Program-made: the position numbers and the translations under genes | Assembly (NCBI RefSeq): GCF_988242995.1 | Contig: NZ_OZ547043.1 | Length of the DNA: 64,000 bases | Direction: 5' to 3' (one strand) | Notes under the pieces: model-generated | Seen by the model: the letters and a program-made list of their open reading frames with translations, nothing else | Database searches by the model: none | What the model was told of the DNA's origin: nothing | In this document: positions 1-64,000 of the stretch, one piece after another | Layout of the letters: each line of letters starts with the position of its first letter | How positions within the stretch are numbered: position 1 is the first letter of the stretch

Positions 1-11482: not shown

Positions 11483-13135
11483 TTACGCGCTCAACAGTTG
11501 CTTCATGTCTTCTTCAACAGTGGTGATAGAACGCAGGCCGAATTTCTCGTTCAGCACCGCCAGCAGGTCTGGTGTCAGGAAACCAGGTGCAGTCGGGCCG
11601 GTTACGATATTTTTCACACCCAGAGAAAGCAGTGTCAGCAGAATGACAATCGCTTTCTGTTCAAACCACGAGAGCACCAGCGACAGCGGCAGATCGTTGA
11701 CACCGCAGCCCAGTTTTTCTGCCAGCGTTACCGCCAGAATAATCGCTGAGTAAGCATCGTTACACTGACCAGCATCTACCAGACGCGGCAGACCTTCGAT
11801 ATCGCCAAACTCGAGTTTGTTAAAGCGATATTTACCACAGGCGAGAGTCAGGATCAGACAGTCATCCGGCACGCTGGTGGCGAAATCGGTGAAATAGTGA
11901 CGCTCGCCGCGTGCGCCGTCACAGCCGCCAAGCAGGAAGATATGACGCAGTTTTTCACGGCTTACCAGGTCAATCAGCGTATCCGCTGCGCCAAGCAGCG
12001 TTTGACGACCAAAGCCCACGGTGATCAGGTGCGGAATTTCGCTGTACGGGAAGCCCGCCATTTGTTGCGCCTGTGCGATGACCGCAGAGAAATCTTCGCC
12101 ATCCAGATGACGCACACCCGGCCAGCCAACGATGCTGCGGGTCCAGATACGATCGTCATAAGCGCCTACGGTTGGGTCGATGATGCAGTTCGAGGTCATC
12201 ACGATGGGGCCAGGGAAACGAGCGAACTCCACTTGCTGATTCTGCCAGCCGCTGCCGTAGTTACCGACCAGATGCTTGAATTTACGCAGCTCCGGGTAGC
12301 CATGCGCAGGCAGCATTTCGCCGTGGGTGTAGACATTAACGCCCGTGCCTTCGGTCTGTTCCAGCAGGTTGTAGAGATCTTTGAGATCGTGACCGGAAAT
12401 CAGAATGCATTTACCCGCCGTCGCTTTGACGTTGACCTGGGTTGGCGTCGGGTGACCGTATTTACCGGTTTCGCCTGCATCCAGAATGCTCATCACTTTG
12501 AAGTTCATCTGGCCGATTTCCATTGAACACTCAAGAAGCGCGTTCATATCGGCAGGCCAGGTCCCCAGCCACGCCATGATTTTATGGTACTGGGCATAAA
12601 TATCGTTGTCGTATTGACCGAGAACATGCGCGTGTTCCATATAGGCCGCCGCACCTTTCAGGCCATACAGGCACAGCAGACGCAGGCCGAGAATGTTTTC
12701 GCCAATCGCCGCTTTATCTTTGTTAGGGGTAAATTCTGCTGCCTGACGTTGCAGCTCGCCGAGATCATCGCTCACCAGTTGCAGGTCAGCCATCGGGTTA
12801 TCGACGCGCGCGTTGGCATCTACAGCCAGGCATTGTGCTTTCAGCACCTCGCGCAGGGCAATCGCTTCACGAGCGTAGCCGACTATACGCGGAGAATCGA
12901 AGTTAACGTTGGTCAGGGTTGAGAAAAATGCGCGTGGCGCAAAGCTGTCTACATCGTGGTTGATGATGCCGTATTCACGCGCTTTTACCGCCCAGGCCGA
13001 AAGCCCTTGCAGCGCCGCGATGAGTAAATCCTGAAGGTCAGAGGTTTCCGCCGTTTTACCACACATCCCCTGCGCGTATGAGCAGCCGTTTCCTGCCGGA
13101 GTACGGATAGTTTGTTCACATTGCACACAAAACAT
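11483..13135 (-). CDS. hcp: Hybrid-cluster protein Hcp (hydroxylamine/NO reductase)
   Basis: ORF 11483..13141 (-); N-terminal MFCVQCEQT with cysteine-rich cluster motif; 550 aa from the second Met. Confidence 0.9.
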
Positions 13136-13278
13136 GATCACACCTTTTAAAGTTATATTTAATATACATGTTTAAGGTTAAGACGCTTAACGCAGGGATA
13201 AAAGGGATTTTTCATGCAACTTTAAGGGAGATTGATTTAGCGCAATTTTGGCGGCAGGGATCTACCGCCAGAGAGGTA

Positions 13279-14178
13279 TTACGCAGAGAAAAAGGCGATG
13301 AGGATCGGCACTAACAGGCTAAGAATAAAACCGTGAACAATTGCCGCCGGGACCATATCCAGCCCGCCAGTACGTTGAAGAACGGGCAGGGTGAAATCCA
13401 TTGATGTGGCACCGCATAAGCCCAGTGCAGTCGAGCGGCTGCGGCGAATCAGCCCAGGGATCAACATAATAGCAATCAGCTCACGGGCCAGATCATTAAA
13501 AAACGCCGCGCTCCCGATTACCGGACCAAAAGATTCGGTCAATAAAATACCGGAAAGAGAATACCAGCCGAAACCGGAGGCCATTGCCAGCGCGGTATTG
13601 ATGGGAAGATCAAGAATAAAGGCGTTAATTAAACCACCAATTAATGAACTGGCAACCACCACCACGGCGACAATCATTCCCCGGCGATTAAGGACAATCT
13701 GCTTTAAGGTCATGCCATTATTGCGCAACTGAATACCGACGAGGAAAAGTAGCAGAATTAAGGTGTATTCACTGGCTTCGGTCGCGTGTTGTAAGAAAGC
13801 CAGTCCACTCAGACCAATGGCAAAACCAATCACTACTACGCCGCACAGTTTTAGCGACTCCAGCGCCATCGCAATACGCGACGGGAGTTTTTCTTGCTGG
13901 TGGTGGTTGCGCCACGGCAGACCGCGCTCCAGCCACAACAACGCAATAATATTGCAGAGTAAAATAATGGTAATGCTGACGGCGGAATAATGCAGAATCG
14001 CCAACAGGTTACTGGCGAGGTTATCGAGAAACGCCAGACTGATACCCATAAAAAAGAGAATGAGGTAAACCATCCAGCTTAATAGCTGATTAATAACTCT
14101 TAATGCAGCTTTTTGGCGAAGAGGAATGAGGTAACCCACAATCAGGGGAACCAGAATGATTAACAGCCCAGAAAACAT
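13279..14178 (-). CDS. lysO: Lysine exporter LysO (YbjE)
   Basis: ORF 13279..14226 (-) trimmed to MFSGLLIILVPL...; polytopic membrane protein, 299 aa. Confidence 0.85.
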   Translation of the reverse strand: MFSGLLIILVPLIVGYLIPLRQKAALRVINQLLSWMVYLILFFMGISLAFLDNLASNLLAILHYSAVSITIILLCNIIALLWLERGLPWRNHHQQEKLPSRIAMALESLKLCGVVVIGFAIGLSGLAFLQHATEASEYTLILLLFLVGIQLRNNGMTLKQIVLNRRGMIVAVVVVASSLIGGLINAFILDLPINTALAMASGFGWYSLSGILLTESFGPVIGSAAFFNDLARELIAIMLIPGLIRRSRSTALGLCGATSMDFTLPVLQRTGGLDMVPAAIVHGFILSLLVPILIAFFSA

Positions 14179-14582
14179 GAAAACCCAGTCCTTGCAAAGA
14201 TGAAGTCGAAATGCGCGATGACACACTACTGAAAGCGGAAGGACGAGTAAAGTTGCAATTAAAAGGAAATGTTATGCATAAGGATCGGTAGGGTATTCAT
14301 TTTCATTTAAAGATATTCTTGCGCTTTAATTACAAACCGCACCGGTGTTGGTGGCGTCAAAATCGCCGAGGCGTTCCCTGAAGGCCGGGGCAGCCCACAT
14401 GGATGTGGGCTGAGGGCGCGTTTTACAGGGATGTTACCTCGCGCCCGACCCGGTAGCCGCAAGGGATAAGTCGAGGGCACCGCGCAGCGGCGATTGGCCG
14501 CCCCCTGCGCGCTCCCTGCGCCAGTGACTATATGTGGCTTAACACATCAAGGAGCGCAACAGGAAGATGAATCAATATATTT

Positions 14583-14609
14583 AAAAAAGGCCTGACATTG
14601 CGCCAGGCC
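14583..14609 (-). terminator. Intrinsic terminator downstream of aqpZ
   Basis: Inverted repeat GGCCTG...CAGGCC followed on the minus strand by a U-tract (plus-strand AAAAAA at 14583-14588). Confidence 0.6.
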
Positions 14610-14620
14610 TTCTGCGTTAA

Positions 14621-15316
14621 TTAATTACGTTTTTCCAGCAGGGTCCGGTAAATCAGACCACCGATAATACCGCCGACAATTGGCACCACCCAGAAGAACC
14701 ACAGTTGTTCTAATGCCCAGCCGCCCTGGAAGATAGCAACCGCGGTGCTGCGCGCCGGGTTAACAGAAGTGTTAGTCACCGGAATACTGATTAAGTGAAT
14801 CAGGGTTAAGGCCAGACCAATAGCGATCGGCGCAAAACCAGCAGGAGCGAATTTGTCGGTTGCGCCGTGGATCACCAGCAGGAAACCTGCACTCAATACC
14901 AGTTCAACTACCAGCGCGGAAAGCATGGAATAACCGCCTGGCGAATGCTCGCCATAACCGTTAGAAGCAAAACCGCTGGCTGCCGCGTCAAAACCCGTTT
15001 TACCACTGGCAATTAAATACAGCAGCGCCGCCGCAACAATACCGCCGACAACCTGGGCAATTACGTAGCCAACGACTTCTTTTGCCGGGAAACGTCCGCC
15101 AGCCCATAAACCAATAGTGACCGCCGGGTTAAAATGACCACCAGAAATATGACCAACAGCAAAGGCCATCGTCAGAACGGTCAGACCGAATGCCAGCGCC
15201 ACGCCGGCAAAACCAATGCCTAATTCCGGGAAGCCTGCGGCCAGTACGGCACTACCACAGCCACCAAAAACAAGCCAGAAAGTACCAAAACATTCAGCTG
15301 CTAATTTTCTGAACAT
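14621..15316 (-). CDS. aqpZ: Aquaporin Z
   Basis: ORF 14621..15322 (-); [16 protein letters not shown]...; two NPA motifs ([14 protein letters not shown]). Confidence 0.9.
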
Positions 15317-15741
15317 ATCCACCTCAATTAAAAATTGACCCTGTGAAAAATATGGTCGTTTTATAGGGTCGTCGTAAAAAAGTGACGACGGAAATAATGC
15401 GCGGCTATTTTAAAAACGAAGGCAAATCATTCGCCAGATAAATAAATCCAGTAAATTTGATTTAGGGCAACAGCGGGTTGCCCCATATAGTCATTTGTCT
15501 GATTGACAGTGTAGTGCAAGCGAAAGATTTAATCCTTTAGGCGTAATAAAAAATAATTTATCATGCTAATTATTTGATTTTGTTGTTTTTGCAGGCTTAT
15601 CAGCAAGAGGGAGTATAACGCGATTATTCGCTCATTTTTCAGACATTTGCCATGCTTAAATGTGATGTCATCACGTATTAGCAAGGCCTTTCCCGTTATA
15701 CTGCCAGCGTAAAGGATAAGTCACATATTTCTGGAGGGGAT

Positions 15742-17400
15742 ATGATTCTTGAGCGCGTTGAAATTGTGGGTTTTCGCGGTATCAACCGTTTGTCGTTGAT
15801 GCTGGAACAAAACAACGTCCTGATTGGGGAGAACGCGTGGGGTAAATCCAGCTTGCTGGACGCCTTAACCTTGCTGCTATCGCCAGAATCAGATCTCTAC
15901 CATTTTGAGCGCGACGATTTCTGGTTCCCGCCGGGAGATATCAACGGTCGGGAACATCATCTGCATATTATTTTGACCTTCCGCGAATCGCTGCCAGGCC
16001 GACATCGGGTTCGCCGTTATCGGCCGTTGGAAGCGTGCTGGACGCCATGCACTGATGGCTATCACCGTATTTTTTATCGTCTGGAAGGGGAGAGTGCGGA
16101 AGACGGCAGCGTGATGACACTGCGCAGTTTTCTCGATAAAGACGGACATCCGATTGATGTTGAGGATATTAACGATCAGGCACGCCATCTGGTGCGTTTA
16201 ATGCCGGTGCTGCGCTTGCGTGATGCCCGTTTTATGCGCCGTATTCGTAACGGCACGGTGCCAAATGTCCCCAATGTGGAAGTCACCGCGCGCCAGCTCG
16301 ATTTCCTCGCCCGTGAGTTGTCCTCACATCCGCAAAATCTCTCTGATGGACAGATTCGTCAGGGACTTTCCGCAATGGTACAGCTGCTTGAGCATTATTT
16401 CTCTGAGCAGGGGGCCGGACAGGCGCGATATCGTTTAATGCGGCGGCGAGCCAGCAATGAGCAACGAAGCTGGCGCTATCTGGATATCATCAACCGGATG
16501 ATTGACCGACCAGGAGGGCGCTCGTATCGGGTTATTTTGCTCGGCCTGTTTGCTACTTTGTTGCAGGCAAAAGGCACATTGCGACTGGATAAAGACGCCC
16601 GTCCATTGTTGCTGATCGAAGATCCAGAAACCCGTTTACACCCCATTATGCTTTCAGTTGCCTGGCATCTGTTGAATCTTCTGCCATTGCAGCGCATTGC
16701 CACCACCAACTCTGGCGAGCTGCTTTCGTTAACGCCGGTAGAACATGTTTGCCGACTGGTACGTGAGTCCTCGCGCGTTGCCGCCTGGCGTCTGGGGCCG
16801 AGTGGTTTGAGTACCGAAGACAGCCGACGCATCTCTTTCCACATTCGTTTTAATCGTCCGTCATCGCTGTTTGCACGCTGCTGGCTGCTGGTGGAAGGCG
16901 AAACGGAAACCTGGGTTATCAATGAACTGGCGCGTCAGTGCGGACATCATTTTGATGCCGAAGGGATCAAGGTCATTGAGTTTGCCCAGTCCGGGCTAAA
17001 GCCACTGGTTAAATTTGCCCGGCGAATGGGGATTGAATGGCATGTACTGGTCGATGGCGATGAGGCAGGGAAGAAATATGCCGCTACGGTACGCAGCCTG
17101 TTGAATAACGATCGGGAAGCCGAACGAGAACATTTAACGGCGTTACCGGCGCTGGATATGGAACATTTTATGTATCGCCAGGGATTTTCCGATGTGTTCC
17201 ACCGCGTGGCGCAAATCCCGGAAAATGTACCGATGAATCTGCGCAAAATTATCTCGAAAGCGATCCATCGCTCTTCCAAACCCGATCTTGCCATTGAAGT
17301 GGCAATGGAGGCAGGACGTCGTGGTGTGGATTCCGTACCGACGCTGCTGAAAAAAATGTTCTCACGCGTGCTGTGGCTGGCGCGCGGTCGCGCGGATTAA
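15742..17400 (+). CDS. ybjD: OLD-family ATP-dependent endonuclease-like protein YbjD (AAA ATPase + Toprim)
   Basis: 552-aa ORF MILERVEIVGFRGINRL...; Walker A GENAWGKSSLLDAL; stop overlaps convergent ybjX stop by 4 nt. Confidence 0.9.
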   Translation: MILERVEIVGFRGINRLSLMLEQNNVLIGENAWGKSSLLDALTLLLSPESDLYHFERDDFWFPPGDINGREHHLHIILTFRESLPGRHRVRRYRPLEACWTPCTDGYHRIFYRLEGESAEDGSVMTLRSFLDKDGHPIDVEDINDQARHLVRLMPVLRLRDARFMRRIRNGTVPNVPNVEVTARQLDFLARELSSHPQNLSDGQIRQGLSAMVQLLEHYFSEQGAGQARYRLMRRRASNEQRSWRYLDIINRMIDRPGGRSYRVILLGLFATLLQAKGTLRLDKDARPLLLIEDPETRLHPIMLSVAWHLLNLLPLQRIATTNSGELLSLTPVEHVCRLVRESSRVAAWRLGPSGLSTEDSRRISFHIRFNRPSSLFARCWLLVEGETETWVINELARQCGHHFDAEGIKVIEFAQSGLKPLVKFARRMGIEWHVLVDGDEAGKKYAATVRSLLNNDREAEREHLTALPALDMEHFMYRQGFSDVFHRVAQIPENVPMNLRKIISKAIHRSSKPDLAIEVAMEAGRRGVDSVPTLLKKMFSRVLWLARGRAD

Positions 17401-18389
17401 CCGCGAAACATCGTGGCCATTTGTGGCTGAATAGCGTCGAGCATCTCATAGCGCCGACGGTATTCAGCCCGTTTTTTACTGGCGATTTCGGCAATCTCTT
17501 TTCGTGCTATCTGTGCCGGAAGGCGGTAATGGCGTTCAGCATCACATACGCCGCCTACCGACTCCCAGAACGCGTTGTAATCAGCATGGATCTTGCCTTC
17601 TTTATCGCGATAACGCAGGCTGCGGTAAATATGTGTTTCATTGCTGACGGCAATGATCTGCTCTACCTGCAAACGTTGGGCAAACAGACAGGCCGCTTCC
17701 ATCACAAGGCGTTTGGGAAATAGCCCGTGGCAGGCTTTCGTCGCATTCTGGATTTCCTGATGTGGAATTTCCCATTTTGCGCCTTGCAGTCCGCCAATAA
17801 ACATTGTTCTTTCCCCCTGATATTCACACAGGGTAAACGTGATCTCTGCCAGAGGAATACCTTCGCTGTTGCGGAACAGGATTGTGCTGTCACCTTCTTT
17901 ATCCATTGAGATCATCATGGTCAGCTCAAGTGTGAACTGCTCGCCGTTTTTGCCTTCCAGCTTCGCCAGTTGCAGCCCGGGGGTATTCAAATATAAGCTG
18001 AATTCTTCCGCCGACATACATCCGCGGAGTAACGCATAATGGTAACGTAACGCCTCCAGCAATTGCTTACGGCTAAGATTCGCCGCAAGGTAAGGGCGAT
18101 GCAGACGCACAGGCAGTCGCGGCTGGCGCGTTAACAACACATTGAGATTAGGCCAGTGGGAAAGTTCGTTCATCCACTCAACGCTTAAACGCGGCATAAT
18201 CAACGAGCGCAGCAAAAATTTCTGGCGAAAACTACGGCGATGCCAGAATTTACCCGGCCGACACTGTCCACGTGCCAGACTAAGAAAAAGTGACAGGCTG
18301 CTGAGAGATTCAGATGGCGTAAAGGTCCGTTCAGTTAGCTGCGACATATTCATGAAATCAATGGTTATACATGACGTCGATTTCACCAT
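17397..18389 (-). CDS. ybjX: VirK/DUF535-family protein YbjX
   Basis: 330-aa ORF on minus strand, convergent with ybjD. Confidence 0.85.
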   Translation of the reverse strand: MVKSTSCITIDFMNMSQLTERTFTPSESLSSLSLFLSLARGQCRPGKFWHRRSFRQKFLLRSLIMPRLSVEWMNELSHWPNLNVLLTRQPRLPVRLHRPYLAANLSRKQLLEALRYHYALLRGCMSAEEFSLYLNTPGLQLAKLEGKNGEQFTLELTMMISMDKEGDSTILFRNSEGIPLAEITFTLCEYQGERTMFIGGLQGAKWEIPHQEIQNATKACHGLFPKRLVMEAACLFAQRLQVEQIIAVSNETHIYRSLRYRDKEGKIHADYNAFWESVGGVCDAERHYRLPAQIARKEIAEIASKKRAEYRRRYEMLDAIQPQMATMFRG

Positions 18390-18503
18390 TGCGTATCTTA
18401 ACCAAACATCAATAGTGTGATTACTAACGTAAATTTTAGGGTTTTGTTGATATTTCGTTGAAGTTAATGACCCGGATTGGCATATGGAGTATTCAGAATA
18501 TTT

Positions 18504-19619
18504 ATGAAAAAGCGGAAAACCGTGAAGAAGCGTTACGTTATTGCGCTGGTGATAGTCATTGCCGGGCTGATTACGTTATGGAGAATTCTTAACGCACCCG
18601 TGCCGACTTATCAGACGCTGATTGTGCGCCCCGGTGATTTACAGCAAAGCGTGCTGGCGACCGGAAAGCTGGACGCGCTGCGTAAGGTTGATGTGGGCGC
18701 GCAGGTCAGCGGTCAGTTGAAAACGCTGTCGGTGGCGATTGGCGATAAAGTAAAAAAAGACCAGCTTTTAGGGGTTATTGATCCTGAACAGGCTGAAAAC
18801 CAGATTAAGGAGGTGGAAGCAACGCTGATGGAGCTACGCGCGCAGCGGCAGCAGGCGGAAGCGGAGCTGAAACTGGCGCGGGTGACGTATTCCCGTCAGC
18901 AACGTCTTGCACAAACGCAAGCGGTTTCACAGCAGGATCTCGATACCGCCGCGACGGAGATGGCTGTGAAACAGGCGCAAATTGGCACCATTGACGCGCA
19001 AATCAAGCGCAATCAGGCCTCACTCGATACGGCTAAAACCAATCTCGATTACACCCGCATCGTTGCCCCGATGGCCGGGGAAGTCACGCAAATAACCACT
19101 CTGCAAGGCCAGACGGTGATTGCCGCACAACAAGCACCGAACATTCTGACGCTGGCAGATATGAGCACCATGCTGGTAAAAGCGCAGGTTTCTGAAGCGG
19201 ATGTAATCCACCTGAAGCCGGGGCAAAAAGCCTGGTTTACGGTGCTTGGCGATCCACTGACGCGCTACGAGGGGCAAATCAAGGATGTGCTACCGACGCC
19301 GGAAAAGGTTAACGACGCTATTTTCTATTACGCCCGTTTTGAAGTACCCAACCCCAATGGTTTGCTGCGGCTGGATATGACCGCGCAAGTGCATATTCAG
19401 CTCACCGATGTGAAAAATGTGCTGACGATCCCTCTGTCGGCGTTAGGCGATCCGGTTGGCGATAATCGTTATAAAGTCAAATTGTTGCGTAATGGTGAAA
19501 CACGCGAGCGTGAAGTGACGATTGGCGCACGTAACGATACCGATGTTGAGATTGTCAAAGGGCTGGAAGCGGGCGATGAAGTGGTGATTGGTGAGGCCAA
19601 ACCAGGAGCTGCACAATGA
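18504..19619 (+). CDS. macA: Macrolide export membrane fusion protein MacA
   Basis: ORF 18477..19619 trimmed to [21 protein letters not shown]...; 371 aa; 4-nt overlap with macB (ATGA). Confidence 0.9.
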
Positions 19620-21562
19620 CGCCCTTGCTCGAATTAAAGGATATTCGTCGCAGCTATCCTGCCGGTGATGAGCAGGTTGAGGTGCTGAAGGGCATCACCC
19701 TCGATATTTATGCTGGTGAGATGGTGGCGATTGTCGGCGCTTCGGGTTCCGGTAAATCGACCCTGATGAATATTCTCGGCTGCCTGGATAAGGCCACCAG
19801 CGGCACCTATCGCGTAGCCGGTCAGGATGTTGCCACTCTGGACGCCGATGCGCTGGCGCAACTGCGCCGCGAGCATTTCGGCTTTATTTTCCAGCGTTAC
19901 CATTTGCTTTCGCATTTAACCGCCGAGCAGAACGTTGAAGTACCCGCCGTCTATGCCGGTCTTGAGCGGAAACAGCGGCTGCTTCGCGCCCAGGAGTTGC
20001 TGCAACGACTGGGGCTGGAAGACCGTACAGAGTATTATCCGGCACAGCTTTCGGGTGGTCAGCAACAGCGCGTCAGCATCGCGCGGGCATTGATGAACGG
20101 CGGTCAGGTAATTCTTGCCGATGAACCGACCGGCGCACTGGACAGCCATTCTGGCGAAGAGGTGATGGCGATCCTGCATCAGCTGCGCGATCGCGGGCAT
20201 ACGGTGATTATCGTTACCCACGATCCGCAGGTCGCTGCTCAGGCCGAGCGGGTGATCGAAATTCGCGACGGCGAAATTGTGCGCAATCCTCCCGCCGTTG
20301 AAAAAGTGAATGTTGCTGGCGGGACGGAACCTGTTGTCAACACGGCCTCTGGCTGGCGGCAATTTGTCAGCGGTTTTAACGAAGCGCTGACGATGGCATG
20401 GAGGGCGCTGGCAGCGAATAAAATGCGTACTTTACTGACCATGCTGGGGATTATTATCGGTATTGCGTCGGTGGTTTCAATTGTCGTGGTGGGCGACGCC
20501 GCCAAACAAATGGTGCTGGCGGATATTCGTTCTATTGGTACGAATACTATTGATGTCTATCCCGGGAAAGATTTTGGCGATGACGATCCGCAATATCAGC
20601 AGGCGCTGAAGTACGATGACTTAATCGCCATCCAAAAACAACCGTGGGTCGCCTCAGCCACACCTGCCGTCTCGCAAAACCTGCGCCTGCGTTATAACAA
20701 TGTTGATGTGGCTGCCAGTGCCAATGGCGTGAGCGGCGATTATTTTAATGTCTATGGCATGACCTTCAGTGAAGGGAACACCTTTAATCAGGAGCAGCTG
20801 AACGGTCGTGCGCAGGTGGTGGTTCTCGACAGTAATACTCGCCGCCAGCTTTTCCCCCATAAAGCAGATGTGGTTGGCGAGGTGATTCTGGTCGGCAATA
20901 TGCCCGCCAGAGTCATTGGTGTGGCGGAAGAAAAACAGTCGATGTTTGGTAGCAGTAAAGTGCTGCGTGTCTGGCTACCTTACAGCACGATGTCCGGGCG
21001 AGTTATGGGCCAGTCGTGGCTCAACTCCATAACTGTCAGGGTGAAAGAAGGATTTGACAGCGCCGAGGCGGAACAGCAACTCACGCGTTTACTTTCACTG
21101 CGCCACGGTAAGAAGGATTTCTTTACCTGGAACATGGACGGCGTCTTGAAAACCGTTGAAAAGACCACACGTACTTTACAACTGTTTCTGACGCTGGTGG
21201 CGGTGATTTCGCTGGTGGTGGGCGGTATTGGTGTAATGAATATTATGCTGGTGTCAGTGACCGAGCGGACGCGGGAAATTGGCATTCGCATGGCTGTAGG
21301 TGCGCGAGCAAGCGATGTTTTGCAACAGTTTCTGATCGAAGCCGTACTGGTTTGCCTGGTCGGTGGCGCGTTGGGAATAACACTGTCACTGTTAATTGCT
21401 TTCACCTTACAGCTTTTCTTACCCGGCTGGGAGATTGGTTTTTCACCGTTGGCGCTGCTGCTGGCGTTTCTCTGCTCGACGGTCACCGGGATTTTATTTG
21501 GCTGGTTACCCGCACGAAATGCGGCACGACTGGATCCAGTAGATGCTCTGGCACGAGAGTAA
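19616..21562 (+). CDS. macB: Macrolide ABC exporter ATPase/permease MacB
   Basis: 648-aa ORF; Walker [10 protein letters not shown], signature LSGGQQQR, C-terminal FtsX-like permease domain. Confidence 0.95.
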
Positions 21563-21578
21563 TTTTTGAGATAAAAAT

Positions 21579-21604
21579 GCCAGCCGATCGGGCTGGCATT
21601 TTGC
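21579..21604. terminator. Bidirectional intrinsic terminator between macB and cspD
   Basis: Perfect palindrome GCCAGCCGATCGGGCTGGC flanked by A-tract upstream and T-tract downstream. Confidence 0.7.
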
Positions 21605-21634
21605 CTTTAGGATGTACACAATGAGACAGAAGAG

Positions 21635-21859
21635 CTATGCGACTGCCGCTTCTACTTCGACGGGCACAATAACACTGGCGTGATTGCCTTTTGGCCCCTG
21701 GTGGACATCAAACTGAACGGATTGTCCAGCTTTTAGCGTTCTGTAACCATCCATCTGAATGGTGGAATAATGAGCGAAAATATCTTCGCCGCCGCCTTCA
21801 GGGCAGATGAAACCAAACCCTTTGGCATTGTTGAACCACTTAACAGTACCCTTTTCCAT
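21635..21859 (-). CDS. cspD: Cold-shock-domain protein CspD
   Basis: ORF 21635..21889 (-) trimmed to MEKGTVKWFNNAKGFGFI (RNP1 motif), 74 aa. Confidence 0.9.
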   Translation of the reverse strand: MEKGTVKWFNNAKGFGFICPEGGGEDIFAHYSTIQMDGYRTLKAGQSVQFDVHQGPKGNHASVIVPVEVEAAVA

Positions 21860-22181
21860 GCTTCGACATCCTTCGCAAATCTTATACAAGTAAGATGGAA
21901 TAAACCGGGGTCAGAGAGGGGGCTGTTCAAAACCTCGCCAACTCTAGAAATACAATTTAGAGAATTAGGGCGAGCCGTCAAGCATTTGACAGGGGCCAGG
22001 GGGCAGGTATGAATCAAAAATTTGAAGCAGTTAACGCTATTGACAGGAATGTGACAGATGTCGCTGATGCCAACGATAGATGATAGTTATCTATCATGTG
22101 GAGTAGATTGGTCAGGCAAATAAGCTCTTGTCAGCGGCAGGGCGTTCTGCCGATAACCGTAACCGAAGATGATAACTGACA

Positions 22182-22502
22182 ATGGGTAAAACGAACGACT
22201 GGCTGGACTTTGATCAACTGGCGGAAGAAAAAGTTCGCGACGCGCTAAAACCGCCATCTATGTATAAAGTGATATTAGTCAATGATGATTACACTCCGAT
22301 GGAGTTTGTTATTGACGTGTTACAAAAATTCTTTTCTTATGATGTAGAACGTGCAACGCAATTGATGCTCGCTGTTCACTACCAGGGGAAGGCCATTTGC
22401 GGAGTCTTTACCGCCGAGGTTGCAGAAACCAAAGTGGCGATGGTGAACAAGTACGCGAGGGAGAATGAGCATCCATTGCTGTGTACGCTAGAAAAAGCCT
22501 GA
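22182..22502 (+). CDS. clpS: ClpA adaptor ClpS
   Basis: 106-aa [46 protein letters not shown]... Confidence 0.95.
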
Positions 22503-22532
22503 ATGCAGGCATAAAAATTGGGGGAGGTGCCT

Positions 22533-24809
22533 ATGCTCAATCAAGAACTGGAACTCAGTTTAAATATGGCTTTCGCCAGAGCGCGCGAGCACCGTCATGA
22601 GTTTATGACCGTCGAGCACTTGTTACTGGCGCTGCTCAGTAACCCATCTGCCCGGGAGGCGCTGGAAGCGTGTTCTGTGGATTTGGTTGCGCTCCGTCAG
22701 GAACTGGAAGCCTTTATTGAACAAACCACACCCGTTCTGCCTGCCAGTGAAGAGGAGCGCGACACACAGCCGACGCTGAGTTTTCAGCGTGTACTGCAAC
22801 GTGCGGTCTTCCATGTCCAGTCCTCCGGTCGCAATGAGGTTACCGGTGCAAACGTTCTGGTCGCTATCTTTAGCGAACAGGAGTCGCAGGCGGCATATCT
22901 GTTGCGTAAACATGAAGTCAGCCGTCTCGATGTGGTGAACTTTATCTCTCATGGCACGCGTAAAGACGAGCCGACACAGTCTTCTGATCCTGGCAGCCAG
23001 CCAAACAGCGAAGAACAAGCTGGTGGGGAGGAACGTATGGAGAATTTCACGACGAACCTGAATCAGCTTGCGCGCGTGGGCGGAATCGACCCACTGATTG
23101 GTCGTGAGAAGGAGCTGGAGCGTGCTATTCAGGTTCTCTGCCGTCGCCGTAAAAACAACCCGCTGCTGGTGGGGGAATCTGGTGTCGGTAAAACCGCGAT
23201 TGCGGAAGGTCTTGCCTGGCGAATTGTTCAGGGTGATGTGCCGGAAGTGATGGCTGACTGTACGATTTACTCTCTCGATATCGGTTCTCTGTTAGCGGGC
23301 ACAAAATATCGCGGCGACTTTGAAAAACGTTTTAAAGCGTTGCTCAAGCAGCTGGAGCAGGACACTAACAGCATCCTGTTTATTGATGAGATCCACACCA
23401 TTATCGGTGCGGGTGCAGCGTCTGGTGGTCAGGTCGATGCGGCTAACCTGATCAAACCGTTGCTCTCCAGCGGTAAAATTCGCGTAATTGGTTCGACAAC
23501 CTATCAGGAGTTCAGCAACATTTTCGAGAAAGACCGTGCTTTGGCGCGTCGCTTCCAGAAAATTGATATTACTGAACCGTCGATCGAAGAAACTGTTCAA
23601 ATCATCAACGGCCTGAAACCGAAGTATGAAGCGCACCACGATGTGCGTTATACCGCAAAAGCGGTGCGTGCAGCGGTAGAGCTGGCGGTGAAATACATTA
23701 ACGATCGTCATCTGCCGGATAAAGCCATTGACGTCATCGACGAAGCGGGCGCTCGCGCACGCCTGATGCCGGTAAGCAAACGCAAGAAAACCGTTAATGT
23801 GGCGGATATTGAGTCCGTGGTGGCCCGTATTGCGCGCATTCCAGAGAAGAGTGTTTCTCAGAGTGACCGCGATACCCTGAAAAACCTCGGCGATCGCCTG
23901 AAAATGCTGGTCTTCGGTCAGGATAAAGCCATTGAGGCGCTGACTGAAGCCATTAAGATGGCGCGTGCAGGTTTAGGTCACGAACATAAACCGGTCGGTT
24001 CGTTCCTGTTTGCCGGCCCTACCGGGGTCGGGAAAACAGAGGTGACGGTACAGCTTTCGAAAGCTTTGGGCATTGAGCTTCTGCGCTTTGATATGTCCGA
24101 GTATATGGAACGCCATACCGTCAGCCGTCTGATTGGTGCGCCTCCGGGATACGTTGGTTTTGATCAGGGCGGTTTGCTGACTGATGCGGTCATCAAGCAT
24201 CCACATGCGGTGCTGCTGCTGGACGAAATCGAGAAAGCGCACCCGGACGTGTTCAATATTCTGTTGCAGGTGATGGACAACGGTACGCTGACCGATAACA
24301 ACGGACGCAAAGCGGACTTCCGTAACGTGGTATTGGTGATGACCACCAACGCTGGGGTACGAGAAACTGAGCGCAAATCCATTGGTCTTATCCACCAGGA
24401 CAACAGCACCGATGCGATGGAAGAGATCAAGAAGATCTTTACGCCGGAGTTTCGTAACCGTCTCGACAACATTATCTGGTTCGATCATCTCTCCACCGAC
24501 GTGATCCATCAGGTAGTGGATAAATTCATCGTCGAGTTGCAGGTTCAGTTGGATCAGAAAGGTGTTTCTCTGGAAGTGAGCCAGGAAGCGCGTAACTGGC
24601 TGGCCGAGAAAGGTTACGACCGGGCAATGGGCGCACGTCCGATGGCGCGTGTCATCCAGGACAACCTGAAAAAACCGCTCGCCAACGAACTGTTGTTTGG
24701 TTCGCTGGTGGACGGCGGTCAGGTGACGGTTGCGCTGGATAAAGAGAAAAATGAGCTGACTTATGGATTCCAGAGTGCACAAAAGCACAAGGCGGAAGCA
24801 GCGCATTAA
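22533..24809 (+). CDS. clpA: ATP-dependent Clp protease ATP-binding subunit ClpA
   Basis: ORF 22518..24809 trimmed to [19 protein letters not shown]...; two AAA+ modules ([16 protein letters not shown]); 758 aa. Confidence 0.95.
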
Positions 24810-24834
24810 TCTGATTGTCAGGTAGGTTGGTGAA

Positions 24835-24868
24835 GTCCGTAATCTCGAAAGAGGTTACGGACTTTTTG
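24835..24868 (+). terminator. Intrinsic terminator of clpA
   Basis: Stem GTCCGTAA...TTACGGAC followed by TTTTTG. Confidence 0.7.
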
Positions 24869-25021
24869 TTTGTAGGCTGGGGCGGTGAAAACCCTATTTT
24901 TGGAGGTGAAGGTAAGTTGTTGATAATTAATGGTGCTGGAAGGTAAGAATAAAAAAGGGTGGCAGCAGGAAAATGAGATGGTTTTGCTTTATTAATAACG
25001 GACTAAACGTGTAGTATTTGA

Positions 25022-25109
25022 GTTCACTGCCGTACAGGCAGCTTAGAAAGCCAACCGAAAGAAAAACTCGATTTTTATACCGTTCACTGCCGTACAGGCA
25101 GATAAAATG
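25022..25109 (+). CRISPR. Orphan type I-F CRISPR remnant: two 28-bp repeats and one 32-bp spacer, no adjacent cas genes
   Basis: Repeat 1 GTTCACTGCCGTACAGGCAGCTTAGAAA (25022-25049); spacer GCCAACCGAAAGAAAAACTCGATTTTTATACC (25050-25081); repeat 2 GTTCACTGCCGTACAGGCAGATAAAATG (25082-25109), degenerate in its last 8 nt. The repeat matches the E. coli I-F (CRISPR3/4) consensus as I remember it. Confidence 0.85.
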
Positions 25110-25508
25110 CGAAAAAAAACTCGTACTTTCGTACGAGCTTTTCTTTAAATATGGCGGTGAGGGGGGATTGACTCGCTTCGCTCGCCCTGCGGGCAGCCCA
25201 CTCACTGCGTTCGTGGTCTGTCCAACTGGCTGCGCCAGTTGTCGAACCCCGGTAGGGGCTTCTCATCCCCCTTGGAGTGCAATATGCGAAAAAAAAGCTC
25301 GCACTTTCGTACGAGCTCTTCTTTGAATATGGCGGTGAGGGGGGGATTGACTCGCTTCGCTCGCCCTGCGGGCAGCCCACTCACTGTGTTCGTGGTCTGT
25401 CCAACTGGCTGCGCCAGTTGTCGAACCCCGGTCGGGGCTTCTCATCCCCCTTGGAGTGCAATATGCGAAAAAAAAGCTCGCACTTTCGTACGAGCTCTTC
25501 TTTGAATA
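25107..25508. repeat. Tandem direct repeats (units of 177 and 179 bp plus a partial third) each ending in a copy of the 3' terminal ~19 nt of tRNA-Ser and its downstream terminator flank
   Basis: Unit boundaries at ATGCG motifs 25107, 25284, 25463; each unit contains ATGCGAAAAAAAA-hairpin-TTCTTTGAATATGGCGGTGAGGGGGGGATT followed by a ~110-bp segment GACTCGCTTCGCTCGCCCTGCGGGCAGCC...GGAGTGCAAT; units differ at a few positions. Confidence 0.85.
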
Positions 25509-25596
25509 TGGCGGTGAGGGGGGGATTCGAACCCCCGATACGTTGCCGTATACACACTTTCCAGGCGTGCTCCTTCAGCCACTCGGACACCTCACC
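25509..25596 (-). tRNA. serW: tRNA-Ser (serW-like)
   Basis: Minus-strand sequence GGTGAGGTGTCCGAGTGGCTGAAGGAGCACGCCTGGAAAGTGTGTATACGGCAACGTATCGGGGGTTCGAATCCCCCCCTCACCGCCA: 88 nt, long variable arm, T-arm GGTTCGAATCC, encoded CCA. Confidence 0.9.
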
Positions 25597-25780
25597 AAAT
25601 TGTTTTGCTACCAAACCTCATGGGTGGCAACGGGGCGCTACTATAGGGAGTTGGAGTAAAACGGTCAAGAAGAATTTTAATGATAATTATTGTTTGCTCA
25701 TACTGTAAACAAGTTGTGCAGTATATCTACATCGAGACAAGTTATGGACTTATACTTCCAAAGTACTTCATACATATCAC

Positions 25781-25810
25781 AAAATAAAAAGGCCGGTTAA
25801 ACCGACCTTT
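25781..25810 (-). terminator. Probable intrinsic terminator downstream of infA
   Basis: Imperfect hairpin GGTCGGTT-TAA-ACCGGCC followed by U-rich tract on the minus strand. Confidence 0.5.
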
Positions 25811-25849
25811 TACTCGTTCTTTCTCTTCGCCCATCAGGCGGTAAAACAA

Positions 25850-26071
<222 letters not shown>

Positions 26072-26352
26072 ATCCTCTGGGGTATCACTACCGTAATTTG
26101 AACCGGCAAGATAATGCCGAAGTTCTGTAAATAAGTAAAGATTTGCGCGCTAAATCGCAACAAACAGGTTCGGCACATTACTCCGAAAACACACGGCTAA
26201 GCCGCACCAAAAGCGCAACGTATAAGGGAGCGGTGAGATAAACGATGGGCGTTACCTGACGCGAAAAATTCCTTATCGGCAGCGGGGTAATGAGCGTAAC
26301 CAACTCTGCGACCGCAATTATAACACTCTGGGGAGAAATGTGCCGAAAACAT

Positions 26353-27057
26353 TCATTCTTGTGGTGAAAACAAGCACCGTGGTACCCAGAAATTATTCGG
26401 CAATCGTCCGAGGCGCATTTGATTGAGATAATTAAGGTAATCCCGGCGGGGAATTTCGCAGGCACCAAGCGACGCTGTGTGATCGTTAAGGACCTGGCAG
26501 TCGATAAGCTTACCGCCATGACCAATAAATTCCTCACAGAATACCAGAAGCGCCGTTTTAGACGCATTTTCCATCCGGCTGAACATGGACTCGCCACAAA
26601 ATAGCGTTCCCTGGGCCACGCCGTACATACCGCCGACAAGCTCATCTTCACGCCAGACTTCAATAGAGTGGGCATGACCGAGTTCGTGAAGGCGATGGTA
26701 GGCTTCGACCACGCCACGCGTGATCCAGGTTCCTTCTTCGCGATCGCTGGCACAGCCTTCAATGACCTGACCAAAAGCGTAATTCATCGTGACTCGATAG
26801 GGTGAGCGTTTATGAAATCGCTTCATACTACGGCTGATATGCAGTGATTCAGGCCAAAGCACCGCGCGAGGATCGGGCGACCACCAGAGGATGGGGTCAC
26901 CTGGAGAAAACCACGGAAAAATACCACGCTGGTAAGCCATTAACAGGCGCGCAGGGCTAAGATCGCCCCCCAGTGCCAGCAGGCCGTTAGGCTCACGTAA
27001 TGCGCCTTCCGGGGAAGGGAAGGCTATTGAATGGCGAGAAAGCTGAACCAGGCGCAT
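26353..27057 (-). CDS. aat: Leucyl/phenylalanyl-tRNA--protein transferase
   Basis: 234-aa [36 protein letters not shown]... Confidence 0.9.
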
Positions 27058-27098
27058 GACCGCAAAACTCCACGCAAGTCGGATCGTTCAATAATAGC

Positions 27099-28820
27099 TT
27101 ACAAACCCTGCTTGAACTGGTAATAACGCCCCTGTCTGGCAAGCAGTTCTGCGTGAGTACCTTGCTCAATAATTTGCCCGTTGTCCATCACTATTATTTG
27201 TTGGAAACGAGAGAGTCCGCGAAGTCGATGGGTGACCATTAACACCGTTTTCTCATGCATCATTTCTGCAAGCAATTCAAGGATCTGACTTTCGGTTGTG
27301 GCATCTAAGCCTTCTGTAGGTTCATCCAGCAATACCAGAGGCGCATCATGTAACAGCGCACGGGCGATAGCCAGACGGCGCAGTTCACCACCGGAGAGCT
27401 GGCGTCCGCCTTCACCCAACCAACTGTTGAGACCTGCATCCTCGAGCAGCTTCTCCAGACCAACGCGACGCAAGATCTCCGCCAGAGCCTCATCACTACT
27501 GCCAGGTGAGGCGAGTAACAGATTATCACGCAGCGTGGCGCTAAACAGATGCACTCGCTGAGGAACAACGCTGATGGTCTGTCGTAGAGCCGCTTCATTC
27601 AGGCTGGCTATGGGGCTATCGTTAAGCAAAATCTCGCCCTGTTGCGGGTCCCATGCGCGGGTCAGCAGTTGTAACAGCGTTGATTTGCCGCATCCGGTTC
27701 GCCCGAGAATAGCTATATGTTCTCCGGCGTTTACCTGAAGAGAAATCCCTTTAAGTGCCTGTTGGGATTGCTCCGGATAAGTGAACTGAACATCCCGTAA
27801 CGTCAGCGAAACGCGATCGACAACACGAGTTTGGGTATCAGGGAATGTGACCTCCGGTTTTTGATCCGTTAAGTCAGTGATCCGTACGGCAGAGGCAATG
27901 ACTTGCCCCAGATGCTGAAATGCACCCGTTACTGGTGCCAGTGCTTCAAACGCGGCTAACGCGCAGAAGACAAACAGGGCAATTAACGCGCCGGGTTGAG
28001 CATTGCCGCCAACGCCGCCAGACGCCATCCACAGCATCAGGATCACCGCTAACGCGCCAATGAGCAGCATTATCGCTTGCGACAATGCGGTGAGTTCAGA
28101 TTGACGACGTTGCGCTTCCAGCCACTGAATTTCGGTATTCTCTAACTGCGTGCGATAACGATCGCTGGCACCAAAAATGGTCAGCTCAGCTTGCCCTTGC
28201 AGCCAGGCCGTCAGTTGTTGGCGATACTGCCCGCGAAGATGAGTCAGATTTTGCCCGGTGCTTTTTCCCGCACGATAAAACAGCGGTGGCATCAGGAACA
28301 GCGTCAGTAACATAATGCCGCCCAGCGTAAAGGCGAGGGTGAAATCAAGGAAACTTAACCCGATTGTCACCACCATAATCACCACAAAAGCGCCCACCAG
28401 CGGCGAGATAACGCGCAGGTAAAGATGATCGAGCGTATCAACATCCGCCACCACGCGGTTGAGCAATTCGCCCTGACGATAGCGCGCCAGTCCGGCAGGG
28501 GATAGGGGCAGCAATTTGCTGAAGGTGTAAATGCGCAGATGCTGCAACACGCGGAAAGTCGCGTCGTGACTTACCAGACGTTCAAAATAGCGCCCGGCGG
28601 TACGGGTGATTGCTGCGCCACGCACGCCCGCAGCGGGTAGCATATAGTTGAAGCTATACAGTCCGGCAACCCCCGCTACCGCTGAGGCGGAGAGGAACCA
28701 GCCGGAAAGTGTCAACAGACCGATACTGGCGAGCAGCGTGACAATTGCCAGCGCAATACCAAGACTTAACATCCATTTATGACGTTTATACAGTGCCAGA
28801 TAGGGTAGCAAAGCGCGCAT
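27099..28820 (-). CDS. cydC: ABC exporter CydC (cysteine/glutathione export, cytochrome bd assembly)
   Basis: 573-aa ORF with N-terminal transmembrane domain and C-terminal ABC ATPase (GRTGCGKST, LSGGELRR). Confidence 0.9.
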   Translation of the reverse strand: MRALLPYLALYKRHKWMLSLGIALAIVTLLASIGLLTLSGWFLSASAVAGVAGLYSFNYMLPAAGVRGAAITRTAGRYFERLVSHDATFRVLQHLRIYTFSKLLPLSPAGLARYRQGELLNRVVADVDTLDHLYLRVISPLVGAFVVIMVVTIGLSFLDFTLAFTLGGIMLLTLFLMPPLFYRAGKSTGQNLTHLRGQYRQQLTAWLQGQAELTIFGASDRYRTQLENTEIQWLEAQRRQSELTALSQAIMLLIGALAVILMLWMASGGVGGNAQPGALIALFVFCALAAFEALAPVTGAFQHLGQVIASAVRITDLTDQKPEVTFPDTQTRVVDRVSLTLRDVQFTYPEQSQQALKGISLQVNAGEHIAILGRTGCGKSTLLQLLTRAWDPQQGEILLNDSPIASLNEAALRQTISVVPQRVHLFSATLRDNLLLASPGSSDEALAEILRRVGLEKLLEDAGLNSWLGEGGRQLSGGELRRLAIARALLHDAPLVLLDEPTEGLDATTESQILELLAEMMHEKTVLMVTHRLRGLSRFQQIIVMDNGQIIEQGTHAELLARQGRYYQFKQGL

Positions 28821-30587
28821 TTAAATCTCCTCCTGACGATGGGCCAGCAATGTGGAGAAAGGACCACCAGCCACGCTTAATTCCGCGTAACGTCCTTGCT
28901 CAATAATCTGACCATCCTGCATTACCCAAATGACATCCCAGTCAGCAAGATCTTCTAACTGGTGGGTGACCATTAACGTTGTCTGGCGCAGAGAGGCGGC
29001 ATTAAGCGCCTCCATTACGCGCTGTTCACTGTGAGCATCAAGGCTGGCAGCGGGTTCATCCAACAGTAATAGCGAACAGGGATTTAGTAATGCTCGGGCC
29101 ACCGCCACGCGCTGTGCCTGCCCCACGGAAAGGCGGGCAGCCTGGTCGCCAACAGGCGTATCAACGCCTTGTGGCAGGAGCGGTAGAAACTCACTGACCC
29201 AGGCGTTATCCAGCGCTGTTTGTAACTCGTGTTCGCTGGCATCAGGTCGTGCCAGTAGTACGTTATCCCGTAGTGTTGCTGCCGGTAATTGTGGGTTTTG
29301 CCCAACCCAGGAGAGATGTTTACGCCATGATTCCGGTGATAAATCGCGTAATTCTATCCCGTTGATTCGTAGCGATCCCTGATATGAGAGAAAACCAGAA
29401 AGCGCGTTCAGCAGTGAGCTTTTACCTGAACCGCTGCGACCAACCAACACTGCACGTTGGCCTGCTGGCAAAGTAAAGTTCAGCGGTCCAGCCAGCGTTT
29501 TACCTTCTGGTGATGTAATAAACAGATCCTCGGCTTCAATGGTCACCGGATCGGTTGATGCTAATTCCGCCTCACCACGTTGCGGATGGGCGAGCGGGGT
29601 TTCCATAAACGTTTTCAGACTGTCAGCTGCGCCAACAGCCTGGGCTTTAGCATGATAAAACGTACCGAGATCGCGTAATGGCTGGAAAAACTCCGGCGCA
29701 AGGATCAGGGCCAGAAAACCCGCAGCCAGCGTCACGCCAGTATCATAGTGACCAAAATCCAGCTCGCCAAGATAGGAAAAACCAAAGTAGACCGCCACCA
29801 GAGCAATTGACAGCGAGGTAAAAAATTCGAGAATGCCGGAGGATAAAAACGCCAGCCGTAGCACTTCCATTGTCCGTTGGCGGAAATCTTCCGAAGCAGA
29901 ACGAATACTTTCAATTTCAGCTTCACCACGACCAAAAATACGCAATGTTTCCATGCCGCGCAGGCGATCGAGAAAATGCCCACTTAAGCGAGCAAGAGCG
30001 AGAAAGTTACGTCGGTTAGCATCGGCAGCCCCCATTCCAACCAGCGCCATAAACAACGGAATTAACGGAGCAGTGCCCAGCAGAATGAGCGCCGCAGCCC
30101 AGTTAGAGGGGAAGATAGCCACCACAATCAGCAACGGCACCGACACTGCCAGCGCCATTTGCGGCAGGTAGCGTGCATAGTAATCATGCATATCGTCAAT
30201 TTGCTCGAGTACCAGCGTCGCCCAGCTCCCCGCCGGTTTACCCTGAATCCACGCTGGCCCTGCTTGTTGCAGACGGTCGAGAACCTGACGGCGGATGGCA
30301 AAGCGGATATGCTGCCCGGCGTGATAACCCACCCGTTCGCGTAACCAGACCACCCATGCGCGCAGTACAAAGGTCAGAACCAGTAACGTAAAGGGAAGCA
30401 GCAGGGCTTCACGGGGAATATTCTCCATAATCATATGTTGCAGAATTCGCGCCATGAACCAGGCCTGGGCAATGATCAATATGCCGCTCACAAAGCCCAG
30501 CAGACGAGAAATATTCAGCCAACGTTGGGAGATGACGCTTTGCTGTTTTAACCAGCGGGTTAACTCTTTTTGACGGGATTTATTCAT
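28821..30587 (-). CDS. cydD: ABC exporter CydD
   Basis: 588-aa ORF directly upstream of and abutting cydC; ABC motifs GRSGSGKSS, LSVGQAQR. Confidence 0.9.
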   Translation of the reverse strand: MNKSRQKELTRWLKQQSVISQRWLNISRLLGFVSGILIIAQAWFMARILQHMIMENIPREALLLPFTLLVLTFVLRAWVVWLRERVGYHAGQHIRFAIRRQVLDRLQQAGPAWIQGKPAGSWATLVLEQIDDMHDYYARYLPQMALAVSVPLLIVVAIFPSNWAAALILLGTAPLIPLFMALVGMGAADANRRNFLALARLSGHFLDRLRGMETLRIFGRGEAEIESIRSASEDFRQRTMEVLRLAFLSSGILEFFTSLSIALVAVYFGFSYLGELDFGHYDTGVTLAAGFLALILAPEFFQPLRDLGTFYHAKAQAVGAADSLKTFMETPLAHPQRGEAELASTDPVTIEAEDLFITSPEGKTLAGPLNFTLPAGQRAVLVGRSGSGKSSLLNALSGFLSYQGSLRINGIELRDLSPESWRKHLSWVGQNPQLPAATLRDNVLLARPDASEHELQTALDNAWVSEFLPLLPQGVDTPVGDQAARLSVGQAQRVAVARALLNPCSLLLLDEPAASLDAHSEQRVMEALNAASLRQTTLMVTHQLEDLADWDVIWVMQDGQIIEQGRYAELSVAGGPFSTLLAHRQEEI

Positions 30588-30709
30588 TGCACGCTTAGCA
30601 GGTGAGTTATCAGAATTATTTGCAGAGCAATGTTACAACGAGGAAAAAATAAAGGCGACCCATAGTCGCATGGTGTCGCCTTCTTTACTTTTGTTACTGA
30701 TTTGTAAAA

Positions 30710-31792
<1,083 letters not shown>

Positions 31793-32219
31793 TCAAATTC
31801 TCCCGTCATTATCACCTCTGCTACTTAAATTTCCCGCTTTATAAGCCGATTAAATGATGAATAAACGCCCCTGTTAATGAATATCTGGCATGTTGTACTA
31901 AAAATCGATGTTTTGCTTTGACAATCCCCTGGTGTTTTGCGAAAACATTCGAGGAAGAAAAAAAACAGTATTCTTATATGCGCATAACCATGCATGTAAA
32001 TACCATGTTTACCGTGCTAGTGAAATCTACGTATGGCGTGGACAGACGCCATTCGTGATGTCGATAGCTGCCACAAGGCAACGGTCTTCTCACCGTAGAC
32101 CCAGGCATTGCGCGCCGTGAATCTTCATGATTTCGGTCTATCGTGACGGGTAGCGACTCTGAACAGTGATGTTTCAGGGTCAGACAGGAGTAGGGAAGGA
32201 ATACAGAGAGACAATAATA

Positions 32220-32714
32220 ATGGTAGATAGCAAGAAGCGCCCTGGCAAAGATCTCGACCGTATCGATCGTAACATTCTTAATGAGTTGCAAAAGGATGGG
32301 CGTATTTCTAACGTCGAGCTTTCTAAACGTGTGGGACTTTCCCCAACGCCGTGCCTTGAGCGTGTGCGTCGGCTGGAAAGACAAGGGTTTATTCAGGGCT
32401 ATACGGCGCTGCTGAACCCCCATTATCTGGATGCATCACTTCTGGTATTCGTTGAGATTACTCTGAATCGTGGCGCACCGGATGTGTTTGAACAATTCAA
32501 TACCGCTGTACAAAAACTTGAAGAAATTCAGGAGTGTCATTTAGTATCCGGTGATTTCGACTACCTGTTGAAAACACGCGTGCCGGATATGTCAGCTTAC
32601 CGTAAGTTGCTGGGGGAAACCCTGCTGCGTCTGCCTGGCGTCAATGACACACGGACATACGTTGTTATGGAAGAAGTCAAGCAGAGTAATCGTCTGGTTA
32701 TTAAGACGCGCTAA
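32220..32714 (+). CDS. lrp: Leucine-responsive regulatory protein Lrp
   Basis: ORF 32166..32714 trimmed to MVDSKKRPGKDLDRIDRNILNELQKDGRISNVELSKRVGLSPTPC...; 164 aa. Confidence 0.95.
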   Translation: MVDSKKRPGKDLDRIDRNILNELQKDGRISNVELSKRVGLSPTPCLERVRRLERQGFIQGYTALLNPHYLDASLLVFVEITLNRGAPDVFEQFNTAVQKLEEIQECHLVSGDFDYLLKTRVPDMSAYRKLLGETLLRLPGVNDTRTYVVMEEVKQSNRLVIKTR

Positions 32715-32848
32715 CACGGAACAGGTGCAAAATCGGCGTATTTTGATTACACTCCTGTTAATCCATACAGCAACAGTACTGGGGTAACCTGGTACTGTTG
32801 TCCGTTTTAGCATCGGGCAGGAAAAGCCTGTAACCTGGAGAGCCTTTC

Positions 32849-45346: not shown

Positions 45347-46057
45347 GTGCACAGAAAACCCCCAGCTAGGCTGGGGGTTCCGGAAAGCTTTCAGCTTTGA
45401 GCCAGTTATTAAAACCCCTTTTGATTTGTTAAAACACCTTGCGGTCTGGCAACTGCAAGTGTCAAACAAGAAATCAAAAGGGGGTCCCAATGGGGGACGA
45501 AAAGAGCTTAGCGCACACCCGCTGGAACTGTAAATATCACATAGTTTTTGCGCCGAAATACCGAAGACTGGCGTTTTACGGAGAGAAGCGTAGGGCGATA
45601 GGCAGTATTTTGAGAAAGCTGTGTGAGTGGAAAAGCGTACGGATTCTGGAAGCAGAGTGCTGCGCAGATCATATCCATATGCTTGTGGAAATCCCACCCA
45701 AAATGAGCGTATCCGGCTTTATGGGATATCTGAAAGGGAAAAGCAGTCTGATGCTTTACGAGCAGTTTGGGGATTTGAAATTCAAATACAGAAACAGGGA
45801 GTTCTGGTGCCGAGGGTACTATGTCGATACGGTGGGTAAGAACACGGCGAAGATACGTGACTACATAAAGCACCAGCTTGAAGAGGATAAAATGGGGGAG
45901 CAGTTATCGATTCCATATCCGGGCAGCCCGTTTACGGGCCGTAAGTAACGAAGTTGAATGCAAATGTCAGATCGTATGCGCCTGTTAGGGCGCGGCTGGT
46001 AACAGAGCCTTACAGGCGCATTTGAAAAACCTCCGGCTATGCCGGAGGATATTTATT
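45344..46057 (+). mobile_element. IS200-family insertion sequence, copy B (~714 bp), same orientation as copy A
   Basis: Apparently identical to copy A over its full length (all overlapping six-frame ORFs translate identically); right end abuts the ycaC stop codon. Confidence 0.9.
45490..45948 (+). CDS. tnpA: IS200 Y1 (HuH) transposase TnpA
   Basis: 152-aa ORF identical to the copy A transposase. Confidence 0.92.
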   Translation: MGDEKSLAHTRWNCKYHIVFAPKYRRLAFYGEKRRAIGSILRKLCEWKSVRILEAECCADHIHMLVEIPPKMSVSGFMGYLKGKSSLMLYEQFGDLKFKYRNREFWCRGYYVDTVGKNTAKIRDYIKHQLEEDKMGEQLSIPYPGSPFTGRK

Positions 46058-46683
46058 TATTTCTGCTTCGTTAATGTGTCATAACTGGTCATCAAATTAC
46101 GATAATCAGGAATGTGGTTAGAGAACAACGTCGCCAGTCCTTCAATATCATTACGCCAGTCACGGTGCAGCTCGCACGCCACGCCGAACCATGTCATCAA
46201 TTGCGCACCAGCTTGCGACATGCGATCCCATGCCGAATGCCGGGTAATTTCATTAAAGGTCCCTGACGCGTCAGTCACGACAAATACATCAAACCCTTCT
46301 TCAATGGCTGAAAGCGCCGGGAATGCCACGCAAACTTCGGTTACCACACCGGCAATAATTAACTGTTTTTTACCTGTCGCTTTGACAGCTTTTACAAAAT
46401 CTTCGTTATCCCAGGCGTTAATATTTCCCGGGCGAGCAATGTAAGGTGCATCGGGAAACTGTGCTTTCAGTTCTGGAACTAATGGGCCGTTAGGACCGGT
46501 TTCAAAACTGGTGGTAAGAATAGTAGGTAAGTTGAAATACTTAGCCAGGTCGCCCAGCGCCAGCACGTTATTTTTAAACTTATCGGGTTCGATATCCCGT
46601 ACAAGGGAAAGTAAACCAGCCTGGTGATCAACAAGCAAAACGGCAGCATCATTTTTATCAAGACGAACATACGGTTTGGTCAT
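46057..46683 (-). CDS. ycaC: Isochorismatase-family hydrolase YcaC
   Basis: 208-aa ORF MTKPYVRLDKNDAAVLLVDHQAGL...; cysteine-hydrolase fold motifs. Confidence 0.9.
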   Translation of the reverse strand: MTKPYVRLDKNDAAVLLVDHQAGLLSLVRDIEPDKFKNNVLALGDLAKYFNLPTILTTSFETGPNGPLVPELKAQFPDAPYIARPGNINAWDNEDFVKAVKATGKKQLIIAGVVTEVCVAFPALSAIEEGFDVFVVTDASGTFNEITRHSAWDRMSQAGAQLMTWFGVACELHRDWRNDIEGLATLFSNHIPDYRNLMTSYDTLTKQK

Positions 46684-46997
46684 CCTCTTCTCCTTTCGAG
46701 AGTCAGTGGTACGTCTGAAATCGGTCAGACGCGATGCATTGCTCTGAAAGCATAGACGGGAAATATGAGTTTGCTGTGACCATGAAATTTTTCGACTGAA
46801 CGAAGCGTATGGAATTTGTGTTAGATCAATAAAAACAATCAGATGAGATTAATCGTCTCTCCAGCATTAGCGTTATGAATGAGTAATATAAATCGATAAT
46901 ACCTCCGCTGCGATATGCGCGTATTTTCACCCATTGACAATGTTTTTGGCGGTGGCATGATGCGCATGAAATTTGAACTTCCTCACGGTTTTAATTC

Positions 46998-48146
46998 ATG
47001 TCCACGTATACCCGGCCTGTCATGCTTTTGCTGTCTGGCCTGCTTTTGTTGACTCTGGCGATCGCAGTGTTAAATACACTCGTGCCGCTTTGGCTCGCCC
47101 AGGAACACATGTCCACATGGCAGGTAGGCGTTGTCAGCTCATCCTATTTTACCGGCAACCTGGTCGGTACATTGCTGACAGGGTATGTCATTAAGCGCAT
47201 TGGCTTTAACCGCAGCTATTATCTGGCCTCCTTCATTTTTGCCGCTGGCTGTGCCGGCCTTGGCCTGATGATTGGATTCTGGAGCTGGTTGGCTTGGCGT
47301 TTTGTCGCCGGCGTCGGCTGTGCCATGATTTGGGTGGTTGTTGAGAGCGCGCTGATGTGCAGTGGGACGTCACGTAACCGTGGGCGTTTGCTTGCTGCGT
47401 ATATGATGGTTTATTACGTGGGAACGTTTTTAGGCCAGTTACTGGTCAGCAAAGTTTCAACCGAGCTGATGTCCGTATTGCCGTGGGTTACAGGTTTGAC
47501 GTTGGCAGGGATCTTACCGCTGTTGTTTACGCGTGTGCTGAATCAGCAGGCTGAAAAGCATGATTCGACGTCAATTACGTCAATGCTAAAACTCCGTCAG
47601 GCGCGGCTTGGCGTGAATGGCTGTATTATCTCAGGAATCGTTCTGGGATCTCTATATGGCCTGATGCCGCTGTACCTCAATCACAAAGGGGTGAGCAATG
47701 CCAGCATTGGTTTCTGGATGGCGGTACTGGTCAGTGCGGGTATCCTTGGACAATGGCCGATTGGACGTCTGGCGGATAAGTTTGGTCGACTGCTGGTGTT
47801 GCGTGTTCAGGTCTTTGTCGTCATTCTCGGCAGTATCGCGATGCTTAGCCAGGCGGCGATGGCCCCAGCGTTATTCATCCTCGGTGCCGCTGGCTTTACG
47901 CTATATCCGGTGGCGATGGCATGGGCTTGCGAGAAAGTTGAACATCATCAACTGGTGGCAATGAACCAGGCCTTACTGTTGAGCTATACCGTGGGAAGTC
48001 TGCTTGGCCCGTCATTTACTGCCATGCTAATGCAGAATTTCTCCGATAATTTATTGTTTATCATGATCGCCAGCGTATCGTTTATCTATTTGCTGATGCT
48101 GCTTCGCAACGCCGGTCATACGCCGAAACCCGTTGCTCACGTGTAA
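46998..48146 (+). CDS. ycaD: MFS transporter YcaD
   Basis: 382-aa ORF with ~12 predicted hydrophobic spans. Confidence 0.85.
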
Positions 48147-48355
48147 ATGAATTCAAGCAAAGTGTGAACTTACTGTTTCACACTCTGCTTTTTTGTTTCT
48201 TCTATCTGACTTGCTTTATTCCAAATTTTATTCGTTTAAAAATAAAATGTGCAGCAGGTTATAATTTTGCATTTCGCTATTTCCGCACTTCTTATTTGCC
48301 GCGCATAATCCCTCGTTTTACAGATGCCCCTTTAATTTTGGCGAAGGATTTGTCT

Positions 48356-49786
48356 ATGGCTGGGAATGTTCAGGAAAAACAGCTGCGATGGTACAACATT
48401 GCGCTGATGTCTTTTATCACTGTCTGGGGTTTTGGCAACGTTGTTAATAACTACGCCAACCAGGGGCTGGTGGTTGTTTTTTCATGGGTGTTTATCTTTG
48501 CGCTCTATTTCACACCTTATGCGCTAATTGTTGGTCAGTTAGGCTCGACCTTCAAAGATGGGAAGGGCGGGGTCAGTACCTGGATTAAACACACGATGGG
48601 ACCCGGACTGGCTTACCTCGCCGCGTGGACCTACTGGGTAGTGCATATTCCCTATCTGGCACAAAAACCCCAGGCAATACTGATTGCGCTCGGTTGGGCG
48701 ATGAAAGGCGACGGTTCGTTAATCAAAGAATATTCAGTCGTAGCGTTACAGGGGTTAACGCTGGTGCTGTTTATCTTCTTTATGTGGGTTGCTTCACGCG
48801 GTATGAAATCGCTGAAAATCGTCGGTTCTGTGGCAGGGATTGCGATGTTTGTTATGTCGCTCCTGTATGTGGCGATGGCGGTAACCGCGCCTGCGATTAC
48901 TGAAGTGCATATTGCGACCACAAACATTACCTGGGAAACGTTCATTCCTCATATCGACTTTACCTACATTACCACTATTTCAATGCTGGTTTTCGCGGTT
49001 GGCGGAGCAGAGAAGATTTCTCCTTACGTTAATCAAACGCGCAACCCAGGAAAAGAATTTCCAAAAGGGATGTTATGCCTGGCGGTGATGGTTGCGGTTT
49101 GTGCCATTCTGGGCTCACTGGCGATGGGGATGATGTTTGACTCGCGTAATATCCCGGATGACTTAATGACTAACGGTCAGTATTACGCCTTTCAGAAGCT
49201 GGGCGAGTATTACAACATGGGTAATACTTTAATGGTGATTTATGCCATTGCGAATACCCTGGGACAAGTAGCTGCGCTGGTATTCTCGATTGATGCGCCG
49301 CTTAAAGTGTTATTAGGCGATGCTGACAGCAAATATATTCCAGCCAGTTTATGTCGTACCAACGCTTCTGGTACGCCCGTTAATGGCTATTTTCTGACCC
49401 TGGTGCTGGTGGCGATCCTGATAATGCTACCGACTCTCGGCATTGGTGATATGAACAATCTCTATAAATGGCTGTTGAATCTTAACTCGGTAGTGATGCC
49501 GCTGCGTTATTTATGGGTATTTGTTGCATTTATTGCAGTTGTTCGCCTGGCGCAGAAATATAAACCAGAATATGTCTTTATTCGTAATAAGCCGCTGGCA
49601 ATGACCGTCGGAATTTGGTGTTTTGCCTTTACCGCTTTTGCCTGCCTGACTGGTATTTTCCCGAAAATGGAAGCCTTCACCGCAGAGTGGACATTCCAGT
49701 TGGCGCTGAATGTTGCAACGCCGTTTGTGTTGGTAGGATTAGGACTGATATTCCCGCTGCTGGCGCGTAAAGCGAATGGTAAATAA
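48356..49786 (+). CDS. ycaM: APC-superfamily transporter YcaM
   Basis: ORF 48164..49786 trimmed to MAGNVQEKQLRWYNIALMSF...; 476 aa; polytopic. Confidence 0.8.
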   Translation: MAGNVQEKQLRWYNIALMSFITVWGFGNVVNNYANQGLVVVFSWVFIFALYFTPYALIVGQLGSTFKDGKGGVSTWIKHTMGPGLAYLAAWTYWVVHIPYLAQKPQAILIALGWAMKGDGSLIKEYSVVALQGLTLVLFIFFMWVASRGMKSLKIVGSVAGIAMFVMSLLYVAMAVTAPAITEVHIATTNITWETFIPHIDFTYITTISMLVFAVGGAEKISPYVNQTRNPGKEFPKGMLCLAVMVAVCAILGSLAMGMMFDSRNIPDDLMTNGQYYAFQKLGEYYNMGNTLMVIYAIANTLGQVAALVFSIDAPLKVLLGDADSKYIPASLCRTNASGTPVNGYFLTLVLVAILIMLPTLGIGDMNNLYKWLLNLNSVVMPLRYLWVFVAFIAVVRLAQKYKPEYVFIRNKPLAMTVGIWCFAFTAFACLTGIFPKMEAFTAEWTFQLALNVATPFVLVGLGLIFPLLARKANGK

Positions 49787-49950
49787 TTATTGTGGTCGGT
49801 GACGCTGACTCTGGCAGATCTGACCCGTTTTTACATAATCGAGAAATGCGCGCAAGCCGCAGGACATATACTGGCGGTTTGGGTAATACATTTGGAAGCT
49901 GTGCTGTAAGGGCGTTAGAAATAGAGCTCTGAATTATTATGCAGCGCGGA

Positions 49951-49983
49951 ATAAAAAAGCGGCAACTCAATAAAGTTGCCGCT
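49951..49983 (-). terminator. Intrinsic terminator downstream of pflA
   Basis: AGCGGCAACT-CAATAA-AGTTGCCGCT with minus-strand U-tract (plus AAAAAA 49953-49958). Confidence 0.65.
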
Positions 49984-49994
49984 TTACGGGGAAA

Positions 49995-50735
49995 TTAGAA
50001 CATTACCTTATGACCGTACTGCTCAAGAATGCCTTTCACGCGTTCCATGGTTTCTTTCTTAGGTGGTTTAACACCATCGAGTTTGTATTCTTCACCCATC
50101 GCCACCCATTTGTGTTTGCCCAGTTCGTGGTAGGGGAGAAGCTCGATTTTCTCAACGTTGCCCATATCACGGGTAAATTCACCGAGGCGATGCGCTGAAT
50201 CGTCATCGTCAGACCAGCCTGGGACAACAACGTAGCGGATCCACACCTTCACATTTTTGTTCGCCAGATATTTGGCGAACTCCAGCGTGCGGTGGTTTGA
50301 AACTCCAACCAGATTTTGGTGGATCTCGTCGTTCATCTGTTTGAGATCGAGCATTACCAGGTCGGTTACTTCCAGCAGTTCATCAATCACCGGATCGTAA
50401 CGACGAACAAAACCGTTGGTGTCCAGACAGGTATGAATGCCTTCTTTTTTGCAGGCGCGGAACCAGTCACGAACAAACTCAGCTTGCAGGATTGCTTCAC
50501 CGCCGGATGCGGTAACGCCGCCGCCGGAAGCGTTCATAAAGTGGCGATAGGTCACCACCTCTTTCATTAAATCTTCAACGGTAACTTCTTTACCGCCATG
50601 CGTGTCCCAGGTGTCGCGGTTATGACAATACAGGCAGCGCATCAGGCAGCCCTGGAAAAAGGTGATAAAGCGAATACCCGGGCCGTCTACGGTTCCACAG
50701 GATTCAAAGGAGTGAATGCGACCAATAACTGACAT
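49995..50735 (-). CDS. pflA: Pyruvate formate-lyase activating enzyme (radical SAM)
   Basis: ORF 49995..50762 (-) trimmed to [23 protein letters not shown]; CxxxCxxC radical-SAM motif ([10 protein letters not shown]); 246 aa. Confidence 0.95.
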
Positions 50736-50926
50736 TGCGGTGTTTCTCCAGATGTGGCCCATCTGAGGCCGTGTTGGTGCGCAGCTCGAAGGCTACGTCG
50801 AGTCTGTTTTGGCAGTCACCTTAAAGTATAGATAGCTGACAAAAAAGGCTCTCGTGCTAAAAAAGGCCCCACTTTCGTGGAGCCTTTATTGTACGCTTTT
50901 TACTGTACGATTTCAGTCAAATCTAA

Positions 50927-53209
50927 TTACATAGATTGAGTGAAGGTACGAGTAATAACGTCCTGCTGCTGTTCTTTAGTCAGCGAGTTGAAACGTACTG
51001 CGTAGCCAGATACACGGATGGTCAGCTGCGGATATTTTTCCGGGTTTTCCATCGCGTCGAGCAGCATTTCACGGTTCATCACGTTAACGTTCAGGTGCTG
51101 ACCACCTTCGATGGATGCTTCGTGGTGGAAGTAACCATCCATCAGACCAGCCAGGTTGGTCTTACGAACTTCGTCGTCTTTACCCAGTGCGTTCGGAACG
51201 ATAGAGAAGGTGTAGGAGATACCATCTTTAGCGTAAGCAAACGGCAGTTTAGCAACGGAAGTCAGAGAGGCTACTGCACCTTTCTGGTCACGACCGTGCA
51301 TCGGGTTAGCACCCGGTCCGAACGGCGCGCCAGCACGACGACCGTCTGGGGTGTTACCAGTTTTCTTACCATACACAACGTTAGAAGTGATGGTCAGAAC
51401 AGACTGAGTCGGGATAGCGTCACGGTAGGTGTGCAGTTTCTGAATTTTCTTCATGAAACGTTCTACCAGGTCAACAGCCAGGTCATCTACACGCGGATCG
51501 TTGTTACCAAACTGCGGGTATTCGCCTTCGATTTCGAAGTCGATAGCCAGACCGTCTTCGTCACGAATCGGTTTAACTTTCGCATATTTGATTGCAGACA
51601 GGGAGTCAGCAGCAACGGACAGACCAGCGATACCACACGCCATAGTGCGGATAACGTCACGGTCGTGCAGCGCCATCAGAGAGGCTTCGTAGCTGTACTT
51701 GTCGTGCATGTAGTGGATGATGTTCAGTGCAGTGATGTACTGTTTAGCCAGCCAGTCCATGAAGTGATCCATGCGCTCCATCACTTCATCGTAGTTCAGG
51801 AGATCGCCTTTGATCGGTTCAGACTTCGGACCAACCTGCATTTTCAGTTTTTCGTCAACGCCGCCGTTGATTGCGTACAGCATGGTTTTCGCCAGGTTTG
51901 CACGCGCACCGAAGAACTGCATTTGTTTACCAACGATCATCGGGCTTACGCAGCAAGCGATAGCGTAGTCATCGTTGTTGAAGTCCGGACGCATCAGGTC
52001 ATCGTTCTCATACTGCAGAGAAGAGGTGTCGATGGACACTTTAGCGGCGAATTTCTTGAAGTTCAGCGGCAGTTTTTCAGACCACAGAATGGTCATGTTC
52101 GGTTCCGGAGACGGACCCATGGTGTACAGGGTGTTCAGGAAACGGAAGCTGTTTTTGGTAACCAGGGTACGACCGTCGAGGCCCATACCACCGATAGATT
52201 CGGTTGCCCAGATCGGGTCGCCAGAGAACAGTTCATCGTATTCCGGAGTACGCAGGAAGCGAACCATACGCAGTTTCATGACCAGGTGGTCAACCATTTC
52301 CTGCGCTTCTTGTTCGGTGATCTTGCCAGCTTTCAGGTCACGTTCGATGTACACATCCAGGAAGGTGGAGGTACGACCGAAGGACATTGCAGCGCCGTTC
52401 TGAGACTTAACAGCAGCCAGGTAGCCAAAGTAAGTCCACTGGATAGCTTCCTGAGCGTTGGTAGCCGGACCAGAGATGTCGTAGCCGTATTTCGCAGCCA
52501 TTTCTTTCATCTGACCCAGAGCGCGGTGCTGTTCAGCGATTTCTTCGCGCAGACGGATAGTCTGTTCCAGGTTTACGCCGTTTTCCAGATCAGCCTGCAG
52601 AGAGGTGAACTGTGCAAGTTTGTCTTTCATCAGGTAGTCGATACCGTACAGCGCAACGCGACGGTAGTCACCGATGATACGACCACGGCCATAAGCATCT
52701 GGCAGACCGGTCAGAACACCGGATTTACGGCAACGCAGGATGTCCGGAGTGTAAACGTCGAACACGCCCTGGTTGTGAGTTTTACGGTATTCAGTGAAGA
52801 TTTTTTTGATCATCGGGTCCAGTTCGCGGTTGTACGCTTTGCAGGAACCTTCGATCATTTTGATACCACCGAACGGGATAAGAGCACGTTTCAGCGGAGC
52901 TTCAGTCTGCAGACCAACGATTTTCTCAAGCTGCTTGTTGATGTAGCCAGCGTCGTGAGAGGTGATGGTGGAAGCAACAGCGGTGTCAAAGTCAACTGGC
53001 GCGTGAGTGCGGTTTTCCAGTTTAACGCCTTCCATTACTTTGTCCCACAGGGTGGTGGTCGCTTCAGTAGCGCCAGCCAGGAAGGACTCGTCACCCTCGT
53101 ACGGAGTGTAGTTTTTCTGAATGAAGTCACGGACGTTTACTTCATTCTGCCAGTCACCTTTGGTAAAACCTTCCCAGGCTGTGGCTAACTTTTCATTAAG
53201 CTCGGACAT
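50927..53209 (-). CDS. pflB: Pyruvate formate-lyase (formate C-acetyltransferase)
   Basis: 760-aa [27 protein letters not shown]...; C-terminal glycyl-radical motif RVSGYAVRF. Confidence 0.97.
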
Positions 53210-53263
53210 GTAACACCTACCTTCTTAAGTGGATTTTTTATTTACTGCGTACTTCGACAACCA

Positions 53264-54121
53264 TTAATGGTGATCGTTTTCACGCAGATAAATGACCCAG
53301 TATGTCAACCCAACCAACAAACCACCGCCGATAATATTACCGATCGTAACCGGAATCAGGTTATCAGTGATGAAGTTCATCACGGTCAGGTGAGAAAAAT
53401 TTTCCGGTGCAGAACCGACAGCGGTCCAGAATTCCGGAGATGCGAAGTCGCGGATTACAATACCCATCGGGATCATAAACATGTTTGCGATACTGTGCTC
53501 AAAACCGCTGGCAACAAACATCGCGACCGGCAGCACCATAATGAACGCTTTATCCATCAGGCTGCGGCCAGAATAACTCATCCATACTGCCAGACATACC
53601 ATCAGGTTTGCCAGGATACCAAGACAGACGGCCTCAATAAAAGTATGGTGCACTTTGTGGTCGGCGGTTTGTAGGACGTTTAGTCCCCATTGACCATTCG
53701 CGGTCATATACTCGCCGGAAAGCCACATTAAAAGTACAAACAGCAGTGCGCCGACCAGGTTGCCAAAATAGACATTTAGCCAGTTTTTCGCCAACTGACC
53801 CCAGGTGATTCGCCCACTCGCCTTAGCAACAACAATCAACACTGTGGAAGTAAAGAGATCGGCTCCGCAGACAACACAAAGAATCAGCCCCAGAGAGAAG
53901 CAAATGCCGCCAACCAGTTTTGCCATGCCGAAGGGCATTGTGCCTGTGCCAGTGGTTGCTGTGATATAGAAGACGAATGCGATTGAGATGAAAACACCGG
54001 CGGTAATCGCCAGATAGAAAGTCTTAAGCGGATGTTTCGTTGCTTTATAGACACCTGCCTCTTCGGCCACTTTGGCCATTGCTGCAGGAAGTAAAAGATC
54101 AAAAGGGTTGTCAGCTTTCAC
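53264..54121 (-). CDS. focA: Formate channel FocA
   Basis: ORF 53264..54460 (-) trimmed to GTG start giving VKADNPFDLLLPAAMAKVAEEAG...; 285 aa; FNT-family membrane protein. Confidence 0.85.
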   Translation of the reverse strand: MKADNPFDLLLPAAMAKVAEEAGVYKATKHPLKTFYLAITAGVFISIAFVFYITATTGTGTMPFGMAKLVGGICFSLGLILCVVCGADLFTSTVLIVVAKASGRITWGQLAKNWLNVYFGNLVGALLFVLLMWLSGEYMTANGQWGLNVLQTADHKVHHTFIEAVCLGILANLMVCLAVWMSYSGRSLMDKAFIMVLPVAMFVASGFEHSIANMFMIPMGIVIRDFASPEFWTAVGSAPENFSHLTVMNFITDNLIPVTIGNIIGGGLLVGLTYWVIYLRENDHH

Positions 54122-54181
54122 ACTAACTCTCTCTTTATTAAGTCGGCGACGAGATACTAACAAAGCATTATAGATGAGAAA

Positions 54182-54195
54182 TTGATATAGATCAT
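54182..54195. promoter_or_regulatory. FNR-type box in the focA-pflB promoter region
   Basis: TTGATATAGATCAT (9/10 match to TTGAT-N4-ATCAA) in the AT-rich region upstream of focA; the pfl operon is known to be FNR/ArcA regulated. Confidence 0.55.
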
Positions 54196-54526
54196 ATCTC
54201 GCCTGGCTTATAGGCCCGTAACTCGCATGGTTTTTATGCAAATACGGAGTAACTATTTGATTATCCAAATAAAAATAAATTTTAAAAATTAACAAATGAG
54301 TTGAATTTTTTCCGCATCCTCCGCTAAAACAGTTAATTAAAAGGGAGCACCAGGCGAATAAAGTAACAATATCGATCGTATTTATTAAATACAAATTACC
54401 GATATTTAACTTTATAATTACAATTATTTTATTAATGCAAATATATGTAAAGCGGGGCATTAAAAAAACGCCCCGTAATATAACTCAGACGAATCATTAA
54501 GCCTACATTGCGAAGGCTATTTGATT

Positions 54527-56287
54527 TTATTTTGCCCAGAATGCTGCTTTGGCGCGCTGCAGCTTTTCGTAGGCCTTCAACAACGACTGATGTGCAGCAA
54601 ACGCGTGCAGATCGCTATCTACTGGTTGCAAGCCATAAAACGCCGCTTCGCCGCTCATTGCCGCACTGGCGGCTTCCACGGCATCTGCGCCGTACATGCG
54701 AACAAACGCATTCAGATATTGCAGCGGCTGGCGATCTTCTTCCTGCGCCAGTAATAACAACGTTTGCAGGCAGCGATAATAGTTGGCGCGTTCCGGACTA
54801 AATACTGATGAGTTAAACTCCATCGTCCATTCGGTCCAGACCAGAGCCTGTTCCAGATCGCCACCAGCCAGCGCCAGCATGGCTTTTAATTCTCCGATAC
54901 GCAGGGTGTACCAACCGTTATCCGACCCGGTCGCCAGACCCAACAGCTCACGCACGCGAGTAAAGTCATCAAAACCTTCTTCATCCAGTTGCTCGATAAG
55001 GTTCAGGTAATCTTCTTTTTCCCACTCGCTGCCTGGTAACGAAAGAATCGTTTCACGTAAATGGCTGCCCATACTGTTATTCGCTAACCACAAATCTTCA
55101 GCCGGATAAATATCGGACATGCCAGGCACGATAATTCGGCAAGCATAAACGCCCAGATGCTCGTAATCGGCAATATAAACTTCTTTATCTTCTTTGTTGA
55201 AGATAGCCATCAGCGTAGCAAACTCTTCTTCCGTAGTGCCGGAGAAATTCCAGTCCACAAACGGATAATCGGCATCCAGCTTGAACAGGTCCCAGGAGAT
55301 TAAACCGCTGGAATCGATAAAGTGCGTTTCGAGGTTGGTATGTTCAGCAACTTCTTCATCATCGAAGGTTGGCGGAGTAAACACATCCAAATCTTTCAGG
55401 CCACGACCTTGCAGCAGCTCGGTCACGGTACGTTCCAGTGCTACGCCAAAATCAGGATGCGCACCGAAAGAGGCAAAGCAGGTACCGTTAGCAGGATTGA
55501 ACAGTACCACGCAAATCACCGGATACTGGCCGCCAAGCGAACCATCATAAGCAAAGATTGGGAAACCTTCTGCTTCCAGTGTTTCGATCGCTTCAACCAC
55601 CGCTGGGTAACGCGCCAGCACGTCTGCCGGGATTTCCGGCAAGCTGATGCTTTCAGCAATAATGCGGTTTTTCACGTAGCGTTCGAAAACTTCGGACAAC
55701 CCCTGAACGCGTGCTTCGTTTCGGGTATTGCCAGCGGACATACCGTTAGAAACGTACAGGTTACCAATGATATTCATCGGAATATAAACGATCTGATTGT
55801 CGGACTGGCGCGTAAACGGCAGACCGCAAATACCACGATCTTCGTTACCGGATTGCAGGTCAATCAGCATACTGCCGGTCAGTTCATTCTCCGGATCGTA
55901 AAATGCGCGCAGACGGTCATCGAGCAGCCCTTCTGGCACATCGTCATTTTCGCTCAGTGGGAACCATTTTTCGTTGGGATAATGCACGAACGGACCGTTG
56001 GCGATGGTTTCGCCCAGCCAGAAATCAGCAAAAAAGTAGTTGGTTGAGAGACGCTCGAAATATTCACCGAGTGCAGAAGCCAGCGCCGCTTTTTTGGTTG
56101 CGCCTTTACCGTTGGTAAAACACAGTGCGCACTCTTTGTCGCGAATATGTACAGACCAGACGTTAGGCACCGGATTCAACCAGGAGGCCTCTTCAATCTG
56201 AAAGCCGAGGTCTGAAAGTTTTTGCTGGAAGCGAGCGATGGAATCTTCCAGTGCGGCATCTTTGCCGGGGATAAATGTTTGCGTCAT
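54527..56287 (-). CDS. ycaO: YcaO (accessory factor for methylthiolation of ribosomal protein uS12)
   Basis: ORF 54527..56320 (-) trimmed to MTQTFIPGKDAALEDSIARFQQKL...; 586 aa. Confidence 0.9.
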   Translation of the reverse strand: MTQTFIPGKDAALEDSIARFQQKLSDLGFQIEEASWLNPVPNVWSVHIRDKECALCFTNGKGATKKAALASALGEYFERLSTNYFFADFWLGETIANGPFVHYPNEKWFPLSENDDVPEGLLDDRLRAFYDPENELTGSMLIDLQSGNEDRGICGLPFTRQSDNQIVYIPMNIIGNLYVSNGMSAGNTRNEARVQGLSEVFERYVKNRIIAESISLPEIPADVLARYPAVVEAIETLEAEGFPIFAYDGSLGGQYPVICVVLFNPANGTCFASFGAHPDFGVALERTVTELLQGRGLKDLDVFTPPTFDDEEVAEHTNLETHFIDSSGLISWDLFKLDADYPFVDWNFSGTTEEEFATLMAIFNKEDKEVYIADYEHLGVYACRIIVPGMSDIYPAEDLWLANNSMGSHLRETILSLPGSEWEKEDYLNLIEQLDEEGFDDFTRVRELLGLATGSDNGWYTLRIGELKAMLALAGGDLEQALVWTEWTMEFNSSVFSPERANYYRCLQTLLLLAQEEDRQPLQYLNAFVRMYGADAVEAASAAMSGEAAFYGLQPVDSDLHAFAAHQSLLKAYEKLQRAKAAFWAK

Positions 56288-56416
56288 GAAAATCACTTTA
56301 GTCGTACGGAAAGCGCGCAATAATACGGGTTTTATCTCAAAGGCGCTATCACCGCCGCCATGCCGATGAACTGTTGACTATGCTTTTAGTGGATAAACCA
56401 CGATAAGAGCATAAAA

Positions 56417-64000: not shown

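What the first reader, a model, noticed from the sequence alone, without database searches (positions are those of the whole stretch)
14340..14560. G+C-rich, highly structured segment in the lysO-aqpZ intergenic region
Within the ~440-bp intergenic region a ~200-bp stretch is conspicuously G+C-rich and packed with inverted repeats. These include a perfect 10-bp stem CAGCCCACAT-GG-ATGTGGGCTG (14390-14411), GGGCGCG...CGCGCCC (14414-14446) and GCGCAG...CTGCGC further on. It has no ORF of 60 aa or more and does not match REP or the I-F repeat. It could be a structured non-coding RNA, a cis-regulatory leader, or a degenerate repeat element; I cannot tell which.
Basis: seen in the sequence. Interest (0 to 1): 0.3.

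Follow-up and report, generated by a model that had tools for sequence, protein, structure and literature searches.

The report
RRS-lysO replication-gap element, G4 deleted
The G+C-rich structured stretch between lysO and aqpZ is the already described E. coli "replication risk sequence" RRS-lysO (also called the TRIP1a repeat), a DNA element that makes the replication fork leave a single-stranded gap, and this copy has lost the 41 bases that hold its G-quadruplex.

Summary
About 225 bp (14337-14561) are 65% G+C and full of stems. The stretch folds better than shuffles (z -3.0 to -4.0 as DNA).

It is a known element, TRIP1a (Rudd 1999; Li 2024), also named RRS-lysO (Pham et al. NAR 2023 and 2024). 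In K-12 it is one of two GC-rich repeats 650 kb either side of dif. Its G-quadruplex strand, on the lagging-strand template, stalls polymerases and leaves a post-replication gap of up to 2 kb.

What I add:
- The window copy has a precise 41-bp deletion between GCGGCGATT direct repeats. It removes the published G4 (GGGGGTGCAGGGGGCGGCGG).
- The same junction occurs in 105 of 5426 complete E. coli genomes, at lysO or dusC, and never twice in one genome.
- Across 43 copies from Escherichia, Klebsiella, Citrobacter and Pseudocitrobacter, the hairpins are kept by compensatory changes (25 of 65 pairs).
- The G4 signal itself is weak in every Citrobacter copy.
- The 5' Y-shaped domain resembles the orphan Rfam family TwoAYGGAY. 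The matches run both ways but stay below threshold.

Verdict: already known element and a DNA-level function. An RNA role is not excluded.

The parts
14337..14561 (+). Whole RRS-lysO / TRIP1a element, deletion allele (about 225 bp; 266 bp in K-12)
   Evidence: It is homologous to K-12 lysO-aqpZ (93% identity) and aligns with it in A1, A2 and A3. The limits are inferred from Li et al. 2024, who place TRIP1a 158 bp upstream of lysO and 70 bp downstream of aqpZ, and from where the copies stop aligning.
14374..14469 (+). Y-shaped 5' domain: a three-way junction carrying two hairpins, resembling the TwoAYGGAY core
   Evidence: The covariance model R1, built from 34 enterobacterial copies, scores 113.9 bits here, and this is the only hit in the window. 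The wider Rfam TwoAYGGAY match (14357-14496, +) scores 28.8 bits against a gathering score of 43.
14391..14412 (+). Hairpin 1: CAGCCCACA-TGGA-TGTGGGCTG. The CATGGATG apex is invariant in all 43 copies.
   Evidence: See (I9). In one search, helix 6 has 9 pairs, 3 of them with compensatory changes (CG/GC, CG/AU, GC/AU).
14414..14446 (+). Hairpin 2: lower stem GGGCGCG/CGCGCCC, an internal loop, and the apex ACAGGGATGT
   Evidence: See (helices 7 and 8; the apex stem pair switches GC to AU in 13 copies).
14358..14373 (+). 5' strand of the closing stem (P1). It pairs with 14483-14495.
   Evidence: See (I5, 13 nt, 85% complementary). In one search, helices 1 and 2 have 6 of 13 pairs with compensatory changes. 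In the window the 3' strand is shortened by the deletion.
14487..14495 (+). Deletion junction: the single remaining copy of the direct repeat GCGGCGATT. The 41 bp lost (TTGTTCGCCAGAGCCCGGGGGTGCAGGGGGCGGCGGCGATT in K-12) would follow it.
   Evidence: Alignment A3 compares the window with AR_0067 (identical flanks, full length), K-12, S21 and SCEC020023. The lost segment contains the published G4, GGGGGTGCAGGGGGCGGCGG.
14482..14510 (+). Residual hairpin GCGCAG-CGGC-GATTG-GCCG-CCCC-CTGCGC. It was created by the deletion and replaces the 11-bp CAGGGGGCGGC/GCCGCCCCCTG hairpin of full-length copies.
   Evidence: See (I2). helix 11, describes the ancestral hairpin.
14509..14557 (+). 3' hairpin GCGCTCCCTG ... 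CAAGGAGCGC with a variable loop
   Evidence: See (I12). In one search, helix 12 has 3 of 7 pairs with compensatory changes.
14587..14611 (-). Context, not part of the repeat: the aqpZ terminator hairpin AAGGCCTG/CAGGCCTT, followed by a T run on the - strand
   Evidence: See (I14) and the sequence. [quoted passage not shown] The scan tool missed it because its loop is 9 nt.
13279..14226 (-). Context: lysO (ybjE). RefSeq annotates the 900-nt version.
14621..15322 (-). Context: aqpZ

Best explanation
The segment is the RRS-lysO element, also called the TRIP1a repeat. It is a conserved, dispersed, GC-rich DNA element of Enterobacteriaceae that acts at the DNA level.

Shown by others in K-12: when the replication fork unwinds it, the sense strand (the lagging-strand template) folds into very stable secondary structure, including a G-quadruplex. 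Polymerases stop there, and lagging-strand synthesis restarts downstream. A transient gap of up to 2 kb is left, which loads SSB and RecA. With its twin at dusC on the other side of dif, the element is proposed to relieve topological stress at the edges of the Ter macrodomain. At least one copy is conditionally essential.

Shown here: the window copy is a deletion allele. A 41-bp deletion between 9-bp direct repeats removed the G4 and one arm of the strongest 3' hairpin. The Y-shaped 5' domain and the terminal hairpin are intact.

Inferred: this copy is a weakened gap trigger. Its predicted ssDNA stability is -55 kcal/mol against -82 for K-12. I infer that the strain relies on another, intact copy.
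For: Identity:
- 93% identity to K-12 lysO-aqpZ at the syntenic site hcp-lysO-[element]-aqpZ-ybjD.
- 5425 of 5426 E. coli genomes hold a match, with a median of 3 places each.
- A second copy lies at dusC-yohP.
- The literature names these loci TRIP1a/c and RRS-lysO/RRS-dusC and gives the mechanism.

Orientation:
- The published G4 strand equals the window + strand (one search compared).
- The window + strand has a GC skew of +0.041, so it has leading-strand composition and is the lagging-strand template.
- The window + strand matches the + strand of a K-12-like record at 914130-914575 (H17).

Deletion:
- See alignment A3.
- The highest G4Hunter score falls from 1.84 in K-12 to 1.04 in the window.
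- The ssDNA fold is -82.1 kcal/mol (z -7.3) for K-12 and -55.2 kcal/mol (z -3.0) for the window.
- The same junction is in 105 of 5426 genomes, one per genome. It occurs at lysO (S21) and at dusC (SCEC020023), on different allelic backgrounds.
- 5418 of 5426 genomes keep at least one copy with the G4 segment.

Selection on structure: 65 pairs are 99.3% paired, and 25 show compensatory changes, against 3-5 in slid controls.
Against: - No experiment has been done on this allele. If the hairpins rather than the G4 are the functional core, it may work normally.
- The G4 signal is weak in every Citrobacter copy (G4Hunter 0.88-1.20) and in two of the Klebsiella copies (0.96-1.00), while their hairpins covary. 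The 2026 preprint reports that the complementary strand also triggers gaps at lower frequency.
- The deletion could be a recurrent sequencing or assembly artefact. The authors report that RRS resist standard Sanger sequencing.
- Orientation relative to local GC skew is mixed among copies in other genera. The O157:H7 lysO copy and the A32 dusC copy are inverted relative to their flanking genes. A strict lagging-template rule is therefore not universal.
- The proposed 'topological relief valve' role is still a hypothesis of the original authors.
Confidence: 0.85

Rival explanations
1. The element, or its 5' Y domain, works as a structured non-coding RNA of the TwoAYGGAY type. It would be transcribed from the + strand and present two GGA-containing hairpin apexes to a dimeric RNA-binding protein such as CsrA. 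This could hold alongside the DNA role.
For: - TwoAYGGAY (RF01731, + strand) is the best Rfam match for the window (28.8 bits), other E. coli copies (30.6-30.9), Citrobacter (35.4 bits, E 4.7e-4) and a GC-rich metagenomic relative (33.4 bits).
- The reciprocal search works. A model of the enterobacterial Y domain finds five bona fide TwoAYGGAY loci (74-127 bits in Rfam) among its six best hits, at E 0.011-0.066 in 643 kb.
- The architecture is the same: a closing stem, hairpin 1 with a CAUGGAUG apex, a 1-2 nt linker, and hairpin 2 with an internal loop and an AYGGAY-like apex.
- The apex sequences are invariant while the stems covary.
- Gardner's group proposed that TwoAYGGAY binds CsrA.
- From my own knowledge, UUACAGGGAUGU matches 11 of 12 positions of the SELEX CsrA consensus RUACARGGAUGU.
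Against: - All RRS scores are below Rfam's gathering score (43), and Klebsiella copies are not detected at all.
- No promoter-like or terminator-like site lies in or beside the element.
- The + strand is antisense to both neighbours at lysO.
- Copies occur in either orientation relative to their neighbours.
- The strand test is inconclusive: on pairs common to both strands, G-U 16 against A-C 9.
- Hairpins conserved by covariation are equally expected for an ssDNA structure.
- No paper I found links RRS, lysO or dusC to CsrA.
- TwoAYGGAY itself has never been shown to be an RNA.
Confidence: 0.15
2. It is a selfish or neutral miniature mobile repeat, similar to REP or MITE elements, that spreads in intergenic DNA. 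Its hairpins would be recognition sites for a transposase or recombinase, with no service to the host.
For: - Copy number varies: 1-8 places in E. coli, 13 in one K. pneumoniae chromosome, and four copies in each of two Citrobacter genomes.
- Tandem duplicates occur in Klebsiella (L005).
- Copies are present or absent, and inverted or not, at the same intergenic site.
- All copies are intergenic.
Against: - There are no terminal inverted repeats or target duplications at the ends of the aligned copies.
- No associated transposase was seen next to the copies inspected.
- There is no match in phages, and the 'plasmid' hits I inspected carry chromosomal housekeeping genes.
- K-12 experiments show a phenotype: the double deletion is viable only with a compensating amplification.
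Confidence: 0.07
3. It is a cis-regulatory leader or riboswitch of lysO, or a 3' UTR element of aqpZ, acting on the - strand transcript.
For: It lies upstream of lysO and downstream of aqpZ. It is highly structured on the - strand as well.
Against: - The same element sits next to unrelated genes: dusC/yohP, pcaC, sitD, rimO, torD.
- It is inverted relative to lysO in O157:H7.
- The aqpZ terminator precedes it, and roughly 158 bp of promoter region separates it from lysO.
- There is no Rfam riboswitch or leader hit.
Confidence: 0.02
4. The 41-bp deletion is not biological. It would be a recurrent sequencing or assembly artefact at a hard-to-read G4 and hairpin. This concerns the allele only, not the identity of the element.
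For: - RRS cannot be read by standard Sanger protocols.
- The nearest genome, AR_0067, is identical in the flanks but full length.
- The junction appears sporadically in unrelated assemblies and at both loci.
Against: - Slippage between 9-bp direct repeats that bracket a stable hairpin or G4 is a classic in vivo deletion route.
- The junction is exact and identical in 105 complete genomes from many projects.
Confidence: 0.3

Closest known systems
RRS-lysO (Replication Risk Sequence; Pham et al. NAR 2023 and 2024; Kusi-Appauh et al. bioRxiv 2026), also TRIP1a (Rudd 1999; Li et al. Genes 2024)
   Same: It has the same locus (lysO-aqpZ), the same orientation and 93% identity. It has the same Y-domain, closing stem and terminal hairpin, and it is GC-rich and intergenic.
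   Different: It lacks 41 bp, including the whole published G4 (GGGGGTGCAGGGGGCGGCGG) and the 5' arm of the 11-bp GC hairpin. The predicted ssDNA stability is about 27 kcal/mol lower. I did not find this allele described in the papers I read.
TRIP1b (putP-efeU copy in K-12; a partial form with a 125-bp internal deletion)
   Same: It is another natural internal-deletion derivative of the same repeat.
   Different: TRIP1b lies at a different locus and has a larger deletion. I did not examine which part it lacks.
TwoAYGGAY RNA motif (Rfam RF01731; Weinberg et al. 2010), an orphan family from the human gut, Clostridiales and Psychromonas
   Same: The architecture is the same: a closing stem, then two adjacent hairpins with CAUGGAUG-type apexes around a junction. 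It is multi-copy per genome (Psychromonas; two copies in L087). Covariance-model matches run both ways.
   Different: RRS scores 28.8-35.4 bits against a gathering score of 43. The second apex in E. coli is AGGGAU, not AYGGAY. RRS carries an extra 3' GC-hairpin/G4 domain that the gut TwoAYGGAY examples I looked at lack. TwoAYGGAY is filed as an RNA, whereas RRS is shown to act as DNA.
Neisseria gonorrhoeae pilE G4 (a G-quadruplex that triggers a gap or nick for pilin antigenic variation)
   Same: It is a programmed structure-forming sequence that perturbs replication. The RRS authors cite it as the only other bacterial example.
   Different: It has a different sequence, a different biological outcome (recombination) and no multi-hairpin domain.
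REP/BIME elements (naRNA4 model in Rfam)
   Same: They are GC-rich, palindromic, dispersed intergenic repeats of E. coli, some with roles in topology (gyrase sites).
   Different: There is no sequence or model match here. RRS is about 6 times longer, has far fewer copies and has a different fold.

Membership tests
RRS / TRIP1 repeat family | Sequence homology over the whole element to K-12 RRS-lysO / TRIP1a | tested here: met
   Identity is 93% over the intergenic region in two pieces. See also alignments A1, A2 and A3.
RRS / TRIP1 repeat family | Position between lysO (ybjE) and aqpZ for the 'a' copy | tested here: met
   ORFs and synteny run hcp-lysO-element-aqpZ-ybjD.
RRS / TRIP1 repeat family | G-quadruplex-forming sequence 5'-GGGGGTGCAGGGGGCGGCGG-3' on the sense strand | tested here: not met
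   It is deleted. The highest G4Hunter score is 1.04, against 1.76-2.12 in nearly all other E. coli and Klebsiella copies.
RRS / TRIP1 repeat family | Sense strand is the lagging-strand template | tested here: met
   The + strand GC skew is +0.041 over 64 kb. The strand is the same as in the K-12-like record at 914130-914575. This is inferred from composition and synteny, not from replication data.
RRS / TRIP1 repeat family | Triggers lagging-strand ssDNA gaps and RecA/SSB loading | not testable with these tools
   This needs ssGap-seq or polymerase extension assays.
RRS / TRIP1 repeat family | Extensive, conserved secondary structure ('double-Y' fold) | tested here: met
   The 5' Y is intact in the window, and the 3' part is remodelled by the deletion.
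TwoAYGGAY RNA (RF01731) | Score at or above Rfam's gathering threshold (43 bits) | tested here: not met
   The window scores 28.8 bits. Relatives score 30.6-35.4. Klebsiella copies are not detected.
TwoAYGGAY RNA (RF01731) | Two terminal loops each carrying AYGGAY | tested here: inconclusive
   Hairpin 1 has AUGGAU, which fits. Hairpin 2 has AGGGAU in the window (R instead of Y), and AUGGAU or AUGGAC in a few Citrobacter and Klebsiella copies.
TwoAYGGAY RNA (RF01731) | Closing P1 stem around the two hairpins | tested here: met
   See helices 1-5, with compensatory changes.
TwoAYGGAY RNA (RF01731) | Exists as a transcript | not testable with these tools
   No expression data were available. There were no promoter or terminator matches.
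Csr/Rsm-type CsrA-sequestering sRNA | Many GGA motifs in hairpin loops, its own promoter and terminator, and binding of CsrA | tested here: not met
   Only the two hairpin apexes resemble the CsrA site. There is no promoter or terminator match. There is no CsrB, CsrC or Rsm model hit. Binding itself is not testable here.
REP/BIME | Match to the REP consensus or the naRNA4 model | tested here: not met
   There is no naRNA4 hit in 13000-16000, although the model does find REPs in other loci.
Lysine riboswitch or another lysO leader | Rfam cis-regulatory model on the lysO (-) strand | tested here: not met
   No such hit appears at E up to 10.

The most novel reading that the evidence does not exclude
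RRS/TRIP1 and the orphan Rfam family TwoAYGGAY may be one superfamily of dispersed, structure-forming elements. If so, one of two things follows. The 200-odd 'TwoAYGGAY RNAs' of gut Clostridia and Psychromonas may really be DNA-level replication-gap or topology elements like RRS. Or RRS elements may also be expressed as protein-binding (CsrA-like) RNAs.

A corollary concerns what selection preserves. It appears to be the hairpin fold with its invariant CATGGATG apexes, not the G-quadruplex. The G4 signal is weak in all Citrobacter copies, and the G4 has been deleted repeatedly in E. coli, as in this window.
Probability: 0.3. Interest if true: 0.7.

Novelty: already known. Interest (0 to 1): 0.4.

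Why it matters
RRS elements are the first bacterial sequences shown to programme post-replication gaps, and one copy is conditionally essential in K-12. Knowing that this 'odd GC-rich stretch' is RRS-lysO explains it completely at the level of identity.

The extra observations bear on how RRS works:
- A natural allele without the G4 exists in about 2% of complete E. coli genomes.
- Homologues in Citrobacter keep the hairpins by compensatory substitution but have only a weak G4 signal.

Both points argue that the multi-hairpin fold, not the G4 alone, is what evolution conserves. These alleles are also ready-made test material. The resemblance to TwoAYGGAY, if it holds, would give a first functional lead for an orphan family that is common in the human gut microbiome.

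Tried and rejected
- Rfam at a permissive threshold over 13000-16000 gave nothing at gathering score. The snoRNA, lncRNA and PhrS hits are chance (E 3-9).
- The promoter and terminator scans on the window and on K-12 found nothing. The aqpZ terminator was missed because of its 9-nt loop.
- The phage collection gave no match.
- The plasmid collection gave 34 records, but those I inspected carry chromosomal housekeeping genes, and two of the listed records are chromosome-sized (4.9 and 5.4 Mb). There is no evidence of plasmid carriage.
- I first read many G-U pairs as favouring the + strand. A fair comparison was inconclusive: each strand folded on its own, then only the shared pairs counted, gave G-U 16 against A-C 9, and alifold gave -91.9 against -82.1 kcal/mol.
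- I used the GC skew of flanks to test whether all copies put the sense strand on the lagging template. The signs were mixed (8 of 33 positive) and noisy at 4-14 kb, so no conclusion follows.
- Genome-collection hits labelled Desulfacinum, Sporobacter and 'Proteobacteria' MAGs looked like distant relatives. Their sequence is that of the Klebsiella and E. coli copies, so they are most likely misbinned contigs.
- The SD-like AGGAG plus ATG at the 3' end is part of the terminal hairpin. The downstream 'ORFs' are 3-9 codons in three of the four E. coli copies and not conserved in any, and the ATG is absent in Klebsiella.
- A search for papers linking CsrA to lysO, dusC or yohP found nothing relevant.

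Full report
**Observation.** The window is E. coli. lysO lies at 13279-14226 (-) and aqpZ at 14621-15322 (-), flanked by hcp and ybjD. Between them, 100-nt windows reach 65-66% G+C over 14350-14549, against 34-45% on either side. The perfect 10-bp stem is at 14391-14400 / 14403-14412, one base off what was written. There is no ORF of 60 aa or more. The stretch folds better than dinucleotide shuffles. As RNA, z is -2.5 for the + strand and -2.1 for the - strand. As DNA, z is -3.0 and -4.0, with 0 of 200 shuffles as good.

**Identity.** Megablast of the intergenic region against 5426 complete E. coli genomes found a match in 5425. The median is 3 places per genome and the maximum 8, so this is a dispersed repeat. 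A second copy lies between dusC and yohP. A literature search on aqpZ/ybjE led to Li et al. 2024 (PMC10888264). They describe TRIP1a (158 bp upstream of ybjE/lysO and 70 bp downstream of aqpZ), TRIP1b (putP), TRIP1c (yohI/dusC), TRIP1d and TRIP1e. These are 146-273 bp long, 62-65% G+C, and fold as a 'double-Y'. They were first listed by Rudd in 1999.

A second search led to Pham et al. (NAR 2023, PMC10287960; NAR 2024, PMC11194060) and a 2026 preprint. These papers call the lysO and dusC copies Replication Risk Sequences, RRS. Their findings in K-12 are:
- The two 222-bp repeats lie 650 kb either side of dif, near the Ter macrodomain borders.
- The sense strand carries a G4, 5'-GGGGGTGCAGGGGGCGGCGG-3', and is the lagging-strand template at both loci.
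- Pol I, II and IV stop at the G4 in vitro.
- In vivo, a lagging-strand gap of about 2 kb forms and loads RecA and SSB wherever an RRS is placed in that orientation.
- Both copies can be deleted only together with a 200-kb amplification or with ectopic or inverted RRS.
- Loss or inversion of both copies changes genome-wide supercoiling.

The finding is therefore a known element with a known, DNA-level mechanism.

**Orientation in the window.** The G4 strand of K-12 corresponds to the window + strand (one search compared). The + strand has a GC skew of +0.041 over 64 kb. That is leading-strand composition, so it is the lagging-strand template. The window + strand aligns to the + strand of a K-12-like record at 914130-914575 (H17). 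This agrees with the published orientation.

**What is different in this copy.** Compared with K-12, the window lacks 41 bp, TTGTTCGCCAGAGCCCGGGGGTGCAGGGGGCGGCGGCGATT. In full-length copies this lies between two copies of GCGGCGATT; one copy remains at 14487-14495. The lost segment holds the entire published G4 and the 5' arm of the 11-bp hairpin CAGGGGGCGGC/GCCGCCCCCTG.
- The highest G4Hunter score drops from 1.84 (K-12) to 1.04.
- The predicted ssDNA stability drops from -82.1 kcal/mol (z -7.3) to -55.2 kcal/mol (z -3.0).
- The closest genome, AR_0067, has identical flanks but is full length.
- A 39-nt probe that can seed only on the junction finds it in 105 of 5426 genomes, always once per genome.
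- The junction occurs at lysO in strain S21, on a K-12-like allele, and at dusC in strain SCEC020023. Counting the window, the deletion has arisen at least three times.
- A probe for the deleted segment finds at least one copy in 5418 of 5426 genomes. Nearly all deletion carriers therefore keep an intact copy, which fits the reported need for at least one RRS.
- With these frequencies, only about 0.5 double carriers are expected by chance, so their absence proves nothing.
- The deletion may be real slippage across a stable structure, or a recurrent sequencing artefact at a sequence known to resist sequencing. I cannot tell which.

**Family and structure.** Blastn and a pattern scan of 100,044 species representatives found copies in Escherichia, Klebsiella (13 places in one chromosome, and a tandem pair in L005), Citrobacter (four copies in each of two genomes) and Pseudocitrobacter. 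Hits in three MAGs with unrelated taxonomic labels have the sequence of the Klebsiella or E. coli copies.

An alignment of 43 distinct copies (A2) gives a consensus fold of 65 pairs in 12 helices:
- 99.3% of cells are paired.
- 25 pairs carry compensatory double changes, against 3-5 when partners are slid by 1-3 columns.
- The covariation score is 0.338, against 0.048-0.078 in the slid controls.
- The apex CATGGATG of hairpin 1 never varies, while its stem switches between CCCACA/TGTGGG, CCCGCA/TGCGGG and CCAGCA/TGCTGG.
- The 3' GC hairpin has 8 of 11 pairs with compensatory changes.

By contrast, the G4 signal is not conserved. Every Citrobacter copy scores 0.88-1.20 on G4Hunter, and two of the Klebsiella copies (the K. 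aerogenes copy L007, and L024) score 0.96-1.00. The remaining full-length E. coli and Klebsiella copies score 1.76-2.12. In E. coli, the second G-run of the G4 is also the 5' arm of that hairpin, so the two structures compete. My reading is that selection maintains the hairpin fold. This fold could be what blocks lagging-strand synthesis in genera where the G4 signal is weak. This is an inference.

**Which strand, and DNA or RNA?** Folding each strand separately and counting only shared pairs gives G-U 16 against A-C 9. The alifold energies are -91.9 kcal/mol (+) and -82.1 kcal/mol (-). That is a slight lean to the + strand and is not decisive. No sigma-70-like promoter or intrinsic terminator was found in or beside the element. 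At lysO the + strand is antisense to both neighbours. At dusC in K-12-type strains the sense strand lies 43 bp downstream of the dusC stop, so it could be read through there. This was not tested.

**Resemblance to TwoAYGGAY.** The only notable Rfam match is TwoAYGGAY (RF01731), on the + strand at 14357-14496.
- It scores 28.8 bits (E 0.11 over all families), against a gathering score of 43.
- Other E. coli copies score 30.6-30.9 bits.
- A Citrobacter copy with two CAUGGAUG apexes scores 35.4 bits (E 4.7e-4).
- Klebsiella copies are not detected.

TwoAYGGAY is an orphan motif from gut metagenomes, Clostridiales and Psychromonas, where it is multi-copy. It has been proposed to bind CsrA.

To test the reverse direction, I fetched loci from metagenomes with the pattern ACATGGATGT-N18-40-ACATGGATGT. 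Eighteen matches in these loci are bona fide TwoAYGGAY at 74-127 bits. A covariance model of the enterobacterial Y domain (R1, 96 positions, 28 pairs) finds five of these loci among its six best hits, at E 0.011-0.066 in 643 kb. Its best hit (35.2 bits, E 1.4e-7) is a GC-rich element downstream of a transaldolase gene (L099), which Rfam's model scores at 33.4 bits. L099 also has a G-rich hairpin domain like that of RRS. It looks like a link between the two sets.

The shared architecture is a closing stem, hairpin 1 with a CAUGGAUG apex, a 1-2 nt linker, hairpin 2 with an internal loop and a GGA apex, and a return strand. Membership of RF01731 by Rfam's own criterion is not met. I report a resemblance with reciprocal sub-threshold support, not membership.

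**Rivals.**
- A lysO leader or aqpZ 3' element is very unlikely. The element has unrelated neighbours elsewhere, it is inverted relative to lysO in O157:H7, and there is no Rfam cis-regulatory hit.
- A purely selfish repeat is made unlikely by the K-12 phenotypes. However, the variable copy number, tandem copies and inversions show that the family is dynamic.
- An RNA role (TwoAYGGAY or CsrA type) remains possible alongside the DNA role. I give it about 0.15.

**Verdict.** The element itself is already known as RRS-lysO / TRIP1a. The window holds a G4-less deletion allele. I did not find this allele described in the papers I read.

Noticed in passing
L001 3001-3274 (E. coli O157:H7 F8092B, lysO-aqpZ); L002 3001-3186 (strain A32, yohP-dusC); L033: In these strains the RRS/TRIP1 copy is inverted relative to its flanking genes compared with K-12 and the window. 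It also belongs to a distinct sequence subtype (for example GTCTTACA.GGACGTTA and GCCGAAGGGG). In the O157:H7 lysO copy, the sense (G4) strand is then on the same strand as aqpZ and lysO. If the region is collinear with K-12, that is the leading-strand template.
   Followed up: partly
L005 2059-2343 and 2496-2780 (K. pneumoniae strain 176): Two near-identical RRS copies lie in tandem, 437 bp apart, in one intergenic region. The same record has 13 places in all, so 'two RRS flanking Ter' does not describe Klebsiella.
   Followed up: no
L099 10380-10540, - strand (metagenome contig Ga0207878_100048): This is an RRS-like element outside the sampled enterobacteria, just downstream of a transaldolase gene and its terminator. 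It has a Y domain with two ACATGGATGT apexes, followed by a G-rich hairpin (GGGGGAGCGGCGAGGGGGCGAGCGTTAAGCCCCCTCG). It scores 35.2 bits with the RRS model and 33.4 bits with Rfam TwoAYGGAY.
   Followed up: partly
L050, L058, L085, L098, L112, L136 and others (metagenome contigs): Many hits to the double ACATGGATGT pattern are tandem arrays with units of about 50-60 nt. Each unit has an ACATGGATGT hairpin plus a GCAGGAGCA-like motif. They look like Csr/Rsm-type sponge RNAs. They were not examined further.
   Followed up: no
L087 262-425 and 2959-3124: Two bona fide TwoAYGGAY copies (96 and 88 bits) lie 2.7 kb apart on one 5-kb gut contig. Together with the multi-copy Psychromonas examples, this suggests that TwoAYGGAY behaves as a dispersed repeat.
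   Followed up: no
L014, L017, L027 (MAGs labelled Desulfacinum, 'Proteobacteria bacterium', Sporobacter termitidis): In the stretches I read around the element, these contigs match the Klebsiella or E. coli copies, including the end of dusC in L017. They are probably binning contamination in public MAGs.
   Followed up: yes
L001 2262-2957: In O157:H7 strain F8092B, aqpZ is annotated as a pseudogene with an internal stop.
   Followed up: no
window 14548-14590: An SD-like AGGAG followed by ATG at the 3' edge of the element opens only a 5-codon ORF (MNQYI*). The AGGAGCGC is the 3' arm of the terminal hairpin. The mini-ORFs differ in each copy, and the ATG is missing in Klebsiella.
   Followed up: yes
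L002 294-371, L003 5925-6002, L009 460-499: REP/BIME units (Rfam naRNA4, 30-56 bits, below the gathering score) lie near some RRS copies in other genomes. None lies next to the window copy.
   Followed up: no

What the first reader, a model, noticed from the sequence alone, without database searches (positions are those of the whole stretch)
15742..17400. Core-genome OLD-family ATPase/nuclease ybjD of unknown function
YbjD has the N-terminal ABC-type ATPase head (Walker A GENAWGKSSLLDAL) and a C-terminal Toprim-like region typical of OLD (overcoming lysogenization defect) nucleases. Relatives of this family are components of phage-defence systems (P2 Old, Gabija GajA). Here it is a stand-alone gene in a conserved housekeeping context, convergent with and overlapping ybjX by 4 nt, with no helicase or other partner gene. 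Whether it functions in defence or DNA repair is not established, as far as I know.
Basis: partly seen in the sequence, partly recalled or inferred. Interest (0 to 1): 0.35.

Follow-up and report, generated by a model that had tools for sequence, protein, structure and literature searches.

The report
E. coli ybjD, a stand-alone OLD nuclease
This is the known E. coli gene ybjD, an ATPase fused to a nuclease and related to phage-defence proteins; it is an ordinary, already published gene, but it is inherited like a housekeeping gene and its natural role is still unknown.

Summary
Window 15742-17400 (+) is an intact 552-aa ORF, E. coli ybjD. It has the quoted Walker A motif, a full ABC-type ATPase (Pfam DUF2813) and an OLD-type Toprim domain. 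Its end overlaps convergent ybjX by 4 nt, and no helicase, retron or other partner gene lies nearby.

It is not new. Schiltz 2019 used YbjD as the search seed for OLD homologues and listed it as Class 1. A May 2026 micropublication renames it oldB. That paper reports no phage phenotype for the knockout, and weak, Toprim-independent anti-phage effects on overexpression.

- ybjD is in 5424 of 5426 complete E. coli genomes and sits at the same locus out to Yersinia.
- It is absent from phage records. Its plasmid hits are mostly very large records carrying the chromosomal neighbours.
- It evolves like its housekeeping neighbours. The Toprim core is the most constrained part, with no amino-acid change between E. 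coli and Salmonella, and all catalytic residues are invariant across the family.
- Its nearest defence relative is a Gabija GajA subfamily, and its C-terminal nuclease module has the Class 2 layout. It is therefore a GajA-like protein without GajB.

The natural function probably needs the nuclease and remains open. Interest is low to moderate.

The parts
15742..17400 (+). ybjD coding sequence (552 codons plus TAA stop)
   Evidence: ORF list. 100% identical to annotated ybjD 'ATP-dependent endonuclease' in E. coli NY1601. Intact in 80 of 80 Enterobacteriaceae loci.
15697..15702 (+). -10-like hexamer TATACT about 40 nt upstream of the ATG; putative ybjD promoter element
   Evidence: The ATACT core is shared by 12 of the 13 properly registered upstream sequences (the window plus 12 loci from 10 genera) in a region that otherwise does not align; Buttiauxella L078 differs and L005 was mis-registered. 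The consensus promoter scan did not call it. Function is inferred.
15733..15737 (+). Shine-Dalgarno GGAGG, 4 nt before the ATG
   Evidence: Read from the sequence. GGAGG or GGGGG is kept in 12 of those 13 sequences; Atlantibacter L080 has GGGAGA.
15742..16866 (+). ABC-type ATPase region (residues 1-375, Pfam DUF2813)
15826..15849 (+). Walker A / P-loop, G29-E-N-A-W-G-K35-S36
   Evidence: G29 and E30 are invariant, G34 98% and K35 90% across 52 diverse family members. K35 is present in 80 of 80 Enterobacteriaceae.
16270..16572 (+). Helical insert in the ATPase (residues ~177-277); probable dimerisation domain
   Evidence: The AF2 model has helices 177-195, 202-224, 241-255 and 259-277. It occupies the position of the dimerisation insert described for TsOLD and GajA (PMC10568477). 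It is the fastest-evolving part (residues 50-280, dN/dS 0.085). The dimerisation role is inferred.
16606..16644 (+). Walker B and D-loop, LLLIE293-D294-P-E296-T-R-L-H300-P
   Evidence: E293 92%, E296 92%, H300 98% in the family; all are invariant in 80 Enterobacteriaceae. The E-to-H spacing of 7 matches TsOLD E276/H283 (PMC7049728).
16690..16713 (+). Q317...T322-N323-S324: H-loop position, with Asn instead of His
   Evidence: Q317 98%, T322 94%, S324 94%. Position 323 is N in 65% and H in 15% of the family, and N in 80 of 80 Enterobacteriaceae. It aligns with the GajA 'STHS' motif.
16867..17076 (+). Toprim core (residues 376-445) with metal ligands E385, E389, D438, D440
   Evidence: PF20469 E 4e-16. 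E385, E387, E389 and D440 are invariant and D438 is 98%. dN/dS is 0.012 across genera. There are 0 non-synonymous against 27-34 synonymous changes in five pairwise comparisons among E. coli, E. albertii, two Citrobacter and Salmonella.
17077..17397 (+). C-terminal helical region (residues 446-552) with second-metal ligands D472/E474 and putative catalytic K513
17397..17400 (.). 4-nt tail-to-tail overlap (TTAA) of the ybjD and ybjX stop codons
   Evidence: There is no room for a terminator. ExcludonFinder lists ybjD-ybjX as a convergent transcriptional overlap (PMC12288877). Tight packing is seen in Escherichia, Citrobacter and Salmonella, but Yersinia has a 137-nt gap and ybjX is absent in Klebsiella and Raoultella.

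Best explanation
ybjD encodes a complete and apparently catalytically competent OLD-family enzyme. It has an SMC/Rad50-like ABC ATPase head with a helical (probably dimerising) insert, fused to a two-metal Toprim nuclease. The second metal site (D472/E474) and a catalytic lysine (K513) come from a C-terminal helical domain.

The following is shown. The gene is a single-copy chromosomal gene, inherited vertically at one locus across Enterobacterales. It is under purifying selection as strong as its housekeeping neighbours, and selection is strongest on the nuclease core. It belongs to the DUF2813 subfamily, whose nearest defence relatives are a Gabija GajA subfamily. It is therefore 'Class 1' only by gene context and GajA-like (Class 2-like) by sequence and nuclease architecture, without a GajB helicase.

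The following is inferred. It works like GajA, as a nucleotide-gated nuclease. ATP binding to the head holds the enzyme in an off state. Loss of nucleotide, or a specific nucleic-acid ligand, lets the Toprim site nick or cleave its substrate, probably DNA. With Asn at the H-loop position, the ATPase may act more as a binding switch than as a motor.

Because the nuclease is the most conserved part, the natural role must use it. The published Toprim-independent overexpression effect on phages is therefore probably not the native activity. I lean towards a domesticated cellular role, such as surveillance of aberrant or foreign DNA or genome maintenance, rather than a classical mobile defence gene. 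This is not settled.
For: Architecture and fold:
- Pfam DUF2813 plus OLD-like_TOPRIM.
- AF2 model with pLDDT 87.5 and pTM 0.86.
- Foldseek top hits are GajA (E 1e-18 to 6e-19), TsOLD (3e-17) and retron Eco8 OLD.

Catalytic residues:
- Invariant or >=98% in 52 family members that are only 27-54% identical to YbjD.
- Invariant in 80 of 80 Enterobacteriaceae.

Core gene and vertical inheritance:
- Present in 5424 of 5426 E. coli genomes.
- Same lysO-(aqpZ)-ybjD-(ybjX)-macAB locus in 80 species and in Yersinia at 65% identity.
- YbjD distances track MacB distances (Pearson 0.75).
- No YbjD-type gene in 50,697 phage records.
- The one identical IMG/VR hit is a chromosomal fragment.

Selection:
- dN/dS is 0.060, against aqpZ 0.043 and macB 0.075.
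- The Toprim core is at 0.012, with 0 non-synonymous against 27-34 synonymous changes in closer pairs.

GajA affinity:
- Best PADLOC model is GajA PDLC00094 at 7e-80, aligned to the end of the model. The Old model scores 2e-24 and its alignment stops at residue 473.
- A locus whose proteins match PDLC00094 and GajB PDLC00114 end to end (E 4e-228 and 8e-266) carries a DUF2813 OLD that is 31% identical to YbjD over its full length.
- A second helicase-coupled example exists.
- K513 lies 39 residues after E474. The same gap is 28 in BcGajA and 54 in Bp OLD, but 7 in TsOLD and P2 Old (PMC10822852, PMC7049728).

Nucleotide gating: the K35A mutant keeps the phenotype and is more toxic (PMC13261556). 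This parallels ATP inhibition of GajA, as cited in that paper.
Against: - No biochemical activity has been shown for YbjD. The substrate (DNA or RNA), ATP hydrolysis and oligomeric state are all inferred.
- The published mutagenesis found the three Toprim acidic residues and the whole Toprim domain dispensable for the only phenotypes known (PMC13261556), so there is no direct evidence that the nuclease is active in vivo.
- GajA works with GajB; no partner is known here.
- Most DUF2813 contexts I sampled are stand-alone (9 of 11 informative), so 'orphan GajA' may equally be 'GajA recruited from a stand-alone lineage'. The direction of change is not resolved, and my tree is a crude neighbour-joining tree.
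- dS is near saturation between genera.
- No native-level phenotype of any kind is known for the knockout.
Confidence: 0.5

Rival explanations
1. YbjD (OldB) is a genuine single-gene anti-phage defence protein, as published. Its ATPase domain alone blocks certain phages, for example by binding or clamping phage DNA or a phage protein. The nuclease is accessory.
For: PMC13261556:
- Arabinose-induced YbjD reduces plaquing of Bas18 and Bas20 and the plaque size of Bas64-68 at a non-toxic inducer level.
- The delta-Toprim construct keeps the effect; the delta-ATPase construct loses it.

All close structural relatives are defence proteins, and PADLOC GajA and Old models match.
Against: - The knockout shows no change in susceptibility in plaque assays (PMC13261556). 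The effects are seen only on overexpression, are narrow, and do not need ATP binding (K35A).
- The gene shows none of the genomic hallmarks of defence genes. It is core and syntenic across an order. It is absent from phage records, and its high-identity plasmid hits carry the chromosomal neighbours. It is not in an island and evolves slowly.
- An accessory nuclease would not be the most constrained segment.
Confidence: 0.2
2. YbjD is a domesticated housekeeping OLD protein with a role in chromosome or DNA metabolism (repair, replication restart, processing of DNA structures). It would be analogous to archaeal Cran1, with no real role in immunity.
For: - It is vertically inherited at one locus and under strong purifying selection.
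- Stand-alone DUF2813 genes sit in housekeeping contexts in Vibrio, Motilimonas, Chitinilyticum and others.
- The ATPase head resembles SMC, Rad50, RecF and RecN.
- Cran1 (PMC12796447) is a precedent: a vertically inherited OLD that is not antiviral, where the ATPase rather than the nuclease matters for the overexpression phenotype.
Against: - The gene is non-essential and no DNA-damage or growth phenotype is reported.
- There is no LexA box upstream.
- There is no conserved linkage to repair genes at the E. coli locus.
- This overlaps with the best explanation in mechanism and differs only in role.
Confidence: 0.22
3. YbjD is an RNA (tRNA) endonuclease, like P2 Old and the PARIS AriB Toprim nuclease. 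Its toxicity on overexpression comes from tRNA cleavage.
For: P2 Old was long thought to be a DNase and is now shown to cut tRNA anticodon stems (PMC12445682). OLD Toprim active sites mirror RNase M5 (PMC6755086).
Against: - YbjD does not kill recBC(ts) cells as P2 Old does (PMC13261556).
- It is only 19% identical to P2 Old, and its C-terminal module differs from P2's (PMC7049728).
- Its nearer relatives, GajA and Bp OLD, cut DNA.
- The phenotypes reported do not need the Toprim domain.
Confidence: 0.06
4. ybjD is a decaying remnant of an old Gabija system and no longer has a function.
For: It has no partner gene, no knockout phenotype, and a degenerate ABC signature motif.
Against: - It is intact in 80 of 80 species and in 5424 of 5426 E. 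coli genomes.
- dN/dS is 0.03-0.06.
- All catalytic residues are invariant.
Confidence: 0.02

Closest known systems
E. coli YbjD / OldB as already described (Schiltz et al. 2019, PMC6755086; Atahualpa et al. 2026, PMC13261556)
   Same: It is the same gene. The ORF is 552 aa and its 5' and 3' ends match the published cloning primers. The window is 98.1% identical in DNA to K-12. Domain organisation, aqpZ/ybjX context and Class 1 assignment by context all agree.
   Different: Nothing differs in the object itself. This analysis adds the population and selection data, the family-wide invariance of the nuclease site, and the affinity to a GajA subfamily. These sit uneasily with a Toprim-independent native function.
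Gabija GajA (Class 2 OLD), in particular the subfamily of PADLOC model PDLC00094
   Same: - It is the best-matching defence model (E 7e-80).
- YbjD is 31% identical over its full length to a GajA that sits in a GajA-GajB operon.
- Both have a Toprim plus helical-domain nuclease with a distal catalytic lysine (PMC10822852).
- The K35A behaviour fits ATP acting as an inhibitor, as in GajA (PMC13261556).
   Different: - No gajB (UvrD-like) gene is adjacent in E. coli, in any of 80 Enterobacteriaceae, or in Yersinia.
- It is a core chromosomal gene, not an island gene.
- Identity to the solved B. cereus GajA is only about 15%.
- The H-loop position is Asn, not His.
Class 1 OLD nucleases: P2 Old, Thermus scotoductus OLD, Vibrio cholerae OLD
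   Different: - The catalytic basic residue is 39 residues after the metal-B Glu and sits on a helical domain, not 7 residues after it (PMC7049728).
- The PADLOC Old model aligns only up to residue 473.
- Identity to P2 Old is 19%.
- YbjD toxicity is RecBC-independent, unlike P2 Old (PMC13261556).
- The gene is not phage-borne.
Cran1, Class 5 OLD of Sulfolobales (PMC12796447)
   Same: Both are conserved and vertically inherited within one order and show no antiviral phenotype at native level. In both, the overexpression phenotype depends on the ATPase rather than the nuclease.
   Different: Cran1 is archaeal, essential, cell-cycle regulated and in an operon with a membrane protein. YbjD is bacterial, non-essential and monocistronic. 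No sequence comparison was made here.
Retron Eco8 OLD (Class 3) and PARIS AriA/AriB (Class 4)
   Different: No reverse transcriptase or ncRNA lies next to ybjD. The ATPase and Toprim are fused, not split as in PARIS.

Membership tests
OLD family (ATPase + Toprim nucleases) | N-terminal ABC-type ATPase with Walker A, Walker B, D-loop and H-loop positions | tested here: met
   G29ENAWGK35S; LLLIE293D; H300; T322-N323-S324 with Asn at the H-loop position. Pfam DUF2813 and AAA_15; conservation. The ABC signature is degenerate, as reported for OLD proteins (PMC7049728).
OLD family (ATPase + Toprim nucleases) | C-terminal Toprim domain with the conserved Glu and DxD, plus a second metal site | tested here: met
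   PF20469 E 4e-16. E385, E389, D438, D440, D472 and E474 are invariant or 98%.
OLD family (ATPase + Toprim nucleases) | Overall fold like solved OLD proteins | tested here: met
OLD family (ATPase + Toprim nucleases) | Metal-dependent nuclease and ATPase activity | not testable with these tools
   No biochemistry has been published for YbjD (PMC13261556 reports genetics only).
Class 1 OLD (defined by context) | Isolated gene with no helicase, retron or split partner | tested here: met
   Window ORFs and annotation; 80 Enterobacteriaceae loci; Yersinia.
Class 1 OLD (structural features of TsOLD and P2 Old) | Catalytic Arg/Lys 7 residues after the metal-B Glu, with no separate C-terminal helical domain | tested here: not met
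   Position E474+7 is an invariant Gly (G481). The invariant basic residue is K513, on helix 513-527 of a helical domain. The PADLOC Old model alignment ends at residue 473. The reference residue positions are from PMC7049728.
Class 2 OLD / Gabija GajA | [quoted passage not shown] | tested here: not met
   Downstream is convergent ybjX, then macAB. No helicase was seen in any of the 80 loci. By contrast, DUF2813 loci L092 and L095 do have one.
Class 2 OLD / Gabija GajA | Toprim plus helical-domain nuclease module, with metal-B ligands and the catalytic Lys on the helical domain | tested here: met
Class 2 OLD / Gabija GajA | Sequence membership of a GajA model | tested here: inconclusive
   PDLC00094 scores E 7e-80, but in two stretches, the best covering residues 260-549. 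True GajA proteins score 4e-228 end to end. YbjD is a relative of that subfamily, not a member of a Gabija system.
Class 3 OLD (retron effector) | Adjacent reverse transcriptase and msr/msd ncRNA | tested here: not met
   No RT ORF in the flanks. No Rfam match near the gene.
Class 4 OLD (PARIS AriA/AriB) | ATPase and Toprim on separate polypeptides | tested here: not met
   Single 552-aa ORF with both domains.
Typical anti-phage defence gene (genomic hallmarks) | Accessory distribution, island or mobile-element location, horizontal spread | tested here: not met
   Core gene at a fixed syntenic locus with housekeeping neighbours. Not in phage records; the top plasmid-collection hits are very large records or records carrying ybjX, and the other 180 matching records are <60% identical relatives. 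dN/dS 0.06.
Typical anti-phage defence gene (function) | Protects against phage at native expression | not testable with these tools
   The literature reports no difference between the knockout and its parent in plaque assays; effects appear only on induction, which was tested on the 68 BASEL phages (PMC13261556).

The most novel reading that the evidence does not exclude
YbjD is a Gabija-type (GajA-like) nuclease that Enterobacterales fixed as a core gene. Its invariant Toprim site would serve a cellular, non-immune function in DNA or RNA metabolism, possibly together with a housekeeping SF1 helicase (UvrD, Rep or HelD) acting in trans in place of GajB. That would make it a bacterial counterpart of archaeal Cran1 and an example of a defence module domesticated for housekeeping.
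Probability: 0.25. Interest if true: 0.6.

Novelty: already known. Interest (0 to 1): 0.3.

Why it matters
ybjD is one of the uncharacterised 'y-ome' genes of the best-studied bacterium, and OLD proteins are of current interest in phage defence.

The gene itself and its Class 1 label are already published, so the finding does not open new ground.

What is worth passing on is a tension in the data. The only phenotypes known do not need the nuclease, yet the nuclease core is the most strictly conserved part of a gene that behaves like a housekeeping gene across a whole bacterial order. This points experiments away from overexpression plaque assays and towards chromosomal active-site mutants and non-phage phenotypes.

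It also shows that the context-based OLD class names hide real relationships: YbjD is nearer to a GajA subfamily than to P2 Old.

Tried and rejected
- **ybjX as a functional partner: rejected.** ybjX is only 45-74% identical where present, evolves about seven times faster (dN/dS 0.415 against 0.060), and is missing from about 17 of 80 loci, including Klebsiella and Raoultella, while ybjD stays. The 4-nt overlap is not conserved: Yersinia has a 137-nt gap.
- **SOS regulation: not supported.** The best LexA-box match in the aqpZ-ybjD spacer is 12 of 20 and lacks the CTG half of the CTG-N10-CAG core. The only good box in the window is upstream of ftsK.
- **Phage- or plasmid-borne copies: none found.** The phage database gives only P2 Old, at 28% identity over 34% of the query. 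The top plasmid hits are very large records (0.5-5 Mb) or records carrying the chromosomal neighbour ybjX, most likely mislabelled chromosome pieces; a 64%-identical, N-terminally incomplete match on a conjugative Serratia plasmid sits beside ybjX and macA. The other 180 matching plasmid records are <60% identical. The identical IMG/VR hit carries aqpZ-ybjD-ybjX-macA.
- **A hidden helicase near ybjD: none** in the window or in related loci.
It returned only close (>=80% identical) Enterobacteriaceae. This was useful for synteny and selection but not for distant contexts. Those had to come from 12 single look-ups, so the sampling of distant contexts is thin, with 11 informative loci.
- **Literature:** other papers mentioning ybjD use the aqpZ-ybjD spacer as an insertion site or list the gene in expression tables, with nothing functional. 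A search for 'b0876' added nothing. The DefensePredictor supplements only use the YbjD UniRef50 cluster as a label for homologues.
- **Cran1 dataset:** I found no E. coli YbjD or DUF2813 entry in the held supplements, so its place among their clades U1-U11 is unknown.
Full report
**Observation**

The window holds one ATG-initiated ORF at 15742..17400 on the + strand, 552 codons. The TAA stop (17398-17400) overlaps the end of the minus-strand ybjX ORF (17397..18389) by four bases. aqpZ lies divergently upstream and macAB follows ybjX.

The 2.3-kb region is 100% identical to E. coli NY1601, where the genes are annotated ybjD ('ATP-dependent endonuclease') and ybjX. The window's surroundings are all housekeeping genes. 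These include the art operon, poxB, hcp-hcr, lysO, aqpZ, macAB, cspD and clpSA, then aat, cydCD, trxB, lrp and ftsK.

**Domains and fold**

- Pfam gives DUF2813 over residues 1-375 (E 2e-160) and OLD-like_TOPRIM over 376-440 (E 4e-16), plus AAA_15/AAA_21 at the N-terminus.
- NCBIfam has no specific model; only P-loop-level hits appear.
- An AlphaFold2 model built on 52 diverse homologues is confident (pLDDT 87.5, pTM 0.86).
- By Foldseek, the model is most like GajA (E about 1e-18), TsOLD (3e-17) and retron Eco8 OLD.

**What is already published**

Schiltz et al. 2019 used YbjD (b0876) as the query to collect OLD homologues. They listed the E. coli and Salmonella proteins among Class 1, the isolated genes (PMC6755086).

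A micropublication of May 2026 (PMC13261556) shows the following:
- ybjD is transcribed.
- The Keio knockout has no change in phage susceptibility.
- Arabinose-induced YbjD reduces plaquing of Bas18 and Bas20 and the plaque size of Bas64-68.
- The Toprim acidic residues and the whole Toprim domain are dispensable for these effects, while the ATPase domain is required.
- K35A keeps the effects and is more toxic.
- Unlike P2 Old, YbjD does not kill recBC(ts) cells.

The authors propose the name oldB. The object and its general interpretation are therefore already known.

**Population and evolutionary behaviour**

The region is present at >=95% identity in 5424 of 5426 complete E. coli genomes, with 5422 of 5428 places on chromosomes.

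In 80 species of Enterobacteriaceae, the gene is intact and sits in the same lysO-(aqpZ)-ybjD-(ybjX)-macAB locus at 80-99% protein identity. Yersinia has the same locus at 65% identity. Pairwise YbjD distances follow those of MacB (Pearson 0.75).

No YbjD-type gene occurs in 50,697 phage records. The only hit with more than fragmentary coverage is P2 Old, at 28% identity over a third of the protein. The high-identity plasmid hits are very large 'plasmid' records or records that also carry ybjX, consistent with mislabelled chromosome pieces; a partial Serratia copy lies on a conjugative plasmid beside ybjX and macA. The identical IMG/VR hit is a chromosomal fragment.

Nei-Gojobori dN/dS across genera is 0.060 for ybjD, against 0.043 for aqpZ, 0.075 for macB and 0.415 for ybjX. 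Within ybjD the values are:

| Segment | dN/dS |
|---|---|
| ATPase, residues 1-375 | 0.067 |
| C-terminal region, residues 446-552 | 0.061 |
| Toprim core, residues 376-445 | 0.012 |

In five pairwise comparisons among E. coli, E. albertii, two Citrobacter and Salmonella, the 70-codon Toprim core has no non-synonymous change against 27-34 synonymous ones. Synonymous divergence is near saturation between genera, so the ratios are approximate. The ranking of the segments is clear nonetheless.

**Active sites**

In 52 family members that are only 27-54% identical to YbjD, the following are invariant or >=98% conserved:
- Walker A residues G29, E30 and G34 (K35 is 90%).
- D-loop H300 and Q317.
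- The linker residues R362, H367, R379 and W381.
- The Toprim and nuclease residues E385, G386, E387, E389, D438, G439, D440, D472, E474, K513 and P514.

Walker B E293 and E296 are at 92%. The H-loop position is Asn in 65% of the family and His in 15%. All of these residues are identical in 80 of 80 Enterobacteriaceae. The enzyme therefore looks catalytically competent, and selection acts on the nuclease site.

**Which kind of OLD protein**

By gene context it is Class 1. By sequence and structure it is nearer to Class 2.

- The best PADLOC model is GajA PDLC00094 (E 7e-80, aligned to the end of the model). The Old model scores 2e-24 and its alignment stops at residue 473.
- The invariant basic residue K513 lies 39 residues after the metal-B Glu, on a helix of a C-terminal helical domain. 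This resembles Bp OLD (K562, +54) and BcGajA (K541, +28).
- In TsOLD and P2 Old the Arg/Lys lies 7 residues after the Glu (PMC7049728, PMC10822852). YbjD has an invariant Gly at that position.
- The C-terminal 177 residues superpose on the Class 2 C-terminal region 6nk8 over 164 residues at 2.3 A.
- One IMG/VR locus (L092) has a DUF2813 OLD that is 31% identical to YbjD over its full length. A UvrD-type helicase follows it with a 4-nt overlap. The two proteins match PADLOC GajA PDLC00094 and GajB PDLC00114 end to end (E 4e-228 and 8e-266). They lie between a HEPN/DUF499 gene and an Eco57I-like methylase.
- A second locus (L095) has the same pair.

Other DUF2813 genes are stand-alone in housekeeping contexts. 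Examples are Vibrio, Motilimonas, Chitinilyticum and several metagenomic contigs. In a crude neighbour-joining tree the family is compact and far from P2 Old (19% identity). The YbjD clade and the helicase-coupled pair fall in different sub-branches.

Profile searches put the family equally far from the solved BcGajA and TsOLD (E about 2e-20 each).

I therefore describe YbjD as a member of the DUF2813 OLD subfamily. This subfamily contains both stand-alone genes and true Gabija GajA proteins. Whether the helicase was lost or gained cannot be decided from my sampling.

**Mechanism**

The following is shown: a complete ABC head with a helical insert, and a two-metal Toprim site with a distal lysine, all under strong constraint.

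The following is inferred. By analogy with GajA, and from the published K35A result, nucleotide binding probably restrains the enzyme, and the Toprim site cuts nucleic acid when that restraint is lifted. The Asn at the H-loop position suggests slow hydrolysis, which fits a binding switch rather than a motor.

Because the nuclease core is the most conserved segment, the natural function should depend on it. The Toprim-independent overexpression effect is then likely a side effect of an abundant DNA-binding ATPase head rather than the native activity.

The physiological role is open. The genomic behaviour argues against a classical mobile defence gene. It fits a domesticated cellular role, for which archaeal Cran1 is a precedent (PMC12796447). 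No native phenotype is known, however, and defence against untested elements is not excluded.

**Regulation and neighbours**

- No LexA box precedes ybjD.
- A -10-like TATACT (15697-15702) and a GGAGG ribosome-binding site are kept in 12 of the 13 properly registered upstream sequences, in a spacer that otherwise does not align.
- ybjX is not a partner. It evolves fast and is absent from Klebsiella, Raoultella and others.
- The tail-to-tail overlap leaves no room for terminators, and the pair is listed as a convergent transcriptional overlap (PMC12288877).

**Verdict**

The added value is the contrast between the published Toprim-independent phenotypes and the extreme conservation of the nuclease, together with the GajA-subfamily affinity. 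Interest is 0.3.

Noticed in passing
window 25022-25101 (+), between clpA and tRNA-Ser (25509-25596): A minimal type I-F-like CRISPR remnant. It has one full repeat GTTCACTGCCGTACAGGCAGCTTAGAAA (Rfam CRISPR-DR4, 50 bits), a 32-nt spacer, and a truncated second repeat (25082-25101). From memory, this is the known orphan CRISPR locus of E. coli between clpA and infA.
   Followed up: partly
L097 1858-4883 and L099 810-4047: Two DUF2813 OLD genes that are 41% identical each lie next to a beta-CASP/RMMBL metallo-beta-lactamase-fold nuclease gene. The two beta-CASP proteins are 40% identical. In one locus the genes are convergent with a 4-nt overlap; in the other the beta-CASP gene is upstream on the same strand. 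This may be a conserved OLD/beta-CASP linkage in some lineage.
   Followed up: partly
proteins P0149, P0162, P0163, P0165, P0196; loci L101/L102: Giant DUF2813 OLD proteins of 1188-1867 aa. They have large inserts inside the ATPase head and C-terminal extensions of about 440-1160 aa with no Pfam match. P0163 sits near a 1020-aa unknown protein and DNA polymerase I.
   Followed up: partly
L087-L089 162-4882: In a Candidatus Binatia-like contig, a PhD/PIN toxin-antitoxin pair, a DUF2813 OLD gene and a family B DNA polymerase gene lie head to tail on one strand.
   Followed up: no
window 17397-18389 (-), ybjX; loci L001-L080: ybjX (VirK/YbjX family) is far more variable than all its neighbours: 45-74% identity outside Escherichia and dN/dS about 0.4. 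It is missing from about 17 of 80 Enterobacteriaceae loci. In Kluyvera about 1.1 kb is inserted between ybjD and ybjX.
   Followed up: partly
window 32753-32772, between lrp and ftsK: The only strong LexA-box-like site in the window is TCCTGTTAATCCATACAGCA (14 of 20 to consensus, with the CTG-N10-CAG core). From memory, this is presumably the known SOS (dinH) promoter of ftsK.
   Followed up: no
L090 30463-42301 (E. coli NY1601), absent from the window: The strain whose ybjD region is identical to the window carries an integrase-bearing island after clpA. The island includes DUF3987, an HTH gene, a 607-aa unknown protein, a TOTE-type primase pseudogene and a T6SS gene. The window instead continues with aat-cydCD-trxB-lrp-ftsK, so the window comes from a different strain.
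   Followed up: no
L092 135-3497 and 7890-11066: The Gabija-type DUF2813 locus is flanked by a 1120-aa HEPN_Swt1 + DUF499 protein and a 1057-aa Eco57I/MmeI-like methyltransferase. This is a small defence island on a contig that IMG/VR calls viral.
   Followed up: partly

What the first reader, a model, noticed from the sequence alone, without database searches (positions are those of the whole stretch)
25022..25109. Orphan type I-F CRISPR remnant between clpA and serW
Two copies of a 28-bp repeat (GTTCACTGCCGTACAGGCAGCTTAGAAA, the second degenerate at its 3' end) are separated by exactly 32 bp. That is the repeat length and spacer length of type I-F arrays, and the repeat matches the E. coli I-F consensus as I recall it. 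No cas1, cas2-3 or csy genes are present: clpA ends at 24809 and serW starts at 25509. The clpA-infA interval is the known home of the I-F CRISPR-Cas locus in E. coli, so this is a decayed or minimal array left after cas loss. The single spacer may be a conserved, possibly self-targeting or regulatory, sequence rather than a recent acquisition.
Basis: partly seen in the sequence, partly recalled or inferred. Interest (0 to 1): 0.5.

Follow-up and report, generated by a model that had tools for sequence, protein, structure and literature searches.

The report
Orphan I-F CRISPR array, anti-csy3 spacer
This is the well-documented one-spacer type I-F CRISPR array that E. coli strains without I-F cas genes keep between clpA and serW; its spacer matches the I-F gene csy3, so it is a known "anti-cas" array and an ordinary finding.

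Summary
A full 28-nt type I-F repeat lies at 25022-25049, a 32-nt spacer at 25050-25081, and a second repeat at 25082-25109. The second repeat keeps the first 20 nt and ends in ATAAAATG. The array sits between clpA (ends 24809) and serW (25509-25596, minus strand), and the window holds no cas gene. The first repeat passes Rfam CRISPR-DR4 and is identical to the repeats that flank cas1f-cas6f at the same locus in I-F-positive E. coli. The leader is homologous as well.

The spacer has a target: csy3 of the I-F operon, next to the canonical CC (GG) PAM, with 1-2 mismatches that all fall at synonymous codon positions. It has no phage or plasmid match. Every spacer in ten other cas-less arrays I sampled, K-12 included, also hits cas1f, cas3f or csy3. 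The 27 spacers of two I-F-positive strains do not hit their own cas genes.

This is the CRISPR4.1-2 orphan array of the Mojica group. They reported that it guides incoming I-F Cas proteins against their own genes and so blocks re-acquisition of I-F. The exact spacer occurs in 379 of 5,426 complete E. coli genomes.

Verdict: real and already known. Interest is low.

The parts
24832..24865 (+). clpA intrinsic terminator hairpin, at the upstream boundary of the CRISPR leader
   Evidence: Terminator-like site with 15 pairs and a T tail; inverted repeat I5.
24866..25021 (+). Leader of the array. It is A/T-rich and homologous to the leader of the clpA-proximal array of I-F-positive strains. No promoter was located in it.
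   Evidence: Alignment A1: the last ~120 nt before repeat 1 are nearly invariant between the window, K-12, three other cas-less strains and the I-F-positive strain SCU-122. The sigma-70 consensus scan found no site.
25022..25049 (+). Full 28-nt type I-F (CRISPR-4) repeat. It supplies the 8-nt 5' handle CUUAGAAA.
   Evidence: Rfam RF01317 at 50.1 bits, above the gathering score of 35. Identical to the repeats flanking cas1f-cas6f in SCU-122 and UTI89. Folds as a 5-bp stem with a 5-nt loop, -8.6 kcal/mol.
25050..25081 (+). 32-nt anti-cas spacer matching csy3 of the type I-F operon
   Evidence: 2 mismatches to SCU-122/UTI89 csy3 (spacer positions 2 and 23). 2 mismatches to the second E. coli csy3 allele (positions 26 and 29). 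1 mismatch to E. whittamii and Escherichia sp. E1V33 csy3 (position 2). CC lies 5' of the protospacer in every case. Chance expectation for 2 or fewer mismatches in the locus is 4e-12. No phage or plasmid target.
25082..25109 (+). Terminal repeat. The first 20 nt (Cas6f hairpin and 3' handle) are intact; the last 8 nt are ATAAAATG.
   Evidence: Rfam 29.7 bits. The same ...CAGATAAAATG ending occurs in all ten other cas-less arrays sampled.
25112..25145 (.). Hairpin that scores as a terminator on both strands. It is the first of three copies of the serW terminator and would end a plus-strand array transcript just after the terminal repeat.
   Evidence: Terminator-like sites at 25145-25112 on the minus strand and 25120-25137 on the plus strand; repeat family D2.

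Best explanation
This is the orphan type I-F array of E. coli, called CRISPR4.1-2 at the CRISPR-III locus between clpA and infA. It consists of a leader, one full repeat, one spacer, and a terminal repeat that keeps the Cas6f hairpin. The strain has no I-F cas genes at this locus, so the array does nothing on its own. The spacer copies a stretch of csy3, the Cas7f backbone gene of the I-F effector.

Proposed mechanism, as published for this class of arrays and not tested here:
1. The array is transcribed constitutively from the leader.
2. DNA carrying an I-F cas operon enters the cell and its Cas6f cuts the resident transcript after G20 of each hairpin. This yields one crRNA: the 8-nt handle CUUAGAAA, the 32-nt spacer and the 20-nt hairpin handle.
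3. The incoming Csy proteins load this crRNA and recognise CC-GxCAACCG... inside the incoming csy3 gene.
4. Cas2-3 degrades the incoming DNA or, where mismatches weaken binding, primes acquisition of further spacers.

The net effect is that the lineage stays free of I-F cas.

Shown here: the identity of the repeat and leader, the geometry, the absence of cas, the spacer-csy3 match with PAM, and the population pattern. Inferred from the literature: transcription, processing and interference.
For: - Repeat family: repeat 1 passes Rfam CRISPR-DR4. The core is unique to this site in the window.
- Same locus in I-F-positive strains: SCU-122 and UTI89 have, in order, clpA, an array with the same leader and repeat, cas1f-cas3f-csy1-csy2-csy3-cas6f, serW, a second array, and infA.
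- Spacer target: csy3 with a CC PAM and 1-2 mismatches. PMC3506596 places the E. coli I-F PAM (GG) at the leader-proximal end of the protospacer, which is the same orientation. All mismatches fall at synonymous third-codon positions (my reading of the frame). That fits allelic variation in the target gene.
- Population contrast: in 10 other cas-less arrays, all spacers hit cas1f, cas3f or csy3 with 3 or fewer mismatches, nearly all with a CC PAM. The 13 spacers of SCU-122 and 14 of UTI89 are at least 12 mismatches from their own cas genes.
- No alternative target: no phage or plasmid match.
- Mutual exclusion, sampled: the exact spacer is in 379 of 5,426 complete genomes and csy3 in 241 of 5,426. 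Each of the 18 listed exact-spacer genomes has a single matching place, so none carries a csy3 protospacer.
- RNA features: the hairpin is intact in both repeats, and a terminator follows the array.
- Literature: PMC3903273 defines CRISPR4.1-2. PMC5972030 and PMC8616872 summarise Almendros et al. 2016: the orphan arrays are constitutively expressed, interfere with plasmids carrying I-F cas genes, and prime spacer acquisition. PMC12736100 reports that spacers of this region match cas1f (2), cas3f (5) and csy3 (1).
Against: - No perfect protospacer for this exact spacer turned up in 5,426 complete E. coli genomes or in the GTDB species representatives.
- Against the common csy3 allele (at least 99% identical to SCU-122 in 201 of 241 genomes) one mismatch is at spacer position 2. 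By my knowledge of I-F seeds (Wiedenheft 2011, cited in PMC3506596) that lies inside the seed. Direct interference with that allele may therefore be weak and limited to priming.
- No sigma-70 consensus promoter was found in the leader.
- Signs of drift in relatives: point mutations in repeats and spacers in strains 100416, ETEC6334 and K-12, and complete loss of the spacer in strain W4.
- The primary experimental paper could not be read. Nothing about expression or interference was tested for this strain.
- Only 64 kb of the genome is visible, so absence of I-F cas elsewhere in the genome is inferred.
Confidence: 0.85

Rival explanations
1. The array is an inert relic. It is what remained when an ancestral I-F locus lost its cas genes, perhaps because self-targeting spacers made them lethal. 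It has no present function and survives only because it is small and neutral.
For: - No cas genes at the locus.
- Drift in relatives: spacer variants GTC.../GCCAG..., a mutated first base of repeat 1 and two substitutions in the terminal repeat of strain 100416, a stem-breaking G-to-A change in the K-12 terminal repeat, and total loss of the spacer in W4.
- Seed-position mismatch to the commonest csy3 allele.
- No consensus promoter found.
Against: - A repeat unit was found at this locus in every cas-less strain examined in the literature (PMC3903273, PMC5972030).
- The leader is highly conserved.
- Every sampled spacer targets I-F cas genes next to a correct PAM, and several distinct anti-cas spacers exist in different lineages. 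That fits continued acquisition or selection better than one frozen relic.
- Interference by native orphan arrays is reported experimentally (PMC8616872, PMC5972030, citing Almendros 2016).
Confidence: 0.13
2. The array is a Cas-independent regulatory RNA: its transcript acts as an sRNA on a resident E. coli gene, or as an antisense or terminator element for the convergent serW/RtT transcript.
For: The array converges on serW and shares a bidirectional hairpin with it. Orphan arrays with regulatory roles have been proposed in other species (PMC8616872).
Against: In 5,426 E. coli genomes the spacer matches only orphan arrays and csy3, plus a 24-26-nt IS3-transposase match at E = 2, which is chance level. 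It has no second match in the window. Different strains carry unrelated spacers at the same position, which a fixed regulatory target would not allow.
Confidence: 0.015
3. The repeats are not CRISPR but two copies of some other repeat family such as REP, RtT or an att site.
For: The array directly abuts a 179-bp tandem RtT-like repeat.
Against: The 28-mer passes the Rfam CRISPR-DR4 gathering score. It is identical to the cas-adjacent repeats at the same locus. The RtT unit begins only after position 25107 and does not include the 20-nt core.
Confidence: 0.005

Closest known systems
Orphan CRISPR4.1-2 array of the E. coli CRISPR-III (clpA-infA) locus, with anti-cas spacers (Diez-Villasenor 2010; Almendros et al. 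2016, Nat Microbiol; summarised in PMC3903273, PMC5972030, PMC8616872)
   Same: Same locus, leader, 28-nt repeat and terminal repeat ending ATAAAATG. No cas-F genes. One spacer that matches an I-F cas gene next to the GG/CC PAM. I treat the window as a member of this class.
   Different: Nothing categorical. This allele carries the anti-csy3 spacer, in 379 of 5,426 complete genomes, whereas K-12 and BL21 carry the anti-cas1f spacer. It differs by one base at position 2 from the variant in strain 100416, which matches E. whittamii and E. sp. E1V33 csy3 perfectly.
Complete type I-F CRISPR-Cas locus of E. coli (LF82, UTI89, ED1a, SCU-122): CRISPR4.1, cas1f-cas3f-csy1-csy2-csy3-cas6f, serW, CRISPR4.2
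   Same: Same chromosomal site, same leader on the clpA side, identical repeat, 32-nt spacers.
   Different: The window lacks all six cas genes and lacks the second array between serW and infA; that interval is 253 bp with no repeat. It has one spacer instead of 6-8 per array. Its spacer targets cas, whereas the spacers of the complete loci do not. The terminal repeat ends differently: ATAAAATG against TATTCACA and TCTTCAAA.
Self-targeting spacers and CRISPR autoimmunity in general
   Same: The spacer derives from a gene of the CRISPR-Cas system itself.
   Different: The target is absent from this locus, so there is no autoimmunity here. The effect is directed at incoming DNA.

Membership tests
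Type I-F CRISPR array (CRISPR-4 repeats, Rfam CRISPR-DR4 RF01317) | Repeat sequence matches the family model or consensus | tested here: met
   Repeat 1 scores 50.1 bits against a gathering score of 35, with 27 of 28 positions identical to the consensus. Repeat 2 scores 29.7 bits. Both are identical over the core to cas-adjacent E. coli I-F repeats.
Type I-F CRISPR array (CRISPR-4 repeats, Rfam CRISPR-DR4 RF01317) | 28-nt repeat and 32-nt spacer, giving a 60-nt period | tested here: met
   Start-to-start spacing is 60 and the spacer is 32 nt.
Type I-F CRISPR array (CRISPR-4 repeats, Rfam CRISPR-DR4 RF01317) | Cas6f hairpin (5-bp stem, 5-nt loop, at repeat positions 6-20) | tested here: met
   Both repeats fold as .....(((((.....)))))........ 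at -8.6 kcal/mol.
Type I-F CRISPR array (CRISPR-4 repeats, Rfam CRISPR-DR4 RF01317) | Leader homologous to that of a cas-linked array | tested here: met
   Alignment A1 against the SCU-122 clpA-side leader.
Type I-F CRISPR array (CRISPR-4 repeats, Rfam CRISPR-DR4 RF01317) | Adjacent I-F cas genes (defines a complete system, not an array) | tested here: not met
   No cas homologue in the 64-kb window. clpA and serW lie 699 bp apart. For this reason I file it as an orphan array and not as a CRISPR-Cas system.
Anti-cas orphan CRISPR4.1-2 array (Almendros et al. 2016) | Lies between clpA and serW/infA in a strain without cas-F genes at that locus | tested here: met
Anti-cas orphan CRISPR4.1-2 array (Almendros et al. 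2016) | Spacer matches an I-F cas gene next to the I-F PAM (GG, i.e. CC on the spacer-identical strand at the leader-proximal end) | tested here: met
   Matches csy3 with 1-2 mismatches and a CC PAM in all six csy3 alleles at 1-2 mismatches; a seventh, from a Pluralibacter MAG, is 7 mismatches away. PAM definition from PMC3506596.
Anti-cas orphan CRISPR4.1-2 array (Almendros et al. 2016) | Array is transcribed without cas genes present | not testable with these tools
   Only a literature statement for the class (PMC5972030, PMC8616872). The promoter scan was negative.
Anti-cas orphan CRISPR4.1-2 array (Almendros et al. 2016) | Interferes with, and primes spacer acquisition from, incoming DNA carrying I-F cas genes | not testable with these tools
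   Needs transformation or conjugation assays. The seed mismatch to the common csy3 allele leaves efficiency uncertain.

The most novel reading that the evidence does not exclude
The most novel reading not excluded is that anti-cas spacer alleles are matched to particular I-F variants. This GCC... spacer has a perfect PAM, seed and first 25 nt against the minor E. coli csy3 allele (about 40 of 241 csy3-bearing genomes, 90-95% identical to the major allele). It has a seed mismatch against the major allele. Different orphan-array alleles would then form a lineage-specific exclusion map against different circulating I-F variants, instead of one generic anti-I-F block. That would be a modest extension of known biology.
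Probability: 0.1. Interest if true: 0.3.

Novelty: already known. Interest (0 to 1): 0.1.

Why it matters
It matters little as a discovery. The locus, its orphan status and the anti-cas nature of its spacers were described between 2010 and 2016 and have been re-observed since (PMC3903273, PMC5972030, PMC12736100). It is a clean example of a CRISPR array turned against its own cas genes, which bears on why most E. coli lack I-F immunity. In practice the spacer is a lineage marker, present in about 7% of complete genomes. Genome annotation misses the array: RefSeq annotates nothing under it.

Tried and rejected
- Phage and plasmid targets for the spacer: only chance-level hits (E of about 1 or worse), plus one E. 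coli chromosome misfiled as a plasmid.
- Second copy or self-target in the window: none within 10 mismatches.
- More repeats elsewhere in the window, or a remnant of the serW-infA array: none. One 5-mismatch chance hit at 54653.
- cas genes in the window: none.
- Sigma-70 promoter in the leader: the consensus scan found none. By eye I saw only weak candidates (TTGATA at 24920 with an 18-19-nt spacer; TGTAGTAT at 25010), so I make no promoter claim.
- Perfect protospacer: a degenerate-codon scan of GTDB representative genomes gave 4 loci, the best with 1 mismatch.
- Reading Almendros et al. 2016 directly: the paper is not held, so I relied on two reviews from the same group and one independent survey.
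- Non-CRISPR repeat family: rejected.
- Full cross-tabulation of spacer against cas presence over all 5,426 genomes: not possible, because the search tool lists at most 60 rows. I used counts and sampled rows only.

Full report
**1. What is in the sequence**

Window 25022-25109 reads GTTCACTGCCGTACAGGCAGCTTAGAAA | GCCAACCGAAAGAAAAACTCGATTTTTATACC | GTTCACTGCCGTACAGGCAGATAAAATG. The repeat finder reports the 20-nt core twice with a 60-nt period. With up to 3 mismatches allowed, the core occurs only at these two places in the 64 kb, against 0 expected in shuffles.

Rfam CRISPR-DR4 (RF01317) matches the first copy end to end at 50.1 bits, above the gathering score of 35. It matches the second copy at 29.7 bits. 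Both copies fold into the 5-bp stem and 5-nt loop of I-F repeats.

- clpA ends at 24809 (annotation of a 100%-identical record).
- serW, tRNA-Ser(GGA), lies at 25509-25596 on the minus strand.
- infA, aat and cydC follow.

tblastn of Cas1f, Cas3f, Csy1-3 and Cas6f against the window finds nothing beyond chance.

**2. Comparison with the same locus elsewhere**

In the I-F-positive strains SCU-122 and UTI89 the order is: clpA, an array of 7-8 spacers, cas1f-cas3f-csy1-csy2-csy3-cas6f, serW, an array of 6 spacers, infA. Their repeats are identical to the window's repeat 1. The roughly 210 nt between clpA and the first repeat align with the window and are almost invariant over the last ~120 nt. 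The window array is therefore the clpA-side array with its leader, minus the cas genes. The 253-bp serW-infA interval of the window carries no second array.

K-12 MG1655 has the same two-repeat architecture and the same terminal repeat ending ATAAAATG, but a different spacer. All ten other cas-less arrays I sampled share that terminal repeat ending. Eight hold one spacer, one (HCM-24C-3) holds two, and one (W4) has collapsed to a single hybrid repeat with no spacer.

**3. The spacer has a target**

The spacer matches csy3 of SCU-122 at L001 20476-20507 on the coding strand, with 2 mismatches and CC immediately 5' of the match. The chance expectation for 2 or fewer mismatches in that locus is about 4e-12. 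PMC3506596 places the E. coli I-F PAM (GG) at the end of the protospacer that becomes leader-proximal. That is the same as CC 5' on the spacer-identical strand, so the orientation and PAM are canonical.

The csy3 alleles I examined differ from the spacer as follows:

| csy3 source | Mismatches | Spacer positions |
|---|---|---|
| SCU-122 / UTI89 (major E. coli allele) | 2 | 2 and 23 |
| 025542-1 / SCPM-O-B-8794 (minor E. coli allele) | 2 | 26 and 29 |
| E. whittamii and Escherichia sp. E1V33 | 1 | 2 |

Reading the csy3 frame (start at L001 19614), every one of these differences is a synonymous third-codon change (CGT/CGC, GAC/GAT, TTT/TTC, TAT/TAC). That looks like allelic variation in a protein-coding target.

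The spacer variant in strain 100416 (GTC...) matches the E. whittamii and E1V33 protospacer perfectly. I found no perfect protospacer for the window's own variant in 5,426 complete E. coli genomes or in the GTDB representatives. The spacer has no credible phage or plasmid match.

**4. Population pattern**

- The exact spacer is in 379 of 5,426 complete E. coli genomes. Each of the 18 listed examples has a single matching place, so none also has a csy3 protospacer.
- csy3 is in 241 of 5,426 genomes, always on the chromosome: 201 at 99% identity or more to the SCU-122 allele and 39 at 90-95%.
- Every spacer in the ten other cas-less arrays matches cas1f (K-12, BL21, O157:H7, HCM-24C-3), cas3f (AVS0786, FDAARGOS_144, EcPF18, HCM-24C-3) or csy3 (NY1601, 100416, ETEC6334). 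All have 3 or fewer mismatches, and the PAM is CC in all but one case.
- The 13 spacers of SCU-122 and 14 of UTI89 are at least 12 mismatches from their own cas genes, which is the chance level.

**5. Mechanism**

*Shown here.* The array retains everything needed for one crRNA:
- the 8-nt 5' handle, from repeat 1;
- the 32-nt spacer;
- the 20-nt hairpin handle, from the terminal repeat.

The divergence of the terminal repeat begins exactly after position 20. The terminal repeats of the cas-linked arrays diverge at the same point. A hairpin that scores as a terminator on both strands follows at 25112-25145.

*Inferred from the literature.* The orphan arrays are constitutively expressed. When I-F cas genes enter, their products process and load the resident crRNA and destroy the incoming cas-bearing DNA, with primed acquisition of more spacers (PMC5972030 and PMC8616872, summarising Almendros et al. 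2016). I could not read that primary paper.

*Caveats for this allele.*
- The position-2 mismatch to the major csy3 allele lies in the I-F seed as I know it, so direct interference with that allele may be poor. The minor allele has an intact PAM, seed and first 25 nt.
- No consensus promoter was detected.
- Relatives show mutational drift.

I put the identity of the element at above 0.95. I put the anti-cas function of this particular allele at about 0.6-0.7, with the inert relic as the main alternative.

**6. Comparison with the known**

The element fits the published CRISPR4.1-2 orphan array of the CRISPR-III locus in every feature I could test (PMC3903273). A 2025 survey of uropathogenic strains lists exactly this class of spacers in the clpA-infA repeat region: two against cas1f, five against cas3f and one against csy3 (PMC12736100). 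It is not a complete I-F system, because the cas genes are absent. Novelty: already known.

**7. Verdict**

The one refinement is that the "conserved, possibly self-targeting" spacer is an anti-csy3 spacer. It is lineage-specific rather than species-wide. Interest is low (0.1).

Noticed in passing
window 25107-25527 (minus-strand features; units at 25152-25285 and 25330-25464): There are 2.4 tandem copies of a 179-bp unit downstream of serW (97% matches). Each unit holds an RtT-like element (Rfam RF00391 at 41.6 and 38.2 bits, just under the gathering score of 45), a copy of the serW terminator hairpin and a 19-nt copy of the tRNA 3' end. This parallels the 178-bp repeats of the tyrT operon. 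Copy number varies between strains: K-12 has none, while BL21 and ETEC6334 each carry a unit that RefSeq annotates as 'RtT sRNA'. Only 901 of 5,426 genomes cover 80% or more of the interval. The CRISPR terminal repeat abuts the first terminator copy.
   Followed up: partly
window 25509-25596 versus L001 21291-21378: The serW allele differs with I-F status. The window and K-12 read ...ATCGGGGGTTCGAATCCCCCCC..., while the I-F-positive strain SCU-122 reads ...ATCCGGGGTTCGAATCCCCGCC.... This is a compensatory G:C to C:G swap in the T stem. It suggests the whole clpA-infA block, tRNA included, is a divergent haplotype in I-F-positive lineages.
   Followed up: no
L002 4053-5261, L004 1776-2993, L009 1938-3140 (relatives; absent from the window): Several relatives carry a tyrosine-integrase island at the serW 3' end. 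They include NY1601, which is 100% identical to the window over 24810-25510. In the window infA follows serW directly. serW is an integration hotspot next to the array.
   Followed up: no
L001 18680-19603 and L020 9066-9989: csy2 is annotated as a pseudogene with an internal stop in both I-F-positive strains I inspected (SCU-122 and UTI89). The commonest E. coli I-F haplotype may therefore itself be defective.
   Followed up: no
L008 1014-1041 (strain W4): This cas-less strain has lost the spacer altogether. A single hybrid repeat, GTTCACTGCCGTACAGGCAGATAAAATG, follows the leader, as expected from recombination between the two repeats.
   Followed up: partly
window 25022-25109 in RefSeq relatives: RefSeq (PGAP) annotates nothing under the orphan array in any of the cas-less genomes inspected, although it marks the longer arrays of I-F-positive strains as 'CRISPR'.
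   Followed up: no

What the first reader, a model, noticed from the sequence alone, without database searches (positions are those of the whole stretch)
49787..49994. Very short ycaM-pflA interval; K-12 gene(s) apparently absent here
Only ~208 bp separate the ycaM stop from the convergent pflA stop, and that space is largely filled by a terminator hairpin. From memory, K-12 has one or two additional genes here (ycaN, a LysR-type regulator, and/or ycaK). My coordinate arithmetic from remembered K-12 positions suggests ~700 bp more in K-12, which fits one small gene better than two. So this strain seems to differ in gene content at this junction, but I cannot say exactly which gene is missing.
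Basis: inference. Interest (0 to 1): 0.3.

Follow-up and report, generated by a model that had tools for sequence, protein, structure and literature searches.

The report
Common ycaN-ycaK deletion allele next to pflA
This E. coli genome carries a common deletion that removed most of the regulator gene ycaN and nearly all of the oxidoreductase gene ycaK between ycaM and pflA; about one in five sequenced E. coli share it and public annotation already marks the leftover as a pseudogene, so it is ordinary.

Summary
Exactly 208 bp (49787-49994) separate the ycaM stop from the convergent pflA stop.

K-12 has 1,680 bp here, holding both ycaN and ycaK. The window is therefore 1,472 bp shorter, not about 700 bp, and both genes are lost, not one.

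The interval is not mostly terminator:
- 49787-49899 is an in-frame relic of the last 36 codons of ycaN.
- 49900-49909 is the last three codons plus stop of ycaK.
- 49910 to about 49942 is a diverged copy of the ycaK-pflA spacer.
- 49956-49985, with the T-run at 49946-49955, is the pflA terminator.

The locus has three alleles among 5,426 complete E. coli genomes:
- This short form is in 1,023 genomes, including O157:H7 and O145:H28.
- The K-12 form is in about 3,320-3,340.
- A form lacking ycaM, ycaN and ycaK is in 1,047.

RefSeq already annotates the ycaN relic as a pseudogene.

Four other Escherichia species representatives also hold ycaN relics and no ycaK, with at least three different junctions in all. 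Two other enterobacterial genomes keep ycaN-ycaK next to pflA. The module is therefore old at this locus and has been lost repeatedly.

This is real, ordinary and of low interest.

The parts
48356..49786 (+). ycaM (APC-family permease), intact. This is the left anchor of the interval. The start is taken from the K-12 annotation; the longest mechanical ORF starts at 48164.
   Evidence: tblastn gives 99.8% identity to K-12 YcaM over residues 1-476. RefSeq annotation of identical alleles agrees.
49787..49899 (-). ycaN pseudogene relic: the stop codon plus the last 36-37 codons of the LysR-type regulator YcaN, in frame. The HTH domain and most of the substrate-binding domain are missing.
   Evidence: blastn aligns window 48000-49899 with K-12 L001 1501-3400. 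The translation SFQMYYPNRQYMSCGLRAFLDYVKTGQICQSQRHRPQ* matches K-12 GFQIYYPN...RPQ*. tblastn matches YcaN residues 267-302 at 97%. PGAP annotates a 111-bp pseudogene 'missing N-terminus' in identical alleles.
49899..49900 (.). Deletion junction (GGAAGC|TGTGCTGTAA). The ycaN relic is joined directly to the last 10 nt of ycaK.
   Evidence: MAFFT alignment of short alleles with K-12 and direct sequence reading. A 45-mer spanning the junction occurs in exactly 1,023 genomes, the same number that carry the whole 208-bp short interval.
49900..49942 (+). ycaK tail (last 3 codons plus TAA, 49900-49909) followed by a relic of the ycaK-pflA spacer. This version is diverged from K-12 and closest to E. 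albertii.
   Evidence: blastn does not align it to K-12. Pairwise alignment shows homology to the ycaK end plus spacer of E. albertii (38 of 51 shared columns), L007/L008 and K-12 (about 60%).
49946..49985 (-). Intrinsic terminator of pflA: stem-loop 49956-49985 and T-run 49946-49955 on the minus strand. It is conserved in all three E. coli alleles.
   Evidence: Terminator scan, RNA fold at -20.7 kcal/mol with z = -4.4, and a perfect 12-nt inverted repeat. The same hairpin is present in K-12 and in form C.
49995..50735 (-). pflA (pyruvate formate-lyase 1 activating enzyme), intact. This is the right anchor of the interval.
   Evidence: NCBIfam NF008356 at 524 bits. 100% identity to K-12 PflA over residues 1-246.

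Best explanation
The 208-bp ycaM-pflA interval is a deletion allele of the ycaN-ycaK gene pair. An ancestor carried ycaM> <ycaN ycaK> <pflA, as K-12 still does. A single deletion of about 1.5 kb, by illegitimate recombination, removed the first 266 codons of ycaN, the divergent ycaN/ycaK promoter region, and all of ycaK except its last three codons.

What remains is a promoterless 113-bp ycaN 3' relic, a 10-nt ycaK tail, the old ycaK-pflA spacer and the pflA terminator. The strain therefore has no YcaN regulator and no YcaK NAD(P)H oxidoreductase. ycaM and pflA are untouched.

The allele is one of three common structural alleles at this locus in E. coli. It is one of several independent losses of the same module in the genus Escherichia.

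Shown: the anatomy, the allele frequencies, the relics and the different junctions. Inferred: the direction of change (loss, not gain), the mechanism (microhomology or hairpin-associated illegitimate recombination) and any regulatory consequence.
For: - **Colinearity with K-12.** It breaks only at 49899/49939. K-12 3401-4911 (1,511 bp) is replaced by 39 bp.
- **The relic.** It encodes YcaN residues 267-302 in frame. A truncated gene end cannot be the ancestor of a full gene.
- **The 39 bp.** It is homologous to the ycaK end plus downstream spacer of other Escherichia.
- **Frequencies among 5,426 complete E. coli genomes.** Short form 1,023. ycaN-ycaK DNA present in 3,341. ycaD-pflA fusion form 1,047. 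These sum to 5,411.
- **No copy in the window.** The window has no other YcaN or YcaK match.
- **Other Escherichia.** L006, L007, L008 and E. albertii L009 all have ycaN relics and no ycaK, and at least three distinct junctions exist.
- **Orthologues elsewhere.** ycaN-ycaK sits between ycaD and pflA in Pseudocitrobacter corydidari (YcaN 79% and YcaK 67% aa identity, against YcaD 82%) and in Enterobacteriaceae bacterium 89. The module is therefore old at this locus.
- **Mechanism.** There are no IS ends or long direct repeats at the breakpoints, only 5-nt microhomologies (GGATA, TAGAT). A 13-nt-arm inverted repeat in ycaN (K-12 L001 3393-3428) lies within about 12 nt of all three left breakpoints.
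- **Existing annotation.** PGAP annotates the relic as a pseudogene.
Against: - The pre-deletion haplotype with this allele's ycaK tail and spacer was not found in any E. coli genome. The exact right breakpoint and any microhomology are inferred from diverged relatives.
- Citrobacter, Salmonella arizonae and diarizonae, Kluyvera and Yokenella have ycaM and pflA 43-140 bp apart with no relic. Without the Pseudocitrobacter-type loci this could be read as the ancestral empty state.
- The whole genome behind the window is not available. A second-site copy of ycaN-ycaK in this particular strain is excluded only by analogy with the public short-form genomes.
Confidence: 0.93

Rival explanations
1. 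The short interval is the ancestral, never-occupied state, and K-12-type strains gained ycaN-ycaK by insertion.
For: Many other genera (Citrobacter, Kluyvera, Yokenella, Salmonella arizonae and diarizonae) have ycaM and pflA separated only by a 43-140 bp spacer, usually one hairpin. Intact ycaN-ycaK shows low diversity in E. coli: at least 99% identity in 3,162 of 3,341 carriers. No genuine YcaK between about 72% and 97% identity was found in a 5.8-billion-protein database; the few hits in that range that were checked were a frameshift variant and a damaged contig. ycaN-ycaK in K-12 has 41-48% G+C, slightly below the flanking genes.
Against: The window holds an in-frame 36-codon ycaN 3' end and a ycaK tail, which an empty site would not have. 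Orthologous ycaN-ycaK sits at the same locus in two other enterobacterial genomes, with divergence similar to the neighbouring ycaD.
Confidence: 0.03
2. ycaN-ycaK are not lost but sit elsewhere in this strain's genome.
For: The genome outside the 64-kb window cannot be read. A handful of records carry ycaN-ycaK DNA on plasmids or in two places (5 plasmid places, at most 2 places per genome).
Against: The allele counts sum almost exactly: 3,341 genomes with the DNA, 1,023 short form and 1,047 fusion form give 5,411 of 5,426. Short-form genomes therefore do not generally carry a second copy. There is no hit in the window.
Confidence: 0.03
3. The short interval is an assembly collapse or sequencing artefact.
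For: None specific.
Against: The identical junction is present in 1,023 independently finished genomes. One of them, VCSW5, is 100% identical over all 208 bp.
Confidence: 0.01

Closest known systems
E. coli K-12 ycaM-ycaN-ycaK-pflA locus (b0899-b0902)
   Same: The flanking genes, their order and orientation are the same. Flank identity is 97.6-98.5%, the pflA terminator is the same, and the last 36 codons of ycaN are the same.
   Different: K-12 has 1,472 bp more: intact ycaN (302 aa LysR-type regulator) and ycaK (196 aa NAD(P)H oxidoreductase). K-12's ycaK-pflA spacer is a different, shorter version.
The same allele in E. coli O157:H7, O145:H28 and about 1,000 other complete genomes, annotated by PGAP as a partial LysR or hypothetical pseudogene
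   Same: The junction is the same, with 98-100% identity over the 208 bp and the same 111-bp pseudogene call.
   Different: Most differ from the window by a 1-nt length change in a T-run of the spacer. Only strain VCSW5 is identical.
ycaN relics in other Escherichia species (E. albertii NBRC 107761, Escherichia sp. E1V33, MOD1-EC7003, strain SCPM-O-B-8794)
   Same: All have ycaM, a ycaN 3' relic, no ycaK, and then the pflA terminator. E. albertii has the junction at the same position as the window and the most similar tail and spacer.
   Different: L007 and L008 break about 10 nt earlier in ycaN and keep 15 nt of ycaK. L006 keeps about 150 nt of ycaN and joins at the ycaK stop. These are independent deletion events.
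Form C allele of E. coli (for example strain Ecol_276): ycaD fused directly to pflA
   Same: It is another deletion at the same locus that ends at the pflA terminator.
   Different: It also removes ycaM and leaves no ycaN relic. Its left breakpoint is just after the ycaD terminator hairpin.

Membership tests
YcaN (LysR-type transcriptional regulator) gene | N-terminal HTH_1 DNA-binding domain (PF00126) and a full LysR substrate-binding domain in an ORF of about 300 aa | tested here: not met
   Only residues 267-302 are encoded. The 97-aa and 46-aa mechanical ORFs in the interval hit no NCBIfam family. This is a pseudogene relic, not a gene.
YcaN (LysR-type transcriptional regulator) gene | Sequence homology and position: convergent with ycaM and abutting it | tested here: met
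   35 of 36 residues are identical to the K-12 YcaN C-terminus, and the stop codon directly follows the ycaM stop as in K-12.
YcaK (Flavodoxin_2 / FMN_red NAD(P)H oxidoreductase) gene | ORF of about 196 aa with PF02525/PF03358 domains, upstream of the pflA terminator | tested here: not met
   There is no tblastn hit anywhere in the window. Only a 10-nt tail homologous to the ycaK end remains.
Rho-independent (intrinsic) terminator | G+C-rich stem-loop followed by a T-run on the transcribed strand, just after a stop codon | tested here: met
   On the minus strand, a 12-13 bp stem at 49985..49956 is followed by TTTTTTATT, 9 nt after the pflA stop. Energy is -20.7 kcal/mol with z = -4.4. Termination activity itself was not tested.
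IS- or transposon-mediated deletion | An IS copy, terminal inverted repeats or target-site duplication at the junction | tested here: not met
   No IS end motifs are present in the window. No direct repeat longer than 5 nt is shared by the two breakpoint neighbourhoods. The two IS200/IS605-type copies in the window lie 4-9 kb away.
Known small RNA or cis-regulatory RNA in the interval | Match to an Rfam covariance model at its gathering score | tested here: not met
   The best Rfam matches score 19.6 and 17.7 bits against gathering scores of 58.7 and 42.

The most novel reading that the evidence does not exclude
The short allele may not be a recent E. coli deletion. It could be an old haplotype shared with E. 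albertii, either by long-lived polymorphism or by introgression. Its junction-proximal stretch of about 60 bp (49883-49942) survives as a diverged island, while recombination has homogenised the flanks.

Taken with at least three further independent losses of the same pair (the L007/L008 type, the L006 type and form C), this would point to recurrent selection against the YcaN-YcaK module next to the pfl-focA operon. Part of E. coli would then naturally lack a regulator reported to affect ycaC, ycaD and focA.
Probability: 0.25. Interest if true: 0.35.

Novelty: already known. Interest (0 to 1): 0.15.

Why it matters
The practical value is annotation hygiene and a caveat about strains. About 38% of complete E. 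coli genomes (the short form plus the ycaD-pflA fusion form) lack ycaN and ycaK.

One RNA-seq and phenotype study in K-12 BW25113 reported that a ycaN knockout changes expression of the neighbouring ycaC, ycaD and focA genes and impairs formate use (PMC9068703). K-12 results on this regulon therefore cannot be carried over to O157:H7-type or similar strains.

The locus is also a small, clean example of repeated independent loss of the same gene pair at a convergent-terminator junction across a genus. It does not open a new question.

Tried and rejected
- **Diverged full-length ycaK as the pre-deletion haplotype.** I looked for one among YcaK hits at 83-91% identity. Of those checked, P0006 and P0008 are K-12-like alleles (L048 is 99.0% identical to K-12 in DNA) in which ycaK is called as 192 aa. 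P0004 is a K-12-like contig (99.5% and 99.0% identity) with a break of about 75 bp in the alignment inside ycaK. P0005 comes from a contig with 84 evenly spread mismatches; those inspected are C-to-T, and there is no third-codon-position bias, so it is an artefact. P0007 was not examined.
- **Junction 45-mer in intact genomes.** None carry it; it occurs in the same number of genomes (1,023) as the whole short interval.
- **IS involvement.** No IS end motifs were found and the nearest IS200-type copies are kilobases away.
- **Function for the two mechanical ORFs in the interval** (49677-49970 minus, 49792-49932 plus). Neither matches any family. The first overlaps the ycaM 3' end in another frame.
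- **Rfam scan of the interval.** Nothing scored near the gathering thresholds.
- **My first working idea.** I thought ycaN-ycaK was inserted in the Escherichia ancestor into an empty ycaM-pflA spacer. I dropped this after finding orthologues at the same locus in Pseudocitrobacter and Enterobacteriaceae bacterium 89.
- **Literature.** Searches found no paper describing this polymorphism.

Full report
**Observation**

The window holds, in order:
- ycaC (46057-46683, minus strand)
- ycaD (46998-48146, plus)
- ycaM (ending at 49786, plus)
- pflA (49995-50735, minus)
- pflB (50927-53209, minus)

**Comparison with K-12**

In a K-12 record (Keio strain JW5503, locus L001) the same gap is 1,680 bp. 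It holds ycaN (302 aa LysR-type regulator, minus strand, its stop abutting the ycaM stop) and ycaK (196 aa NAD(P)H oxidoreductase, plus strand).

blastn aligns window 48000-49899 with L001 1501-3400 at 97.6% identity. It aligns window 49939-50800 with L001 4912-5773 at 98.5%. K-12 positions 3401-4911 (1,511 bp) are therefore replaced by 39 bp, a net difference of 1,472 bp.

ycaN loses codons 1-266. ycaK loses everything but its last three codons.

**Anatomy of the 208 bp**

- **49787-49899, minus strand.** This is the stop codon plus the last 36-37 codons of ycaN, in frame. 35 of 36 residues are identical to K-12.
- **49900-49909.** The sequence TGTGCTGTAA aligns with the last three codons plus stop of ycaK; K-12 has TGCACTATAA.
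- **49910 to about 49942.** This aligns with the spacer downstream of ycaK as found in other Escherichia species. K-12's spacer is a shorter variant, which is why blastn left these 39 bp unaligned.
- **49956-49985 with the T-run at 49946-49955, minus strand.** This is a canonical intrinsic terminator 9 nt after the pflA stop, at -20.7 kcal/mol with z = -4.4. With its T-run it takes about 40 of the 208 bp, so the interval is mostly gene relic, not terminator.

No Rfam family matches the interval. The two mechanical ORFs in it match no protein family.

**How common the allele is**

Among 5,426 complete RefSeq E. coli genomes:
- The whole 208-bp interval is present in one piece in 1,023.
- A 45-mer spanning the junction occurs in the same number of genomes, 1,023. 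Since the 45-mer lies inside the interval, no genome with intact ycaN-ycaK carries it.
- Carriers include O157:H7, O145:H28 and O157:H16 strains.
- The ycaN-ycaK DNA missing from the window is present in 3,341 genomes.
- A third allele, in which the ycaD terminator is fused to the pflA terminator and ycaM, ycaN and ycaK are all absent, is present in 1,047.

The three classes sum to 5,411 of 5,426, so short-form genomes do not generally keep the genes elsewhere. NCBI's PGAP pipeline already annotates the relic as a 111-bp pseudogene labelled 'LysR family transcriptional regulator / hypothetical protein, missing N-terminus'. The feature is thus common and already annotated.

**Direction of change**

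A truncated, in-frame gene end plus the tail of the neighbouring gene can only derive from the full pair. This is a deletion, not an empty ancestral site.

I first suspected that ycaN-ycaK had been inserted in the Escherichia ancestor. Citrobacter, Salmonella arizonae and diarizonae, Kluyvera and Yokenella have ycaM and pflA separated only by a 43-140 bp spacer, usually a single hairpin. However, two other genomes carry clear orthologues between ycaD and pflA, without ycaM:
- Pseudocitrobacter corydidari: YcaN 79% and YcaK 67% aa identity, compared with 82% for the neighbouring YcaD.
- 'Enterobacteriaceae bacterium 89': a YcaK homologue at 60% identity with a divergent LysR-family gene beside it.

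The pair is therefore an old resident of this locus, and the locus is generally unstable. Other genera hold a PTS/transketolase/RpiR operon or a 264-aa ORF of unknown family in the same place.

**Repeated loss within Escherichia**

The four other Escherichia species representatives that encode YcaM all have a ycaN relic and no ycaK. Aligning them shows at least three junctions:
- **Window, O157:H7 and E. albertii.** ycaN is kept to GGAAGC (E. albertii reads GGACGT at the aligned position) and joined to the last 10 nt of ycaK.
- **L007 and L008.** The break is about 10 nt earlier in ycaN, and 15 nt of ycaK are kept.
- **L006.** About 150 nt of ycaN are kept, joined at the ycaK stop codon.

With the E. 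coli form lacking ycaM as well, that makes at least four independent deletions.

The two breakpoint neighbourhoods in K-12 share only 5-nt words (GGATA, TAGAT). No IS ends are present. All three left breakpoints lie within about 12 nt of a 13-nt-arm inverted repeat in ycaN (L001 3393-3428). I infer illegitimate recombination, possibly helped by that hairpin. This is inference, not demonstration.

**An unresolved detail**

The window and K-12 differ at 2.4% of sites across ycaD-ycaM. Within the relic, the first 96 bp are identical to K-12. Three mismatches then fall in the last 17 bp before the junction, followed by the non-alignable tail and spacer.

The tail and spacer are closest to E. albertii: 38 of 51 shared columns, the same junction position, the same TGTGCT tail and the same 8-nt gap. 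This hints that the junction core is an old or introgressed haplotype whose flanks were later homogenised.

The evidence rests on about 60 bp and one genome per outgroup species. I give it about 25%.

**Function**

One study in K-12 BW25113 reports that deleting ycaN lowers ycaC expression, raises ycaD and focA expression, and impairs formate use on a phenotype array. It notes the ycaN-ycaK-ycaM cluster only in K-12 and Shigella boydii (PMC9068703). If that holds, strains with this allele naturally lack that control. I found no paper that describes the polymorphism itself.

**Verdict**

The feature is an ordinary, widespread and already-annotated deletion allele. Interest is low.

Noticed in passing
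window 40467-41180 and 45344-46057: Two identical 714-bp IS200/IS605-family copies. One lies in the serS-dmsA spacer and one in the dmsC-ycaC spacer, each inserted right after a terminator hairpin. The closest complete genome (ST2747) lacks both and has a copy between aroA and ycaL instead.
   Followed up: partly
window 36000-60000: The best match among 5,426 complete E. coli genomes is only about 99.1% identical over 24 kb, and only 21 records reach 99%. The source strain is therefore not closely represented in that collection.
   Followed up: no
L003 1690-1705 (E. coli Ecol_276); corresponds to window 48197-49952: This is a third structural allele, present in 1,047 complete genomes. The ycaD terminator hairpin is joined to the pflA terminator through 4 unaligned bp, and ycaM, ycaN and ycaK are all deleted.
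   Followed up: partly
L011 7420-13206; L013, L033, L042 (similar); L016 7477-8271, L021, L034: In Citrobacter and Kluyvera species the ycaM-pflA gap holds other cargo. One version is a roughly 5-kb PTS (EIIA, EIIB, EIIC-GAT), split transketolase and RpiR operon. Another is a 264-aa ORF with no Pfam match. The junction is a hot spot for gene flux across genera.
   Followed up: partly
L053 2972-4576 and L054 4018-5597: Pseudocitrobacter corydidari and 'Enterobacteriaceae bacterium 89' carry a LysR gene divergent from a ycaK homologue between ycaD and pflA, without ycaM. Extra genes are also present: a CBAH-family gene and a second LysR gene in L053, and a second LysR gene in L054.
   Followed up: partly
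L023 7429-13428 (E. coli strain E69): ycaM is followed by a CHASE9-EAL gene and a GAPES2-GGDEF gene instead of pflA. This indicates a rearrangement with a breakpoint just after ycaM in that genome.
   Followed up: no
L035-L041: Proteins 62-66% identical to YcaM over their full length occur in Clostridium, Pelosinus, Anaerospora and a Sporomusaceae MAG. That is unusually high for such a taxonomic distance and suggests horizontal transfer of this permease.
   Followed up: no
L001 3393-3428 (K-12 ycaN); equivalent left arm at window 49892-49899: A 13-nt-arm, 92%-complementary inverted repeat lies inside ycaN. The left breakpoints of all three Escherichia deletion types fall within about 12 nt of it.
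   Followed up: partly
L051 (Logan SRR24798440 contig): A ycaN-ycaK contig is 92% identical to K-12, with 84 evenly spread mismatches, no indels and no third-position bias. The mismatches inspected are C-to-T. It looks like a bisulfite or damage artefact, not a diverged lineage.
   Followed up: yes
window 49932-49938: The window and strain VCSW5 have one T fewer in the spacer T-run (GAATTATTATG) than O157:H7 (GAATTATTTATG). 986 of the 1,023 short-form genomes match the junction 45-mer at 95-99% identity, and the listed ones show the same 1-nt length difference as O157:H7.
   Followed up: yes
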